From NCBI GenBank assembly GCA_963727775.1, contig CAVSHB010000002.1:416001-480000 (forward strand): a DNA stretch of 64,000 nucleotides. Direction: 5' to 3'. Below, piece by piece: positions 1 through 64,000 of the stretch; position 1 is the first letter of the stretch; every line of letters begins with the position of its first letter. Position numbers and translations under genes: made by a program. The notes under the pieces are model-generated. The model ran no database searches. It was given only the letters and a program-made list of their open reading frames with translations, and had not been told where the DNA came from. The stretch comes from an uncultured Nitrospiraceae bacterium (lineage in GTDB: Bacteria; Nitrospirota; Thermodesulfovibrionia; Thermodesulfovibrionales; SM23-35).

Positions 1-580
1 TATCGTTGCCCTGTCGCAGACGAATATCAAGAGAATGCTCGCGTACTCGTCAATAGCCCATGCCGGCTATGCCCTCCTGGGTGTTATAACCGCAAATAAT
101 GAAGGGCTTGCGGGTATGATGAATTACCTCATGATCTATGCGTTTATGAATATTGGGGCCTTTGCGGTCATCATCATGCTGAGAAGCGAAGGCTTCAAGG
201 GTGAAAGCATATCCGACTATGAAGGCCTGTCAAAGACCCATCCGCTGGCCGCGATGCTCATGCTGATATTCATGTTCTCGCTTACGGGAATTCCGCCGAC
301 AGCAGGTTTTATCGGCAAGTTATATATCTTTATGAGTGCCATCAATGCGGGATACACGTGGCTTGTCGTGGTTGCCGTGATGTTCAGCGCTATTTCCGCA
401 TACTTCTATCTCAGAATTGTGATTTACATGTACATGAGGGACCCGAAAGAAACAGTTGTGTTGAGCACATCTTTTTCTAATGGAATCGCCCTTGGAATAA
501 CAGCAGTTGCGGTACTGTTTATCGGCGTCATGCCGTCATTTCTCCTTGACCTTGCCAAGGCTGCAATAAAAGGCTTCTAA
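1..580 (+). CDS. nuoN: NADH-quinone oxidoreductase subunit N (5' truncated by window)
   Basis: Frame is open from base 2 (IVALSQTNIKRMLAYSSIAHAGY); LTGIPPTAGFIGK and SAISAYFYLR motifs of NuoN. Confidence 0.93.
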   Translation, partial: IVALSQTNIKRMLAYSSIAHAGYALLGVITANNEGLAGMMNYLMIYAFMNIGAFAVIIMLRSEGFKGESISDYEGLSKTHPLAAMLMLIFMFSLTGIPPTAGFIGKLYIFMSAINAGYTWLVVVAVMFSAISAYFYLRIVIYMYMRDPKETVVLSTSFSNGIALGITAVAVLFIGVMPSFLLDLAKAAIKGF

Positions 581-592
581 GAAGTTTTTCAC

Positions 593-1228
593 TTGCTGCA
601 AGGAATGATATCCGACGGTTCTTCTTTATTGATCAACGAAACGTTACAGTCTATTCAAAGGCGGCATAGCGTCAGATCATTCACAGACCGTGAAGTCTCC
701 GATGATCTTATAACCGTCTTGCTTATGGCGGCTAATTCCGCGCCTTCCGCGCATAACCAGCAGTCATGGCGGTTTGCCGTAATTAGGGACAAGAAGAAAC
801 AGGAATTGGCGCATCTCGTAACCTCCAATGCGGGCAGCTTTCCGAAACCTGCGTCAACCCTGCTCCGAATGGCTGCGCGCAGCATCATAAGCGCCCCGGT
901 CACTATTGCTGTCGCGAACACCGGTGAGCTGATCGAGCACGGCGCCCACCTTTTCAAAATTGAGAAAGAGATGGCAAAAGATTTCTTCCGCACCATGGAG
1001 ATACAAAGTTCGGCTGCTGCTGTAGAGAATATGCTTCTGGCGGCAACATCCCTCGGACTCTCGACCGTATGGCTCGGCATCCTTTTTCTAATGAAGGACA
1101 ATGTACTCAAGTTTTTGGGCGAGCCCAAAGGGGAATTTATGGCGGTCGTTCCCGTCGGATATGCAGTCAGGCCCGGTGTTGGTCCGCAAAAGAAGTCTCT
1201 GGAGATGAAGGTCAGATATCTGAAATAG
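593..1228 (+). CDS. Nitroreductase family protein
   Basis: RRHSVRSF, APSAHNQQSWRF, ENMLLAATSLGLSTVW motifs. Confidence 0.88.
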   Translation: MLQGMISDGSSLLINETLQSIQRRHSVRSFTDREVSDDLITVLLMAANSAPSAHNQQSWRFAVIRDKKKQELAHLVTSNAGSFPKPASTLLRMAARSIISAPVTIAVANTGELIEHGAHLFKIEKEMAKDFFRTMEIQSSAAAVENMLLAATSLGLSTVWLGILFLMKDNVLKFLGEPKGEFMAVVPVGYAVRPGVGPQKKSLEMKVRYLK

Positions 1229-1243
1229 TGCCCCGGTATAAGT

Positions 1244-2317
1244 TTATTCAGTTAATCCCGTCACTGTCTTTGCATCAAGCTTCCTGAGCACAGCCGTTAC
1301 GAGCCGGACAGCATTGTCATAATCCTCCCGGTGGATAATGCCTGCGTGACTGTGGATATGACGGGTCGGAACGCCTATCACGAGATTCGGCACACCTTGG
1401 CGATGAAGGTGGATGGCGCCTGAATCCGTGCCCCCACGCTCCATCATATCGAACTGATAAGGTATCTTCAGCTCTTCAGCCGTATCAATGAAAAGGTCCC
1501 TCAGCCTGAGATTGGGCACCATCGATCCGTCACGCAGTATGATGACAGGCCCTTTGCCGAGCTTTCCCTGGGCATCCTCCTTCTTGACGTCAGGCACATC
1601 GCCCGCGACGCTTATCTCCATTGTGAGACCCACATCAGGCTCAACTACCCATGAACTCGTGCGGGCGCCGCGCAGGCCTACCTCTTCCTGAACGGTCCCG
1701 ACTCCGTACACGGTGTTGGGATGTTTTTCCTTTACGAGATTTTTGATCACCTCGATAAAGAGGGCGCAGCCGATGCGGTCATCAAACGCCTTGCCCATAT
1801 ATGTCTTGCCTGTGCCCATGACAGTGAAAGGACAGACCGGAATGACAGGATCACCGGGCCTGATGCCGAGTGCTTTCACTTCGGCATAAGAGGTTGCGCC
1901 GACATCGATATACATGTCCTTCGGCTCCTGGAGCTTTTTCCTTTCTTCTTCTGAAAGGACATGCGGCGGTTTGGAGCCGATGAGACCCTGTACGTTTCCT
2001 TCACGCGTCTTGATCACGACCCGTTGCGCGAGCATTACATGCCCCCACCATCCCCCGAGAGTACTGAACCTGATAAAGCCCTCGTCGGTGATGAGCTTCA
2101 CCATGAAACCAACTTCGTCCATATGGCCGGCGAGCATAATTCTCGGCATAGCGGCTTTTCCGTCTCTCCGGCAGACGATGCTGCCCAGACGATCCTGTTC
2201 GATAACGGTGATCTTTTTGAGATGCTGCCTTATGATCTCACGGACATGTTCTTCGTAGCCGGAAACTCCCGGCGCCTCGGTAAGCTCGCGGAGTAATTCT
2301 ATCGTTGCGTCAGCCAT
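1244..2317 (-). CDS. M42 family metallopeptidase (TET-like aminopeptidase)
   Basis: AGHMDEVG, KAFDDRIG, QEEVGLRGA, GGTD, RHIHS motifs. Confidence 0.92.
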   Translation of the reverse strand: MADATIELLRELTEAPGVSGYEEHVREIIRQHLKKITVIEQDRLGSIVCRRDGKAAMPRIMLAGHMDEVGFMVKLITDEGFIRFSTLGGWWGHVMLAQRVVIKTREGNVQGLIGSKPPHVLSEEERKKLQEPKDMYIDVGATSYAEVKALGIRPGDPVIPVCPFTVMGTGKTYMGKAFDDRIGCALFIEVIKNLVKEKHPNTVYGVGTVQEEVGLRGARTSSWVVEPDVGLTMEISVAGDVPDVKKEDAQGKLGKGPVIILRDGSMVPNLRLRDLFIDTAEELKIPYQFDMMERGGTDSGAIHLHRQGVPNLVIGVPTRHIHSHAGIIHREDYDNAVRLVTAVLRKLDAKTVTGLTE

Positions 2318-2337
2318 AAAACGACCCCTTTCAAAGA

Positions 2338-2889
2338 TTATTTTATCCTTTTTGAAATTGCCTTAAATTCTTCTGTCCCCGCCATCCTCAATAACTGAAA
2401 CAAGACTGTTTCCGCAGACGTGATAACGGCCCCGGCGTCACGCATAAATGCAATGCCTGTTCCCCAATTTTCTTTTGTCCTCGAGCACACCGCGTCCCTG
2501 ACCAAATGCACATTGAGCCCGTTATGTAAAAGCCCGATGCAGGTCTGAAGGACACATATATGGGTCTCCATCCCCGTAAGTATGACGGTTTTTTTATTGA
2601 GCTTTTTGATCTCACTGGTAAATGCAGGTTCATCACAGCAGCTGAAGGTCATTTTTTCAAGCGGCTTATATTTCGGTAATGCGTTCCTTATCTCTTCTAC
2701 AGTCCGCCCGAGCCCTTTCGGATATTGTTCGGTTACTACAACAGGGATGGCGAGTAACTTTGAAAGCTCGATAAGATGAAGACAATTATTTACAACCGCC
2801 TCCCTGGCCTTCATTATGTTTGCCAATTTTTCCTGTATGTCAACAACCAATATAAAGGCGTCATCTTTATTGAGGAAGAACTTTTCCAT
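2338..2889 (-). CDS. Isochorismatase-family hydrolase
   Basis: VVDIQEKL, TEQYPKGLG, GMETHICVLQT motifs. Confidence 0.9.
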   Translation of the reverse strand: MEKFFLNKDDAFILVVDIQEKLANIMKAREAVVNNCLHLIELSKLLAIPVVVTEQYPKGLGRTVEEIRNALPKYKPLEKMTFSCCDEPAFTSEIKKLNKKTVILTGMETHICVLQTCIGLLHNGLNVHLVRDAVCSRTKENWGTGIAFMRDAGAVITSAETVLFQLLRMAGTEEFKAISKRIK

Positions 2890-3083
2890 TCAGTTTCCTT
2901 TCGGGCAAAGTTGCAAAAGATTTAAACAGTATAATCAAGTCTTTTATAATCAATCAATACCGCCTGAAAAGGTGAGATCTCCTGGCATCTCGTTATTGAG
3001 TATTTCAGCACTGCTTGTAGGAGACAGGAACGATTCTGTATAATCTGTTGTTCAGTATAGATGATTCATGATGCATGGAATAG

Positions 3084-3188
3084 CAGAGCAGATGCAGTAT
3101 CAGAGCGGCTTTATCCCGATTTGATCGGGATACCTCGGAGGTCCGCAAAAGCGGACCGAGAATGAGCGATGATACTGCATCTGCTCTG
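3084..3188 (+). repeat. Structured dispersed repeat family 1, copy A (three-way junction)
   Basis: Perfect 19-bp IR 3084-3102/3170-3188; inner hairpins TATCCCGAT-ttg-ATCGGGATA and CTCG-gag-GTCCGC-aaaa-GCGGAC-CGAG; core shared with copies at 16766, 30075, 40324. Confidence 0.9.
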
Positions 3189-3207
3189 AGCGAGGAAAAT
3201 ATTTATA

Positions 3208-3981
3208 ATGCAGGTTAGAATGCGGAAACCAAATGATAATCTATCTTGTGATCTCCTTAACTCCTGGAAGGACAATATCTCTTTTGTCCTTGTGGAGCCG
3301 AAGGACCCCGGCAATATCGGTGCTTCTGCAAGAGCTTTGATAAATATGGGGTTCCCGAATCTTGAACTCGTTAATCCCGGACATTTCTTTACCAGCGAGG
3401 CCAAACAGATGGCCTGCCAGGGGGTTAAGGTCCTCGAAAATGCAAGGGTCCACAAGAGTTTCAGAGAGGCTGTTGAGGACAAGAATCTTGTTGTCGGTAC
3501 CACAAGAAGGCTGGGGAAGAGGCGGGGGCTTATTGTGCCGTTGAAGGAGAGTGTGAAACGAATTCTCACCGCTTCTATAAAGAATAAAGTTGCAATCCTG
3601 TTCGGCAGGGAACGCAACGGCTTGACCAACCGGGAAATAGAGGAATGCGGACTTTTAGTAACGATCCCCTCCGACCCTGATACCCCGTCGCTGAATCTTG
3701 CACAGAGTGTCATGCTGGTCGCCTACGAGCTCAGCCAGAAATCATATAAGGCCGATCTGCCGGCTATGATTAAGCATAAAGAACTTGAACCGCTTTATGC
3801 CCGAATCGAATCGACCCTCAAACTGCTTGAATTTATCCCGCGGGGCGACGCGGACCTTGAAAAGAAAATCCTGAAAAATCTCAAACACCTCATCGGCAGG
3901 GCAGGGCTGACAGAGTGGGAACTCAAGATGATGTACGGAATCTGCACTCAAGTGGAGCATAAGGTAAAAGAGAAAATATAA
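3208..3981 (+). CDS. trmJ: SPOUT RNA methyltransferase, TrmJ/LasT family
   Basis: VLVEPKDPGNIGASARA, ILFGRERNGL, SLNLAQSV motifs; start codon uncertain. Confidence 0.85.
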   Translation: MQVRMRKPNDNLSCDLLNSWKDNISFVLVEPKDPGNIGASARALINMGFPNLELVNPGHFFTSEAKQMACQGVKVLENARVHKSFREAVEDKNLVVGTTRRLGKRRGLIVPLKESVKRILTASIKNKVAILFGRERNGLTNREIEECGLLVTIPSDPDTPSLNLAQSVMLVAYELSQKSYKADLPAMIKHKELEPLYARIESTLKLLEFIPRGDADLEKKILKNLKHLIGRAGLTEWELKMMYGICTQVEHKVKEKI

Positions 3982-4730
3982 TTGTTGAATTATTTAAATA
4001 AAGTTGTACAGTATAAAATAAAGTCGTACAGTGAATATCTGGGTATATCGTGCAAAATGAAGCGTATGAAATATGATTTGATTCCACCTGCTGCCTATTT
4101 TAAGTGCCTACCATTTTACTAATGAGGGTTCTGATTTCACTTTCTCACAGTAACTCGCAAAATTGTCCAGTCTTCATAAATGCTTAGTACGCCCTGAAGT
4201 ATGCAGACCTTGACGACACCGATGTTGTTACCCGGTTAGATCACCCTGCAATCAGTCCTGTTATTCCGGCGTGAAATTCTGGTAGAAACCTTATCGACAG
4301 CCGGCAAGAAGTAAGAAGATCAGAATTTTCATAAGCGGGTGCGGATAACATTTACTTATGCGCAAAATATACGTACTGCCGCGGCATTCTGCGTAACTAT
4401 ATTATTGTGGATTATTCTATCGCAACTCGCCGAAATGATTATCGCTTGGGTACTGAAATATAGGATCAATCTTGAGTGTTAGTTGTGGCTGATCTGGCCC
4501 GGTAAATTCAATGATCCCACCCTCTAAGCTTAAAGATCTTGCCTCGACCGGTTATCTAACACACCACCTCTTTTTGGCACAGTCGGGAAATGATGTCGAC
4601 GCCACTGCCCTATGTCTATTGACTCTCATTGTTTACTTGCCGGATGGCAATGTTACTCAACATATTGCTTCCAGTTCTTCTGGTCTTGCGTTTTACACTA
4701 ACATTCTTAGTTCACCTCAGCAAAATCCTA

Positions 4731-6071
4731 GGTAGTGTCAACTATTTTGTGTAAATTTGATAAAGGGGCAAATTGGGTCGCACCTTTCCTATTGGATTTG
4801 ATCTCCAACTCAACTCCATCTTTAACGATATAAAAGCAAGAAGCCTATAACAGGCATCCTCTCCGGCTACTATCTCCATAGTCTTCGTTCTTCTCTTGAA
4901 TTCCTTGTTCAGGCGCTCAATAATGTTCGACGTCCGTAATGATATCCATTCTTCTTCCGGGAACTTGAAGAATGTCAAACAGGCGTCTATTGACTGGCCT
5001 AATGATTTCACGGCTGAGGGGAGTTCTTTGCTCCACTTCGTGTAAAAGCTCCTGTAGAATTCATCTGCCTTTCCTTTTGAAGAGGCATAGAATATAGACC
5101 TCAGATCATCTGCTACTTCCTTTTTCAATTTATGAGGTACCTTCGCCAGTACATTACGGGCCACATGCACCTGGCACCTCTGCACTTTTGCATTGGGAAA
5201 CTCTTCTTCAAATACTTTCTCCAGCCCAGAAAGCCCATCCATGATTCCCAGCCTCACCGATGACCCGTCGAGCCCTCTGCTTTTTAGATCCTTAAAAAAC
5301 TCCCTCCAGTTCGTAGCCGATTCCTTGTCGCCGCTCTGCAGACCGAGCACTAATTTCGTTCCATCCCCTGTTACCCCTATTGCTGCAAGTACGGGGACAT
5401 TCTCCACACTATACTTCAATCTCATCTTGAAGATCACGCCGTCTACAAAGATGTATTTTATTGGCTCCTGGGATAAATCACGGTTGCGCCAATTCTCTAC
5501 CCCTGCCGTCAATTCCTTGCTCGCCTTGCTCACTTCTTCATGAGATATCTCACGCCCTATAAGTCTCTTGCTTAACATCGAGAGCGTCCGCGTGCTTATC
5601 CCCGTCAGATACATCATCGACAGATCCTCCGCGATCCTGGTTTCATATCGCTTCCCACGAGGCAATACCTGTGTCTGATATTCGCCCTTCCGATCTCTAG
5701 GTACCTTTACTGCTACTTCTCCAATCCCCTTAATACAGAAGTCCCGGGGATAGCTCCCGTTGCGATGGTTGGCCTCCCCCTTGCCACGCTCATATCTTCC
5801 ACGCCCTAAAACATGCGTCAGTTCTGCCTTCATCAGGTTCGTCAAATAGTTGCCTACGTCCTTTTGCACATTCAGCGTGGCCATCTCAAATATCCTCGAC
5901 GGATTCTCCTGCAATTCTTTGATTAAATTTACGACTTCTGGTACGCTAATCTTAATTTCCATGGGTGCTCCTCCTTTTGATTTTTGTTATTGGTCTAACA
6001 AAATATTTTATAGGAGGTGCGCCCTTATTTTTCCCCTCGTTTGAATTTCACACAGTCAAGTTTACACTGTC
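4731..6071 (-). mobile_element. IS256-family insertion sequence, 1341 bp, 8-bp TSD AAATCCTA
   Basis: TSD at 4723-4730 and 6072-6079; imperfect terminal IRs GGTAGTGTCAACTATTTTGTGTAAATT vs GACAGTGTAAACTTGACTGTGTGAAATT (reverse complement of right end). Confidence 0.93.
4742..5962 (-). CDS. IS256 (Mutator-like) transposase
   Basis: RNGSYPR, VKVPRDRKG, IFVDG, IMDGLSGL, QRCQVHVARN, TSNIIERLNKEFKRRT. Confidence 0.95.
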   Translation of the reverse strand: MEIKISVPEVVNLIKELQENPSRIFEMATLNVQKDVGNYLTNLMKAELTHVLGRGRYERGKGEANHRNGSYPRDFCIKGIGEVAVKVPRDRKGEYQTQVLPRGKRYETRIAEDLSMMYLTGISTRTLSMLSKRLIGREISHEEVSKASKELTAGVENWRNRDLSQEPIKYIFVDGVIFKMRLKYSVENVPVLAAIGVTGDGTKLVLGLQSGDKESATNWREFFKDLKSRGLDGSSVRLGIMDGLSGLEKVFEEEFPNAKVQRCQVHVARNVLAKVPHKLKKEVADDLRSIFYASSKGKADEFYRSFYTKWSKELPSAVKSLGQSIDACLTFFKFPEEEWISLRTSNIIERLNKEFKRRTKTMEIVAGEDACYRLLAFISLKMELSWRSNPIGKVRPNLPLYQIYTK

Positions 6072-7425
6072 AAATCCTAACGTAATTTCTAAATTAGCCG
6101 AATACATTGGTATTTTCAAATTGGCTGAAGAATTGATCGATAATCTCAGGGAGAAAAAGGCCTTCCTAAAGGCTGTTTTAGATGTCGTCATTAAAGCGGA
6201 TAACGTTCATCATGTAATTACCCCGGAAATTATTATCAACTATTTTGACGTTATCAAAGATGTGCTTCCTGATACATATCAAGACGTCGTTAAAAGAAGT
6301 GCAGAGGGCGCCAATCTTGCCGAGATACTAACAGAATACGAGTTTCATGGTGACCTTTCAGATTTGTATTTGTTATGCCTGGACATTACAACGGAAAAGA
6401 CTCAAGAAAGTTTTGTGAAGTATCTGGCCGCAGAGATGTGCGCTCTTGATTTACAGAAATGGCTTTCTGAAGTTAAGAACACTGACTTTGTTAATCTAAC
6501 AAAAAGAATCATTAACCTCGGACAAAATGAGTGTGTTAATTATATCCATAAAAATCTCTAGTCCTTATCAAAGGATATTTGGCAAGCGGCCTTGTCTGCT
6601 AACAGTAATGTGGTTCGAATTTTGGAGCTTTTATCTGGCGATCTTAATCTGACAACTGACTTCGGCGATGCACTCCTTGAGGAATCCAAAAAGCAAATTA
6701 ATAGTGGAAAGGCACTTTGGGAAATATCTACGGCTGAACGACTTCTTAATGCACTAAATGGCCCGTTGAGATCTACCTTTCTACGGGATATGCGAGACTA
6801 TATCATAAAATATGAGAAGACTATTTCTCCTGCTATTATATTATTTGGTAAACCATTAAGTAATACTTTTGACGACGCATCAAAGGACAAAGCTGATGAT
6901 GCGTTTCGTCATTTATTTAAGGGTATTTTAGAGCGAAAAGAATCTATAGAAGTCGATTGGCTAAGCGATGTAATATCTTCAAGTGAAATTGCTGAACAAT
7001 GCGAACCAGAATCTCTTGAGTCATTTAAAACTAGACTGATAGACCTATTAAAAGATGATGCCGTAAATGAAGAAATTAAAGAAAAAGCTAAACGTATTGC
7101 GACAGCATTGGGAATAGATGTGGAGCAGATTTATTCAATAAAGGCTGATGAAAAAGAAGTTAAAGAAGTTGGAGAAAAATAAATAAGCGAGATCTATTGT
7201 TGTAACCCCAGAGGGCAATCAAAAGATTTCGATTCCCTTAGATTGGAATGTTACACAGTTTGAGGGGAACAAAATGGGGTCTTGCGGTTATGCATTTAAA
7301 ACCTTCTTTCTGAAATAGTCTCCGGGCAACAATAGACCAATCTATCTTTTCAAGGTGAAGTAAATAACATTCTGATATAATAATATAGATATCAGTCTTT
7401 AATTTTCATGATTGGAGGTTGTATC

Positions 7426-7632
7426 ATGGATCTTCTCAATTATTCTCTCTCTATTTTGATCTCGTTATTCATAGGGCTTGCCGGTTTTATCATTGTCTAC
7501 AAGATATTCGACTGGATGACTCCAGGCGTCCATTTCTCTGACCAATTAAAAGCGGACAACAAATCAGTGGCTATTTTTCTTGCCGGTCTTTTTATCGGAT
7601 TAGGTCTTCTTCTTGGTAACGCGATCAAATGA
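7426..7632 (+). CDS. Small two-TM membrane protein, DUF350-like
   Basis: SD GGAGG before ATG 7426; FDWMTPGVHF..QLKADNKSVAIFLAG pattern. Confidence 0.65.
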   Translation: MDLLNYSLSILISLFIGLAGFIIVYKIFDWMTPGVHFSDQLKADNKSVAIFLAGLFIGLGLLLGNAIK

Positions 7633-8102
7633 TTCGTCTGCGTCGTCTTTTCATCCTATTTTCTTCTCTCTTGATCGGTGGATTTCTCTTGACTTCGGGG
7701 ATTGCACAGCCCTTACAAGATCCCGACCAATCAGATACTGTGTGTTTTACAATCCAGAGAACAGCCGAAAAATATCTCGGCAAACCGTACGTATGGGGTG
7801 CTGTTGGTCTGAAGAGTTTTGACTGTTCAGGTTTTATCTGGCGCGTTATGGCTGAAAACGGGATTCTTGTGAAGAGGACAACCGCACGAAAACTCTATAT
7901 GAGCCTTCCCCGTGCTAAGAAAGGCAGTCCTTATGCCTCCGGGGTACTTGTATTTTTCGATAATCTGAAACATGTGGGTATTGTGAAAGACCGGGAATTT
8001 TTTTACCATGCCCAGGTCAGCATAGGTACGAACCTCTCAGCGTTTGAGCCATACTGGCGCCGCAAAATCTGCGGATTCAGGAGATTCCCGATACAGTCAT
8101 AA
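7629..8102 (+). CDS. NlpC/P60 family exported peptidase
   Basis: Signal peptide; YLGKPYVWGA, FDCSGFI, HVGI motifs. Confidence 0.88.
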   Translation: MIRLRRLFILFSSLLIGGFLLTSGIAQPLQDPDQSDTVCFTIQRTAEKYLGKPYVWGAVGLKSFDCSGFIWRVMAENGILVKRTTARKLYMSLPRAKKGSPYASGVLVFFDNLKHVGIVKDREFFYHAQVSIGTNLSAFEPYWRRKICGFRRFPIQS

Positions 8103-8140
8103 TCAGTTGCTGAACAGTTCACACTGTGTGAGAGGAAACG

Positions 8141-8731
8141 ATGTCATTTCAACCGAGTGCTATAGAGATTCAGCTACCTGAGTGGATCGAAAGTTTCTTG
8201 CTTGGGTACCCTGCTTATATTTTCTCAATCCAGGACCGCATGTCGTTCGTCATCGAAGCTGCGCGACTTAATGTTTCCAAAGGTACCGGAGGCCCTTTCG
8301 CAGCTGCGGTATTTGAGACTGAGTCCGGACAATTGATCTCATTGGGTGTTAATCTGGTTACCTCTCAGGGGTTATCTATCCTTCACGCGGAAATGGTGGC
8401 TTTTGCACTTGCACAGAAAAAGATAGGCAGCTACGACCTTGGCAGGCACGACTTGCCTGCTCACGAGCTCGTCACCAGTATAGAGCCATGTGCTATGTGT
8501 TTCGGCGCAATTCCCTGGTCCGGAGTGCGAAGGGTCATTGCCGGTGCCAGGGATTCTGATGCGAGAAGAATCGGCTTTGACGAAGGACCTAAACTGAAGG
8601 ACTGGAGAAGCGAGTTAGAGAAGAGAGGTATTGCTACCATCTGCGATGTCAGTCGGGAAGCTGCGGCGCAGGTTCTTCTTGACTACTCCTTACAGGGCGG
8701 AAAAATCTACAACTCGCGAGAGTCGGGATAG
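8141..8731 (+). CDS. Nucleoside/guanine deaminase-like (CMP/dCMP deaminase zinc fold)
   Basis: GGPFAA, HAE and EPCAMC motifs. Confidence 0.88.
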   Translation: MSFQPSAIEIQLPEWIESFLLGYPAYIFSIQDRMSFVIEAARLNVSKGTGGPFAAAVFETESGQLISLGVNLVTSQGLSILHAEMVAFALAQKKIGSYDLGRHDLPAHELVTSIEPCAMCFGAIPWSGVRRVIAGARDSDARRIGFDEGPKLKDWRSELEKRGIATICDVSREAAAQVLLDYSLQGGKIYNSRESG

Positions 8732-8997
8732 TGTTTGAACTGTGCTGCGCGGTAAAACGAAGTCTGCACGAGTGAGATGATTATGCCAACTTGTCATTTT
8801 CCGGGTTAACGAATATAGCATAGTGGGTTTTCTTAGAAGAGAAATTTATTGGACGTCGATGGTGAGTCAATTTTCAACGCCGCTGGACACTTTAGTCTCT
8901 TTTATTAAATTCACACCATTTGATTACTATTTATCATGAAAATTGATATAATTGTGTTTATTACAACCGCAAATTATCTAACAATAAGGAGGTCTAT

Positions 8998-9165
8998 ATG
9001 CCTGCTTACGAATATGTTTGTAAAGACTGTAACCATGAGATTACCGTTTTCCTCTCTCTTAAAGAATTTGAAGCTAAACCAAAAATTAAATGTCCTCATT
9101 GTGGAAGTGACAATGTTCAGAAAAAAATCTCGGAATTTAGTACAAAAACAAGCAAAAAGTCGTAG
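8998..9165 (+). CDS. FmdB-family zinc-ribbon protein (55 aa, not in the ORF track)
   Basis: SD AAGGAGG; MPAYEYVCKDC...KCPHCGSDNVQKKIS. Confidence 0.88.
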   Translation: MPAYEYVCKDCNHEITVFLSLKEFEAKPKIKCPHCGSDNVQKKISEFSTKTSKKS

Positions 9166-9300
9166 CTATTCTGTAAGTGTTTGCCGTTAATTGCACCCGC
9201 TATTTAGCAGCATGCTGCGTTGTTGTTTGCCGCCACATTTGCAAATGAATTGTCTCATCCCCAACTTTCATTAGTCTAACCTTTAATACAAATAAGTAGC

Positions 9301-9390
9301 ACAATTTTGTAGTGATGTAACATTAATGTAGTATGTATCGGATTCTGTTTTCTTTAAAAGCAATGCGTTACGATTGGCATGGTTTTAGAT
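9301..9390 (+). promoter_or_regulatory. Putative sigma-54 promoter with upstream activator sites and an IHF-like site
   Basis: TGGCATGGTTTTAGAT 9375-9390 (-24 GG; -12 is GA rather than GC); AAGCAATGCGTTA 9358-9370 (1 mismatch to WATCAANNNNTTR); two ACA-N4-TGTAGT motifs at 9301 and 9320. Confidence 0.55.
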
Positions 9391-9417
9391 ATATGTCCAG
9401 CTAACGGAGGAATGTAA

Positions 9418-9615
9418 ATGGATACATTAACGGATAAAGTTAAGGAAATAGAAAAGGAAGAAATAATAAATGCTTTGAGGGAGTGCAATTGGGTCATGTC
9501 GAGGGCGGCAAGAAAACTCGGCATAACCGAAAGGATGATCGGTTACAAGATCAAAAAATATCATATTAAAAAGGAGGTGAAGTATATCGAAGATGATCCG
9601 ATGAGTGATCAATAG
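9418..9615 (+). CDS. Stand-alone Fis-type HTH protein resembling the NifA C-terminal DNA-binding domain
   Basis: SD GGAGG; EIEKEEIINALRECNWVMSRAARKLGITERMIGYKIKKY. Confidence 0.82.
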   Translation: MDTLTDKVKEIEKEEIINALRECNWVMSRAARKLGITERMIGYKIKKYHIKKEVKYIEDDPMSDQ

Positions 9616-9674
9616 CGCAGTTCACAAAAAAATAGATTAAATGTATCTGTTGATTTAATTAAAAGGAGGGAAGG

Positions 9675-10799
9675 ATGACGAAAAGGATTTTTACAAGCGG
9701 GCTGATGTTTTTAGTGTTATTAACATTCAGTGCGGGAGCATGGGCGGATGAGGAGAAGAAGGCAAGCGGTATCAATGTTGACGAAATAAAGAAAGCGCTC
9801 GGCCTGAGCATATACCTGCAGGGAGGATACAACTATAACTTTGCGAGCCCGGATTCGGGTGAGAACCAGTTGAGGGTGTTCGACCATAAGGCCAACAGCT
9901 TTACGCTGGACCTTGCGCAGATACAATTTGTAAAAGACCCGGCCGTAGGCGGCTTAGGCTATAAGCTGAAATTATCATTCGGTGAGACCGCTAAGTTCAT
10001 CCATGCCACGGGCCTCGGCAATGCAGGCGACGAATTTGACCTCACAGAGGCGTATGTAAGTTATTCAGCACCGTTGGGTAAGGGCCTCAGGTTCGACTTT
10101 GGAAAGATGGCGACATATCACGGGGCGGAGGTGATCGAGGCAAGGGACAACCCGAATTATTCCCGCTCTTATCTTTTCAACTTTGCCATACCATTTACCC
10201 ATACAGGGCTGAAAATGAGTTATGCATTTTCCGATGCCCTGAACGCGTCGGTCCATGTAGTCAATGGTTGGGACAACTTCAACGATAACAACAAGTCGAA
10301 AACCATGGGCTTATCAGTCGGCTATACCCCGGTTGAGCAGCTTGCAATGATTTTCAACCTTATGTACGGCCCTGAAAAGGACGATAACAACCACGACAAC
10401 CGTTTTCTGTTCGACTGGGTAGGTACGATAAAGCCTGTAAAGAACCTGAGCATAATACTGAATACCGATTATGCGACAGAGCAGCACTCTGATCCCGACA
10501 GCGGCGGCACGGCCAAATGGTATGGAATAGCGGCAATCGCAAAATACGACTTCAGCGACATGTACAGTTTGTCGTTGAGGGGAGAGTATTTCAATGATCA
10601 GAATGGCGTGAGGACTGGGACCCCGCAGCATTTGAAAGAAGTAACGCTGACGCCGGAGATCAGGGTAGCACAGGGTTTGATCGTGAGGCCTGAGTACAGG
10701 CATGACTGGTCGAACGGAACAGTGTTCGATGCACACGACACGCCGCTGAACAAGAAGCAGCAGGACACCATCGCGGTAGCGTTGATGTATACATGGTAG
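9675..10799 (+). CDS. Outer-membrane beta-barrel porin (putative porin-2/OmpL-like)
   Basis: Signal peptide, NYSRSYLFNFAIPFTHTGL, RPEYRHD, C-terminal aromatic (YTW). Confidence 0.8.
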   Translation: MTKRIFTSGLMFLVLLTFSAGAWADEEKKASGINVDEIKKALGLSIYLQGGYNYNFASPDSGENQLRVFDHKANSFTLDLAQIQFVKDPAVGGLGYKLKLSFGETAKFIHATGLGNAGDEFDLTEAYVSYSAPLGKGLRFDFGKMATYHGAEVIEARDNPNYSRSYLFNFAIPFTHTGLKMSYAFSDALNASVHVVNGWDNFNDNNKSKTMGLSVGYTPVEQLAMIFNLMYGPEKDDNNHDNRFLFDWVGTIKPVKNLSIILNTDYATEQHSDPDSGGTAKWYGIAAIAKYDFSDMYSLSLRGEYFNDQNGVRTGTPQHLKEVTLTPEIRVAQGLIVRPEYRHDWSNGTVFDAHDTPLNKKQQDTIAVALMYTW

Positions 10800-10830
10800 A
10801 AAAAAAGATAAATCAGCAAAGGAGACAAGT

Positions 10831-12857
<2,027 letters not shown>

Positions 12858-12867
12858 TAATAAGAAT

Positions 12868-12912
12868 GGACCCGGGGGCTTTACATTTGTCAAAGCCTTC
12901 GGGTCCTTTATT
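12868..12912 (+). terminator. Long hairpin with short T-tract between glnK and glnA
   Basis: GGACCCGGGGGCTTT...AAAGCCTTCGGGTCC followed by TTTATT. Confidence 0.55.
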
Positions 12913-12963
12913 GAAAATTAGCTGTCCGAATAAAATCAATAATATGTAAGTGGAGGCGAGAAC

Positions 12964-14376
12964 ATGACATCAAAAGAAGTAATGGAATTGGCAAAGAAGA
13001 ACAAAGCAGTAATGGTAGACCTGAAGTTCATGGATTTTCCGGGACTGTGGCAGCATTTTTCAGTACCGATTAAGGAACTGACAGAGGACATGTTCGAAAG
13101 CGGGTTGGGCTTTGACGGCTCATCCATAAGGGGCTGGCAGGCGATCCACATGAGCGACATGCTGGTAATCCCGGATCCAACGACAGCGATAATGGACCCG
13201 GTGACGCAACACCCCACGGTGAGCATGATCTGCACAATCGTAGACCCGATCACAAAAGAGCAATACTCAAGAGACCCCCGGTATGTCGCGCAGAAGGCTG
13301 AAGCCTACATGAAGTCGACAAAGGTTGCCGACACGGCATACTTCGGACCCGAGGCGGAATTCTTCATATTTGATGACGTGCGGTTTGACTATACCTCAAA
13401 CAGCGGATATCACTTTGTAGATTCAGACGAGGGGATATGGAACTCGGGGAGAGAAGAAAGCCCGAACCTCGGATACAAGCCGAGACATAAAGAGGGATAC
13501 TTCCCGGTCGCCCCGATGGACAAGCAGCAGGACCTCCGGACAGAGATGGTGCTGGAGTTGCAGAAGGCGGGGATAGAGATAGAGGCCCAGCATCATGAAG
13601 TAGCGACAGGGGGCCAGGCGGAGATCGATATGAGGTTCTCGCCCCTGGTAAACATGGCGGACAAGTTGATGATGTACAAGTATATCATCAAGAATGTAGC
13701 AGTAAGGAACGGAAAGACCGTGACGATGATGCCGAAGCCACTCTTCGGCGATAATGGTTCAGGCATGCATACACACCAGAGCCTGTGGAAAGGCGGCAAG
13801 CCGTTATTTGCGGGTAACGCATACGCTGGGGTGTCCGAAATGGCCTTGTATTACATAGGGGGAATACTCAAGCATGCCGCGGCGCTGGCAGCGTTAGTAG
13901 CGCCAACAACGAACTCATACAAGAGACTGGTGCCGGGATATGAGGCGCCGATCAACCTTGCGTATTCAAGCAGGAACCGGTCGGCGGCGATCAGGATCCC
14001 AATGTATTCCCCGAGCCCGAAGGCAAAGAGGATAGAAGTAAGGTTCCCTGATCCGTCCTGCAACCCGTATCTTGCGTTCTCAGCGATGCTCATGGCGGGA
14101 TTGGACGGGATAGAGAACAAGATAGATCCTGGAGAGCCGCTGGATAAGGACATCTACGAGCTTGGGCCTGAGGAACTCGCGAAGGTGCCGAGTCTTCCTG
14201 GTTCACTCGAGGACGCGCTTGATTGCCTTGAGAAAGACCACGACTTCATGATGAAAGGCGACGTATTCACGAAAGATGTAATCGAGATGTGGATAAGCTA
14301 CAAGAGAGCTAAAGAAGTCGACGCGCTGAGGCTCAGGCCCCATCCCTACGAGTTCTTCCTCTATTACGATATTTAA
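12964..14376 (+). CDS. glnA: Glutamine synthetase type I
   Basis: [51 protein letters not shown]. Confidence 0.97.
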
Positions 14377-14418
14377 GGTTGTTAAGAGATTTTGAAAGTC
14401 AGTAGTTACGGATAGTCG

Positions 14419-14452
14419 GGCCGCTATCTGAGTGGAAATTCGGATAGCGGCC
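14419..14452. terminator. Strong hairpin after glnA (no clear U-tract)
   Basis: GGCCGCTATCTGAG-tggaaa-TTCGGATAGCGGCC. Confidence 0.4.
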
Positions 14453-14502
14453 TCTGCATCAGTGGGTAAAAGTAATCTTTATGAAGATTCAGGAGATACG
14501 CA

Positions 14503-15855
14503 ATGACACATGAGCCATTTGTAATGGATACGGCATTTTGGATAGCAACTGCAATATTTATTTTAGCCAATGTATTAATTATTTCGGAAAAAGTACATAA
14601 AGCAGTCGTGGCTATATGTGGCGGAGCTTTAATGCTTGTTTTAAGAATTCTTGAACAGCACGAAGCCTTTCAGGTTGAAGAATTCGGCATAAATTGGAAC
14701 GTTATATTCCTTCTTATTTCGATGATGGTGATTGTGAACCTGATGAAACCTACAGGGCTTTTTGAATATATTGCGATTAAAAGCGCAAAGCTGGGCAGGG
14801 GCAGGCCCTTCAGAATCATGGCTATTTTTGCCGTTGTAACAGCAGTTCTCAGCGCCTTCCTCGATAACGTCACAACTGTGCTTTTAATAACCCCGGTGAC
14901 AATACTTATAGCAGACGCCCTGGAAGTTGATCCGATACCTTATCTTATTTCTTGTGCCATTGCATCTAATATCGGCGGGACCGCCACACTCATAGGGGAC
15001 CCGCCGAATATAATGATAGCCTCGAAAGCAGGGCTTAGTTTTATGGATTTTATCTATCACTTGACCCCGGTTATCCTGATCGTAATGGTTGTGTACATTT
15101 TGCTGATTAAGCTTATTTGGGGCAACAAACTTAAGACAAGCGATAAACTTATGAACAGGATAATGGAAATGGATGAGCATGAGGCCATTAAAGACCCTGT
15201 GCTGACGAAAAAGTCTCTCTTTGTTTTTGCCGGTGTTTTGACAGGATTTATCTTCCACGGTGTGCTCCATCTTATGCCAGCCACCATTGCTTTATTCGGA
15301 GCAGGGCTGCTGCTCCTGCTTTCCAAACCACGGGAACCCCACAATGCCCTTATGGAAATTGAGTGGTCGACCATATTTTTTATCATGGGGCTGTTTATAA
15401 TCATTGGCGGCGTGGTGAAGGTAGGACTGATAAAGTGGATGTCAATAAAGGTACTTGATCTGACCCATGGCAATTTATTGGCAACGTCAATGGTGGTAAT
15501 GTGGTTTTCCGCCTTTGCATCAGCAATTATAGATAACATCCCTTATGTCGCAACGATGAACTCTTTGGTGATTGATATGGCAAAGCAGCTTTGGCCGAAT
15601 GTTTCAGGCGTTCAACTGTTGCAGCACCCCGGTATTATGCCTATCTGGTGGTCTCTGGCGTTAGGTGCTTGTCTCGGTGGGAACGGTACGGCGATCGGCG
15701 CATCTGCAAATGTCGTCGTTGTGGGGATATCTGAGAAGATGGGGAGGAAGATATCATTTTTGAAATTTACGGTGTTCGGAATGCCTATTATGATAATGAC
15801 GGTGTTTGTCTCAACTATATATGTCTGGCTGAGGTACTATGTATTAAAATTTTGA
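14503..15855 (+). CDS. ArsB/NhaD (SLC13/P-protein-like) ion transporter
   Basis: SAFLDNVTTVL, SNIGGTATLIGDPPNI, LGACLGGNGTAIGASAN. Confidence 0.9.
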   Translation: MTHEPFVMDTAFWIATAIFILANVLIISEKVHKAVVAICGGALMLVLRILEQHEAFQVEEFGINWNVIFLLISMMVIVNLMKPTGLFEYIAIKSAKLGRGRPFRIMAIFAVVTAVLSAFLDNVTTVLLITPVTILIADALEVDPIPYLISCAIASNIGGTATLIGDPPNIMIASKAGLSFMDFIYHLTPVILIVMVVYILLIKLIWGNKLKTSDKLMNRIMEMDEHEAIKDPVLTKKSLFVFAGVLTGFIFHGVLHLMPATIALFGAGLLLLLSKPREPHNALMEIEWSTIFFIMGLFIIIGGVVKVGLIKWMSIKVLDLTHGNLLATSMVVMWFSAFASAIIDNIPYVATMNSLVIDMAKQLWPNVSGVQLLQHPGIMPIWWSLALGACLGGNGTAIGASANVVVVGISEKMGRKISFLKFTVFGMPIMIMTVFVSTIYVWLRYYVLKF

Positions 15856-15884
15856 TATGGTGCTGGATACTGCCTGAAAACAGT

Positions 15885-16556
15885 TTAATCTTTTTGACAT
15901 TTTCCCCGGCAACTGCATAGCAGATTGCCTTTTGCTTTCTCAAGCGCTTCGCGGCCTTCTTTAAAAGAAAGGCCGGCTATCCCTAAAGCGCCGAGTGAGT
16001 CCAGCAGACCTATTCCTGTTAATTCATATCCCACGCTTGAAACAAGGAGGACTACAGAGAGCCACATGCAGACCTTTGAGCAATTAGCATCCGCAAGCAG
16101 TGCATCGGAATTAAAGCGTGTTCCGATTTTAACCTTGTAATGGATAAGCGCCCACATAGAGAGAATTGATACAAGCGAGACAATAATACCCCAAAGTGTA
16201 GTTTCCGGCTTATATCCTTTGTAGAGATTTATAAGCGCTGTCATGGTCAGACCGGCGGCAAGGATATAGAAACCATTGCCGGTAACTCTAAGGGCGGTCC
16301 TTTCAAATCTGTCCGGGTGTTCATTCCCATTACGCTTCATCCGCCGTACCATATGCCATATCCCGACGCCCGATATGACTTCAACAAAGGAATCTACGCC
16401 GAAGCCGAAGAGTGTGACCGTCCCGTCTTGAAATCCAAAGAAAACAGAAACAACGCCTTCGATGAGATTATAGAAGATAGTAATCAAAGCCAGGGCAGAC
16501 GCCCATTTATAGAATATCGAATTACCTATACGTGGCTTGAATGAAATAGTTTCCAT
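15885..16556 (-). CDS. Cation efflux (CDF-like) membrane protein
   Basis: YNLIEG, LFGFGVDSFVEV, ALLADA; Cys-rich tail. Confidence 0.78.
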   Translation of the reverse strand: METISFKPRIGNSIFYKWASALALITIFYNLIEGVVSVFFGFQDGTVTLFGFGVDSFVEVISGVGIWHMVRRMKRNGNEHPDRFERTALRVTGNGFYILAAGLTMTALINLYKGYKPETTLWGIIVSLVSILSMWALIHYKVKIGTRFNSDALLADANCSKVCMWLSVVLLVSSVGYELTGIGLLDSLGALGIAGLSFKEGREALEKAKGNLLCSCRGKCQKD

Positions 16557-16765
16557 TACTTATGATAACATTCCTACGCTTGGTAGTTTCTATTCCGCAC
16601 TGTCAGGTTTATTAACCCGGCAACAAAATAGCGCAAGCCGCAAAGTTTATGAGCGGTTTTTATCCTGCATATATACTTTAGTCTGTCCTCGTGCGGAGCC
16701 GGTCACTTTATTTTTAATTACCTTTCTGTTAAAGTGATTTCATGCGTGAAGCGGGTATTCCCGAC

Positions 16766-16887
16766 GACCGTGGCGTATATAGTGTTTTCGCTCATTCTCG
16801 TCCGCCTCGGCGGACTCCGAGGTAAATTTTGTTCCGTTAAATCTGCACAGAATTTAAATCCGCGAAAACACTATACACGCCATGGTC
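16766..16887 (-). repeat. Structured dispersed repeat family 1, copy B
   Basis: 26-bp IR with 2 mismatches (16766-16791/16862-16887); minus-strand core GCGGATT-[stem]-CCTCGGAG-TCCGCCGAGGCGGA-CGAGAATGAGCGA. Confidence 0.88.
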
Positions 16888-16932
16888 CAGCGGAGGGTAA
16901 TTCAACTCTGAAAAAAAGGAAGGCAGAAGACA

Positions 16933-17871
16933 TTGTCCGTGCAGAAATTATTTGTGCAAAAAGGAGAATCGGGAGAGAGGCTCGACACATTCCTCGCTAA
17001 GACAACATCCGTCACGCGTTCTCAGATACAAAGGCTCATAGAAAAAGGGGATGTTCTTGTAAACGAGAAACATTCTAATCAGAACTACAGAGTAAAAATA
17101 AATGACGCCATAACAATAAATGTCACTGAATATAAAAATGAAGAGCTTATTCCGGAGCCGATCGGGATTGATATCCTTTACAAAGACGAGCATCTCGTTG
17201 TTGTCAATAAACCTGCCGGTATGGTGGTATATCCCGCTGCCGGTCACAGCCAAGGCACACTCATGAACGCGCTTTATTATTACTGCGGGAAGCTTGCCAC
17301 AGTGGGAGGTCCGCTTAGACCCGGTGTTGTGCACCGGCTTGATAAGGATACGTCGGGCCTGATGGTTGTAGCCGTTGATGATAAGTCTTACTATGACCTT
17401 GCTGAACAATTCAAAGAGAGGACAATAAACAGAAAATATATTGCCTTGGTTTATGGAAATCTCAAAGGGGATGAAGGAGAGATAGCTCTCAGGATAGGAC
17501 GTTCCGAATCGGACAGGAAAAAAATGTCAACCCGCGTAAACAAAGGCAAAGAGGCCGTAACGAGATGGAAGGTAAAAGAAAATTTCAGAGGCGCCACGTT
17601 GATGGAGATAAAACTCGGCACAGGGAGAACACACCAAATAAGGGTGCATTTCGCTTCCATCGGACATCCTGTGCTCGGAGACAGGACGTACGGGAAAAAG
17701 ATCGATATTACCGTTAAGTCCGGCAAGAAGATTTCTTTCCCGAGACAGATGCTTCATGCGGAATTATTGGGGTTCACGCATCCTGTAACAGGCAGTCACC
17801 TTGAATTTACCGGACCTTTACCCGAGGACATGGCCCAAAAGATTCGTGAAATCCGGGACCGCAACAAATAA
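16933..17871 (+). CDS. rluD: RluA-family pseudouridine synthase with S4 domain
   Basis: NKPAGMVVYP, VHRLDKDTSG, TGRTHQIRVH. Confidence 0.92.
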   Translation: MSVQKLFVQKGESGERLDTFLAKTTSVTRSQIQRLIEKGDVLVNEKHSNQNYRVKINDAITINVTEYKNEELIPEPIGIDILYKDEHLVVVNKPAGMVVYPAAGHSQGTLMNALYYYCGKLATVGGPLRPGVVHRLDKDTSGLMVVAVDDKSYYDLAEQFKERTINRKYIALVYGNLKGDEGEIALRIGRSESDRKKMSTRVNKGKEAVTRWKVKENFRGATLMEIKLGTGRTHQIRVHFASIGHPVLGDRTYGKKIDITVKSGKKISFPRQMLHAELLGFTHPVTGSHLEFTGPLPEDMAQKIREIRDRNK

Positions 17872-17873
17872 AC

Positions 17874-18953
17874 CTAATCACCGAAACAGATACCCAGAGA
17901 TCTTGCGGCCTGCATTATGCCTGAAGCAAGATGCACGCACTTCATCTTACCGATTGCCTCTTCAATCGGCACAGCACAGACTTCGGTAGATCGAAGGGCA
18001 ACCATTTTGCCGAACTTGCCCGCCTCAATGAACCGTATTGCAGCGGTCCCGAACCGAAGTGCAAGCAACCTGTCAAAGGTAGTCGGCGCACCACCTCTCT
18101 GAAGATGGCCTAATACCATATCCCTCGTCTCTTTCCCCGTCCTTTTCCTGATCTCTTCCGATACTTTTTTCCCGATACCGCCAAGCCTGAGTTCTTCCCC
18201 CGGTTTTTTTTCTTCTACAACAGTGATGTCCCCTCCAACCGGCATGGCGCCCTCAGCTACGACAACAATGGCATAATCCTGGCCGACGAGTGAGAGTTGT
18301 CTTATCTTGTTGCATACTTTTTCGGTATCAAAAGGTATTTCGGGTATCAGGATTACATCGGCGGACCCGGATATGCCCGAGTGCAGAGCTATCCATCCTA
18401 CATAACGCCCCATCACCTCAACCACCATAACCCTGTCGTGAGATTTTGCGGTAGTATGAAGTTTGTCTATCGCTTCAGTTGCCGTATTGACTGCCGTATC
18501 GAACCCGAAGGTCACATCTGTTGAATTGATGTCATTATCAATAGTTTTCGGGACCCCGATGATGGGAAGTCCCTTTTTGATAAATTTGTTCGCAATGCGG
18601 AGACTGCCGTCACCGCCGATGGCGATAAGCACGTCGAAGCCAAGGGCCTTGAAATTTGAGACAACCGTATCCGAGATGTCCGTCTCGTAAATGTTTCCAT
18701 CGTGATTTTTTACCACATATGTGAACGGATCACCCTTAATCGCTGTGCCGAGGATGGTCCCTCCGATATTTGTGATGTCCCAGACACTCTCGGGAGTAAG
18801 CCGCACAATCTGTTTTGTATCAATAAGGCCCTGATAGCCGTATTTTATGCCATAAACTTCCCACCCCTTTTGGTAAGCGGCAAGGACAATGCCCCTGATG
18901 ACTGCGTTAAGACCGGGCGCATCGCCGCCTCCGGTATTAATAGCTATCTTCAT
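17874..18953 (-). CDS. pfkA: 6-phosphofructokinase
   Basis: TGGGDAPGLNA, GGDGS, PKTIDND, EVMGR, LGHLQRGG; start placed at MKIAINT. Confidence 0.92.
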   Translation of the reverse strand: MKIAINTGGGDAPGLNAVIRGIVLAAYQKGWEVYGIKYGYQGLIDTKQIVRLTPESVWDITNIGGTILGTAIKGDPFTYVVKNHDGNIYETDISDTVVSNFKALGFDVLIAIGGDGSLRIANKFIKKGLPIIGVPKTIDNDINSTDVTFGFDTAVNTATEAIDKLHTTAKSHDRVMVVEVMGRYVGWIALHSGISGSADVILIPEIPFDTEKVCNKIRQLSLVGQDYAIVVVAEGAMPVGGDITVVEEKKPGEELRLGGIGKKVSEEIRKRTGKETRDMVLGHLQRGGAPTTFDRLLALRFGTAAIRFIEAGKFGKMVALRSTEVCAVPIEEAIGKMKCVHLASGIMQAARSLGICFGD

Positions 18954-19017
18954 TTTAAAACCTCCACTTAAAACCTCCACGGTTTTTTTATAATGCTAAC
19001 AGCGCCCGAAGCCCGCA

Positions 19018-20133
19018 TTAAGGCCTCCAGTATTCCTCAAATTTCCCGCCCTTCGTGATCCAGACGATATACGGAGACACTGTGACATCGCCTTTTGTAT
19101 CAAACTTTATGTTGCCGAGAGCGACATGGAATTCCAGTGAATGCAGTTTATCGATGACTGCTTTCCCCTCAGTTGAATTGGACTCCTTTATTGCTGTCAG
19201 GAGGATATTTGCGGCATCGTATGCATAAATGGAATAGGGACCGATTTCTCCATACTTTGCCTGGTACTTCTCGATAAAACCTTTTGCCGACGGTATATTC
19301 CTGGGATCAGGACTGAAGGTGAGGAACGTGCCTTCTGCCGCAGGACCCGCAATCTCTATGAACTTCGGGTCTATTGTCCCGTCGCCGCTCATGAACCCTA
19401 TATTCATGCCGAGTTCTTTTGCCTCTTTAACGAGCAGTCCTGCTGCGGGATAGATACCGCCGAAAAAGATGAGCTCCGGGTTTTTATTCTTTATCGACGT
19501 CAAGATACCCTTAAAATCTTTATCTTCCGGGATAATGCTGCCGTAATAAACTACATTGACCTTATTATTGAGGAAGTTTTTGAATTCATCCGCCAACCCC
19601 TGTCCATATGTTGTCTTGTCATGGAGTACGGCAACATTCCTGAGCTTAAGATAATCTGTAACAAATTGTGCTGCAACCTTACCCTGCTGGTCGTCCCTGC
19701 CGCATACCCTGGATATGCCCTTGTATCCTTTATCTGTAAGCCGGGGGTTGGTTGATCCGGGGGTAATCATCGGGATTCCCGCCCTGTTGTATACATCTGC
19801 TGCAGCGATGGAACAGTTGGAATTGAAATGACCTATTACACCCACCACTCCTTCGTTGACCATTTTATTGGCCACAGAAACAGCCTGCTTGGGATCGTGC
19901 TGGTCATCGCTTACTATCACCTCGATTTTTTTGCCGAGGACGCCTCCTTTACTGTTCCAGTCCTCGACGGCAAGTGAGACGCCGTTCTTGAAATCCATAC
20001 CCATCTTTGCCTGGTCGCCTGTCATGGGACCGGCGATGCCGATCTTTATCGTTTCCTGCTTTTTCCGGCATCCGACACAAAGCATACAGAACAATAAACA
20101 GAATAATAAAATGAACAACAGGGCCTTTTTCAT
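19018..20133 (-). CDS. Branched-chain amino acid ABC substrate-binding lipoprotein (LivK/LivJ-like)
   Basis: IKIGIAGPMTG, DDQHDPKQA, GHFNS, RDDQQG, DKTTYGQGLA. Confidence 0.9.
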   Translation of the reverse strand: MKKALLFILLFCLLFCMLCVGCRKKQETIKIGIAGPMTGDQAKMGMDFKNGVSLAVEDWNSKGGVLGKKIEVIVSDDQHDPKQAVSVANKMVNEGVVGVIGHFNSNCSIAAADVYNRAGIPMITPGSTNPRLTDKGYKGISRVCGRDDQQGKVAAQFVTDYLKLRNVAVLHDKTTYGQGLADEFKNFLNNKVNVVYYGSIIPEDKDFKGILTSIKNKNPELIFFGGIYPAAGLLVKEAKELGMNIGFMSGDGTIDPKFIEIAGPAAEGTFLTFSPDPRNIPSAKGFIEKYQAKYGEIGPYSIYAYDAANILLTAIKESNSTEGKAVIDKLHSLEFHVALGNIKFDTKGDVTVSPYIVWITKGGKFEEYWRP

Positions 20134-20135
20134 GA

Positions 20136-20750
20136 TTATACGCCTCCTATGATATCAAGAAACCGTTTAGTATTCTTTTCAATATCCCCGCTGAGTATCG
20201 CCGACGCAACCGCAACCGCATCGGCGCCTGCCTTAAGTACCGCGTTGATATTCTCAAGGTTTATACCGCCTATCGCAACTACCGGCAAGTTTACCCTTTT
20301 TTTAATATCGAGGAGCATATCAAGGCCTTTCGGCCTCCCCGCGTTTTTCGTGGCAGTATGAAAGACAGGACCAAATCCGATATAATCGGCGCCGTCTTTT
20401 TCGGCGACCATTGCCTGTTCCAGGCTGTGTGTTGAGACACCTATTATACTGCCGGTCCCCATCATCTTCCGCGTCTCCTTTGCAGGCAGGTCGTCCTGCC
20501 CGAGGTGGACACCATCGGCGTTGACCGCGAGCGCAATATCAGGATGGTCATTTACTATAAATACAGCGTTAAATCCTTTTGTAATTTCCCTGAGGCCGAC
20601 GGCTTCTCCGTAGACTTCGCGCCTCGAGCTTTCTTTGTCACGGTACTGTATCCATCTTGCGCCTGCTTTTAATGCCTTAAGAGTAATGTCCCGGTATGAA
20701 AGCCCGCACGCGCCATGATCGGTAATAAGGCACAGACCGCCTAAATACAT
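20136..20750 (-). CDS. thiE: Thiamine-phosphate synthase
   Basis: QYRDK, VNDH, GVHLGQDD, GVSTHS, GPVFHTATK, VAIGGI. Confidence 0.88.
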   Translation of the reverse strand: MYLGGLCLITDHGACGLSYRDITLKALKAGARWIQYRDKESSRREVYGEAVGLREITKGFNAVFIVNDHPDIALAVNADGVHLGQDDLPAKETRKMMGTGSIIGVSTHSLEQAMVAEKDGADYIGFGPVFHTATKNAGRPKGLDMLLDIKKRVNLPVVAIGGINLENINAVLKAGADAVAVASAILSGDIEKNTKRFLDIIGGV

Positions 20751-20752
20751 GC

Positions 20753-22114
20753 TTATTTATTGTCCTGGCTGCCGTTGAGTTTCTCGATAAAATTTGTATT
20801 AAAATTGCCGCTCAGAAAATCGGGATTGTTAAGGACTTTTTTATGGAAGGGGATAGTTGTGTTTACTCCCTCGATTATGAACTCATCGAGCGCGCGCCGC
20901 ATCTTCATAATCGCCTCAGACCTGTCTTTGCCGTATGTGATCAGTTTGGCTATGAGGGAATCATAGTGTGATGGTATGACATATCCGTTATAGATTGCCG
21001 TGTCTATTCTCACACCCGGACCTCCCGGGAGCGACAGGAATGTAATCTTCCCTGGAGACGGGATAAACCTTTCAGGGTCTTCTGCGTTAATCCTGCATTC
21101 TATGGCATGCCCTGATAATCTTATCTGGTTCTGTTTATATTCCAACGGCAGTCCCGCCGCGAGTTTTATCTGCTCTCTAACAATATCGATGCCGGTGACC
21201 GCTTCCGTCACGGGATGCTCTACCTGTATACGGGTATTGATCTCTATAAAATAAATATTCCCTTTCGGGTCGACGATAAACTCAACAGTGCCCACATTCC
21301 TGTACTTGATAGCACGAGCCGCCTTCACCCCCAACTCCCCGATTCTCTTTCTAAACTTCTCGGTTGATGAAATAGGTGAAGGAGATTCTTCTATAAGTTT
21401 TTGATGGCGCCTCTGTATTGAACAGTCTCTTTCTCCGAGATGGACGATGTTCTCCTTATTGTCTGCCATTACCTGTACTTCTATATGCCTCATTTCAGGG
21501 ATATATTCCTCTATATATATCTCGCTGTTGCCGAATGCTGTTAGTGCCTCTCTCTGCGCCATGAAAAAAGCCTGCTCAAGGTCTTTTTCATCTTTAACGA
21601 TCTTCATGCCGTGTCCCCCTCCTCCGGCAGAAGCCTTAAGGACTATGGGAAGCCCTATCTTTTTTGAAACCTTAATTGCGACTTCTTCATTGGCAACCGG
21701 GCCGTCGCTTCCTGAAACAACAGGCACCCCTTTCCTTCTCATTATCTGACGCGCCTTGGCCTTATCGCCGCCAAGCCTTATGTTATCAGATGTGGGGCCG
21801 ATAAATGTCATACCCGAGGTAAGACATGCCTCGGCAAAATGGTAGTTTTCAGATAAGAACCCATAACCGGGGTGTATGGCATCCGAATCCGTTATCTCGG
21901 CGGCGCTCAATATCGCCGGAATATTCAGATAACTCTGAGTTGCGTTCGCAGGTCCGATGCAGACGGATTCGTCCGCGAGTCTGACATGGAGGGATTCTTT
22001 ATCTATGTCCGAATATACCGCTACAGTTTTAATGCCGAGCTCTTTGCATGCGCGTATGACCCTTAATGCTATCTCGCCACGGTTTGCTATTAAAATCTTA
22101 TTGAATAATTTCAT
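20753..22114 (-). CDS. accC: Acetyl-CoA carboxylase, biotin carboxylase
   Basis: ANRGEIA, HPGYGFLSEN, ERDCSIQRRHQK, NTRIQVEHPVTE. Confidence 0.96.
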   Translation of the reverse strand: MKLFNKILIANRGEIALRVIRACKELGIKTVAVYSDIDKESLHVRLADESVCIGPANATQSYLNIPAILSAAEITDSDAIHPGYGFLSENYHFAEACLTSGMTFIGPTSDNIRLGGDKAKARQIMRRKGVPVVSGSDGPVANEEVAIKVSKKIGLPIVLKASAGGGGHGMKIVKDEKDLEQAFFMAQREALTAFGNSEIYIEEYIPEMRHIEVQVMADNKENIVHLGERDCSIQRRHQKLIEESPSPISSTEKFRKRIGELGVKAARAIKYRNVGTVEFIVDPKGNIYFIEINTRIQVEHPVTEAVTGIDIVREQIKLAAGLPLEYKQNQIRLSGHAIECRINAEDPERFIPSPGKITFLSLPGGPGVRIDTAIYNGYVIPSHYDSLIAKLITYGKDRSEAIMKMRRALDEFIIEGVNTTIPFHKKVLNNPDFLSGNFNTNFIEKLNGSQDNK

Positions 22115-22195
22115 TTCAATTCAACAGTCGCTCAGTGCGGAGGGTAAGTTGTGTGGAGGTTTTTTGTTTCATGATCTGTAGGCTGTTCACTCTGC

Positions 22196-22630
22196 TCATA
22201 CCGGCTCTATGAGAAATAACGGCTCACCGTACTCAACAGGCTGTCCGTTTTCGACCAATATTTTTACGATGATACCGTCGGAATCACTTTCGATTTCATT
22301 CATCAGCTTCATTGCTTCTACAATACAGAGTACCTGGCCTTTGTTCACCTTCGACCCTAATTCTACGAAAGGAGACGCTTCAGGCGTAGGCGACCTGAAG
22401 AACGTGCCGACAATCGGCGAGGTTATTGTTGCAACCCTCCGGGTCTCTTCCTCAGTCTCGGCCGTTATTTTCTCTTGCAGGCCCGCGTGCTTATGTAAGG
22501 GCATCTCTAAAGAGGTCAATATCTTCTCCCTTTTGATCTTGACCTTCGTCCCGTCTTTTTCTACCTGCAACTCGGTTATATCTGTCTCCTTGAGAAGTGA
22601 AATAAGCTCTTTTAAATCCTCAAGTTCCAT
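22196..22630 (-). CDS. accB: Biotin carboxyl carrier protein
   Basis: [17 protein letters not shown]. Confidence 0.95.
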
Positions 22631-23193
22631 TATTTTACCCTTTCCATATATACCGACGTCCTTGTGTCGATTCTGATGATATCTCCTTCATTTATGTGAA
22701 AGGGCACTCTTACTACTGCCCCTGTTTCCAGTGTGGCAGGTTTCCCGCCTCCGGATGCCGTATCTCCCTTGAACCCGGCGGGGTCTGTCTTCGTAACAGC
22801 GAGTTCTACAAAGATAGGCACCTCTATGCTTATCGGGGCGTCCTTGTGATACAGTATCTTGACCGTCATATTTTCCTTAAGGAAAGTTTTTGTATCACCC
22901 AGCTGGGAAAGAGAAAGCGGTACCTGTTCGTATGTCTCCAGGTCCATAAAGTAATAGTGATCATCCTGTGAATAAAGATACTGCATGCTTTTTTCTTCGA
23001 GTCCGGGCCTGTCCAGTTTTTCTCCGGACCTGAATGTCTCCTCAAGAACAGCGCCTGTTTTAAGGTTCTTCAGTTTGGTCCTGACAACAGCTCCACCCCT
23101 TCCCATCTTGACATGCTGAAAGTCGACTATTTCACAGGGCTCACCTTTAAATTCCACCTTGAGTCCTTTTTTAAAATCACTTGTTGAAATCAA
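22630..23193 (-). CDS. efp: Elongation factor P
   Basis: [34 protein letters not shown] start after SD AGGAGG. Confidence 0.95.
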
Positions 23194-23352
23194 GTCAAAT
23201 CCCTCCTATTGAAAGTGTAAATATTTTAGCATTTTCTGCGAATTTTTCCATCAACCCAAAGAATAATGCCCTTTTTAAGCGTATTTTTTCTTGACATTCA
23301 TTTCGTTGGATATGTACGCTACGTGACAATATTGTTGAAAGGGGGAAGGACA

Positions 23353-24678
23353 ATGAAAAACCGGTTTCAGGGTAATCGGCAGGGTATCTTATTTATTGTG
23401 GTGTGCATTTTTTTCGCATCGTCAGCCCCGGCATTCGGCGCTGGGTTTGGGCTTATCGAGCAGAGTGTGAGCGGGTTGGGCAACGCGTTTGCAGGAGGCG
23501 CTGCAAGCGCTGAAGACGCTTCCACCATATTCTTTAATCCGGCCGGGTTGACACACCTGCAAGACCAGCAGTTAATACTCGGCGCGCACATCATTGACCC
23601 TTCAGTAAAATTTCATAATGAGAATTCCATTCATGTGACGGGAGCTCCGCTGTCGGGCGGCAACGGCGGCGACGGCGGTATTACAAAAGTAGTCCCTAAT
23701 TTTTATTACAGCAGGAAAATCAGTGATCGTTTTTCCGTCGGACTCGGCGTAAATTCACCGTTCGGACTTGCTACTCAGTATGATAGGACCTGGGTCGGTC
23801 GTTACCACGCTGTGGATTCGGATTTGATCACTATCAACATTACCCCAACTATAGCGTATAAAATAACGGACCAATTAAGTTTCGGCGCCGGCCTCGATAT
23901 ACAATATATGAAGGCAAATCTTTCTAGCGCCGTTGATTTCGGCACCATCGGCTTTAGCCATCATATCCCCGGTCTTTTCCCACAGCTCAATGACGGGTTG
24001 GTCAGTCTCGAAGGGGACAGTTGGGGAATCGGGTTTAACCTGGGACTCCTTTATGAATTCGACAAGAACACGCGTGTCGGTATTGCATATCGCTCAAACA
24101 TCGAGCAGGACCTGGGGGGGACAGCCCATTTCCAGAATGTCCCTGCGGCCCTGCAATCTTCTTTCCGCGATGACAAAATAAAAGCGGATATTACGCTGCC
24201 TGACAGCATTTCAGTCAGTTTCTTTCATCAGTTTACCCCGCAATGGATGGTCATGACGGATGTCACCTGGACGGACTGGAACCACTTTAAGGATTTAGTG
24301 GTTACTTTCAACAACCAGCCTGCTTCCATAACGACTGAAGACTGGCAGGACGGTTTTCGCTATTCGCTCGGCGCGACTTATTTGCCCGATAAGAATTGGA
24401 CTTTGAGGGTCGGCACTGCTTATGACAGATCAGCGGTCCCCGATAAGGCACACCGTACCCCTAGGATTCCCGACAGTGACCGCGTATGGACGGCAGCCGG
24501 CATAGGATATAAGCTTTCAAACATGTTTAGCGTCGATGTCGGCTATGCGCATATTTTTGTGAACAACCCCGAGATAGACAAGAACCCTACAGGGGAAGAT
24601 CAACTGAGAGGAGGCTTAAAAGGGTCATTTGACGCCCATATCGATATTGTGAGTGCTTCGGTCACCATGAAATTTTAG
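23353..24678 (+). CDS. fadL: Long-chain fatty acid outer-membrane transporter (FadL/OmpP1)
   Basis: EQSVSGLGNAFAG, AEDASTIFFNPAG, PFGLAT, RIPDSDR, C-terminal F. Confidence 0.9.
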   Translation: MKNRFQGNRQGILFIVVCIFFASSAPAFGAGFGLIEQSVSGLGNAFAGGAASAEDASTIFFNPAGLTHLQDQQLILGAHIIDPSVKFHNENSIHVTGAPLSGGNGGDGGITKVVPNFYYSRKISDRFSVGLGVNSPFGLATQYDRTWVGRYHAVDSDLITINITPTIAYKITDQLSFGAGLDIQYMKANLSSAVDFGTIGFSHHIPGLFPQLNDGLVSLEGDSWGIGFNLGLLYEFDKNTRVGIAYRSNIEQDLGGTAHFQNVPAALQSSFRDDKIKADITLPDSISVSFFHQFTPQWMVMTDVTWTDWNHFKDLVVTFNNQPASITTEDWQDGFRYSLGATYLPDKNWTLRVGTAYDRSAVPDKAHRTPRIPDSDRVWTAAGIGYKLSNMFSVDVGYAHIFVNNPEIDKNPTGEDQLRGGLKGSFDAHIDIVSASVTMKF

Positions 24679-24679
24679 G

Positions 24680-26206
24680 ATGCTCCTCCATCAGCATTTT
24701 GTCGGAATCGCAAAGAGGTACGGCAATAAACTTGCCTTTATTGACCGTACCTCAGATAAGAGGATCACTTATTCCAAGTCGTTAATCGCTTCCATTATCC
24801 TTGCGGAGAAGGTAAAAAAGCATAATGAAGGTTTTGTCGGGATTATGATCCCGACCTCTGCAGGGTGCGCCCTGTCGATCCTCGGCACCCTGATGAGCGG
24901 GAAAACGCCGGTCATGATCAATTACTCAACCGGCGCTGCGAACAATGCCTTATATGCCCAGCAGAAATGTAATTTCAAGACGATTATTACGTCAAAGGCA
25001 TTGCTCGATAAGATCAGTTGCCCTGTTATCGACGGTATGGTTTTCATCGAAGATATCATGGATAGTATATCCGTCAGGGAAAAACTCCGGGCGGTTTTGA
25101 TCGCAAAATTACCGGTACCCCTGATCCTTAAAATTCTTCACGGTGGGCAAAAAGATGACAACCTGGTCATCCTGTTTACGAGCGGCAGTGAAAAAGACCC
25201 CAAGGCTGTGCAGTTGACCCATCGCAATATCGCGTCGAATATCAGAAGTTTCACGCGGATAATGAAAATGTATGAAACCGATGTGTTGCTTGCAAACCTG
25301 CCGTATTTTCATGTCTTCGGACTCACAGTTAATCTCTGGACGCCTTTATATTTCGGAATGACGATAGTCTCTTATGCAAATCCCCTTGACTACAGGATGA
25401 TCTGCACTATTTTACGCGAGGAGAAACCGACTGTGATGGTCGGCACCCCGAGTTTTCTATCAGGCTATCTTCGTAAAGCAGAGCCTGATGATTTCAAGAG
25501 CTTGCGGCTTATCGCGAGCGGAGCGGATAAATGTCCTGAGGGACTGCGAAAGGAATTTCTCGAAAAACACGGCATTACACTCTTTGAAGGATACGGAGCT
25601 ACTGAAACGTCTCCTGTTATCTCTACGAACACGCCTGAATACAACAGGCCGGGAAGTGTAGGGAAAGTGCTCCCGGATGTCATGGTCCGCATTGAGAATT
25701 ATGAGACCGGCAAGGAATGCAAATGTGGAGAGACCGGCAGGATCCTGGTGAAAGGCGATCTGGTTATGAAGGGATACCTGAACGATTTTGAGGAAACCTC
25801 AATGCGCATAAGACATGGCTGGTATGACACCGGAGATATGGGCTATCTGGACAAGGAAGGGTTTCTGTGGCATGCCGGAAGGCTGAAAAGGTTCGTGAAA
25901 ATCGGCGGCGAGATGGTATCTTTAGTTAAGGTTGAAGATGTGCTGCAGAAAGTCCTTCCGGAAGATGTCTTCTGTTCGGTGGTCGAAATCCCCGATGCGT
26001 TAAAAGGCGTGAAAATAGTTGCCGCTGTTACCGAAAAGGTCGATGAGAGAAAAGTCCTGAAAGCGATGTCGGAACAACTCCCCAATATTGCCCTGCCTAA
26101 ACTCTTCGTTGTCATAGCGGAACTCCCGAAGATGGGAAGCGGCAAAGTGGATTTTCGTACCGTTACCGATATGGTCCAGGCGATTATGCGAACAAATATG
26201 ACCTGA
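24680..26206 (+). CDS. AMP-dependent acyl-ACP/CoA synthetase (Aas C-terminal-domain-like)
   Basis: LFTSGSEKDPK, EGYGATETSP, WYDTGD, GRLKRFVKIGGEMVSL. Confidence 0.88.
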   Translation: MLLHQHFVGIAKRYGNKLAFIDRTSDKRITYSKSLIASIILAEKVKKHNEGFVGIMIPTSAGCALSILGTLMSGKTPVMINYSTGAANNALYAQQKCNFKTIITSKALLDKISCPVIDGMVFIEDIMDSISVREKLRAVLIAKLPVPLILKILHGGQKDDNLVILFTSGSEKDPKAVQLTHRNIASNIRSFTRIMKMYETDVLLANLPYFHVFGLTVNLWTPLYFGMTIVSYANPLDYRMICTILREEKPTVMVGTPSFLSGYLRKAEPDDFKSLRLIASGADKCPEGLRKEFLEKHGITLFEGYGATETSPVISTNTPEYNRPGSVGKVLPDVMVRIENYETGKECKCGETGRILVKGDLVMKGYLNDFEETSMRIRHGWYDTGDMGYLDKEGFLWHAGRLKRFVKIGGEMVSLVKVEDVLQKVLPEDVFCSVVEIPDALKGVKIVAAVTEKVDERKVLKAMSEQLPNIALPKLFVVIAELPKMGSGKVDFRTVTDMVQAIMRTNMT

Positions 26207-26247
26207 GGTATTAATGGTCGACCGAGCAGGACACAGATATATAGGCA

Positions 26248-27345
26248 TCAAATAATTTCGAGCTTCTTGGGCAGCGAAGTTAGAACAACTGCCTTGTTTT
26301 CTACGATCACAATCATGTCCTCTATCCTTACCCCGCCCAATCCCGGGATATAGATGCCCGGCTCGATAGTGAAGACCATATTTTTTCTGACAAGCTCACT
26401 CCTGGTCCAGGATATACGGGGCGCTTCATGTACCTGAAGTCCGACACCATGACCGGTACCGTGTCCGAAGAATTTTTCGAAACCTGCCTTTCGGATAAGA
26501 TCCCTCGCAGCTTCATCTATCTTTTTTGTTTGTATTCCAGACGCAATATGCGAAATCGCCTTCCGGTTTGCTTCCAGGACCGTATTATAGACTTCCTTTT
26601 TCTTTCCTGTTTCAACTCCGCCTTTTAGGAGGAGAGTTCTTGTCATGTCGGAAAAGTAATCATCGGCCTCTCCGCCCCAGTCTATAATCACGAAATCCCC
26701 TTTGTTCAATTTTTTTTCGGTCGGTCTTGCATGGGGCATGGCTGAATTCGGGCCTGAAGCAATAATGATGTCAAAGGGGATATTCCTGCAGCCCCACTTT
26801 TTGAGCCGCTCTTCAAGACGGCGCGATATTGCCATTTCTTTTGCCCCTTCCTTAATGTACGGTTTCACATCTGTGAATGCCGCCTCGGCGCGTCTTATCG
26901 CTTTATTTATAGAATCGATCTCTGCCTTATCTTTTATCTCCCTCAATTTCTCGACGGTCCCTTGCAAAGGGATTAGACCAATGCCGATGCCGGATATCTT
27001 TTTGAAAAACTCATAGGATACTGAAGATTCGAACCCGAGTTTCCCGATGCTCATCTTTTTGGAAAGATCCTGAATTATCTTTATCCTGTTCCCGGTTTCG
27101 ATGATGATATCCCACCCCTCGACTTCCTTCCCTGATTGTTCTTTATATCTGAAATCTGTCACAAAGAATTGTCCCGTTGCTGTAATGATAAGAAAGCCCG
27201 AGGAGCCTGAAAAGCCGGTAAGATAGCGGATGTTGGTAATGTCCGTTACTAATAAGCCGTCAAGACCTTTGCTCCTGAGGGCCTGTCTTATAGCCTTGAG
27301 CCGTGAGGAATATATATTTATAGATGTTGCAACCATAACAGCCAA
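26248..27345 (-). CDS. Xaa-Pro aminopeptidase (M24B)
   Basis: NIRYLTGFSG, SDMTRT, HGTGHGVGL.VHE, TIEPGIY, GVRIED. Confidence 0.93.
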   Translation of the reverse strand: MAVMVATSINIYSSRLKAIRQALRSKGLDGLLVTDITNIRYLTGFSGSSGFLIITATGQFFVTDFRYKEQSGKEVEGWDIIIETGNRIKIIQDLSKKMSIGKLGFESSVSYEFFKKISGIGIGLIPLQGTVEKLREIKDKAEIDSINKAIRRAEAAFTDVKPYIKEGAKEMAISRRLEERLKKWGCRNIPFDIIIASGPNSAMPHARPTEKKLNKGDFVIIDWGGEADDYFSDMTRTLLLKGGVETGKKKEVYNTVLEANRKAISHIASGIQTKKIDEAARDLIRKAGFEKFFGHGTGHGVGLQVHEAPRISWTRSELVRKNMVFTIEPGIYIPGLGGVRIEDMIVIVENKAVVLTSLPKKLEII

Positions 27346-27459
27346 ATTACAATAACCGAATCGTGTTCAGGAATTCAATGATATGAGGAGCCCCTTGTCC
27401 TACCAGGTGTAAAAAAGATTAGTTTGAAGTTTTGAGTATGTCGTTATTATAATTTAGGT

Positions 27460-27651
27460 ATGGAAAAGATGAAATATATTTATTGGCAGGACGAAGGAAT
27501 GTGGCTGGGATATTTGGAAGACTATCCTGATTACATGACACAAGGGGAGTCAATTGAAGAACTGGAAGATAATTTGAGAGACATTTTCAAGGAACTTACA
27601 AGCGGAAATATTCCTTGTGTTCGTAAAGTAGCAGAACTCCAAGTCTCTTGA
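27460..27651 (+). CDS. hicB: HicB-family antitoxin (short form)
   Basis: YWQDEGMWLGYLEDYPDYMTQGESIEELEDNL. Confidence 0.8.
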   Translation: MEKMKYIYWQDEGMWLGYLEDYPDYMTQGESIEELEDNLRDIFKELTSGNIPCVRKVAELQVS

Positions 27652-27793
27652 AAAGAGAGGGGGTATCTTTATCAGGCATGGAGGGAAGCACGACTAGTAT
27701 CAAAATCCCAAATCTAAAACTGCGCAGCCAATACCAAGGCACAAAGAAATCAATGATAGTCTCGCCAAATATATAATTAGAAAATTAACATAA
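27648..27793 (+). pseudogene. hicA: HicA toxin pseudogene
   Basis: GIFIRHGGKHD*YQNPK...QPIPRHKEINDSLAKYIIRKL; TAG 27695-27697 where Trp is expected; N-terminus shortened/out of frame. Confidence 0.8.
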
Positions 27794-27831
27794 TACAAAT
27801 GGGGTAAATTCTTTCCAGGCTGTTGAAAAAC

Positions 27832-27923
27832 TTGGTAATGTCCGTTACCAGTAAGCCGTCAAGCCCTTTGCTCCTGATGGCCTGCCTTAACCGAATCGTG
27901 TTCAGTATTTCAATGATATGAGG
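27832..27923. repeat. Diverged partial duplicate of the Xaa-Pro peptidase 5' end and its upstream DNA
   Basis: Matches 27233-27290 joined to ~27353-27388. Confidence 0.85.
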
Positions 27924-28174
27924 GCATGCCGTGCATGCAAAATTTATTGAAGATATTATACGAATATTCGGAAATGGCAAAATCAACACGATAATCCGGA
28001 TACCTTTACAGCGAACACTCGTGGATATTTTATGTCTTCAAGATAAATGAGAAGCCGTTTTCGGATGAGGTTAAATAAATATTTCTTTCACCTCCTACAA
28101 TGTCGCAGAAGCAAGAGGAGATGACAAATAAAGAATTGCAGTTGAAACATGGGAACCTTAAATCCGCTGATTTG

Positions 28175-28241
28175 GTCTAACGTTTTCGATGAAAAGCAGT
28201 CTCAGGGATTTGCGTGGTAGCCTTTCCTGCCATTGTTACGC
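28175..28241 (-). other. Possible degenerate integron attC site
   Basis: Minus strand GCGTAAC-AATGG...GAAAAC-GTTAGAC, 67 bp, 11 bp after the HNH gene stop; inner pairing weak. Confidence 0.35.
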
Positions 28242-28252
28242 GATAGCCGATT

Positions 28253-29116
28253 TCATATGTTACTTTTCCCAATGTTGCATATTGAACATAATGTCTGGAG
28301 ATTCTCAGGCACAGTTTCTCCACCATTTGAATAAGCAACAACATGGTCGACGTGCAAAATCACTTTAGGGTCAGTAGCAGGTGATCTGCCACAACCCTTA
28401 CATTTGAAATTGTCACGCTTTATGACGATAAAACGCAGGCGAGACGAGATATTTCTTTTAGTTTTGTGCTTCTTAACTAAGTCTTGCGGAACAGCTGACG
28501 AATTAATTACTGCAATTTTTCTCGTCAAAGGCTGTGTGTATTCTTTGTTAATATATTCAATAAATCGTTCAAGCGCTTTTTGCCATGTGCCAAATCGTTG
28601 CTAATAGGCACTACCGACGTATTTTGACAATGGCTTCAGCATATCATTGTATTTCGGTTGTCGTCCAAGTTTTACCCAAACTTCCTCTAAGTTTTCAAAA
28701 TATTCTTCATCAGTAACTCCATAGTTTCTGGTCTTCTCCAATCCAGCTTTTTCTAATGCTTTAAGCCATGTGCCAAACCTCTGTGAAAAAACTGATTTAC
28801 TGTATTGGCCATGTTGTTCATACTCAGTAGTTGTTACACTATATTTTTTTAATTTTTGTGAGACTCGCTTTAGATCATTGATCAGTTCTACATCTGTTAA
28901 TCCTAAATTTCTCGTTTTTTCCAACCCTGCCAGTGATAAAATCTTGAACCATGATCCAATTTTATTCCTCAAGGTTGTGCAGTGATATTTCCCGTATTTG
29001 TTGTACTCTTCCTGAGTAACAGACGCCTTTCCCAATAGAGAAGCAACACGTTTCAAGTCCGCGATCATTTTTTCTTCTGAAACATTTCTGTGGAATTCTT
29101 CTAATTCAAATTTCAT
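28253..29116 (-). pseudogene. HNH endonuclease with N-terminal repeated domains, one internal TAG
   Basis: 28601-29116 and 28253-28528 share one frame; reading through TAG 28601-28603 gives SAY*QRFGTWQKALE, matching the earlier repeat SQRFGTWLKALE; C-terminal CKGCG..LHVDHVV..NLQTLCSICNIGK. Confidence 0.85.
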
Positions 29117-29254
29117 AATTTATACCGTAAGCTCAGTTTCGCACAAAGGGAAATTATTATCTATCCCATTTTAGATTACCTGTTGTACTACACAACATTA
29201 TATCAGGGTTCAGACGCAATGAATTCAGGAATAAAAATTAATAAGAACAGCATC

Positions 29255-29680
29255 TTATTCAGGTCTGAAGAGCGTTAAGAAAGACGTGGGGCCTACGATC
29301 TTAATTCCCTGATAATGTTTCAAGTCTGTAAGATGGCGATCTCCGGAAATAATATAGTCAGCTCCTCCTTCTGCTGCGCATTCCACATACTTGTCGTCTG
29401 TCGGATCATCTTTGACGATTTCTATCCTCATGACACCGGGTATGAATTCAGCAAAGGCTGTTAATTTGCCGAGATTTTCATCCACCTGCTCAGGACCGAA
29501 GCCGTGGAGCTTCCTGATGTGAGGATAAAGTAAGACCTTTCTCACCTCTTCCAAAATAGCAGGAGAAATCAGCAGTCTCAGTTTGTCGTCTCGTATCAAA
29601 TTGAGAATTCTGGCCGGGTTGCCCTTCGCTGTTATAATACCGCTGACAAACAGATTGGCGTCGAGTACGACTTTAAGCAT
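29255..29680 (-). CDS. PIN-domain toxin
   Basis: VVLDANLFVSG, DDPTDDKYVECA, IISGDRHL. Confidence 0.88.
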   Translation of the reverse strand: MLKVVLDANLFVSGIITAKGNPARILNLIRDDKLRLLISPAILEEVRKVLLYPHIRKLHGFGPEQVDENLGKLTAFAEFIPGVMRIEIVKDDPTDDKYVECAAEGGADYIISGDRHLTDLKHYQGIKIVGPTSFLTLFRPE

Positions 29681-29963
29681 GCCGGCGGGTTGCCCCGGAT
29701 TTTTTTACCGCAACCGCTGTCTCACTTACCGCCTTTTCGATATCCTTTAGTTTTATATGCTTTGTTTTTACCCTGACCTCCTCTACCCAGTTAAAGAATT
29801 CCTTCTTTTCTTCCTGTATCTGCTTGTATTTTTCTATGGGTATGACGGCCACCAGCGGCTTGCCGGCTCGTTCGATAATATAGTCTTCCCCTTTCAGGGA
29901 GACCTCGTTCATTATCTGACCTAAATTCTGTCTTGCCTTTATAGCCGATATTTTTTTAATCAT
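29673..29963 (-). CDS. Phd/YefM-family antitoxin
   Basis: ISAIKARQNLGQIMNEV, IIERAGKPLVAVIP; overlaps the toxin start. Confidence 0.88.
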   Translation of the reverse strand: MIKKISAIKARQNLGQIMNEVSLKGEDYIIERAGKPLVAVIPIEKYKQIQEEKKEFFNWVEEVRVKTKHIKLKDIEKAVSETAVAVKKSGATRRHA

Positions 29964-29980
29964 GGGAGCACTCCTTTATC

Positions 29981-30003
29981 ATAATGGTTGATATAACCAT
30001 TAT
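29981..30003. promoter_or_regulatory. Candidate TA autoregulatory operator
   Basis: ATAATGGTT-gatat-AACCATTAT palindrome just upstream of the antitoxin. Confidence 0.5.
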
Positions 30004-30074
30004 AACTGATATGGTAAAAACTATAAAGTCAAATGTGAGTCTTCCCCATGTTATTTACAAACGGCGAGATATAG

Positions 30075-30195
30075 GCGAGGATAGAGTATTGGAGCGGATT
30101 CTTTTGCCGATACTCAAATGCATTATGATAATAATGAGGCAAAATCCCTCGGAGGTCGGAACGACCGAGAATGAGCTCCGATACTCTATCCTCGC
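30075..30195 (+). repeat. Structured dispersed repeat family 1, copy C
   Basis: 21-bp IR with 1 mismatch (30075-30095/30175-30195); core GAGCGGATT-[TTTTGCC..GGCAAAA]-CCTCGGAG-GTCG-gaa-CGAC-CGAGAATGAGC. Confidence 0.88.
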
Positions 30196-30261
30196 TTTAC
30201 CCGATATGGATTGTTAATAATCGGACTTAAAGTGAATTGCTTTCGTGCAGACTGAGATGGT

Positions 30262-30690
30262 TTACTTCGATAAAATACTCTTTGCAGCTCTCAGGGCGAG
30301 GAGGTAACTTTCAGGGCCGAAGCCGCTTATCTGACCGGCGGCGACTTCCGCAATAAAAGATTGTTTCCGGAATTCTTCCCGCTTATGGATGTTCGACAAA
30401 TGTACTTCTATGGCGGGTTTATCAACGCCGGCGATTGCATCTCTTATTGCCACGCTTGTATGGGTATAAGCGGCCGGATTTATAATGAGGGCATCATAAT
30501 CGCCCTTTTGGATGATATCCAGGATGTCTCCTTCGCTGTTGCGCTGTGCGATGTTTACTTTGATCCCGAGTTCGGAGGCAAGGGTGCGAATACTATTGTC
30601 GATATCACCCAGCGATTTTTTGCCGTAAATGCCCGTTTCTCTTTCCCCGAGGAGGTTTAAATTAGGGCCGTGGATGACTAATACTTTCAT
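30262..30690 (-). CDS. aroQ: Type II 3-dehydroquinate dehydratase
   Basis: [35 protein letters not shown]. Confidence 0.96.
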
Positions 30691-30710
30691 TAGTTTTACT
30701 CCGGGTTTGT

Positions 30711-31067
30711 TCAGAATTCCCCTTCTAATTTAGGGATCGCGGTCCTGAGGATAAAGCGCCCTTTACCATAATTGCCTTCAGGTTTTATTATGAGTGCGAG
30801 ATAATAGTCGGAATTAATTTTCCGCATGATAATCCCGCACCGGTCTGAGATTATAGAGAATTCCTTGGCTTCGCCGAGGCCGAGGTTTTCGGCGGCAAGG
30901 CTTATGTCCTTAATCATCGCAGATGCCTCCGCGCTGAGGTCTGTCAGATCGACAAGCTTTTCTTTGGCATACTCCTGAACGGATATGCCGTCTGTGCCGA
31001 TTATCATGGCGGAAACAGCACCGTCAACCCTGTCTACGGTGTCTTTAAGAACTTCCGAAAAACTCAT
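30711..31067 (-). CDS. mglC: Roadblock/LC7 protein, MglC-like
   Basis: [30 protein letters not shown] resembles the myxobacterial MglC N-terminus; GNYGKGRF; near efp-accBC. Confidence 0.65.
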
Positions 31068-32223
31068 CCCGCCTCATTTTTATCCCTTTGAGGAGACCTT
31101 CAAGTTTTGCGATCAATTCCTCTTTATCTTTACCGAGAAGTTTCAAAAGTGACTTCAATTCTTCAATGCGTTGTATGATTTTAGGATCGGCCGGCTCTGA
31201 TGAAAGAAGTTTCCTGTATATATTCATTGCTTCCATGTATTTGCCGCCAAGAATATACTGGTCCGCATCGGCCACAGTAACAACACTCTGTTGTGGAATT
31301 TCCTTTTTCTCCATTGTAACCGCCTGTTCCCGGATGTCCTGTTCTTTCAACAGACCTTCAAATGACAATGGCTCTTTTTCAGGAATTTCATGATCTTCTA
31401 TAACGGTTTCTGATGCTGATGCTTCTTCCGGCGGGCTAAGCGTCTCGGAGTGTGCCTTCCATATCTCCATATCTTCTAAGCTTATCGGCGGTTCGGATGG
31501 CTTTTCTTCCTCTCCCCCAAGGTTTATTTCAGAGTGCGCCTTCCATATCTCCATATCTTCCAAATCTTCTAAGCTTATCGGGGCGGCTGTTTTTTTATTA
31601 TTCTCGCCTCCGATGTCTCCCAATGCTTCAGCCGGATGCTCCTGCGGTTCTACGTATTCTTTATCAGATATTGCAGGCGTTTCTTCTATCTTTTCAGCTA
31701 TCTCTGTGCGGAGTTTCAATAGATCCGGTTCTTTTCTGCTCTCTGTAGAATGTTGTTCAACCGGTTTTTCTATCCGAGGTTCCGGCCAAGGCTCCTGTTG
31801 CGGTTCTTGAGGATTAATTTCCGGGGCCTGCTCGATTTCAGAAAGGCTTGTTGAAGCCCATTCATCCAAAGGATTAAGGCGCAATACCGTTTTAAATTCT
31901 TTTGCCGCTTTTTCTTTTTCCCCAAGGTCTCTGTAAATCTCGGCCAACTTTTTGTGGGCATACAGATTGTCAGGTATTGCCTCGATGACCTTTTCGAATT
32001 CGGCCCTTGCCTCGTCCGGCATCCCGCGCTCGATGTATATCTTGCCGAGTGAAACACGGGCGCTCAAATATCCCGGCTGTCTTTCGAGGCCGCTGGTGAG
32101 TACATCAATAGCCTCATCATACATCCCGGACTTTTTGTATTCTTCAGCTAAAGGTACAAACAGTTTTGAATTGGGGTCTTTTTCTATTTTTTCTTTCAGT
32201 CTTTCGATTTCTTCAAGCGCCAT
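31045..32223 (-). CDS. TPR protein with acidic low-complexity linker
   Basis: DPNSKLFVPLAEEY, N-terminal TPR-like helices, E/P-rich middle, C-terminal TPR-like helix pair. Confidence 0.8.
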   Translation of the reverse strand: MALEEIERLKEKIEKDPNSKLFVPLAEEYKKSGMYDEAIDVLTSGLERQPGYLSARVSLGKIYIERGMPDEARAEFEKVIEAIPDNLYAHKKLAEIYRDLGEKEKAAKEFKTVLRLNPLDEWASTSLSEIEQAPEINPQEPQQEPWPEPRIEKPVEQHSTESRKEPDLLKLRTEIAEKIEETPAISDKEYVEPQEHPAEALGDIGGENNKKTAAPISLEDLEDMEIWKAHSEINLGGEEEKPSEPPISLEDMEIWKAHSETLSPPEEASASETVIEDHEIPEKEPLSFEGLLKEQDIREQAVTMEKKEIPQQSVVTVADADQYILGGKYMEAMNIYRKLLSSEPADPKIIQRIEELKSLLKLLGKDKEELIAKLEGLLKGIKMRRDEFFGSS

Positions 32224-32259
32224 AATATGACCAAATTTTCAATCAAATAGGGAAAAAAG

Positions 32260-33495
32260 TCAAGTTTTGATTTCAATCATCCTATCTAATATTGCGTCTG
32301 CGACAGAATCTTTACTTAGAAGAGGAAGTTCCATTTCCTTTTTTTTATCAATAATAACGACCCTGTTTGTGTCGACGTCAAACCCTGAGCCGGGTTCCGT
32401 GATATCATTGAATACGATCATATCCATGTTCTTTTCTTTTAATTTCTTTTTTGCATTTTCTATCTTACCGCCGGTCTCTGCCGCAAAGCCGATGATAAAA
32501 GGCCTGTTTTTATTTTTGCTCGCTTCTGAGATAATATCGGTAGTATGTCTGAGCTGTAAGAGCAGCTCGCCGGTTTTTCTTATCTTTTCATGAGACATTT
32601 CCAACGGCCCAAAATCGGACACTGCTGCAGACATTATTAAAACAGTCGATGAAGGCAGCTCATTGGTAACGGCATTCAACATACCTGCAGAAGTTTCTGT
32701 AGAGATAAATTTCAGACCTTTGGGCCGGGGTAATGAAGACGGGCCGCTTATCAATGTTACATCGGCTCCTCTTCTTAATGCGGCCTTTGCAAGGGCGTAT
32801 CCCATCTTGCCTGATGACCTGTTTGATAAAAACCTGACAGGGTCAAGGTATTCCCTTGTAGGGCCGGCGGTTACAAGTATTTTTTCTTTCAGCAGGTCTT
32901 TGCCCGTGAGAGAAGACTTTATCGCTTCTATAATATCAGGGATGTCCGCTATCCTTCCAATGCCTTCTTCTCCGCATGCCAAAGGACCTTTTTCCGGGCC
33001 TACCTGAATAACGCCACGGGACCGAAGAGACTTCAGGTTGTCCTGCACAACGGGATTTTCATACATCCGCCAGTTCATTGCCGGGGCAATGACAATACTC
33101 CCGTTGAATGAAAGGAGGGCGGTGCTGAGAAAATCATCGGCAATGCCGTGAGCGAACTTCCCTATGATGTTCGCTGTGGCAGGAGCTATTACCAGGAGGT
33201 CGGCGCCGGCAGGCACTGCGATGTGTGACATCGGATCGGAGAACAGATCGGAATAGACTTTGTTTTGTGAAGCAACTTCGAGGGACAACTGTGTTACGAA
33301 ATTCCCGGCGGCCCCGGTCATGATTACAGTGACCGATGAGCCTTCTTCCCTGAGTCTCCGGGCTAAATCAATGGCTTTGTAAGCGGCGACCCCTCCTGTT
33401 ACTCCGAGGAGTATGGATTTATTCTTCAGTACCTTCCTCTTGTTTTTCACTGAAGAGACCTTCCAGCGCTTTTTTGTCAAGTGTCTCTTTTTCAT
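32260..33495 (-). CDS. coaBC: Phosphopantothenoylcysteine decarboxylase/ligase
   Basis: LGVTGGVAAYKA, APAMN, TAGPTREYLDPVRFLSNRSSGKMG, GFAAET; true start probably near 33430-33450. Confidence 0.95.
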   Translation of the reverse strand: MKKRHLTKKRWKVSSVKNKRKVLKNKSILLGVTGGVAAYKAIDLARRLREEGSSVTVIMTGAAGNFVTQLSLEVASQNKVYSDLFSDPMSHIAVPAGADLLVIAPATANIIGKFAHGIADDFLSTALLSFNGSIVIAPAMNWRMYENPVVQDNLKSLRSRGVIQVGPEKGPLACGEEGIGRIADIPDIIEAIKSSLTGKDLLKEKILVTAGPTREYLDPVRFLSNRSSGKMGYALAKAALRRGADVTLISGPSSLPRPKGLKFISTETSAGMLNAVTNELPSSTVLIMSAAVSDFGPLEMSHEKIRKTGELLLQLRHTTDIISEASKNKNRPFIIGFAAETGGKIENAKKKLKEKNMDMIVFNDITEPGSGFDVDTNRVVIIDKKKEMELPLLSKDSVADAILDRMIEIKT

Positions 33496-33817
33496 GGAGA
33501 TAGACCTTCAGGTCTTTCTCGAACTCTGTAAGGTCCTCGCCCGTCATTTCCCTCTTCTTCTCCTCGAGAAGTTTCCTATAATCAAATTTTTTAGAATCTT
33601 CTTTTGCTTTTAAGGCTTCTTCACCGATCAGGAATTCGATGGTATTGCCTATTGTTTCTTCGAGGGCTATGGTCGAAATTTTTCTTGCCTTTGTTTTGAC
33701 CCTCGGGGCAGCGCCTACAGCGAGTTCCTTTGCCCTCTGAGCTGCTATGGCTATAATCCTGAATCTCCCGTCTATCTTGTTGCGGTCATATTCAACCGGT
33801 AAAGAAATAATATCCAT
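33419..33817 (-). CDS. rpoZ: RNA polymerase omega subunit (extended C-terminus)
   Basis: IDGRFRIIAIAAQRAKEL, TIALEE; gmk-rpoZ-coaBC synteny. Confidence 0.85.
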   Translation of the reverse strand: MDIISLPVEYDRNKIDGRFRIIAIAAQRAKELAVGAAPRVKTKARKISTIALEETIGNTIEFLIGEEALKAKEDSKKFDYRKLLEEKKREMTGEDLTEFEKDLKVYLHEKETLDKKALEGLFSEKQEEGTEE

Positions 33818-33819
33818 GC

Positions 33820-34452
33820 TTATACTTCCTCCTGTTTTAAAAACCTTTCTTCGATCCAGAATGGATTGATTTTTTTAGTGCTGGCCCTATGCGAAATTAT
33901 TATCGCCTCAAATTCTCTGAGCGCATCCTCAAGGCGGTCATTAATTATAACATAATCGTACTTCGGGTAGGTTTTTATTTCTGCTACGGCCCTTTTAATC
34001 CTTTTTTCTATCTCCTTTGTCGAATCGGTCATCCTTTGTTCAAGTCTTTGTTTCAATACCTCCATAGAGGGAGGAAGAACGAAAACGTATGTCCCCATTG
34101 CAAACTTCTCTTTGATCTGCATGGCGCCCTGTGTATCAATATCCAGAATGACATCGTTTCCGGAATCCATAAGCTCTTCAAGACGGTTCCGTGAGGTGCC
34201 GTAAAGCTCACCATGCACTTCCGCCCACTCGATAAAACCACCCCTGTCTGCCATCGACCTGAAATCTTCCCTGCTTATGAAGGTATAGTCCCTGTCGTTT
34301 ACTTCACCTTGCCGGGGCTGCCTAGTTGTATAAGAGACGGAAAACCTTAATTGAGGCATGGACGAAACCAGTTTCCTGCATAAAGAAGTCTTGCCGGCCC
34401 CGGAAGGAGCAGAGACCACAAACAGGCTCCCTTTACTCTTCTTCTCCTGCAA
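33820..34452 (-). CDS. gmk: Guanylate kinase
   Basis: [32 protein letters not shown]. Confidence 0.96.
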
Positions 34453-34717
34453 ATGAATCCTTTCCTTCGAAGAATCTCTGAGTAATCGTCTCTGCCTGGA
34501 TTGCGGACAATATAATGTGGTTACTGTCCGTTATTATGATCGAGCGTGTACGCCTTCCCTCGGTTGCATCGATTAATCTCCCTGCCTTCTTTGCTTCTTC
34601 ACGTAATCTTTTCATCGGTGCTGAACCAGGAGTGACAATCGCAACAACCTTGGAGGCAGCCACAACATTGCCGAACCCGATATTAACGAGCACCGGACTG
34701 AGGTCACCTTTTTTCAT
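34433..34717 (-). CDS. remA: RemA/DUF370 family protein
   Basis: [31 protein letters not shown]. Confidence 0.9.
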
Positions 34718-34761
34718 TGTTTACATCCTTTCATTTGACATGTGTCGGAGTGAGCGTTTTT

Positions 34762-35610
34762 TTACTGTATATTCTGTATCTGTTCCCTGATCTTTTCGAG
34801 TTCTGTTTTCATTTCAACCGCAAGTTTAGATATGGAATAATCATTCGACTTATAACTTAATGTGTTCACTTCTCTGCTGATCTCCTGGAGAAGGAAATCG
34901 AGTTTCTTACCAATTATATCACCGTGAGTAAAAATCTCCAAAAACTGTTTTAAATGGTTTTCTATCCTGTTTATTTCTTCTGATATGTCAAGTTTTTCTG
35001 CCATGATCGCGGTTTCCTGAAGTATCCTGTTATTGTCTATAACTCCGGGATCGAGTAGTGAATTCAATTTTTCGACAAATTGCTCTTTCCATTTTATAGC
35101 CTCTTCAGGCGCAATGGATTTTATCTGTTTGTGCATGCCCTCGAGCAAATCCAATCTTTTTCTGATATCCTCCGTAAGAAGAGCGCCTTCTTTGGTCCTC
35201 ATCTCATCGAGGCGAGAAACAGCGGTATGGAATGCGGCGTACAAGGCTTCAGTGTTGTATTTCGGCTCTTCTTCTACAAAGATTTCACGATAGTCTTTAA
35301 AGGTTTCTATAGTTATATCCCCGGGTAGCCCGAGTTCCTTTTGTAAATTCCGTAAAGCGTCATAAATGTTTTGCGCCAGTTCTTTATTTATTTTCAACTG
35401 CGTTGCTTTGCCCGCTGCTACCGAGATGAAAACATCAAATCTACCCCTCTGAAACCGCTCCTTCAGAATATTTCTCAAAGGGATTTCATACTGACCCATA
35501 AGTTGAGGCATCTTCACTGAGATGTCGATAAACCTGTGGTTTAAAGAGCGAATCTCGACTGTAAAGTCGTCACTGGCAGCGCTGCCAAACCCTGTCATGC
35601 TCTGTATCAT
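34762..35610 (-). CDS. yicC: YicC/YloC family endoribonuclease
   Basis: MIQSMTGFG, EIRSLNHRF, GKKLDFLLQE.SREVNT, EKIREQIQNI. Confidence 0.93.
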   Translation of the reverse strand: MIQSMTGFGSAASDDFTVEIRSLNHRFIDISVKMPQLMGQYEIPLRNILKERFQRGRFDVFISVAAGKATQLKINKELAQNIYDALRNLQKELGLPGDITIETFKDYREIFVEEEPKYNTEALYAAFHTAVSRLDEMRTKEGALLTEDIRKRLDLLEGMHKQIKSIAPEEAIKWKEQFVEKLNSLLDPGVIDNNRILQETAIMAEKLDISEEINRIENHLKQFLEIFTHGDIIGKKLDFLLQEISREVNTLSYKSNDYSISKLAVEMKTELEKIREQIQNIQ

Positions 35611-35736
35611 ACAGTTAAACTATAAAAAAGTTAGATAAATTAGTCAATGAAAGTAAGCAATAACAAGCAACAGCTTGCAAAATGAACTAATAATTGGATA
35701 AAATGAGTTTTGTAAAACTGCTTTGGAGGGACTGAA

Positions 35737-36312
35737 ATGGCTGAAATGATGGAAATAAGATGGCATGGAAGAGGAGGTCAGGGAACGGTTACCGCAGCCA
35801 AGGTGCTTGCAGACGCCTGTCTGAGCGGGGGAAGGCATGTACAGGCATTCCCTGAATACGGTCCCGAGAGGGCCGGAGCTCCGCTAAAAGCATATAACCG
35901 GATCAGTGCAAAGGAACTCAGGATGCACTGTCCTGTTCTCAATCCGCAGGTTGTCAGTGTGGTGGATGCAACATTGCTTGATGGAATTAATGTTGCTGAA
36001 GGTGCTACAGAAGATGCGATATTTGTTGTGAACACATCAAAGGACCCGAAGGAGATAAGGGCAAAGCTGAATGTGGGGCCAAAGCAGAAGGTCTTTACCG
36101 TTGACGCGACAAAGATTGCAGTAGATTGCATCGGAAGGGCTCTGCCAAATGCCCCTATGCTTGGGACCATATGTAAGGTGACAGGTATCGTAACCCTTGA
36201 GCACCTCCTTGAAGATGTCAAAAAAAGCTTTGGCAAGAAATTTTCACAAAAAATAATCGATGGCAACCTCGAAGCAACAAAGCGTGGATACGAGGAGGTA
36301 AAAGAAGGATGA
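35737..36312 (+). CDS. porC: Pyruvate/2-oxoacid:ferredoxin oxidoreductase gamma subunit
   Basis: EIRWHGRGGQG, FPEYGPERAGAP. Confidence 0.92.
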   Translation: MAEMMEIRWHGRGGQGTVTAAKVLADACLSGGRHVQAFPEYGPERAGAPLKAYNRISAKELRMHCPVLNPQVVSVVDATLLDGINVAEGATEDAIFVVNTSKDPKEIRAKLNVGPKQKVFTVDATKIAVDCIGRALPNAPMLGTICKVTGIVTLEHLLEDVKKSFGKKFSQKIIDGNLEATKRGYEEVKEG

Positions 36313-36602
36313 AACTCAAGGGATGGAAAGAAGTGAATCCGGGCGCTGTCATTACCGAGGCAGGCAGTGCAGTAAAGTTTAAAACAGGGTCATGGAGGTC
36401 TTCAAAGCCGGTTTGGATAGAAGAGAATTGCATACAATGTCTTTTCTGCTGGATTTACTGTCCTGATATGGCTGTTAAAGTAAAGGACGGCAAGAGAGCT
36501 GAATTTGACTATGAATATTGCAAGGGCTGTGGGATTTGCGCACTTGAATGCCCGGGGAAGAAAGGCAAGAAAGCAATCGTTATGGTAGAGGAGGGCAAAT
36601 AA
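36309..36602 (+). CDS. porD: Pyruvate:ferredoxin oxidoreductase delta subunit
   Basis: KTGSWRS.KP, CIQCLFCWIYCP, CKGCGICALECP. Confidence 0.92.
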   Translation: MKLKGWKEVNPGAVITEAGSAVKFKTGSWRSSKPVWIEENCIQCLFCWIYCPDMAVKVKDGKRAEFDYEYCKGCGICALECPGKKGKKAIVMVEEGK

Positions 36603-37783
36603 TGGGTAAAATTGTTGCCGTAACCGGGAATGAGGCGGTTGCAAATGCTCTCAGGCAGATAAACCCTGATGTCTGTGCAATGTATCCTATTACCCCTGCG
36701 ACTGAGATGATGCAGAGATTTTCAAGTTTTGTATCAGATGGCCTGGTAAAGACAGAACTTATTCTTGTTGAGAGCGAGCACAGTGCAATGAGTTCCTGTG
36801 TCGGCGCGTCTGCTGCCGGCGGAAGGGTCATTACTGGGACTTCATCTCAGGGACTTGCCCTTATGTGGGAGATATTATTTATTGCCTCAGGCACAAGACT
36901 TCCTATCGTTATGCCTGTAGTTAACCGAGCCCTGTCAGCCCCATTGAATATCCATGGTGACCATTCTGATGCAATGGGTGCCAGAGATACGGGATGGATA
37001 CAACTATGGTCTGAGAATGCACAGGAGGCATATGATAATGCTATTCAGGCGTTCCGTATTGCTGAACATATGGATATACGGCTTCCCATAATGGTCTGTA
37101 TGGATGGTTTTATCATAAGTCATTCTATAGAGAGGATACAGTATCTGGAGGATGAGGAGGTTAAAAAGTTTGTCGGTGAGTTCAGGCAGCTGAACCCTTT
37201 GCTGGACATAGAGCATCCGATCAGTTACGGACCTCTGATACTTACCGACTATTACATGGAATACAGAAAAGCACAGGCTGAGGTTGCGTCAAAGGTTTCC
37301 GGGATCGTGCTGGATGTTGCCCGGGAATTTGAGAAACTATCAGGAAGAAAATACGATTTATTCGAGACATACAGGCTCGAAGATGCAGAAATAGGGCTTG
37401 TCATCCTCAACTCTGCAGCCGGCACCTCGAAGGATGTGGTTGATGAATTCAGAAATAGGGGGATTAAGGCAGGACTCTTAAAGCCCAGGCTGTACCGGCC
37501 GTTCCCATATAAGGAAATAGGAGAAGCATTGAAACACCTGAAGGCTCTCTGCGTGCTGGACAGGGCTGATGCCTTTGGCGGTTCCTTTGGTCCGGTAATG
37601 TTAGACATCGCTACAAGCCTCTCCCCTTACAAGGAGAAGCCTGTACTGATAAATAAAATATACGGACTCGGTGGAAGGGATTATCTGCCTGAGCATGCAG
37701 AACTTGTTCTCAACGAACTTATCGGGATAGCAAAGACAGGGACAGTCAAGAGCTATAAGGAATACATAGGAGTGAGGGAATAA
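36602..37783 (+). CDS. porA: Pyruvate:ferredoxin oxidoreductase alpha subunit
   Basis: YPITP, VESEHSAMS, NRALSAPLNIHGDH. Confidence 0.93.
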   Translation: MGKIVAVTGNEAVANALRQINPDVCAMYPITPATEMMQRFSSFVSDGLVKTELILVESEHSAMSSCVGASAAGGRVITGTSSQGLALMWEILFIASGTRLPIVMPVVNRALSAPLNIHGDHSDAMGARDTGWIQLWSENAQEAYDNAIQAFRIAEHMDIRLPIMVCMDGFIISHSIERIQYLEDEEVKKFVGEFRQLNPLLDIEHPISYGPLILTDYYMEYRKAQAEVASKVSGIVLDVAREFEKLSGRKYDLFETYRLEDAEIGLVILNSAAGTSKDVVDEFRNRGIKAGLLKPRLYRPFPYKEIGEALKHLKALCVLDRADAFGGSFGPVMLDIATSLSPYKEKPVLINKIYGLGGRDYLPEHAELVLNELIGIAKTGTVKSYKEYIGVRE

Positions 37784-37784
37784 C

Positions 37785-38720
37785 ATGGGAAAACTTACTT
37801 TAAAAGAACTTACCAAGAAAGAAATTCGGATATCATCCGGGCACAGATTATGCGCCGGCTGCGGCGCCCCTACAGTCGTAAAAATGGTCCTCCTTGCGAT
37901 CGATTATCCTGTGATTGCAGCAAACGCAACAGGGTGTCTCGAGGTTTCAAGCTGCATATCCGATTACACAGCATGGAAGATTCCCTGGATTCACAATGCA
38001 TTTGAAAATGCTGCTGCCACCCTCTCCGGTGTTGAGACAATGTACAGGTCTTTGAAAAAGCAGGGCAAGATAACCAAGGAAATAAAGTTCATTGCCTTTG
38101 GTGGTGATGGTGGAACATATGATATAGGCCTGCAGAGCCTTTCCGGTGCTATGGAGCGTGGGCATGACATGCTCTATATCTGTTATGACAACGGCGCATA
38201 TATGAATACCGGCATCCAGCGTTCAAGTGCAACGCCTTTTGGCGCTGATACCACAACCAGGCCTGCGGGCAGCGTCGTACAGGGCAAGTCCGAACAGAGG
38301 AAGAACCTGACAAAGATCATGGCAGCCCACAACATTCCCTATGCAGCCCAGGCTTCTCCAAGCCACTGGATGGACCTCATGAAAAAGGTGCAGAAGGCAA
38401 TGGAGATCAATGGCCCGAAATTCATGAATATCATTTCCCCCTGTAACCGGGGATGGAGATCGAGGACCGATGATGCGATACTGTTAAGCAGGCTTGCGGT
38501 AGAGACATGCTATTGGCCGCTGTATGAGATAGAGAACGGCGTCACAAAGATCACATTTAAGCCGAAAGAGAAAAAATCTATTATAGACTTTCTTAAACCG
38601 CAGGGGAGATTCAAACATCTTTTCAAACCTGAAAATGAAGGACTATTAACAAGAATTCAGGAAGAGATAGACAGAGAATGGAACAGACTGCAAAAGGAGG
38701 AATCCTGTTTTGCATCTTGA
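37785..38720 (+). CDS. porB: Pyruvate:ferredoxin oxidoreductase beta subunit
   Basis: GHRLCAGCG, GGDGGTYDIG, YDNGAYMNTGIQRS. Confidence 0.93.
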   Translation: MGKLTLKELTKKEIRISSGHRLCAGCGAPTVVKMVLLAIDYPVIAANATGCLEVSSCISDYTAWKIPWIHNAFENAAATLSGVETMYRSLKKQGKITKEIKFIAFGGDGGTYDIGLQSLSGAMERGHDMLYICYDNGAYMNTGIQRSSATPFGADTTTRPAGSVVQGKSEQRKNLTKIMAAHNIPYAAQASPSHWMDLMKKVQKAMEINGPKFMNIISPCNRGWRSRTDDAILLSRLAVETCYWPLYEIENGVTKITFKPKEKKSIIDFLKPQGRFKHLFKPENEGLLTRIQEEIDREWNRLQKEESCFAS

Positions 38721-38753
38721 TTATAAGATATTGGTTGTGATAGATTTTATGCC

Positions 38754-39248
38754 ATGACAGGTTCCGACCTTGTTATGTATGAAGAGGAGTTCCGGAAGAT
38801 CGATTCGGAGCTCCAGAAACTGCATCAGCAGTCAAACGCGAAGGTAGTCTTCCTGGTCGACAAAAACGGCCAGCTCATAGCATCCGCCGGCGAAACGCAT
38901 GATATCGACACTACATCGCTTGCATCTCTCACTGCCGGTAATATAGCTGCAACCGGTGGGATCGCAAGGCTTTTGGGAGAAAAGGAATTTACTATCCTCT
39001 TTCATGAAGGCGAGAAGGACAATATCCATATCTCTTTGATAGGACAAAGGATCATCCTCGTAGTTATATTCGACAGCAGGTCTTCATTAGGGTTGGTCAG
39101 GCTGCGTGTTAAGAAGGCGTCTGAATCGTTGGCAAGGATATTTGAGGAAATCACCCAAAAGGTTGAAAAAGACAAAGGTGAAGGAAAACTGGATGAATCT
39201 ATCTTTGCAGAAATCAGTGATGAAGATATTGATAACCTTTTCAGGTAG
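38754..39248 (+). CDS. mglB: MglB GTPase-activating Roadblock protein
   Basis: LVMYEEEF, AKVVFLVDKNGQLI, DTTSLASLTAGN, C-terminal EISDEDIDNLF. Confidence 0.92.
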   Translation: MTGSDLVMYEEEFRKIDSELQKLHQQSNAKVVFLVDKNGQLIASAGETHDIDTTSLASLTAGNIAATGGIARLLGEKEFTILFHEGEKDNIHISLIGQRIILVVIFDSRSSLGLVRLRVKKASESLARIFEEITQKVEKDKGEGKLDESIFAEISDEDIDNLFR

Positions 39249-39260
39249 GGTGCCTCTTAA

Positions 39261-39848
39261 GTGTCTTTTATAAATTATTCCTCGCGTGAGATCAACTGCA
39301 AAATTGTTTATTACGGACCCGGACTTTGCGGAAAAACCACAAACCTCCAGTATATTTACAGGAGGACAAATCCGGACCAGAAGGGGAAACTCATATCCCT
39401 TGCGACAGAGACCGAGAGGACGCTTTTTTTTGATTTCCTGCCTATAGCCCTTGGTGATATTAAGGGCTTCAAGATTCGGTTCCATCTTTATACGGTCCCC
39501 GGACAAGTCTTTTATGCCGCCAGCAGAAAGCTCATTCTCAAGGGCGTTGACGGTGTTGTTTTTGTTGCGGACAGCCAGATAGAGAGGATGGAGTCCAATA
39601 TGGAGAGCCTCGATGACCTGAAGATAAATCTTTCGGAACAAGGGTATGAAGTTGAAAAATTGCCGTTTACGATGCAGTACAACAAGAGAGACCTCCCGAA
39701 TGTGGTGCCTTTTGATGATATGGACAAACTATTGAATTCCCGGAGGCTGCCATACTTTGAAGCGGTTGCCGTTTCAGGAAAAGGTGTTTTCGAAACACTT
39801 AAATCCGTTGCCAAACAGGTCCTTTTCGAGCTGAAGAAACACTATTAA
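39261..39848 (+). CDS. mglA: MglA small Ras-like GTPase
   Basis: MSFINYSSREINCKIVYYGPGLCGKTTNL, TVPGQVFY, QYNKRDL. Confidence 0.96.
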   Translation: MSFINYSSREINCKIVYYGPGLCGKTTNLQYIYRRTNPDQKGKLISLATETERTLFFDFLPIALGDIKGFKIRFHLYTVPGQVFYAASRKLILKGVDGVVFVADSQIERMESNMESLDDLKINLSEQGYEVEKLPFTMQYNKRDLPNVVPFDDMDKLLNSRRLPYFEAVAVSGKGVFETLKSVAKQVLFELKKHY

Positions 39849-39875
39849 CCAAGTTGTATTGGAGAGGAGGCAGAC

Positions 39876-40283
39876 GTAGAGATTAAAATTTCATTCCCCG
39901 GCGGTAAAAAAGTCAACGCAGAAATGGACGGATTTATTATTTATACAGACCAGCCTCCAAAGTATGGCGGAGACGGTTCGGCGCCTTCTCCCTTTGACCA
40001 CTTTCTTGCATCTATCGGGACGTGCGCCGGCATTTACGTCCTAAGCTTTTGCCAGGAGCGAAAAATTCCTTCTGAACATATTTCCCTTGTCCAGCGCCTT
40101 GAATATGGAAAGACACCGGAAGGGAAGACATTTATCGAGAAGATTGTTATTGATATCATTGTGCCCCCCGGCTTCCCGGAGAAGTACCACAAAGCCTTAA
40201 TAAAGGTGGCAGATAAGTGCGCGGTAAAAAAGGCCATTATGAACCCACCGGTTTTTGAAGTAAGCACAACGGTAAAGAATTAG
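39876..40283 (+). CDS. OsmC family protein
   Basis: TDQP..GG.GSAPSPFD.FLASIGTCAG, KCAVKK; frame open upstream of ATG 39924 (EIKISFPGGKKVNAE). Confidence 0.82.
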   Translation, partial: VEIKISFPGGKKVNAEMDGFIIYTDQPPKYGGDGSAPSPFDHFLASIGTCAGIYVLSFCQERKIPSEHISLVQRLEYGKTPEGKTFIEKIVIDIIVPPGFPEKYHKALIKVADKCAVKKAIMNPPVFEVSTTVKN

Positions 40284-40323
40284 CGATTGATTTTCTACCC
40301 GGACCTTATGGTTTATGAAAAAT

Positions 40324-40438
40324 ACCAACAATGGGGGACACAGTATTTTCGCTCATTCTCGGGCTGTCGCCCTCCGAGGTAAATTCTTTCTTCGAAAGAA
40401 TTTAAAACCGCTCAAATACTGTGTCCCCCATTGTTGGT
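40324..40438 (-). repeat. Structured dispersed repeat family 1, copy D
   Basis: Perfect 25-bp IR 40324-40348/40414-40438; minus-strand core GAGCGGTTT-TAAATTCTTTC-gaa-GAAAGAATTTA-CCTCGGAG-GGC-gaca-GCC-CGAGAATGAGCGA. Confidence 0.92.
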
Positions 40439-40558
40439 TACGGAAAATTGCCTTAACTCAAAAACTGCAAATAGAGAAATGTACCGATGAATATCGGGAT
40501 TGTGAAGAAATTATTTTTCGATACATTATCTGCATTTTTCGGGTTATACTAAACTGCG

Positions 40559-41140
40559 ATGAATATAGGATTGTGCGGTAGCCACAGAACAGGCAAAACT
40601 ACGCTGGCGGAAGCGATTTCCAGAAAAACCGGGATGCCGTTTGTTAAAACCGGCACTTCAGAGGTATTTAAAGAAAATGGGTTGGATCCGTCCGGACCAA
40701 TGGATTTCAAACAAAGGATCTGGATCCAGCATAAAATACTGGATGCCGCGGAGAAACTGTGGCATGCCGGGCAAAAACAATTTATTACCGACAGAACGCC
40801 TTTAGATATGGCTGCCTATACCCTCGCAGATATCCAGGGGGCCACAGATGTAGATTTTATCGAATTGGAAAAATACCTTGAACGCTGTTTCAAAACTACT
40901 AATGAGTTGTTTAATATACTTGTGCTGATACAGCCGGGCATACCCCTTATGCACGAAGAAGGTAAAGCCGCTTTGAACGAGGGCTATGTCGAACACTTAA
41001 ACTACCTCATCCTTGGTCTTTGTAACGATGACCGCATTCAAAGCAGGTTTGTATTTTTAAGGCGTAATGTCACGGGTATAGAAGATCGAATTGCTTTGAT
41101 ACTAAACGAGCTTGACAGAATTAAGGATAAGAAGTGTTAA
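40559..41140 (+). CDS. P-loop nucleotide-kinase-like ATPase (AAA_28-like)
   Basis: GSHRTGKTT Walker A, ITDRTPLD. Confidence 0.75.
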   Translation: MNIGLCGSHRTGKTTLAEAISRKTGMPFVKTGTSEVFKENGLDPSGPMDFKQRIWIQHKILDAAEKLWHAGQKQFITDRTPLDMAAYTLADIQGATDVDFIELEKYLERCFKTTNELFNILVLIQPGIPLMHEEGKAALNEGYVEHLNYLILGLCNDDRIQSRFVFLRRNVTGIEDRIALILNELDRIKDKKC

Positions 41141-42195
41141 AGGATATTATAGGACAAGATAAGGCTATCGGCATACTCCTGAGAACTATCCAGAGAAGAA
41201 GGGTCCCCTCATCGTATCTGTTTGCAGGAGAATCGGGAATTGGGAAGAAACTTGCAGCTGTCAATCTTGCCAAGGCACTGAACTGTCTTGCGACTTTGCC
41301 TTCACCCCTTGCCAAGGAGGGGATTGAGATGGGGTATGACTGTTGCGATGAATGCGATTCGTGCAGGAAAATAGACCACGGCGTTCATCCTGATTTCCTC
41401 TTAATATCTCCTGAGGGCGGGCAGATCAGGATCGAAGAGATTCGCGCGACTGACGAAGTCCTTTCCCTTAAGGCATTTGAAGGCAAATATAAGGTTTTGA
41501 TAGTAGATGATGCGGATACGATGAACCAGAACGCGGCAAACGCTTTTCTCAAGACACTCGAAGAACCTCCTGAAGACAGCCTGATAATCCTTATATCATC
41601 AAACCCCGACCGCCTCCCTGATACCATAAGATCGCGCTGTTCGAGGATCAACTTTACCCCGCTTTCTCAGGAAGATTGCGAAGAAGTCATCAATAAAGTC
41701 ATTAATAGACAGAAGAGCAGAGTGGAAGCAAAACAAAGAAGAAGTGAAAAAGTATCAAAACCTCCGGTGCCTCCCGGACCTTTGGCTTTATCACTTATGG
41801 TGCGTCTTTCGATGGGGAGACCCGGTGTCGCGATAGCGGAAGGCCTCATTGAAGAAAGGGAATGGTTTATAAATCTCCTGAATGGGATGCTGAATGCCGA
41901 GAAAGACTCATGGGCGTCAAAAGAAGAAATGGAAAAATGGTTTGACTATTTACTGATTTTACTCAGAGACATGACGGTCATGAAGATAACCGGCAGCGAA
42001 GCGGGTCTCTTTAATATAGACCTTAAGGATTATTTGTATAAGTTAAGCAGTTCACTGGATGTAAAGGTTATAATAGAAAATTATCAAAGACTGAATATTT
42101 TAAAAGGATATTTTAATTTTAATCTGAATAAATCCCTCACATGGAACTATACAGGGTCTTTGTTGAGAAAAACGATTGGAGTCATAAATGCCTGA
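41134..42195 (+). CDS. holB: DNA polymerase III delta' subunit
   Basis: YLFAGESGIGK, CDECDSC, HPD, AANAFLKTLEEPP, TIRSRC. Confidence 0.93.
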   Translation: MLKDIIGQDKAIGILLRTIQRRRVPSSYLFAGESGIGKKLAAVNLAKALNCLATLPSPLAKEGIEMGYDCCDECDSCRKIDHGVHPDFLLISPEGGQIRIEEIRATDEVLSLKAFEGKYKVLIVDDADTMNQNAANAFLKTLEEPPEDSLIILISSNPDRLPDTIRSRCSRINFTPLSQEDCEEVINKVINRQKSRVEAKQRRSEKVSKPPVPPGPLALSLMVRLSMGRPGVAIAEGLIEEREWFINLLNGMLNAEKDSWASKEEMEKWFDYLLILLRDMTVMKITGSEAGLFNIDLKDYLYKLSSSLDVKVIIENYQRLNILKGYFNFNLNKSLTWNYTGSLLRKTIGVINA

Positions 42196-43048
42196 TGTTG
42201 TAGGAGTAAGGTTTAAACCCTGCGGGAAGATTTACGACTTTGAGGTCGACGGCATAGATGTCGGTAAAGGTGACCTTATTGTCGTTGAGTCCGAACTCGG
42301 ACTCAATATGGGGAATGTCGTTATAAAACGCCATACTGTAGAAGACCAGGAAAGAAAGCTGAAAAAAGTTATCAGGAAGGCAACAGAAGAAGACCTCCTG
42401 CAAAAAGAGGAAAACAAGAATCTTGAAAGAGAAGCAAGGGCCAATTGTGTCGAAAGAATAATGGCCCGGGGTTTGCCCATGAAACTTGTCAGCACAGAGG
42501 TGACCCTTGACAGAAAGCGTATTATCTTTTATTTTACCGCAGACAAAAGGATAGATTTCAGGGAACTGGTCAAGGACCTTGCATCAAAATTCAAGACAAG
42601 GATTGAGATGAGGCAGATAGGTGTAAGGGACGGAGCAAGGATAGTGGGGAACCTGGGGATATGCGGGAGAGAGTTGTGTTGCACAAAATTTCTGACAACA
42701 TTCGAACCCATCTCTATTAAGATGGCAAAGAAACAGGAGCTTGTACTGAATACCGGCAAGTTGTCGGGGGCATGCGGCAGGCTCATGTGCTGCTTGGGGT
42801 TTGAGTATTCCGAGACCTCCCTCATGGCTGAAAGCGATACCGTATCTGTTTCCGAAGAAGATATGGAGGAGGCAGTTGTCGCTTCAAGTGAAACACCGGC
42901 GGAGCCTGCCGAGCTTGTTGTTCAGCCTGAATTATCATTGCGGGAAGAACCGGAGCAGCCTGCCGGTCCGGAAAACAAAACGGAAAACAAACCGAAACGC
43001 AGGAAATGGCATCCAAGGAAACGCAGGAGAAAACCACAGACTAAATGA
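42188..43048 (+). CDS. ricT: PSP1-domain protein RicT/YaaT
   Basis: VGVRFK, RIDFRELVKDLA, RIEMRQIGVRD, GICGRELCC, CGRLMCCL. Confidence 0.92.
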   Translation: MPDVVGVRFKPCGKIYDFEVDGIDVGKGDLIVVESELGLNMGNVVIKRHTVEDQERKLKKVIRKATEEDLLQKEENKNLEREARANCVERIMARGLPMKLVSTEVTLDRKRIIFYFTADKRIDFRELVKDLASKFKTRIEMRQIGVRDGARIVGNLGICGRELCCTKFLTTFEPISIKMAKKQELVLNTGKLSGACGRLMCCLGFEYSETSLMAESDTVSVSEEDMEEAVVASSETPAEPAELVVQPELSLREEPEQPAGPENKTENKPKRRKWHPRKRRRKPQTK

Positions 43049-44622
43049 AAAAAAAGTTTTTTATTACCACGCCGATTTATTACGTGAACGATGTCCCCCA
43101 TATCGGTCACGCATATACAACTGTTGCTGCGGACATCCTTGCCCGATACAACAGGTTAAAAGGGAACGAAGTGTTTTTTTTAACAGGCACTGACGAGCAC
43201 GGGCAGAAGGTCGAAAAAGCTGCTAATGAGAAAGGTATGACGCCTAAAGAGCATGCCGATACTATGGGGGAGAACTATAAAAGCCTCTGGATGAAACTCG
43301 ATATTCAGAACGATGCCTTTATCCGCACAACAGATAAACCACATATGGAGATAGTACAGGCAATACTCAAACAGCTCTTTGAAAAAGGCGAAATAGAAAA
43401 ACGGTTGTATTCAGGGTGGTACTGCGTGCCGGATGAGCGTTTCTGGACGGAAAAGGAGGTCCTGGACGGAAAGTGTCCTGATTGCAAAAGACCTGTTGAG
43501 CATATCTCGGAAGAGAACTATTTCTTTAAAATGTCAAAGTATCATCAACAGCTCATCGACTATATTGAAAAGAAAAACCCTATGTACATCCTACCCGAGA
43601 CACGAAAAAATGAGGTGTTGGGATTTTTAAAAAATAACATTCTGGGGGACCTGTGTATATCAAGGCCGAAACAGAGACTCTTATGGGGGATACCGCTACC
43701 TTTTGATGATAAGTTTGTAACCTATGTGTGGTTTGACGCATTGCTCAATTACTACTCTGCAACAAAATATCTCGCGCCTGAATCTCAAACCTCAGATATC
43801 AAATCTGACTACTGGTGGCCGCCGGACCATCACTTGATAGGAAAGGATATCCTTACAACCCATGCTATCTACTGGTCAGCCATGCTGATGGCTCTCGAAA
43901 TGCAGTTGCCGAATAATATCTTTGCGCATGGATGGTGGACTGTTGAGGGCAAGAAAATGTCGAAATCTCTGGGTAATGTTGTAGACCCCCATAAAGTTGC
44001 AGACACATTCGGGACCGACCCTTTCAGGTATTTTCTTTTCAGGGAAGTGCCGTTCGGACTTGACGGAGATTTCTCCGAGCAGGCGATGGTGCAACGCTTT
44101 AATACCGATCTTGCGAATGACCTCGGGAACTTATTGAGCCGTTCTCTGACGATGATAGAAAAATACAGAGGAGGAGAGGTTCCCCCGCCGATCGACAGTA
44201 AAGACAGAGAAGATTTTGAAAAAAGAATCCAGGCTTTGTTTACGGATAAGGAGAGCGGTATTAAGCACAGCTATGAAAACTTTCTGGAGAAACTTGAATT
44301 CCATCATGCTCTCGGTCAATTATGGTTTGCAATAAATGAGGTAAATGAATATATTCAGCGCGCAGTTCCGTGGAAAGAAACCGACCAGGGGACTTTGTCG
44401 AATGTACTCTATACCCTGTGTGAGGTGCTGCGGCTTATTGCTGTTTTTCTTTTTCCTTTTATGCCCTCCACTGCGGATAAGATATGGAAACAGCTTAACC
44501 TTGAAGGAGATATATCCAAGGTAGATTTTGACACAGAGGTACAATGGGGGAGATTAAAACCCGGGATAAAGATCAATAAAGGCCCGGCTCTGTTCCCGAG
44601 GATGGAAAAAAAGAACAAGTGA
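43045..44622 (+). CDS. metG: Methionyl-tRNA synthetase (no C-terminal tRNA-binding domain)
   Basis: TTPIYYVN, HIGH, GTDEHGQK, KMSKS. Confidence 0.96.
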   Translation: MKKKFFITTPIYYVNDVPHIGHAYTTVAADILARYNRLKGNEVFFLTGTDEHGQKVEKAANEKGMTPKEHADTMGENYKSLWMKLDIQNDAFIRTTDKPHMEIVQAILKQLFEKGEIEKRLYSGWYCVPDERFWTEKEVLDGKCPDCKRPVEHISEENYFFKMSKYHQQLIDYIEKKNPMYILPETRKNEVLGFLKNNILGDLCISRPKQRLLWGIPLPFDDKFVTYVWFDALLNYYSATKYLAPESQTSDIKSDYWWPPDHHLIGKDILTTHAIYWSAMLMALEMQLPNNIFAHGWWTVEGKKMSKSLGNVVDPHKVADTFGTDPFRYFLFREVPFGLDGDFSEQAMVQRFNTDLANDLGNLLSRSLTMIEKYRGGEVPPPIDSKDREDFEKRIQALFTDKESGIKHSYENFLEKLEFHHALGQLWFAINEVNEYIQRAVPWKETDQGTLSNVLYTLCEVLRLIAVFLFPFMPSTADKIWKQLNLEGDISKVDFDTEVQWGRLKPGIKINKGPALFPRMEKKNK

Positions 44623-44691
44623 TACGAGGACCGTTCTTGACTTCCAAATAACCTCTCGGATAATATTAAGGAATTTAATTAATCTAACAAA

Positions 44692-45150
44692 ATGACAATC
44701 GCAATCGGCTGTGACCACGCAGGGGTCGAGCTTAAAAAAGAGATTTTATCCTTATTACAAGAACTCCAAATCGAGTGCGTTGACTATGGCACGGACACCC
44801 CTGAATCGGTAGATTATCCTGACTTCGGGGAAAAGGTATCTGAAGCCGTTTCATCCGGGAAAATAGAAAAGGGGATACTCATTTGCGGTACCGGGATAGG
44901 GATGTCCATCGTAGCAAATAAATTCCCTGACGTAAGGGCATCATTGTGCAATGAGCTTTTCACCGCAAAGATGAGCAGGCTCCATAATAATGCGAACGTC
45001 CTTGTCCTCGGCGGCAGGATAGTCGGGAAAGACCTCGCGAGGGAGATCGTCAGGACGTGGGTAAGCACTCCTTTCGAGGGAGAAAGACACAACAGGAGAC
45101 TCAAGAAAATAACCCTTATAGAGGACCGGTTAAAACGCCATGGTATTTGA
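44692..45150 (+). CDS. rpiB: Ribose-5-phosphate isomerase B
   Basis: CDHAG, DYPD, CGTGIG, HNNAN, GERH. Confidence 0.95.
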
Positions 45151-46378
45151 AAGTTTAAAAGCCTCTGATCCTGAAGTATTTGACGCTATACAAAAAGAAA
45201 TAAAAAGAGAAAGAAGAAACATAGTTCTCATCGCGTCCGAAAACTATGTGAGTCCATCTGTGCTTGAGGTACAGGGCTCGATCTTTACAAACAAATATGC
45301 GGAAGGATATCCCGGTAAAAGGTATTATGGCGGTTGCGAGTATGCCGACATAGTCGAAACCCTTGCCAAAGAGAGAGCAAAAGAGCTATTCGGTGCGGAG
45401 CATGTCAATGTCCAGCCGCATTCAGGGACCCAGGCTAATATGGCGGTCCTTTTTTCCGTGCTTAAACCCGGAGATACGATACTAAGCATGAGCCTCAGCC
45501 ACGGTGGACATCTCTCTCACGGGGCCTCTGTAAACTTTTCAGGGATGTTTTACAAGACTATATCATATGGGGTCAACAGAGACACCGGATATATTGATTA
45601 TGACGAGGTGAGGCGCCTTGCGCTGGAGAATAAACCCAAAATGATCCTTGTCGGTGCAAGCGCATATTCAAGGATTATTGATTTCAAGATATTTTCAGAG
45701 ATCGCAAAAGAAGTCGGCGCATATCTCATGGCGGATATCGCCCATATAGCAGGACTCATTGCTGCCGGCTTGCACCCATCCCCGATACCTCATGCCGATT
45801 TTGTCACATCGACAACCCATAAGACCCTCAGGGGCCCAAGGGGCGGGCTGATCATGTGCACGGCAGCTTATGCAAAGGCAATTGACAAGATGATATTCCC
45901 CGGAATACAGGGCGGTCCCCTGGTGCATGTTATAGCGGCTAAAGCCGTTGCCCTGAGAGAAGCCCTGAGTCAAAAATTTAAAGACTACCAGGTTATGGTC
46001 GTCAAGAACGCAAAGAAACTCGCTGAGGAGCTGATAAAAAGTGATTTTAAGATTTTCTCGGGCGGCACCGACAACCATTTGATGCTCGTGGATCTCGCGA
46101 ATAAAGGTATCACCGGGAAGGATGCTGAAGAGGCCCTCGGTAAGGCCGGGATAACGGTAAATAAAAATGTAATACCATATGACGAAAGATCCGCCACTAT
46201 AACAAGCGGGATAAGGCTCGGCACGCCTTGTGTTACAACAAGGGGCATGGGCGAAACAGAGATGGTTGAGATTGCCGATATAATATCTTCCGTCTTGAGG
46301 AACAACCATGACGCCGAGGCGATTAGTATCCTTTCGAAAAGGGTAGACGTCCTTTGTGATAGATTTCCCATATATTAG
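45140..46378 (+). CDS. glyA: Serine hydroxymethyltransferase
   Basis: [33 protein letters not shown]. Confidence 0.97.
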
Positions 46379-46412
46379 GTCCTTTTAGACCTTCATACTG
46401 TAAGAGGCTCTC

Positions 46413-46868
46413 ATGAAATGTCCCTTCTGTGGAAATATAGAAGACAAAGTCATAGACTCAAGGACAAGCAGGGAAGGCAATGCGATCCGCCGCAGGCGCG
46501 AATGCCTTAAGTGCGCAAAGCGGTTTACGTCTTATGAGCGTGTAGAAGATATTATCCCTATGGTAGTCAAGAAAGACGGCAGAAGAGAACCATATGAGCG
46601 GATGAAGATATTGTCCGGACTGAAGAAAGCATGCGAAAAAAGGCCGATAGGGATGGAAACCCTCGAAGGCATAACCGACACCATAGAAAAAAAACTCATA
46701 GGACTCGGGGTTAAGGAGATCCAGAGCACCTGGGTAGGCGAAGAGGTTATGTCATCTCTGAGGGAGCTTGATAAAGTCGCCTATGTAAGATTCGCTTCCG
46801 TCTATAGGCAGTTCAAGGACATCAACGAGCTGATGAACGAAGTAAAGACATTATTTGAACACAAGTAG
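46413..46868 (+). CDS. nrdR: Transcriptional repressor NrdR
   Basis: MKCPFC, IRRRRECLKC..RFTSYE, VAYVRFASVY. Confidence 0.96.
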   Translation: MKCPFCGNIEDKVIDSRTSREGNAIRRRRECLKCAKRFTSYERVEDIIPMVVKKDGRREPYERMKILSGLKKACEKRPIGMETLEGITDTIEKKLIGLGVKEIQSTWVGEEVMSSLRELDKVAYVRFASVYRQFKDINELMNEVKTLFEHK

Positions 46869-46924
46869 TAACTTCTCTGATGTATCCGGACAAAAGTGTA
46901 CTTGCAATGCTGAATAGTGACCAA

Positions 46925-47686
46925 TTACAAATACAGCAGTCCCATCCCGCTGCCGGGATGGAAAGCTTTTCTGATGGCATGACCTACAAATTCCTTTGCC
47001 TTCCTGACCGATTCGAGCGGAGAGTGGCCGAGTGCAAGCGAGGCTGTGACGGCAGCAGAAAATGCGCATCCGGTGCCGTGGTATTCACCTTTTAATTTTT
47101 CGCCTTCAATAGGATAAAACTCTCCGTCATAATAAAGATCAAGTGCTATTTCCCTAAGGTGGCCTCCTGTGATTACAACAATGTCCGGCCCCATTTTCTT
47201 CAGCGTCCTGGCAGCTTCTTGCATACTGTTTTCATCTTCAATCATGACGCCTGTTAGGACAGATGCTTCATAAATATTCGGGGTGATTACTCTCGAAAAT
47301 GGGAAAAGTCTTTCCCGTATCGAATCTAATGTCCCATCATCAACGAGACTCATGCCGGATGAAGAAACAGTCACAGGATCAATGACAAGGTTTTTTAATG
47401 AATATTCCGTGATCATATCAGCGATTATCTCAACAGCCCACACACTGAAAAGCATCCCTGTCTTTAATGCGTCAGGCTTGATATCGGAAAGGAGTATATG
47501 CAACTGTTTTTCGAGGGTATTTCTATCGACAGGAAAGACTGAATCAACGCCTTCCGTGTTTTGCGCTGTAATAGCGGATGCGGCAGAAAGTCCGTGGACA
47601 TTAAAAGCCCTGAAGACTTTCAAGTCCGCCTGCAGCCCGGCCCCACCCGTTGGATCGGAACCCGCAATGGTGAGCGCCGTCTTCAT
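46925..47686 (-). CDS. thiD: Hydroxymethylpyrimidine/phosphomethylpyrimidine kinase
   Basis: LTIAGSDPTGGAGLQADLK, TPNIYEA, HGTGC. Confidence 0.93.
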   Translation of the reverse strand: MKTALTIAGSDPTGGAGLQADLKVFRAFNVHGLSAASAITAQNTEGVDSVFPVDRNTLEKQLHILLSDIKPDALKTGMLFSVWAVEIIADMITEYSLKNLVIDPVTVSSSGMSLVDDGTLDSIRERLFPFSRVITPNIYEASVLTGVMIEDENSMQEAARTLKKMGPDIVVITGGHLREIALDLYYDGEFYPIEGEKLKGEYHGTGCAFSAAVTASLALGHSPLESVRKAKEFVGHAIRKAFHPGSGMGLLYL

Positions 47687-48969
47687 TTCTTTTTCTTTAA
47701 AGCGCGCTCTACTGTCCTTATCGCGCAGAACTCTCCGCACATGCTGCAAACATCTTGTTCTGCCGGCGGCACTTCAGATCGCCATTGCTTTACGCGTTCC
47801 GGATTAAAACTCAATCCGATCTGCCCGTTCCAGTCGAGGTTTTTCCTGCACTCCGCCATCTTTCTGTCAAGTTCCACGGCTCCATGGACGCCTTTTGCAA
47901 TATCTGCAGCATGCGCCGCTATTTTTGAGGCAATAAGACCTTCTTTCACATCTTCGATATTCGGGAGCCTGATATGCTCAGCCGGGGTCACATAGCAAAG
48001 GAAATCGGCGCCCGCAGCGCCTGCGATTGCGCCTCCTATGGCTGCCGTTATATGGTCATAACCCATCCCGAGGTCGGTAACCAACGGGCCGAGAACATAA
48101 AAAGGCGCGCCTTTGCATACCTCCTTCTGGAGTTTGATATTCAATTCAACCTGGTTTAACGGGACATGCCCCGGTCCCTCGATGATTACCTGTACCCCTG
48201 CTTCGAGCGCCCTGTCCCTTAGTTCCCCGATAGTCAGCAATTCCTCTATCTGGCTTCTGTCTGTAGCATCTGCAAGGCAGCCGGGACGCAGCCCATCTCC
48301 GAGGCTCAGTGTTATATCATGTTTTTTTGCAATCTCCAGCAATCTGTCATAATGCTCGTATAAAGGGTTCTCTCTGTCGTTATAGACCATCCATTCAAGA
48401 AGGAATGAGCCGCCCCGACTTACAATATCGAGTACCCTCCCTTCGTCTTTAAGCCTTTCAACCGCTCTATTTGTTAGTCCGCAATGCACTGTAATGAAAT
48501 CAACCCCTTCTTCAACCTGCCGCTCTATAACACTGAACATATCGTCAGCCGTCATCTTTGAGATTGTACCGTACGTTTCAGCAGCAATAATTGCGGCCTC
48601 GTATATCGGAACTGTCCCGACTGATATGGGGGACTTTCTGAGCAATAGCTTCCTGAGGTCCTTAATCGGCCCGCCTGTCGAGAGGTCCATAACAGCATCG
48701 GCGCCGTATCTTACGAGGACATCGAGTTTTTCCATTTCGTCATCAAAAGAAATTTTGTCCTTTGATGTCCCTATATTTGCATTGACCTTTGTCTTCAATC
48801 CTCTGCCGATGCCGATGGGTTTTATAGTACGGCTTTTATTAATTGGAATTACAACCAGACCGGCAGAAATATCTGAGGCAAGTCTTTCAGGCGATACCCC
48901 TTCGGAGAGGGCAACCTTTGTTATCTCATCGGTAATAATACCTTTCCTTGCTGTTTCTATCCTTGTCAT
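47683..48969 (-). CDS. thiC: Phosphomethylpyrimidine synthase
   Basis: TKVNANIG, MDLSTGG, SRGGS, EGPGH, CSMCGEFC. Confidence 0.95.
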   Translation of the reverse strand: MTRIETARKGIITDEITKVALSEGVSPERLASDISAGLVVIPINKSRTIKPIGIGRGLKTKVNANIGTSKDKISFDDEMEKLDVLVRYGADAVMDLSTGGPIKDLRKLLLRKSPISVGTVPIYEAAIIAAETYGTISKMTADDMFSVIERQVEEGVDFITVHCGLTNRAVERLKDEGRVLDIVSRGGSFLLEWMVYNDRENPLYEHYDRLLEIAKKHDITLSLGDGLRPGCLADATDRSQIEELLTIGELRDRALEAGVQVIIEGPGHVPLNQVELNIKLQKEVCKGAPFYVLGPLVTDLGMGYDHITAAIGGAIAGAAGADFLCYVTPAEHIRLPNIEDVKEGLIASKIAAHAADIAKGVHGAVELDRKMAECRKNLDWNGQIGLSFNPERVKQWRSEVPPAEQDVCSMCGEFCAIRTVERALKKKK

Positions 48970-49610
48970 TTCAGCAACCTCAAAAATTCCTCCGTTGTTT
49001 TTTTGATATTTTTTGTTGAAAATATCGCAGAGATTATCGCGACCCCATCAGCCCCGGCATCAGTCAATTCTCTAACCCGATCAGGTTTTATTCCCCCAAT
49101 CGCAAAGACAGGAATGGAAACATTGGACTTTGTTTCCCTGAGGACATCAATACCGATTGGATCACCGTATCTGAGCTTGGAAGGAGTCTTGTAAATGGGG
49201 CCGAGGGTTATAAAATTTGCGCCGTCTTTTTCCGCGTCGGACGCTTCACGAACGCTGTGTGCCGAGAGGCCGATCAGCAGATTATCACCGGATAATTTCC
49301 TGACTGCATGCGCCGGCATGCTGTTCTGTCCAAGATGGACCCCATCTGCTTTAACAGACAGAGCGACGTCGACCCTGTCGTTGATAAACAATTTTGCTCC
49401 GTATTCATTTGTCAATTCTCTCATCCACACCGCCATTCCAAGGAGTTCTTTTGTTGATAGATCTTTTTCCCTTAACTGGATATATTGAGCGCCTGCCTCA
49501 ATCGCACTCTCAACTGCAAGGTACATCGAACACTGGGTAGTAAACAGTCTCCGGTCGGTTATCAAATAAAGTTTACGTCCGGACTTTGACCTGCAACTTT
49601 CAGTTTTCAA
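48966..49610 (-). CDS. thiE: Thiamine-phosphate synthase family (ThiE or TenI-like paralogue)
   Basis: LYLITDR, QLREKD, INDRVD, GVHLG, TPSK, AIGGI. Confidence 0.75.
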   Translation of the reverse strand: MKTESCRSKSGRKLYLITDRRLFTTQCSMYLAVESAIEAGAQYIQLREKDLSTKELLGMAVWMRELTNEYGAKLFINDRVDVALSVKADGVHLGQNSMPAHAVRKLSGDNLLIGLSAHSVREASDAEKDGANFITLGPIYKTPSKLRYGDPIGIDVLRETKSNVSIPVFAIGGIKPDRVRELTDAGADGVAIISAIFSTKNIKKTTEEFLRLLK

Positions 49611-49630
49611 CTCTTTTACTTCCCACTTTG

Positions 49631-50401
49631 TTACAGCATCCCCTCAATAGGGCTGCTTGCTGTGGCATAAAGCTTTTTAGGGATCCTTCCCGCTCTATAT
49701 GCGAGCCTTCCAGCAATGACGGCATGTTTCATTGCCTCTGCCATCGCGACCGGATCTTTTGCACCGGCAATCCCGGTATTGATCAGTACAGCATCACACC
49801 CGAGCTCCATCGCTATTGTCGCGTCAGATGCGGTTCCAACACCTGCGTCAACAATAATGGGCAACTGCACCGTTTCAAGGATTATCCTTATATTGAAAGG
49901 ATTTCTTATGCCGAGCCCTGAACCGATGGGCGCGCCAAGCGGCATGACCGCGGCGGCGCCGGCGTTCTCAAGCCTTTTTGCCATGATGGGGTCGTCATTT
50001 GAATAGGGGAGCACTATAAAACCTTCTTTTGCAAGAATCTCGGTCGCCTGCAGAAGTCCCCATGTATCGGGGAACAATGTTTTTTCATCTCCGATCACTT
50101 CAAGTTTTATAAGGTCTGAAATACCGGCTTCTCTTGCAAGCCGTGAATATCTCAAGGCGTCTTCCACCGTATAGCAGCCCGCAGTATTAGGCAGTATCTT
50201 GTATTTCCTGGGGTCAATATAATCAAGCAGGTTTTCAGACTTTCTGTCCAGGATATTAACTCTCCTGACGGCAACAGTCACAACATCCGCACCGGAAGCC
50301 TCAACAGCCTTTTTTGTTTCTTCAAAATCCTTATACTTCCCTGTTCCGACCCAGAGCCGTGACTGAAATTCAATCCCTTTTATGATCAGTTTATCGTCCA
50401 T
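49631..50401 (-). CDS. thiG: Thiazole synthase
   Basis: [32 protein letters not shown]. Confidence 0.96.
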
Positions 50402-50416
50402 AATATTTCTTTAGAA

Positions 50417-50617
50417 TTATCCCCCTCCGACAAAATTTACTATCTCGACCTTGTCTCCTTCATGCAGTCTGTATGTTGAGTAGTTTGTCTTTTTAATGAT
50501 AGATAAGTTTACTTCAACAGCAACAAGACCCGGATTGACATCGATCTCCCGAAGAAGCTCCAGCACCGTTTCCGTATTTGCAGCCTCGACTATTTCTCCG
50601 TTTATTGTAAGTCTCAT
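50417..50617 (-). CDS. thiS: Sulfur carrier protein ThiS
   Basis: 66 aa, VAVEVN, C-terminal VNFVGGG. Confidence 0.93.
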   Translation of the reverse strand: MRLTINGEIVEAANTETVLELLREIDVNPGLVAVEVNLSIIKKTNYSTYRLHEGDKVEIVNFVGGG

Positions 50618-50678
50618 AAAACAAAAAACCGCATCCTTGTCAGCCCCGACTGATCCGCGGTGGCGGAAAGGATACGGT
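50618..50678 (-). terminator. Riboswitch expression-platform terminator
   Basis: ACCGTATCCTT/AAGGATGCGGT stem followed by TTTTTGTTTT directly before the thiS ATG. Confidence 0.7.
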
Positions 50679-50684
50679 CGTCTT

Positions 50685-50778
50685 CCCATTTCCTCCGTCG
50701 GCATTACCCGTATCAGGTTCGCGGGGTCTCTTCACTATTAATAGAAGACTCTCAGGCTTTGGGCCTCCCCCAGGGTTC
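50685..50778 (-). ncRNA. TPP riboswitch aptamer
   Basis: Minus strand GGGG..CTGAGA..ACCC..GAACCTGAT..GGTAATGCC..CGGAGGAA upstream of thiSGECD. Confidence 0.93.
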
Positions 50779-50918
50779 AACTTAAGTATAAATGAGGGTT
50801 TTCATCGAAGTCAACGGGCGGACAGCGTTATAACCGCTCCCAAAAACAAAAAAGGAGGCGGTTGATGATCAGTTTGTGAGCAAAATGGGGCAAAGACCAT
50901 ATAGCTTGGAATCGGAAT

Positions 50919-51662
50919 TTATTTGGAAGCGAGCAAATTTATCTTGTGCGCGAGGCATCCCGCCCCGAAGCCGTTATCGATATTCATTACGGCAATTCCC
51001 GGAACGCAGGAGTTGAGCATCGCAAAGAGTGCAGTCAACCCGCCGAGGCTGGTGCCGTATCCGATGGATGTCGGGACCGCGATAATCGGTTTGTCTGTGA
51101 GGCCGCCTACAACCGAGGGCAAAGCCCCTTCCATTCCCGCGACTACTATAATGACTTTTGAAGCATTTAAGGACTTTTTGGAACCCATAAGTCTATGAAT
51201 CCCTGCTACTCCTACATCAAAGACAGCCTCGACTTTACTTCCCAAAAAAGATGCCGTTACCGCCGCCTCTTCAGCGACGGAGATGTCGGATGTCCCGGCG
51301 GAAAGTATGAGGACATGTCCTTTTTTCTTTTTTTCTGTGTTTGCCGTTATAGTCCCGGATAAAGGATGGTATACCGCGTCTTTGATAAGGAGCCTGTCGA
51401 ATATCTCTTTAGAAGCCTTTGTTATAAGCAACTTTTTGCTTTTATTATAAAGAGCATCGGCTATGGCAATAACATCTTCGGTCTTTTTCCCCTCGGCAAA
51501 TACGACTTCAGGAATACCCTGTCTTATCTGCCGGTGGTGGTCTATCTTGGCAAAAGACAGGTCTTCAAAGGGGAGGTGTTTAAGTTTGCTGAAAGCATTT
51601 TTTATAGTCAACTTGCCCGATCTTACAGATTCGAGAAGTTCTTTGATCCTTAATTCATCCAT
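50919..51662 (-). CDS. larB: Nickel pincer cofactor biosynthesis protein LarB (PurE-like)
   Basis: AKIDHHR, AGTSD..VAEEA, DVGVAGIHRL, AGMEGALPSV, NIDNGFGA. Confidence 0.92.
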   Translation of the reverse strand: MDELRIKELLESVRSGKLTIKNAFSKLKHLPFEDLSFAKIDHHRQIRQGIPEVVFAEGKKTEDVIAIADALYNKSKKLLITKASKEIFDRLLIKDAVYHPLSGTITANTEKKKKGHVLILSAGTSDISVAEEAAVTASFLGSKVEAVFDVGVAGIHRLMGSKKSLNASKVIIVVAGMEGALPSVVGGLTDKPIIAVPTSIGYGTSLGGLTALFAMLNSCVPGIAVMNIDNGFGAGCLAHKINLLASK

Positions 51663-51686
51663 CGGGATTCACGGGTATGCAGGATG

Positions 51687-52682
51687 TCAGCCATAAAATT
51701 CTGATTTTAATGAGCGGTCCATCAGATCTTTGGCAGCAAAGAAGGGGTCCTTGTCCTCATAAAGGACCATATAAACCTGTTCTATAATAGGCATCTCTAT
51801 TTGATATTTCTTCGCAAGCTCATAAGCGGACCCTGCAGTTGCCACCCCTTCGGCGACGCTCTTTGTCTGGGTCAGGATGTCTTTCAGTTTCATGCCCTGC
51901 CCGAGTTTGGAGCCTACGGTATAATTCCTCGACAGCGGACTTGTGCAGGTAAGGACCAAATCCCCTATGCCGCTCAGCCCTGAGAATGTTTTTTCTTTTG
52001 CGCCCATGGCAACGCCAAGCCTTGTCATTTCAGCAAGGCCTCTTGTTATGATCGTTGCCCTTGCATTATTTCCGAACCCAAGACTGTCGGAAATCCCTGC
52101 TGCTATTGCCATAACATTCTTTAAGGCACCCCCGATCTCAACGCCTATTATGTCATTGTGAGTATATACTCTGAAACTATTTATGTTGAATACTTCCTGG
52201 AGCTCGAACCCGATGTTTTTGTCTTCTGTCGCCAGGGTTACGGCAGCGGGCATTTTTTTTATTACTTCCTTTGCAAAGCTCGGCCCTGATAATGCGGCGA
52301 CAGTATGCCCGGAAAGTTCTCTTAATATTGAAGAGACTGTCAGCAAAGTCCCTTTTTCTATTCCTTTAGAGATACTGACGATTATTGCTTCATCGAATAT
52401 ATGACGTACTGCTTCACTGAATACGGCGCGGGTATATTGTGTTGGAACGGCATTGACGATGTAACGGGCTTTTTTTACAGCTCCGGCAAGATCGTTTGTG
52501 ATCTTCAGATCGTCAGTCAATCTTATATCAGGCAAATATGTGCTGTTTACCCTCGTTTTATCCATTGTTTCAGCGAGGTCTTTTTCGTGAGCCCATAAGG
52601 TCACGTCGTAGCCCTTATCGGACAGGAGATACGCGAGGGTTGTTCCCCAGCTGCCGGCACCTATGACGGTAATATAGCTCAT
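51687..52682 (-). CDS. gpsA: NAD(P)H-dependent glycerol-3-phosphate dehydrogenase
   Basis: GAGSWGT, SKGIE, SGPSFA, GGALKNV, GDLVLTC..SRN. Confidence 0.96.
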   Translation of the reverse strand: MSYITVIGAGSWGTTLAYLLSDKGYDVTLWAHEKDLAETMDKTRVNSTYLPDIRLTDDLKITNDLAGAVKKARYIVNAVPTQYTRAVFSEAVRHIFDEAIIVSISKGIEKGTLLTVSSILRELSGHTVAALSGPSFAKEVIKKMPAAVTLATEDKNIGFELQEVFNINSFRVYTHNDIIGVEIGGALKNVMAIAAGISDSLGFGNNARATIITRGLAEMTRLGVAMGAKEKTFSGLSGIGDLVLTCTSPLSRNYTVGSKLGQGMKLKDILTQTKSVAEGVATAGSAYELAKKYQIEMPIIEQVYMVLYEDKDPFFAAKDLMDRSLKSEFYG

Positions 52683-54434
52683 CTAATTTTTCTTCTCCGG
52701 CTTCAGGGATTTTTCGATCTTTGTCCATGTGTCGCGCAGTGTCGCAGTCCTGTTGAAGACCGGTTTGCCGGGGGAAGAATCGGGATCGACGCAAAAATAA
52801 CCCTGTCTCTCGAACTGGTATCGACTACCTATCGGGGCATCCGAGAGACTTAATTCTACTCTGCAGGATTTCAATATCGTTAATGAGTTCGAATTAATAT
52901 TGAATTTAAAATCACGTCCTTCTTCAATATCATTCGGGTCTTTCTTTGTGAACAGGTGGTCGTAGAGGCGCACCTCTGCTTCGACCGCCTGAGGCGCTGA
53001 AACCCAATGCAGCGTCGCCTTGACTTTGCGCCCGTCCGGTGAGTCGCCTCCGCGTGTCGCGGGATCATATGTGCACCGTAATTCAACCGGTTCTCCGGTC
53101 CTTTCGTCTTTGATTACGCCGATACATTTAATGAAATATGCATAACGCAAACGCACTTCACGTCCGGGGGCAAGGCGGTAAAACTGCTTCGGCGGGTCTT
53201 CACGAAAATCATCCCGTTCAATGTAGAGCACACGGGAAAAAGGGACCTTCCGCGTACCCATTCCCTCGTCTTCAGGATTGTTTACAGCCTCCAGCTCTTC
53301 AACGAGATCTTCCGGGTAATTTTCTATAACGACTTTAAGAGGATTTAACACAGCCATAACACGCGGGGCGTGCTTGTTAAGGTCTTCGCGGATGCAGTAT
53401 TCAAGCAACGCCACATCTACCATGCTGTCTCTCTTTGCCACGCCGATGCGCTCGCAAAAGTTTCTGATCGCTTCCTGTGTGTAGCCGCGCCTTCGCAATC
53501 CGGAAATAGTCGGCATACGCGGATCATTCCATCCCTTTACGTATCCTTGATCCACCAGCTCAATAAGCTTGCGTTTGCTTAATACTGTATAACTGAGGTT
53601 GAGGCGGGCAAACTCTAACTGACGCGGGTGGTAAACTCCTAATTCGTTGAGAAACCAATCGTAAAGCGGCCGATGGTCTTCAAACTCCAGGGTGCAGATC
53701 GAATGAGTGATGCCCTCGATGGAGTCGGAAATTCCATGGGCAAAATCATACATTGGGTAAATGCACCATTTATCGCCTGTACGATGATGGTCTGCATGCA
53801 GTATGCGGTAGATGACCGGATCGCGCATGTTAAGATTGCCCGCTTTCATATCAATTTTCGCACGAAGCGTGTGTGAGCCGTCCTCAAACTCACCTGCATT
53901 CATGCGCTCAAATAAGTCAAGGTTTTCTTCGACCGTACGTGAGCGGTAGGGGCTGTCTTTCCCGTGTTCCGTCAATGTGCCTCTGTACTCTCTTATTTCC
54001 CGGGGGCTCAAATCGCAGACATAAGCCTTCCCGGCTTTAATCAACTGGACCGCATACCGATATAGGCTATCAAAATAATCTGATGCGTAATGTAATCTGT
54101 CGTCCCAGTCAAAGCCGAGCCACCGGACGTCCTCCTTAATCGATTCGACATATTCGACTTCTTCCTTTGTAGGGTTTGTATCATCGAACCGGAGATTGCA
54201 AGACCCTCCGAAATCTTCAGCAATCCCAAAGTTAAGACAGATTGACTTTGCGTGTCCGATATGGAGATAACCGTTTGGTTCAGGAGGGAACCGTGTATGG
54301 ACCCGGCTGTCGTACTTTTTTGCCTGTATATCCTCCGCTATGATGCTCCGGATAAAATCCGAAGTCTGAGACGAATCCGGAGCAGGCGCTTGAGAAGATA
54401 CCTCATCTTTATTCATTTCTTTTTTGTCTTTCAT
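52683..54434 (-). CDS. glnS: Glutaminyl-tRNA synthetase
   Basis: [39 protein letters not shown]. Confidence 0.96.
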
Positions 54435-54447
54435 TTATTGTTGGCAT

Positions 54448-55866
54448 TTATTGCTTGTCATTTATGGTTCTGATTGCTTTATCGAGCCTTTTCATCGTTT
54501 TTTCCTTTCCGACCAGCTCAATCACCTCAAAGATGCCCGGACTTTCAGTCTTCCCGGTCAACGCGACCCGGACAGGCTGCGCAATATTTCCGAGCTTGGT
54601 ATCCAGCTTTTCCCCGATGGCAATAAAAACCTTTTCTATCTCCTGCGCGTCAAAACGGTCGAGTTTTGCGAGCAATTCCCTTACCTCGATCAGATTTACA
54701 AGATATTTATCCTGTAGGAATTTCTCTTTTGCCTTCTCATTATATTCCACGTCATCTGCTATATAATACCTCAATGATTGGGCAAGTTCCAGAAGGGTCT
54801 TGGAACGTTCTTTGAGAGTATCAATCGCCTTTGAAAGCCATCCTTCATCCGGAAGCTGTCCATCAACGGTTATTCCTTCCTTTATGAGAATAGGCTTAAC
54901 AAGACTTACAAGGTTTTCAGACGGAGATGCAATTATATATTGGCTGTTAAGCCAGAGGAGCTTCTCCGGATTAAAGACAGCTGCTGATTTACCGACGTTG
55001 TCAAAAGAAAAATATTCTATCAGCTCGTCGATTGTGAAGACCTCCTGGTCTCCGTATGACCAGCCGAGGCGCACCAGGTAATTGATCAATGCTTCAGGGA
55101 GATACCCCATTCCTTTATAGGCTGTGACCGAGGTAGCGCCGTGCCTTTTACTCAGCCTCGCCTTATCAGATCCTAAAATCATGGGCAGATGAGCAAACAT
55201 AGGGATTTCGTAACCAAGCGCGCTGTAAATGTGGATCTGTTTCGGTGTATTATTCAGATGGTCATCACCCCTAATGACATGTGTTATGTTCATATCCACA
55301 TCATCAACGACAACGGTAAAATTATACGTCGGCGTCCCGTCGGACCGGACGATTATAGGGTCGTCTATGAGAGCGTTATCAAAGGTTATCCTGCCCCGGA
55401 TCAAATCATTAACAACTATCCCGCCTTCCTGCGGCATTTTGAAACGGACTACAGGCTTTCTCCCCGGCACCTCCTTCAGGTCCCTGCAGCGTCCGTCGTA
55501 TTTGGGTGATTTCCCCTGCGCCAGCGCTTCCTGTCTCCTTTGTTCCAGCTCTTCAGGGGAACAATAGCAGTAATAGGCCTTTCCATATTTTAAGAGTTTG
55601 TCTGCGTAGTCCTTATATACATCAAACCTGTCTGTCTGTCGGTATGGGCCTTCTTCCCAATCAAGATTCAACCACCTCATCCCTTCCATGATCGAATCTA
55701 TATATTCTTCGGTTGAACGGGTCCTGTCGGTGTCTTCGATCCTCAGTATAAACGTGCCGTTGTTGTGTTTTGCAAACAGCCAGTTGAACAATGCAGTCCT
55801 TGCCCCGCCTATATGCAGATGTCCGGTCGGGCTCGGTGCGAACCTTACTCTTATTTTTTCAACCAA
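54448..55866 (-). CDS. gltX: Glutamyl-tRNA synthetase
   Basis: RFAPSPTGHLHIGG, IRGDDH, LSKRHG. Confidence 0.96.
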   Translation of the reverse strand: MVEKIRVRFAPSPTGHLHIGGARTALFNWLFAKHNNGTFILRIEDTDRTRSTEEYIDSIMEGMRWLNLDWEEGPYRQTDRFDVYKDYADKLLKYGKAYYCYCSPEELEQRRQEALAQGKSPKYDGRCRDLKEVPGRKPVVRFKMPQEGGIVVNDLIRGRITFDNALIDDPIIVRSDGTPTYNFTVVVDDVDMNITHVIRGDDHLNNTPKQIHIYSALGYEIPMFAHLPMILGSDKARLSKRHGATSVTAYKGMGYLPEALINYLVRLGWSYGDQEVFTIDELIEYFSFDNVGKSAAVFNPEKLLWLNSQYIIASPSENLVSLVKPILIKEGITVDGQLPDEGWLSKAIDTLKERSKTLLELAQSLRYYIADDVEYNEKAKEKFLQDKYLVNLIEVRELLAKLDRFDAQEIEKVFIAIGEKLDTKLGNIAQPVRVALTGKTESPGIFEVIELVGKEKTMKRLDKAIRTINDKQ

Positions 55867-55905
55867 AGATGACCTCCGTATTCTTAAATCAAATAATAAT
55901 AAAAC

Positions 55906-56013
55906 ATAATTTCAGATGTTGTGAAAAAATTTATTTTTCGATACCTTGACATAATACTATTTCAGAATGAATTCATCGAGTTAAATAAATTTTTGAACAG
56001 TATCTGAAATTAT
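55906..56013. repeat. AT-rich hairpin/MITE-like repeat family 2, copy 1
   Basis: Imperfect ~31-bp terminal IR; arms shared with 60175-60322. Confidence 0.75.
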
Positions 56014-56018
56014 TTCCT

Positions 56019-57437
56019 TTAATCCCTGACCTTTTTCACCTCAAATTTCAAAATATTTTTTGTCTCTTCAGTGACCTTGAAGCGCTCATCCCCCCTGTAC
56101 CCTACGATCCATATAATATCATTTCCAGATACTATTAGCGGGACCCTGTCACGCTCATCTCTCGGTATCTTTTCGTCAACAAAAAAGTCCTGAAGTTTTT
56201 TCCGCTTGCCGAAGCCTGACGGATAAAAAGCATCACCGTTTGTTCTCGGCCTTGCCGTCAGAGGGAGGCGTACTTTATCTGCATCGAAGAAAGCTGAAGA
56301 AGCCCAAAGGCCATCATTTCGAGATACGACATCCAATCCGTGACTTTCGATTACAAAGGACTTAATCAATAATCCTGCTTCCTTCAGGATAGTGTCTCCG
56401 GGGACTGCCAATGTATAGGTATTTAATGCGACCGGCGTCTCAGACGTTAGGACGAGCATCGCATAGTCTTTAATTACCCTAATGTCTTTAGGGAGGTAGA
56501 GTCTGTCACCGGGCTTGCCCTTCTTTATAAGTTCAAAGATGTCCTCTATATGAATGAAAGTTATCCCGCGAAGACCGTTTGTTTCATCTATCGCCCTCCT
56601 CAGGACCTTTCTCAATATTACTTTATCCATGCTCTCAAACGGGCTGAGAAAAAGTTCAATTCTGGTATCGGTCTTCCTGCTTATGAGTTTCATCAGTGTC
56701 TTGGTAACAATGATCTCAAAATATTTTTCTTCGTCCCTGAATATTGACGCAGTCCTCGAAAGGGTTTCGGTAATATCGGGATTAAGTTCCTTAATGATCG
56801 GCATGAGTGAAAGCCTTATTCTGTTCCTCAGATAATCTATTTTAAGGTTCGATGAATCGATAACAAAATCGAGCTTCTCATGGGAAAGGAATTCTTCGAT
56901 CTCTTTTCTCTCAATCTCAATCAGCGGCCTGATGATATTTTTCCTTACAGGCGGAATACCGGCGAGGCCCGTGGGGCCCGATCCCCTGAAAAGACGCATT
57001 AAAACTGTTTCAGCCTGGTCGTCTGCTGTATGTGCCAGGGCGATTTTATGGGCATTTGTTTCATAAGCGGTTTCTTCTAATACCTTATAACGCAAACGCC
57101 TTGCTGCGTCCTGTATGGAAGTCTTTTGCTCTTTAGCACAGCTCTTTACATCAATCGCCTTTGTAATAAACGGTATGTTGAGTTTTCGTGCCTGCATTCT
57201 ACAGAAATCAATCTCATTAGGTGTTTCTCCGGGTCTCAGGCCGTGGTCGATATATATTGCATGCAACTCGGTCATGAATTTATCTTTTAGGGCATGGAGC
57301 ACATGGAGGAGACATACTGAATCGGGCCCGCCAGATAATCCAATAAGGATCCTTTCTCCGCCGGAGATCATGGCATACCTGGTTATAGAGGCAATTACTT
57401 TCTGAAAGAAGTTCGGCAACAAGATTGTTATCTCCAT
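56019..57437 (-). CDS. tilS: tRNA(Ile)-lysidine synthetase
   Basis: SGGPDS, DHGLR, AHTADDQAET, RPL, DSSN, RNRIR; start uncertain. Confidence 0.95.
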   Translation of the reverse strand: MEITILLPNFFQKVIASITRYAMISGGERILIGLSGGPDSVCLLHVLHALKDKFMTELHAIYIDHGLRPGETPNEIDFCRMQARKLNIPFITKAIDVKSCAKEQKTSIQDAARRLRYKVLEETAYETNAHKIALAHTADDQAETVLMRLFRGSGPTGLAGIPPVRKNIIRPLIEIERKEIEEFLSHEKLDFVIDSSNLKIDYLRNRIRLSLMPIIKELNPDITETLSRTASIFRDEEKYFEIIVTKTLMKLISRKTDTRIELFLSPFESMDKVILRKVLRRAIDETNGLRGITFIHIEDIFELIKKGKPGDRLYLPKDIRVIKDYAMLVLTSETPVALNTYTLAVPGDTILKEAGLLIKSFVIESHGLDVVSRNDGLWASSAFFDADKVRLPLTARPRTNGDAFYPSGFGKRKKLQDFFVDEKIPRDERDRVPLIVSGNDIIWIVGYRGDERFKVTEETKNILKFEVKKVRD

Positions 57438-57733
57438 GAATCCTTATTTAATATGTCGAGGTACTCTTCCCATTCAACCGGCAAGAGATATTTCTTCTTA
57501 TTGTTGCATTCTTTGCAGGCTGGGACAAGATTTCCCTTTGATGATTTGCCTCCCCGTACTAAGGGAATTAAGTGCTCCATAGTGAGTTCTTTCGGCGGCA
57601 CTTTGGCCCTGCAGAAATAACAAATGCCTTCAGCACGTTTTCTTTGCCACCACTGGGATTTTCTCAGCTTCTGTGCCTTGTTTTTTTCTTTTTTTATCTC
57701 TTCTTCAGTAACAGGTGAAATAAAAGGTTCCAT
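57428..57733 (-). CDS. Small HNH endonuclease family protein
   Basis: CYFC, LTMEHLIPLVRGG, NLVPACKECNNKK. Confidence 0.85.
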   Translation of the reverse strand: MEPFISPVTEEEIKKEKNKAQKLRKSQWWQRKRAEGICYFCRAKVPPKELTMEHLIPLVRGGKSSKGNLVPACKECNNKKKYLLPVEWEEYLDILNKDSWR

Positions 57734-57833
57734 AGTTATATGTAATTAATAATAGGGGTTTCCCATGGCAATCTTATAAAGGGCCTATCAAGCTCTGAGG
57801 ACCTTGATGCGTTGGCAGAGATGGTAAGAAAAA

Positions 57834-58181
57834 TTAGAATAATTTGCCGAGATTGCCCAAGCCCGGCAACTGCAACCCGCCGGTCAATTTTGACATCTCG
57901 CCGTTTACCATCTCCTGGGCACGCCGCAAAGCCTCATTGGCTGCCGCCATGATAAGGTCCTGAAGCATCTCGACGTCATCCGGGTTGACTACATCTTTTT
58001 CGATCTTTATCGAGAGTATTTCTCCTGCGCCGCTTGCTACTACGGTGACCATCCCGCCTCCTGCGGAAGCTTCAACGGTTTTTTTCTTTGCCTCTTCCTG
58101 CATCTCGGCCATTTTTGTCTGAAGCTTCTGTGCCTCGCGCATGATATCTCCAAGCATCTTCTTTGACATCTTGTCCTCCAT
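57834..58181 (-). CDS. ybaB: YbaB/EbfC nucleoid-associated protein
   Basis: [27 protein letters not shown]. Confidence 0.93.
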
Positions 58182-58209
58182 TCACCCCTTAAGAAATCAG
58201 AGGGGTAAT

Positions 58210-59880
58210 CTATTTTCCATCTTCATTTATTTGCGTCACATCGACAATCCTGCCGTCAAAGAGTTCAAGGACCTCTTTGACCAGCGGATCTGCCATTACT
58301 TCTTCCTTCAGGTCTTTTTTACGGACGGCCTTTTTTTTCACGCTTTCTATTTCCAGACTGATTCTGTTGCCGAGTTCTTCCGAAAAAATTTGCTCTATTT
58401 CTACCTTATGTTTTTTGATTGAATCCGCAAAGAATGAGTCCCCACCATTGAGGGTCAAGACCATTTTATCTCCAATAATCTTAAAACTTGCCCTGGACAA
58501 TTTCGAAGCCAATGGCGTATCCAACCTTTTTATAGCCCTGTCCCATATTCCGTCCGAAACAGCTTTCCCCTCTAAAGCTGCGGTATCTTCCCGGGCTTGC
58601 AATGCCGGTTCGGGCAAGCCGGCGGCTTTCGAATCTTTTGCAAGAATATCATGCGTCGGTTGCGTTACGCTTGCGGCAACCTTTTGTTCAATATCTCTTA
58701 CCGGGCTGTGAGGGACTATTTGCGGATTTCCTTTAGCCGGTATGAGTTTCGCATATTCCTCAATATTTTCCAAAATATCTTTTATCGGTTTAATATCGCG
58801 TAGAAAACTTATTTTTAAAAGGGACATTTCGAATGCGAGACGGGGTAAGGATGCATTTCTTATATCAATCTCTGTCTTCAGAAGTTCTGAGAGTATGAGA
58901 GCAAGCTGGTTTTCTGAGGTCTTCAGCAGGATATTTCTAATGCTTTCGAGTTCCTCGTTGCTTATGTCAAGCGTCTCTTCCGGTTTTTTCACAATAGCGG
59001 CAACAAGCATATTCCTGAAAAACTGAATGAGTTCTTTAGTGAAAGATCTGATATCAGTCCCCTTTTCCATGAGTTCCGCCGTAATGTTCAGAATGTCTTC
59101 TTTGTTGCCTTCGATTAGGGCCACCGAGAGCTGGGAAAGAAGCCCAAAATCTGTTATGCCGAGGAGGTCTTTAACATCAGATTCATTTATGTCTGTTGCA
59201 AATGAGGATATCTGGTCAAGTATCGTGAGCGAATCCCTCATGCTTCCGTCTGCCGCCCGCGCAACCATTTCGATTGCAGGTCCGGAAATATTGATGCCTT
59301 CCGTATCCGAGATCTTTATTAACCTATCCTTTATCATGGGAATGGATATCCTCCTGAACGGGAGATGCTGGCAGCGGGAAAGCACGGTTGAAGGTACCTT
59401 TTTGGGAGCTGTTGTCGCAAGCACAAAGACAACGTGTGCCGGGGGCTCTTCCAGCGTTTTTAATAAGGCATTGAAAGCGGCGTCAGACAGCATGTGCGTT
59501 TCATCGATTATATAGACCTTATACCTTGCGCCCGAAGGTACATATTTCACCCTTTCCCTGAGATCTCTTATGTCATTGACACTATTGTTCGATGCGCCGT
59601 CTATTTCCATCACATCTACTGAAGAACCGTCTGTTATTGAAGTGCAGAATGCGCATGAGCCGCAAGGGGAAGATGTCGGTCCATTTTTACAGTTCAGCGC
59701 CTTTGCGAGAATCCTTGCCGTAGATGTTTTCCCGACCCCTCTCGGTCCCGAGAAGAGATAGGCGTGCGCGATCCTCCCCTGATCAATAGAGTTTTTTAGG
59801 ACTCGTATTATGGGTTCCTGACCTATGAGGTCGTCAAATTCCCGGGGTCTCCATTTTCTTGCCAGTACTAAATAGCTCAT
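58210..59880 (-). CDS. dnaX: DNA polymerase III gamma/tau
   Basis: YLVLARKWRP, GPRGVGKT, EIDGASN, FNALLKTLEEPP, SRC. Confidence 0.96.
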   Translation of the reverse strand: MSYLVLARKWRPREFDDLIGQEPIIRVLKNSIDQGRIAHAYLFSGPRGVGKTSTARILAKALNCKNGPTSSPCGSCAFCTSITDGSSVDVMEIDGASNNSVNDIRDLRERVKYVPSGARYKVYIIDETHMLSDAAFNALLKTLEEPPAHVVFVLATTAPKKVPSTVLSRCQHLPFRRISIPMIKDRLIKISDTEGINISGPAIEMVARAADGSMRDSLTILDQISSFATDINESDVKDLLGITDFGLLSQLSVALIEGNKEDILNITAELMEKGTDIRSFTKELIQFFRNMLVAAIVKKPEETLDISNEELESIRNILLKTSENQLALILSELLKTEIDIRNASLPRLAFEMSLLKISFLRDIKPIKDILENIEEYAKLIPAKGNPQIVPHSPVRDIEQKVAASVTQPTHDILAKDSKAAGLPEPALQAREDTAALEGKAVSDGIWDRAIKRLDTPLASKLSRASFKIIGDKMVLTLNGGDSFFADSIKKHKVEIEQIFSEELGNRISLEIESVKKKAVRKKDLKEEVMADPLVKEVLELFDGRIVDVTQINEDGK

Positions 59881-59902
59881 ATCTTTTTCCCTTGTCCCTC
59901 TC

Positions 59903-60011
59903 CAGCCTGAGAACGGCTACCTCCGGCACCCAGGAAAAACGCTTACCGTTGCTTCCTTCCGGACCTCACGGGGTTCACATCCACCTGCTGCGAAGGGCCG
60001 TCCCCAGGCTG
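59903..60011 (-). ncRNA. ffs: Signal recognition particle small RNA
   Basis: GAACCCCGTGAGGTCCGGAAGGAAGCAACGG core; closing stem CAGCCTG/CAGGCTG; upstream of dnaX. Confidence 0.92.
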
Positions 60012-60024
60012 CAGAAAGACAAGA

Positions 60025-60115
60025 TGGCGGAGAGAGTGGGATTTGAACCCACGGTACGGTATTAGCGTACACACGATTTCCAGTCGTGCTCCTTCGGCCG
60101 CTCGGACATCTCTCC
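60025..60115 (-). tRNA. tRNA-Ser (anticodon GGA)
   Basis: GGAGAGA acceptor stem, CACGA-CT-GGA-AA-TCGTG, long variable arm, GGTTCAAATCC, 3' GCCA. Confidence 0.96.
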
Positions 60116-60174
60116 TAATGGCCGTTATTAATAAACAGTAAATCGTAACAAGTCGACACTAAAAATTAACGATG

Positions 60175-60322
60175 CAATACGGATATTGTGAGGAAATTTA
60201 TTTATTGATACCTTAGTGTACCTTAACCGATGGTTTTTGGAAATATTTTAATGGCAATAACAATCAAGGATAATTTCAATGTTCCATCAAGTTAAATAAA
60301 TTTTTGAACAACATCCGTATTG
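60175..60322. repeat. AT-rich hairpin/MITE-like repeat family 2, copy 2
   Basis: CAATACGGATATTGTGAGGAAATTTATTT...AAATAAATTTTTGAACAACATCCGTATTG. Confidence 0.75.
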
Positions 60323-60389
60323 TGCCTATCAATAGAGAAGATGCTCGGCTTACGATCCTTATAAGATTAATGAAAATACGGGTATAAAA

Positions 60390-61826
60390 TCAAGGTTGCG
60401 AAGAAAGCTTATTTTTTATTAACTCATTCACCATTTGGGGGTTCGCCTTGCCCTTTGTCATTTTCATCACCTGGCCTACAAAGAACCCTATGAGTTTTTC
60501 TTCTCCTCCCTTGAATCTTTCAACCTCTTTCGGGCTGTTTGCGATGATATCATCAAGCGCTTTTTCTATCGCAGCGGAATCGCTTATCTGTACCAAGCCT
60601 TTTTCTTTTACAATGACCACGGCATCTTTTCCGGTTTTATATATTTCATCGAAGACTGTTTTCGCTATCTTTCCGCTGATGGTGCCGCTATCTATAAGAT
60701 TGAGCATATCTACCAGTTGCTTCGGTCTCAAGGGACATTCTTCAACGGTCTTATTATCTTCATTCAGCAATTTCATCAAATCGCCTTTCACCCAATTCGC
60801 AACAGTCTTCGGCTGGCCGCCGAGCCTTACAGCTTCTTCAAACCAATCGGCCAACGGCTTTTCCGCTACGAGCAGCCCTGCGTCGTATTCGGGAAGAGCG
60901 TATTCGGACACAAACCGCGAGCGCTTTGTGTCCGGCAGTTCCGGCAAAGACGCTCTAATCCCGTCGATCCATTCTTTTGCGACTACGATGGGTACGAGGT
61001 CAGGCTCGGGGAAATAGCGGTAGTCATGGGCTTCTTCCTTACCCCGCATGGATTCCGTTATGCATCTGTTCGAATCCCAGAGCCTTGTCTCTTGAATAAT
61101 TTCCCCGCCTTCTTCCACAACCTTTATCTGGCGTTTTATCTCATATTCCAGGGCCTTTTCAACAAATTTGAAGGAATTGATATTCTTTACTTCCGCCCTT
61201 GTGCCGTATTCTTTTTGACCTATGGGTCTTACGGAAATATTTGCGTCGCAGCGCATAGAACCCTGTTCCATGTTGCCGTCACATACGCCGAGATATCTGA
61301 GAATGGCCCTGAGTTTTTTCATATATTCCACAGCTTCCTGCGGACTTCTTATATCAGGCTCTGAAACGATTTCCATCAAAGGTACACCTGCCCTGTTTAA
61401 ATCCACAAAACTGTAATTGCCCGCGCCTTCATGGATGTTCTTTCCGGCGTCCTCTTCCATGTGAATTCTCGTAATCCCAATTCTTTTGATAGAACCTTCC
61501 ACAACTATTTCTATATGACCATTCTCGCAGATGGGAAGCTCATACTGGCTTATTTGGTAGCCTTTCGGCAGGTCGGGATAAAAATAATTTTTCCGTGCAA
61601 ACCTGCTGTAATTGGAAATCCTACAGCTTGTAGAGAGGCCTGTTTTTATCGCAAACTCGATGGCTTTTCTGTTTAGAACCGGGAGCACTCCGGGCATTCC
61701 GATGCAGACGGGACATGTCTGGGTATTCGGTTCGGAGCCGAATATGGTAGAACAGCCGCAGAATATCTTCGTGTCTGTCAGCATCTGCGCATGAACCTCA
61801 AGGCCGATAACAGTTTCATATTTCAT
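60390..61826 (-). CDS. gatB: Asp/Glu-tRNA amidotransferase subunit B
   Basis: [35 protein letters not shown]. Confidence 0.97.
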
Positions 61827-63307
61827 AGATCCGGTTCCTTCCTGTGCCAATTCGTTGCCTGCTCATAGGCATATGCGACTTTAAAAATGGACTCTTCATT
61901 AAAGTGTTTCCCGATAAGCTGCAGCCCGATCGGCAGATTCTTAGAAGTAAACCCGCAGGGCAGCGAGAGGGCCGGTACGCCGGCCAGGTTAACGGATATG
62001 GTAAAGATATCGGAGAGGTACATCTGCAAAGGGTCGGATGTCTTTTCACCGATTTTAAACGCTGAGGTCGGCGTTGTGGGAGTTGCAATGACGTCGACAT
62101 TCCTGAATGCCTCTTCAAAATCTTTTTTGATCAATGTCCTTACTTGCTGCGCCTTTTTATAATACGCATCGTAGTATCCCGCCGAGAGGGCATAGGTGCC
62201 GAGCATTATCCTTCTCTTGACTTCAGCTCCGAATCCCTGTGAACGTGTATTCATATACATATCCATTAAATCCTTGCCGTCGGACCTGAAGCCGTATTTC
62301 ACTCCGTCATAACGGGCAAGGTTCGAAGATGCTTCCGAGTTTGCGAGGATATAATAGGTTGCAATCGCATGTCCGGTATGCGGCAGAGACACTTCGACAG
62401 GAACAGCGCCGAGAGATTCAAGATCCCTTATCGCTTTTGTTACCGCCTCCTCAACTTCTTTTTCAATCCCTTTAATAAAGTATTCTTTGGGGATGCCGAT
62501 CCTTAACCCTTTTATGTCTTTGCCGAGGACTCCGGTAAAATCAGGCACTGGCACGGGCGCTGAGGTCGAATCCAGCGGGTCAGGCCCGGAAATACTGTTC
62601 AGCAGGATCGCGGAATCTCTCACGTTTTTTGTGATCGGGCCGATCTGGTCCAGGGACGATGCAAAAGCGACGAGGCCGTACCTTGAAACCCGCCCGTATG
62701 TCGGCTTCAATCCGACAACGCCGCACAGGGCCGCGGGCTGCCTGATCGACCCGCCCGTATCGGACCCCAGGGCGGCTATGCATTCATCAGCCGCGACTGC
62801 CGCAGCTGATCCGCCGCTTGAACCGCCGGGGATCCTCTCCAAATCCCAGGGGTTTCTTGTTATATGAAATCCCGAATTCTCCGTGGAAGAGCCCATCGCA
62901 AATTCATCCATATTTGTCTTTCCGAGCAAGACGTAGCCCTGCTGCATAAGCCTTGAAGTGACGGTGCTTTCATATGGCGGAACAAAATTGAACAATATTT
63001 GAGATGAACATGTTGTTCGAATCCCTTTAGTGCATATATTGTCCTTGACCGCAAGGGGGATCCCCGCTATGGATGTCTCCTTAATGTGCGCCGCTTGTGA
63101 TTCTCCAGCGGCGGATTGATTAATACTCTCCTGGGCACTTTCAGACATTTCCAGGGCCGTGTCTTTTGTGAGAGTTATGAAAGCCTTTACCTTTGTATCG
63201 ACAGCATCTATCCTATGATAGAGTGCATTGACTAAATCCGCGACCGACAGTTCTTTTTTGTCAAGCAGTTTTCTTGCATCTGAAATTGTAAGTCTGAAAA
63301 CCTCCAA
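61823..63307 (-). CDS. gatA: Asp/Glu-tRNA amidotransferase subunit A
   Basis: [43 protein letters not shown]. Confidence 0.97.
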
Positions 63308-63496
63308 GAAGTCCTCCTCCGTTATTCTCTATAAAACGTTATCTCTAAAAACTTTTCTTGAAAGGTTCTATTATATTGTATTATAGTAGTTTTTTAGTAG
63401 GCATTTGCCGAAAAAATTCCTTATCCTCAAAAAAAAGAATAGAAAGATTAAACGGACAAATTAATGATTTCTTTTGGAAAGAAAGATGGCAATGGA

Positions 63497-64000
63497 ATGA
63501 GCAGCGAGAACTCGTTGGTTTCTATAATCGTTAGGACAAAGGACAGGCCTATACTTTTAAAAAAGGCGTTACGGAGTGTCGCCGTACAGACTTATCGGCC
63601 TATTGAGGTCATTCTGGTAAATGACGGAGGCTGTGACCTTAATGAAGCAGAGCTTCAAAACATCCTCGGGGATGTCTCATTATTTTATACGAAGCTTGAG
63701 GAGAATAAAGGCAGGTCACATGCCGGAAACGTGGGGATTGAGAATACTCACGGTAAGTATTTAGGGTTTCTCGACGATGACGACGAGTTCTATCCGGAGC
63801 ATATATCAACCCTTGTTCACCCTCTGGAAGATGGAGAATATGAGGTCGCATATACCGACGCCAATATCGCATACCTTAAATTCGATCCGGAAACGATGCA
63901 CGTTATATCCGCAGAAAAAAAATTATTTTCGTCAAAAGACTTTTCTTATGATGAATTTATCATCGATAACTACATACCTGTTATATGTCTTCTATTTTCA
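63497..64000 (+). CDS. Glycosyltransferase family 2 (3' truncated by window)
   Basis: LVSIIVRTKDRP, VILVNDGG, GNVG, LGFLDDDD. Confidence 0.88.
   Translation, partial: MSSENSLVSIIVRTKDRPILLKKALRSVAVQTYRPIEVILVNDGGCDLNEAELQNILGDVSLFYTKLEENKGRSHAGNVGIENTHGKYLGFLDDDDEFYPEHISTLVHPLEDGEYEVAYTDANIAYLKFDPETMHVISAEKKLFSSKDFSYDEFIIDNYIPVICLLFS

Follow-up and report, generated by a model that had tools for sequence, protein, structure and literature searches.

The element that occurs four times in the window (the whole stretch of 64,000 nucleotides analysed here, from an uncultured Nitrospiraceae bacterium) is probably, though by no means certainly, a MITE with IS1380-type ends, likely moved by IS1380 transposase, that carries a TwoAYGGAY-like three-way junction folding on one strand; its hairpin loops likely bound CsrA ancestrally and were lost in this genome along with csrA. 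According to this model, the resident IS1380 transposase would mobilise gene-less copies of ~158 bp via their common ends, while template switching would keep the arms of the basal stem (P1) matched and flip interiors. The structured core would act as an RNA whose ancestral hairpin loops bound CsrA, and both the GGA loops and csrA would have been lost in the lineage of the source genome.

A preliminary description of the window had reported four intergenic copies in which P1 encloses an invariant junction and two hairpins, P2 and P3. All four were recovered at their positions and with this layout (Table 1), and the pairs at the top of P1 were as described, being tandem G·A in copies A and D and Watson-Crick in copies B and C. 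The copies fold with z-scores of -7.5 to -12.1, on both strands, and none of the shuffles (0/200) folded equally well. A gapped core pattern found three of the four copies against 0.00 expected (100 shuffles), missing copy C because its P2 exceeds the gap limit, and a covariance model whose training set included copies A, B and D returned exactly these four in the window, at 79-86 bits, with only 19-26 bits on their opposite strand. The genes on either side of copy A, one with an isochorismatase domain and one for a SpoU-family methyltransferase, are functionally unrelated, as had been noted for the neighbouring genes in general. The called ORF start of the SpoU-family gene overlaps the right MITE end of copy A, and no terminator-like site was found around this copy.

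Table 1. Positions of the four copies, the parts of copy A and other features in the window
Feature	Position	Strand	Basis or remark
Copy A, P1 closing the three-way junction	3084-3102 with 3170-3188 (element 3084..3188)	+	layout, folding, covariance model
Copy A, tandem-GA half (3103-3104) and junction head GCGGNTT (3105-3111)	3103..3111	+	
Copy A, P2 hairpin, without GGA loop	3112..3132	+	layout, folding
Copy A, CCTCGGAG	3133-3140	+	core pattern
Copy A, P3 tip, without GGA loop	3141-3156	+	
Copy A, CGAGAATGAGC, then tandem-GA half	3157-3167, then 3168-3169	+	
Copy A, decayed 159-bp MITE frame	3056..3214	+	scored against IS1380 end profile
Copy B	16766..16887, core 16790-16863	-	IS1380-type ends not detected
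Copy C, long-P2 subfamily	30075..30195, core 30094-30176	+	
Copy C, partial MITE frame	about 30045-30226	+	left end 8.4 bits
Copy D	40324..40438, core 40351-40411	-	ends of this MITE family not detected
Isochorismatase-domain gene, left neighbour of copy A	2338..2889	-	unrelated
SpoU-family RNA methyltransferase gene, right neighbour of copy A	3208..3981	+	unrelated
Second MITE family, beside copy D	40457-40543	-	also at L216:7575-7750
TPP riboswitch	50672-50781	-	ordinary (Rfam at gathering scores)
SRP RNA	59907-60004	-	ordinary (Rfam at gathering scores)
tRNA	60028-60115	-	ordinary (Rfam at gathering scores)

Transposon ends, target duplications and empty sites

The source genome (G000, 3.43 Mb), in which the window spans C2:416001-480000, contains 72 copies by word search and at least 73 by the covariance model (150 of 592 candidates scored), with a weak replication-strand bias (25 vs 40). 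At this scale the P1 arms fall into subfamilies and are not unrelated, contrary to the impression from the window: one 19-bp arm is common to 38 copies, and copy A is a member of a second subfamily. An intact copy measures about 155-165 bp (typically ~158 bp) and has 19-bp inverted repeats at its termini. These repeats lie 40-50 bp away from the core, on its outer sides, and correspond to the ends of resident IS1380 elements. Four full 1650-bp elements of this family are present (PF13701, E~1e-153), and their four transposase genes are intact (NCBIfam NF033539, 409 bits; cut-off 180). One of them, at C1:632430-634080, encodes a transposase of 448 aa; an example of an intact 158-bp copy is C3:470087-470244. 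The earlier statement that no cognate enzyme was identifiable in the window is not supported at the level of the source genome, which has these elements with matching ends.

For scoring, an end profile was made from the eight ends of the four IS1380 elements, and the 99th percentile of random windows served as the cut-off. At least one IS1380-type end was found in 56 of the 72 source-genome copies and both ends in 26. Perfect 4-bp target duplications flank 12 of the 26 two-ended copies against 3.75 expected, a count reached in 0 of 20,000 flank shuffles. The flanks of the full IS1380 elements are matching in two cases (TTAG/TTAG, CTAA/CTAA) and mismatched in two (TTAG/CTAG, TTAG/CTAA).

To look for empty sites, public contigs were aligned to locus L216, a 19.5-kb region that contains four copies. 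A contig of run X2, from a related population, skips 162 bp at one intact copy, equal to the 158-bp copy plus the 4-bp duplication, and a second contig of the same run joins 2783 to 3137 across a pair of copies, keeping the 3-bp spacer between the two duplications; run X5 likewise lacks that pair. Flank BLAST inside the source genome gave no clear empty sites. Since the empty sites lack the whole element, both P1 arms included, P1 was not made from the target, and the proposal of insertion into palindromes or of inverted target duplications is not supported. The preliminary description had also set the element apart from a normal MITE and had seen no flanking direct repeat. Intact copies have the terminal inverted repeats, 4-bp target duplications and precise empty sites (locus L216) of an IS1380-type MITE, and we infer that the IS1380 transposase likely moves it in trans.

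The window copies themselves are worn: copy A combines a near-threshold right end with normal length, copy C has one end, and copies B and D have none. The right end of copy A scores 7.2 bits (cut-off 7.9) and is followed by TTAG at 3215-3218, and its left end, preceded by TCAG, is weak at 1.6 bits. For these four, a MITE origin would follow from membership of the family.

Several loci bear traces of further events. Two MITE copies in the source genome (C1:672592 and C3:134093) have IS200-like Y1 elements inserted at the same point in their right end. At C4:4093 in the same genome, a MITE left end is followed by the two P1 arms, which have no core between them and are joined directly through a 6-base word common to both, a form that is most simply explained as a hairpin-promoted deletion. 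GC-rich palindromes of another repeat type sit inside P2 at five loci (L010, L013, L018, L043 and L347), and P2 therefore accepts insertions. The second MITE family found beside copy D has ends that resemble another multi-copy IS1380-like group in the source genome (18 PF13701 matches, E about 1e-27), and contigs of runs X2 and X5 run across the site of its L216 copy without it.

Folding strand and turnover of the stems

The core folds on one strand. On the strand reading GCGG...AATGAGC, G·T outnumbers A·C among the mismatches of P1 (76 vs 21 in 68 source-genome copies and 129 vs 34 in 92 copies from elsewhere, the copies not being independent in either set); these counts omit copies without an ungapped P1 (4 of 72 in the source genome and 33 of 125 elsewhere). 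Within one P1 subfamily the numbers are 55 and 13. The G·T excess can also stem from strand-biased deamination. In an alignment of 40 sequences, 94% of cells pair, and two-sided changes are found at 17 of 18 P1 pairs and at 4 of 4 P3-tip pairs; the top G-C pair has become A-T in one group of metagenome copies. The CTCG/CGAG helix never varies, in part because the sequences were collected with those words. The suggestion of a structured RNA, possibly protein-binding, is supported as regards a dispersed family that preserves its fold on a single strand.

Some of the matching between stem arms probably has a mutational origin, perhaps in template switching, which according to PMC8794818 can make and keep hairpins. 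Both P1 arms have changed together 6 times, against about 1.3 expected (2 of 40 copies left out of this analysis), and the core is reversed inside its ends in 4 copies, compared with 20 in the usual sense. At L242, in the planctomycete G301, the two flanking genes are convergent and share their final 10 bases, and P1 overlaps the closing codons of each, as expected from a template switch. That stem covariation in TwoAYGGAY-type repeats can come from template switching calls for caution in such analyses.

Distribution, GGA loops and the role of the junction

A GTDB scan yielded the core in at least 125 stretches, mostly from Nitrospirota and otherwise, by record title, from Desulfobacterota, Planctomycetota, Patescibacteria, Gemmatimonadota, Latescibacterota, Omnitrophota and Gammaproteobacteria. 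Within the phylum sample the core was present in 27 of 301 genomes, and 26 of the 27 belong to a single order. Elsewhere, copy numbers are 116 in G301, 57 in G323, 46 in G310 and 37 in G302. Three matches on viral contigs, all without P1, were taken as chance. IS1380-type right ends are present at 16 of 78 Nitrospirota loci and at 0 of 36, 0 of 27 and 1 of 25 loci of other groups, a test from which 10 of the first 128 loci had been excluded because they matched by chance or came from contigs that were probably mis-binned. An IS1380 match was obtained in 13 of 44 genomes and in none of the copy-rich G220, G178, G202 and G278.

G313 has the core inside elements of 193-195 bp. The 13-bp ends of these elements are identical in sequence to the ends of an IS66-family element of 1729 bp. 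The latter, at L503:1343-3071, has a single ORF and is flanked by an 8-bp duplication, and its family label rests on Pfam. IS66 ends start with GTAA and are accompanied by 8-bp duplications. Such a duplication is perfect in 6 of 13 core-bearing IS66-type copies (G313 and metagenome). Being found within IS1380-type as well as IS66-type ends, the core behaves as cargo of at least two transposase families. It is not needed for movement, since core-less derivatives exist, one of the three 63-bp examples in G313 having a perfect 8-bp duplication. Matches to the IS66-family 13-bp end number 154 in this genome (L519-L548), forming MITEs of 63 to 223 bp. Further, different outer ends surround the core at L061, L358 and L108/L316/L318, with a possible 9-bp duplication at L358. 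No clear excess of ends or duplications was seen in G301, G302 or the Patescibacteria loci.

In many relatives, P2 and P3 both end in CA(N)GGANG-type loops, which fit published CsrA sites, the CsrB repeat and the RsmE hexaloop, with the sequences CAGGA(U/A/C)G and ANGGAN (PMC7652899). The loops were compared with csrA in 52 related genomes, chosen because they hold the element. GGA occurs in the P3 loop in all 26 csrA-positive genomes (326 of 388 copies) and in 8 of the 26 genomes without a csrA match (79 of 514 copies), the other 18 having it in 0 of 370 copies. One exception, G250, is 96% complete and has GGA loops in 15/17 without a csrA match; the other GGA-bearing genomes of this kind are mostly of unstated completeness. 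Many loops in the csrA-positive G316 and G317 read CACGAYG. GGA is present on both hairpins in 18 of 21 copies from G302/G305/G310, and in the P2 loop of 61 of 89 metagenome copies picked for their P3 loop. The source genome, in which csrA and fliW were not found, has a centred GGA in 0 of 63 P3 loops and GGA in both folded loops of 1 of 60 copies.

Loss of the loops is not confined to one lineage. A quick one-gene UvrC tree places the GGA-less Nitrospirota in three separate groups, one of which clusters with csrA-positive families at a support of 95, and further csrA-less, loop-less cases are provided by four Patescibacteria and by G301, where the loop is reversed (TCC in 25/30). For the question of CsrA sites, the several separate lineages that lack both csrA and the loops amount to a series of natural knock-outs. 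At all three loci inspected csrA sits inside a flagellar cluster, so the loops could really be tracking some other factor linked to motility. The loops likely point to CsrA binding in the ancestral element.

The junction letters remain intact in lineages without loops and csrA. Loops and junction are separable as two constraints, and the family yields a small, defined RNA. Where the flanking genes in the source genome are co-directional, the folding strand usually runs against them (31 opposite vs 5 same with one ORF caller, 30 vs 3 with another) and is hence seldom part of operon mRNA. Sense is likewise avoided by other GGA-less Nitrospirota (22 vs 5, p 0.0015) and in G301 (5 vs 1); no bias was detected in GGA-less copies of other groups (7 vs 6) or in GGA-bearing sets (12 vs 9; 6 vs 11), all counts using gene strands from simple ORF calls. 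A junction that is kept, together with sense avoidance, after loss of csrA and the loops leaves room for a second activity. A more far-reaching proposal, which we regard as rather unlikely, would have a portable RNA module, kin to TwoAYGGAY, captured repeatedly by the ends of unrelated DDE transposons and scattering CsrA decoys, while its junction performs a second, CsrA-independent activity (cleavage or binding of a conserved factor) and is kept out of operon mRNAs even without CsrA, Patescibacteria included.

Sense avoidance in the GGA-less lineages could also be read as the mark of a catalytic or RNase-targeting RNA module that harms the operon when read in sense, with the GGA loops secondary. 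The nearly fixed junction letters amid helices that all vary would suit such a module, and related MITEs alter mRNA stability according to PMC3184786. We nevertheless judge it quite improbable: the GGA-bearing sets avoid nothing, no known self-cleaving ribozyme in Rfam matches even at E up to 1-10, the invariance is partly built in by collecting most copies with junction words, and the gene strands depend on the simple calls mentioned above. Still less probable, in our estimation, is that the core is inert baggage in the source genome, present in the founder MITE and copied along, with template switching alone keeping the stems matched. The core-less derivatives (C4:4093 here and the three in G313) and the ability of template switching to make and keep hairpins agree with passive carriage, but this process alone favours no G·T over A·C on one strand, and it would leave unexplained why the junction persists from phylum to phylum even as P1, P2 and P3 are replaced.

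A different origin is implied if the core and P1 form a REP-like ssDNA element, spread by an HUH (RAYT-type) or Ssn-type nuclease that reads the junction, to which the IS1380 and IS66 ends were later additions. We hold this to be unlikely, albeit with several observations in its favour: end-less copies are abundant in other phyla (among them the 116 of G301), their P1 arms are all different (31/31), the junction outlives csrA loss, DNA folding is strand-biased too, and the reverse strand, TCATT-stem...AANCC, resembles the NTS/SRM hairpins cut by SsnA as described in PMC11893778. However, no recurrent nuclease or transposase family emerged among 1380 ORFs beside 344 copies, and Pfam searches on 106 + 34 neighbouring ORFs gave no dedicated partner, one phage integrase lying about 1.3 kb away. 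UvrC is the sole GIY-YIG match in the source genome, the small GIY-YIG genes of relatives adjoin ordinary SRM hairpins instead, the SsnA-like strand is not the one favoured by G·T, and loop conservation tracks an RNA-binding protein. The HUH/RAYT or GIY-YIG partner envisaged in the preliminary description was therefore not found beside the copies. An autonomous core-flanked gene was also considered and rejected, the ORFs between 20 close pairs being housekeeping or unassigned.

Relation to known repeats and RNAs

At gathering scores Rfam had no match to the element in the window, E-value scans of 20 and 13 loci gave no family-level match on it, and the literature searched, which took in few subscription papers, contained no description of this family. 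A Twister-sister motif, considered for a word resemblance on the reverse strand, was discarded; it had no Rfam match, and the reverse strand is not the favoured one. RAYT-associated REPs or REPINs were set aside as well, the long Y1 ORFs among 22 Y1 matches in the source genome lying several kb from any copy. CGTC REPs and NTS-SRM repeats with Ssn (PMC3733652, PMC11893778) are similar in the TCATT-stem...AANCC arrangement on the reverse strand and in being dispersed, intergenic and sometimes paired. In contrast to these repeats, the present element is branched and three times longer, misfits the SRM pattern and does not flank small GIY-YIG genes, and assignment to an NTS/SRM repeat with Ssn nuclease was rejected on the last two grounds. 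Small GIY-YIG (Ssn-like) genes flanked by ordinary SRM hairpins do occur in Nitrospirota relatives (L170, L171, L149, L155 and L174).

Read as an IS1380-ended MITE with a structured core, the element has much in common with bacterial MITEs such as ERIC, Correia, YPAL/RU-2 and bcr1, which as described in PMC3184786 are <200 bp, intergenic and without transposase, with terminal inverted repeats, target duplications and a long stem-loop. It is unlike them in having IS1380-type or IS66-type ends and an interior that is better conserved than the ends and common to MITEs of different transposase families. The best score for YPAL/Ysr224 (RF02770) in 8 genomes was 22.6 bits (cut-off 70). With the IS1380 family (NF033539, PF13701) it shares matching 19-bp ends and YTAR-like 4-bp flanks in the source genome, whereas it lacks a transposase gene, and no part of the IS flanks examined corresponds to its interior. 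The Csr/Rsm sRNAs (CsrB, RsmZ; PMC7652899) resemble the csrA-positive relatives in their GGA-bearing hairpin loops. Here, however, there are two sites per unit in many dispersed copies on mobile DNA, and the loops are absent from the source genome.

The family works like TwoAYGGAY but falls outside RF01731 by score. Both place two hairpins on one long basal stem, contain tandem GA pairs and occur in many copies and in close pairs, and in csrA-positive relatives both hairpins have GGA-type loops; the ACGAY loop variant is also contained in the TwoAYGGAY seed alignment (PMC2864571). RF01731 has no match in the source genome; its best scores, on copies in relatives, are 26.4 and 24.9 bits against a cut-off of 43, and its sole sub-threshold match among five genomes falls on a copy of this family. 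The fixed junction words differ, however, and the window and source-genome copies lack the namesake loops. TwoAYGGAY is found in Pseudomonadota and Bacillota, and the present family in Nitrospirota, Desulfobacterota, Planctomycetota, Patescibacteria and others. CsrA binding has been proposed for TwoAYGGAY (PMC4333381; bioRxiv 10.64898/2026.09.22.753630), and the latter source states as open questions how repeats of this type multiply and whether their loops are CsrA sites. The mobilising ends of TwoAYGGAY are presented there as unresolved, whereas those of the present family are identified, and for the question of TwoAYGGAY multiplication the family supplies named transposases and precise empty sites.
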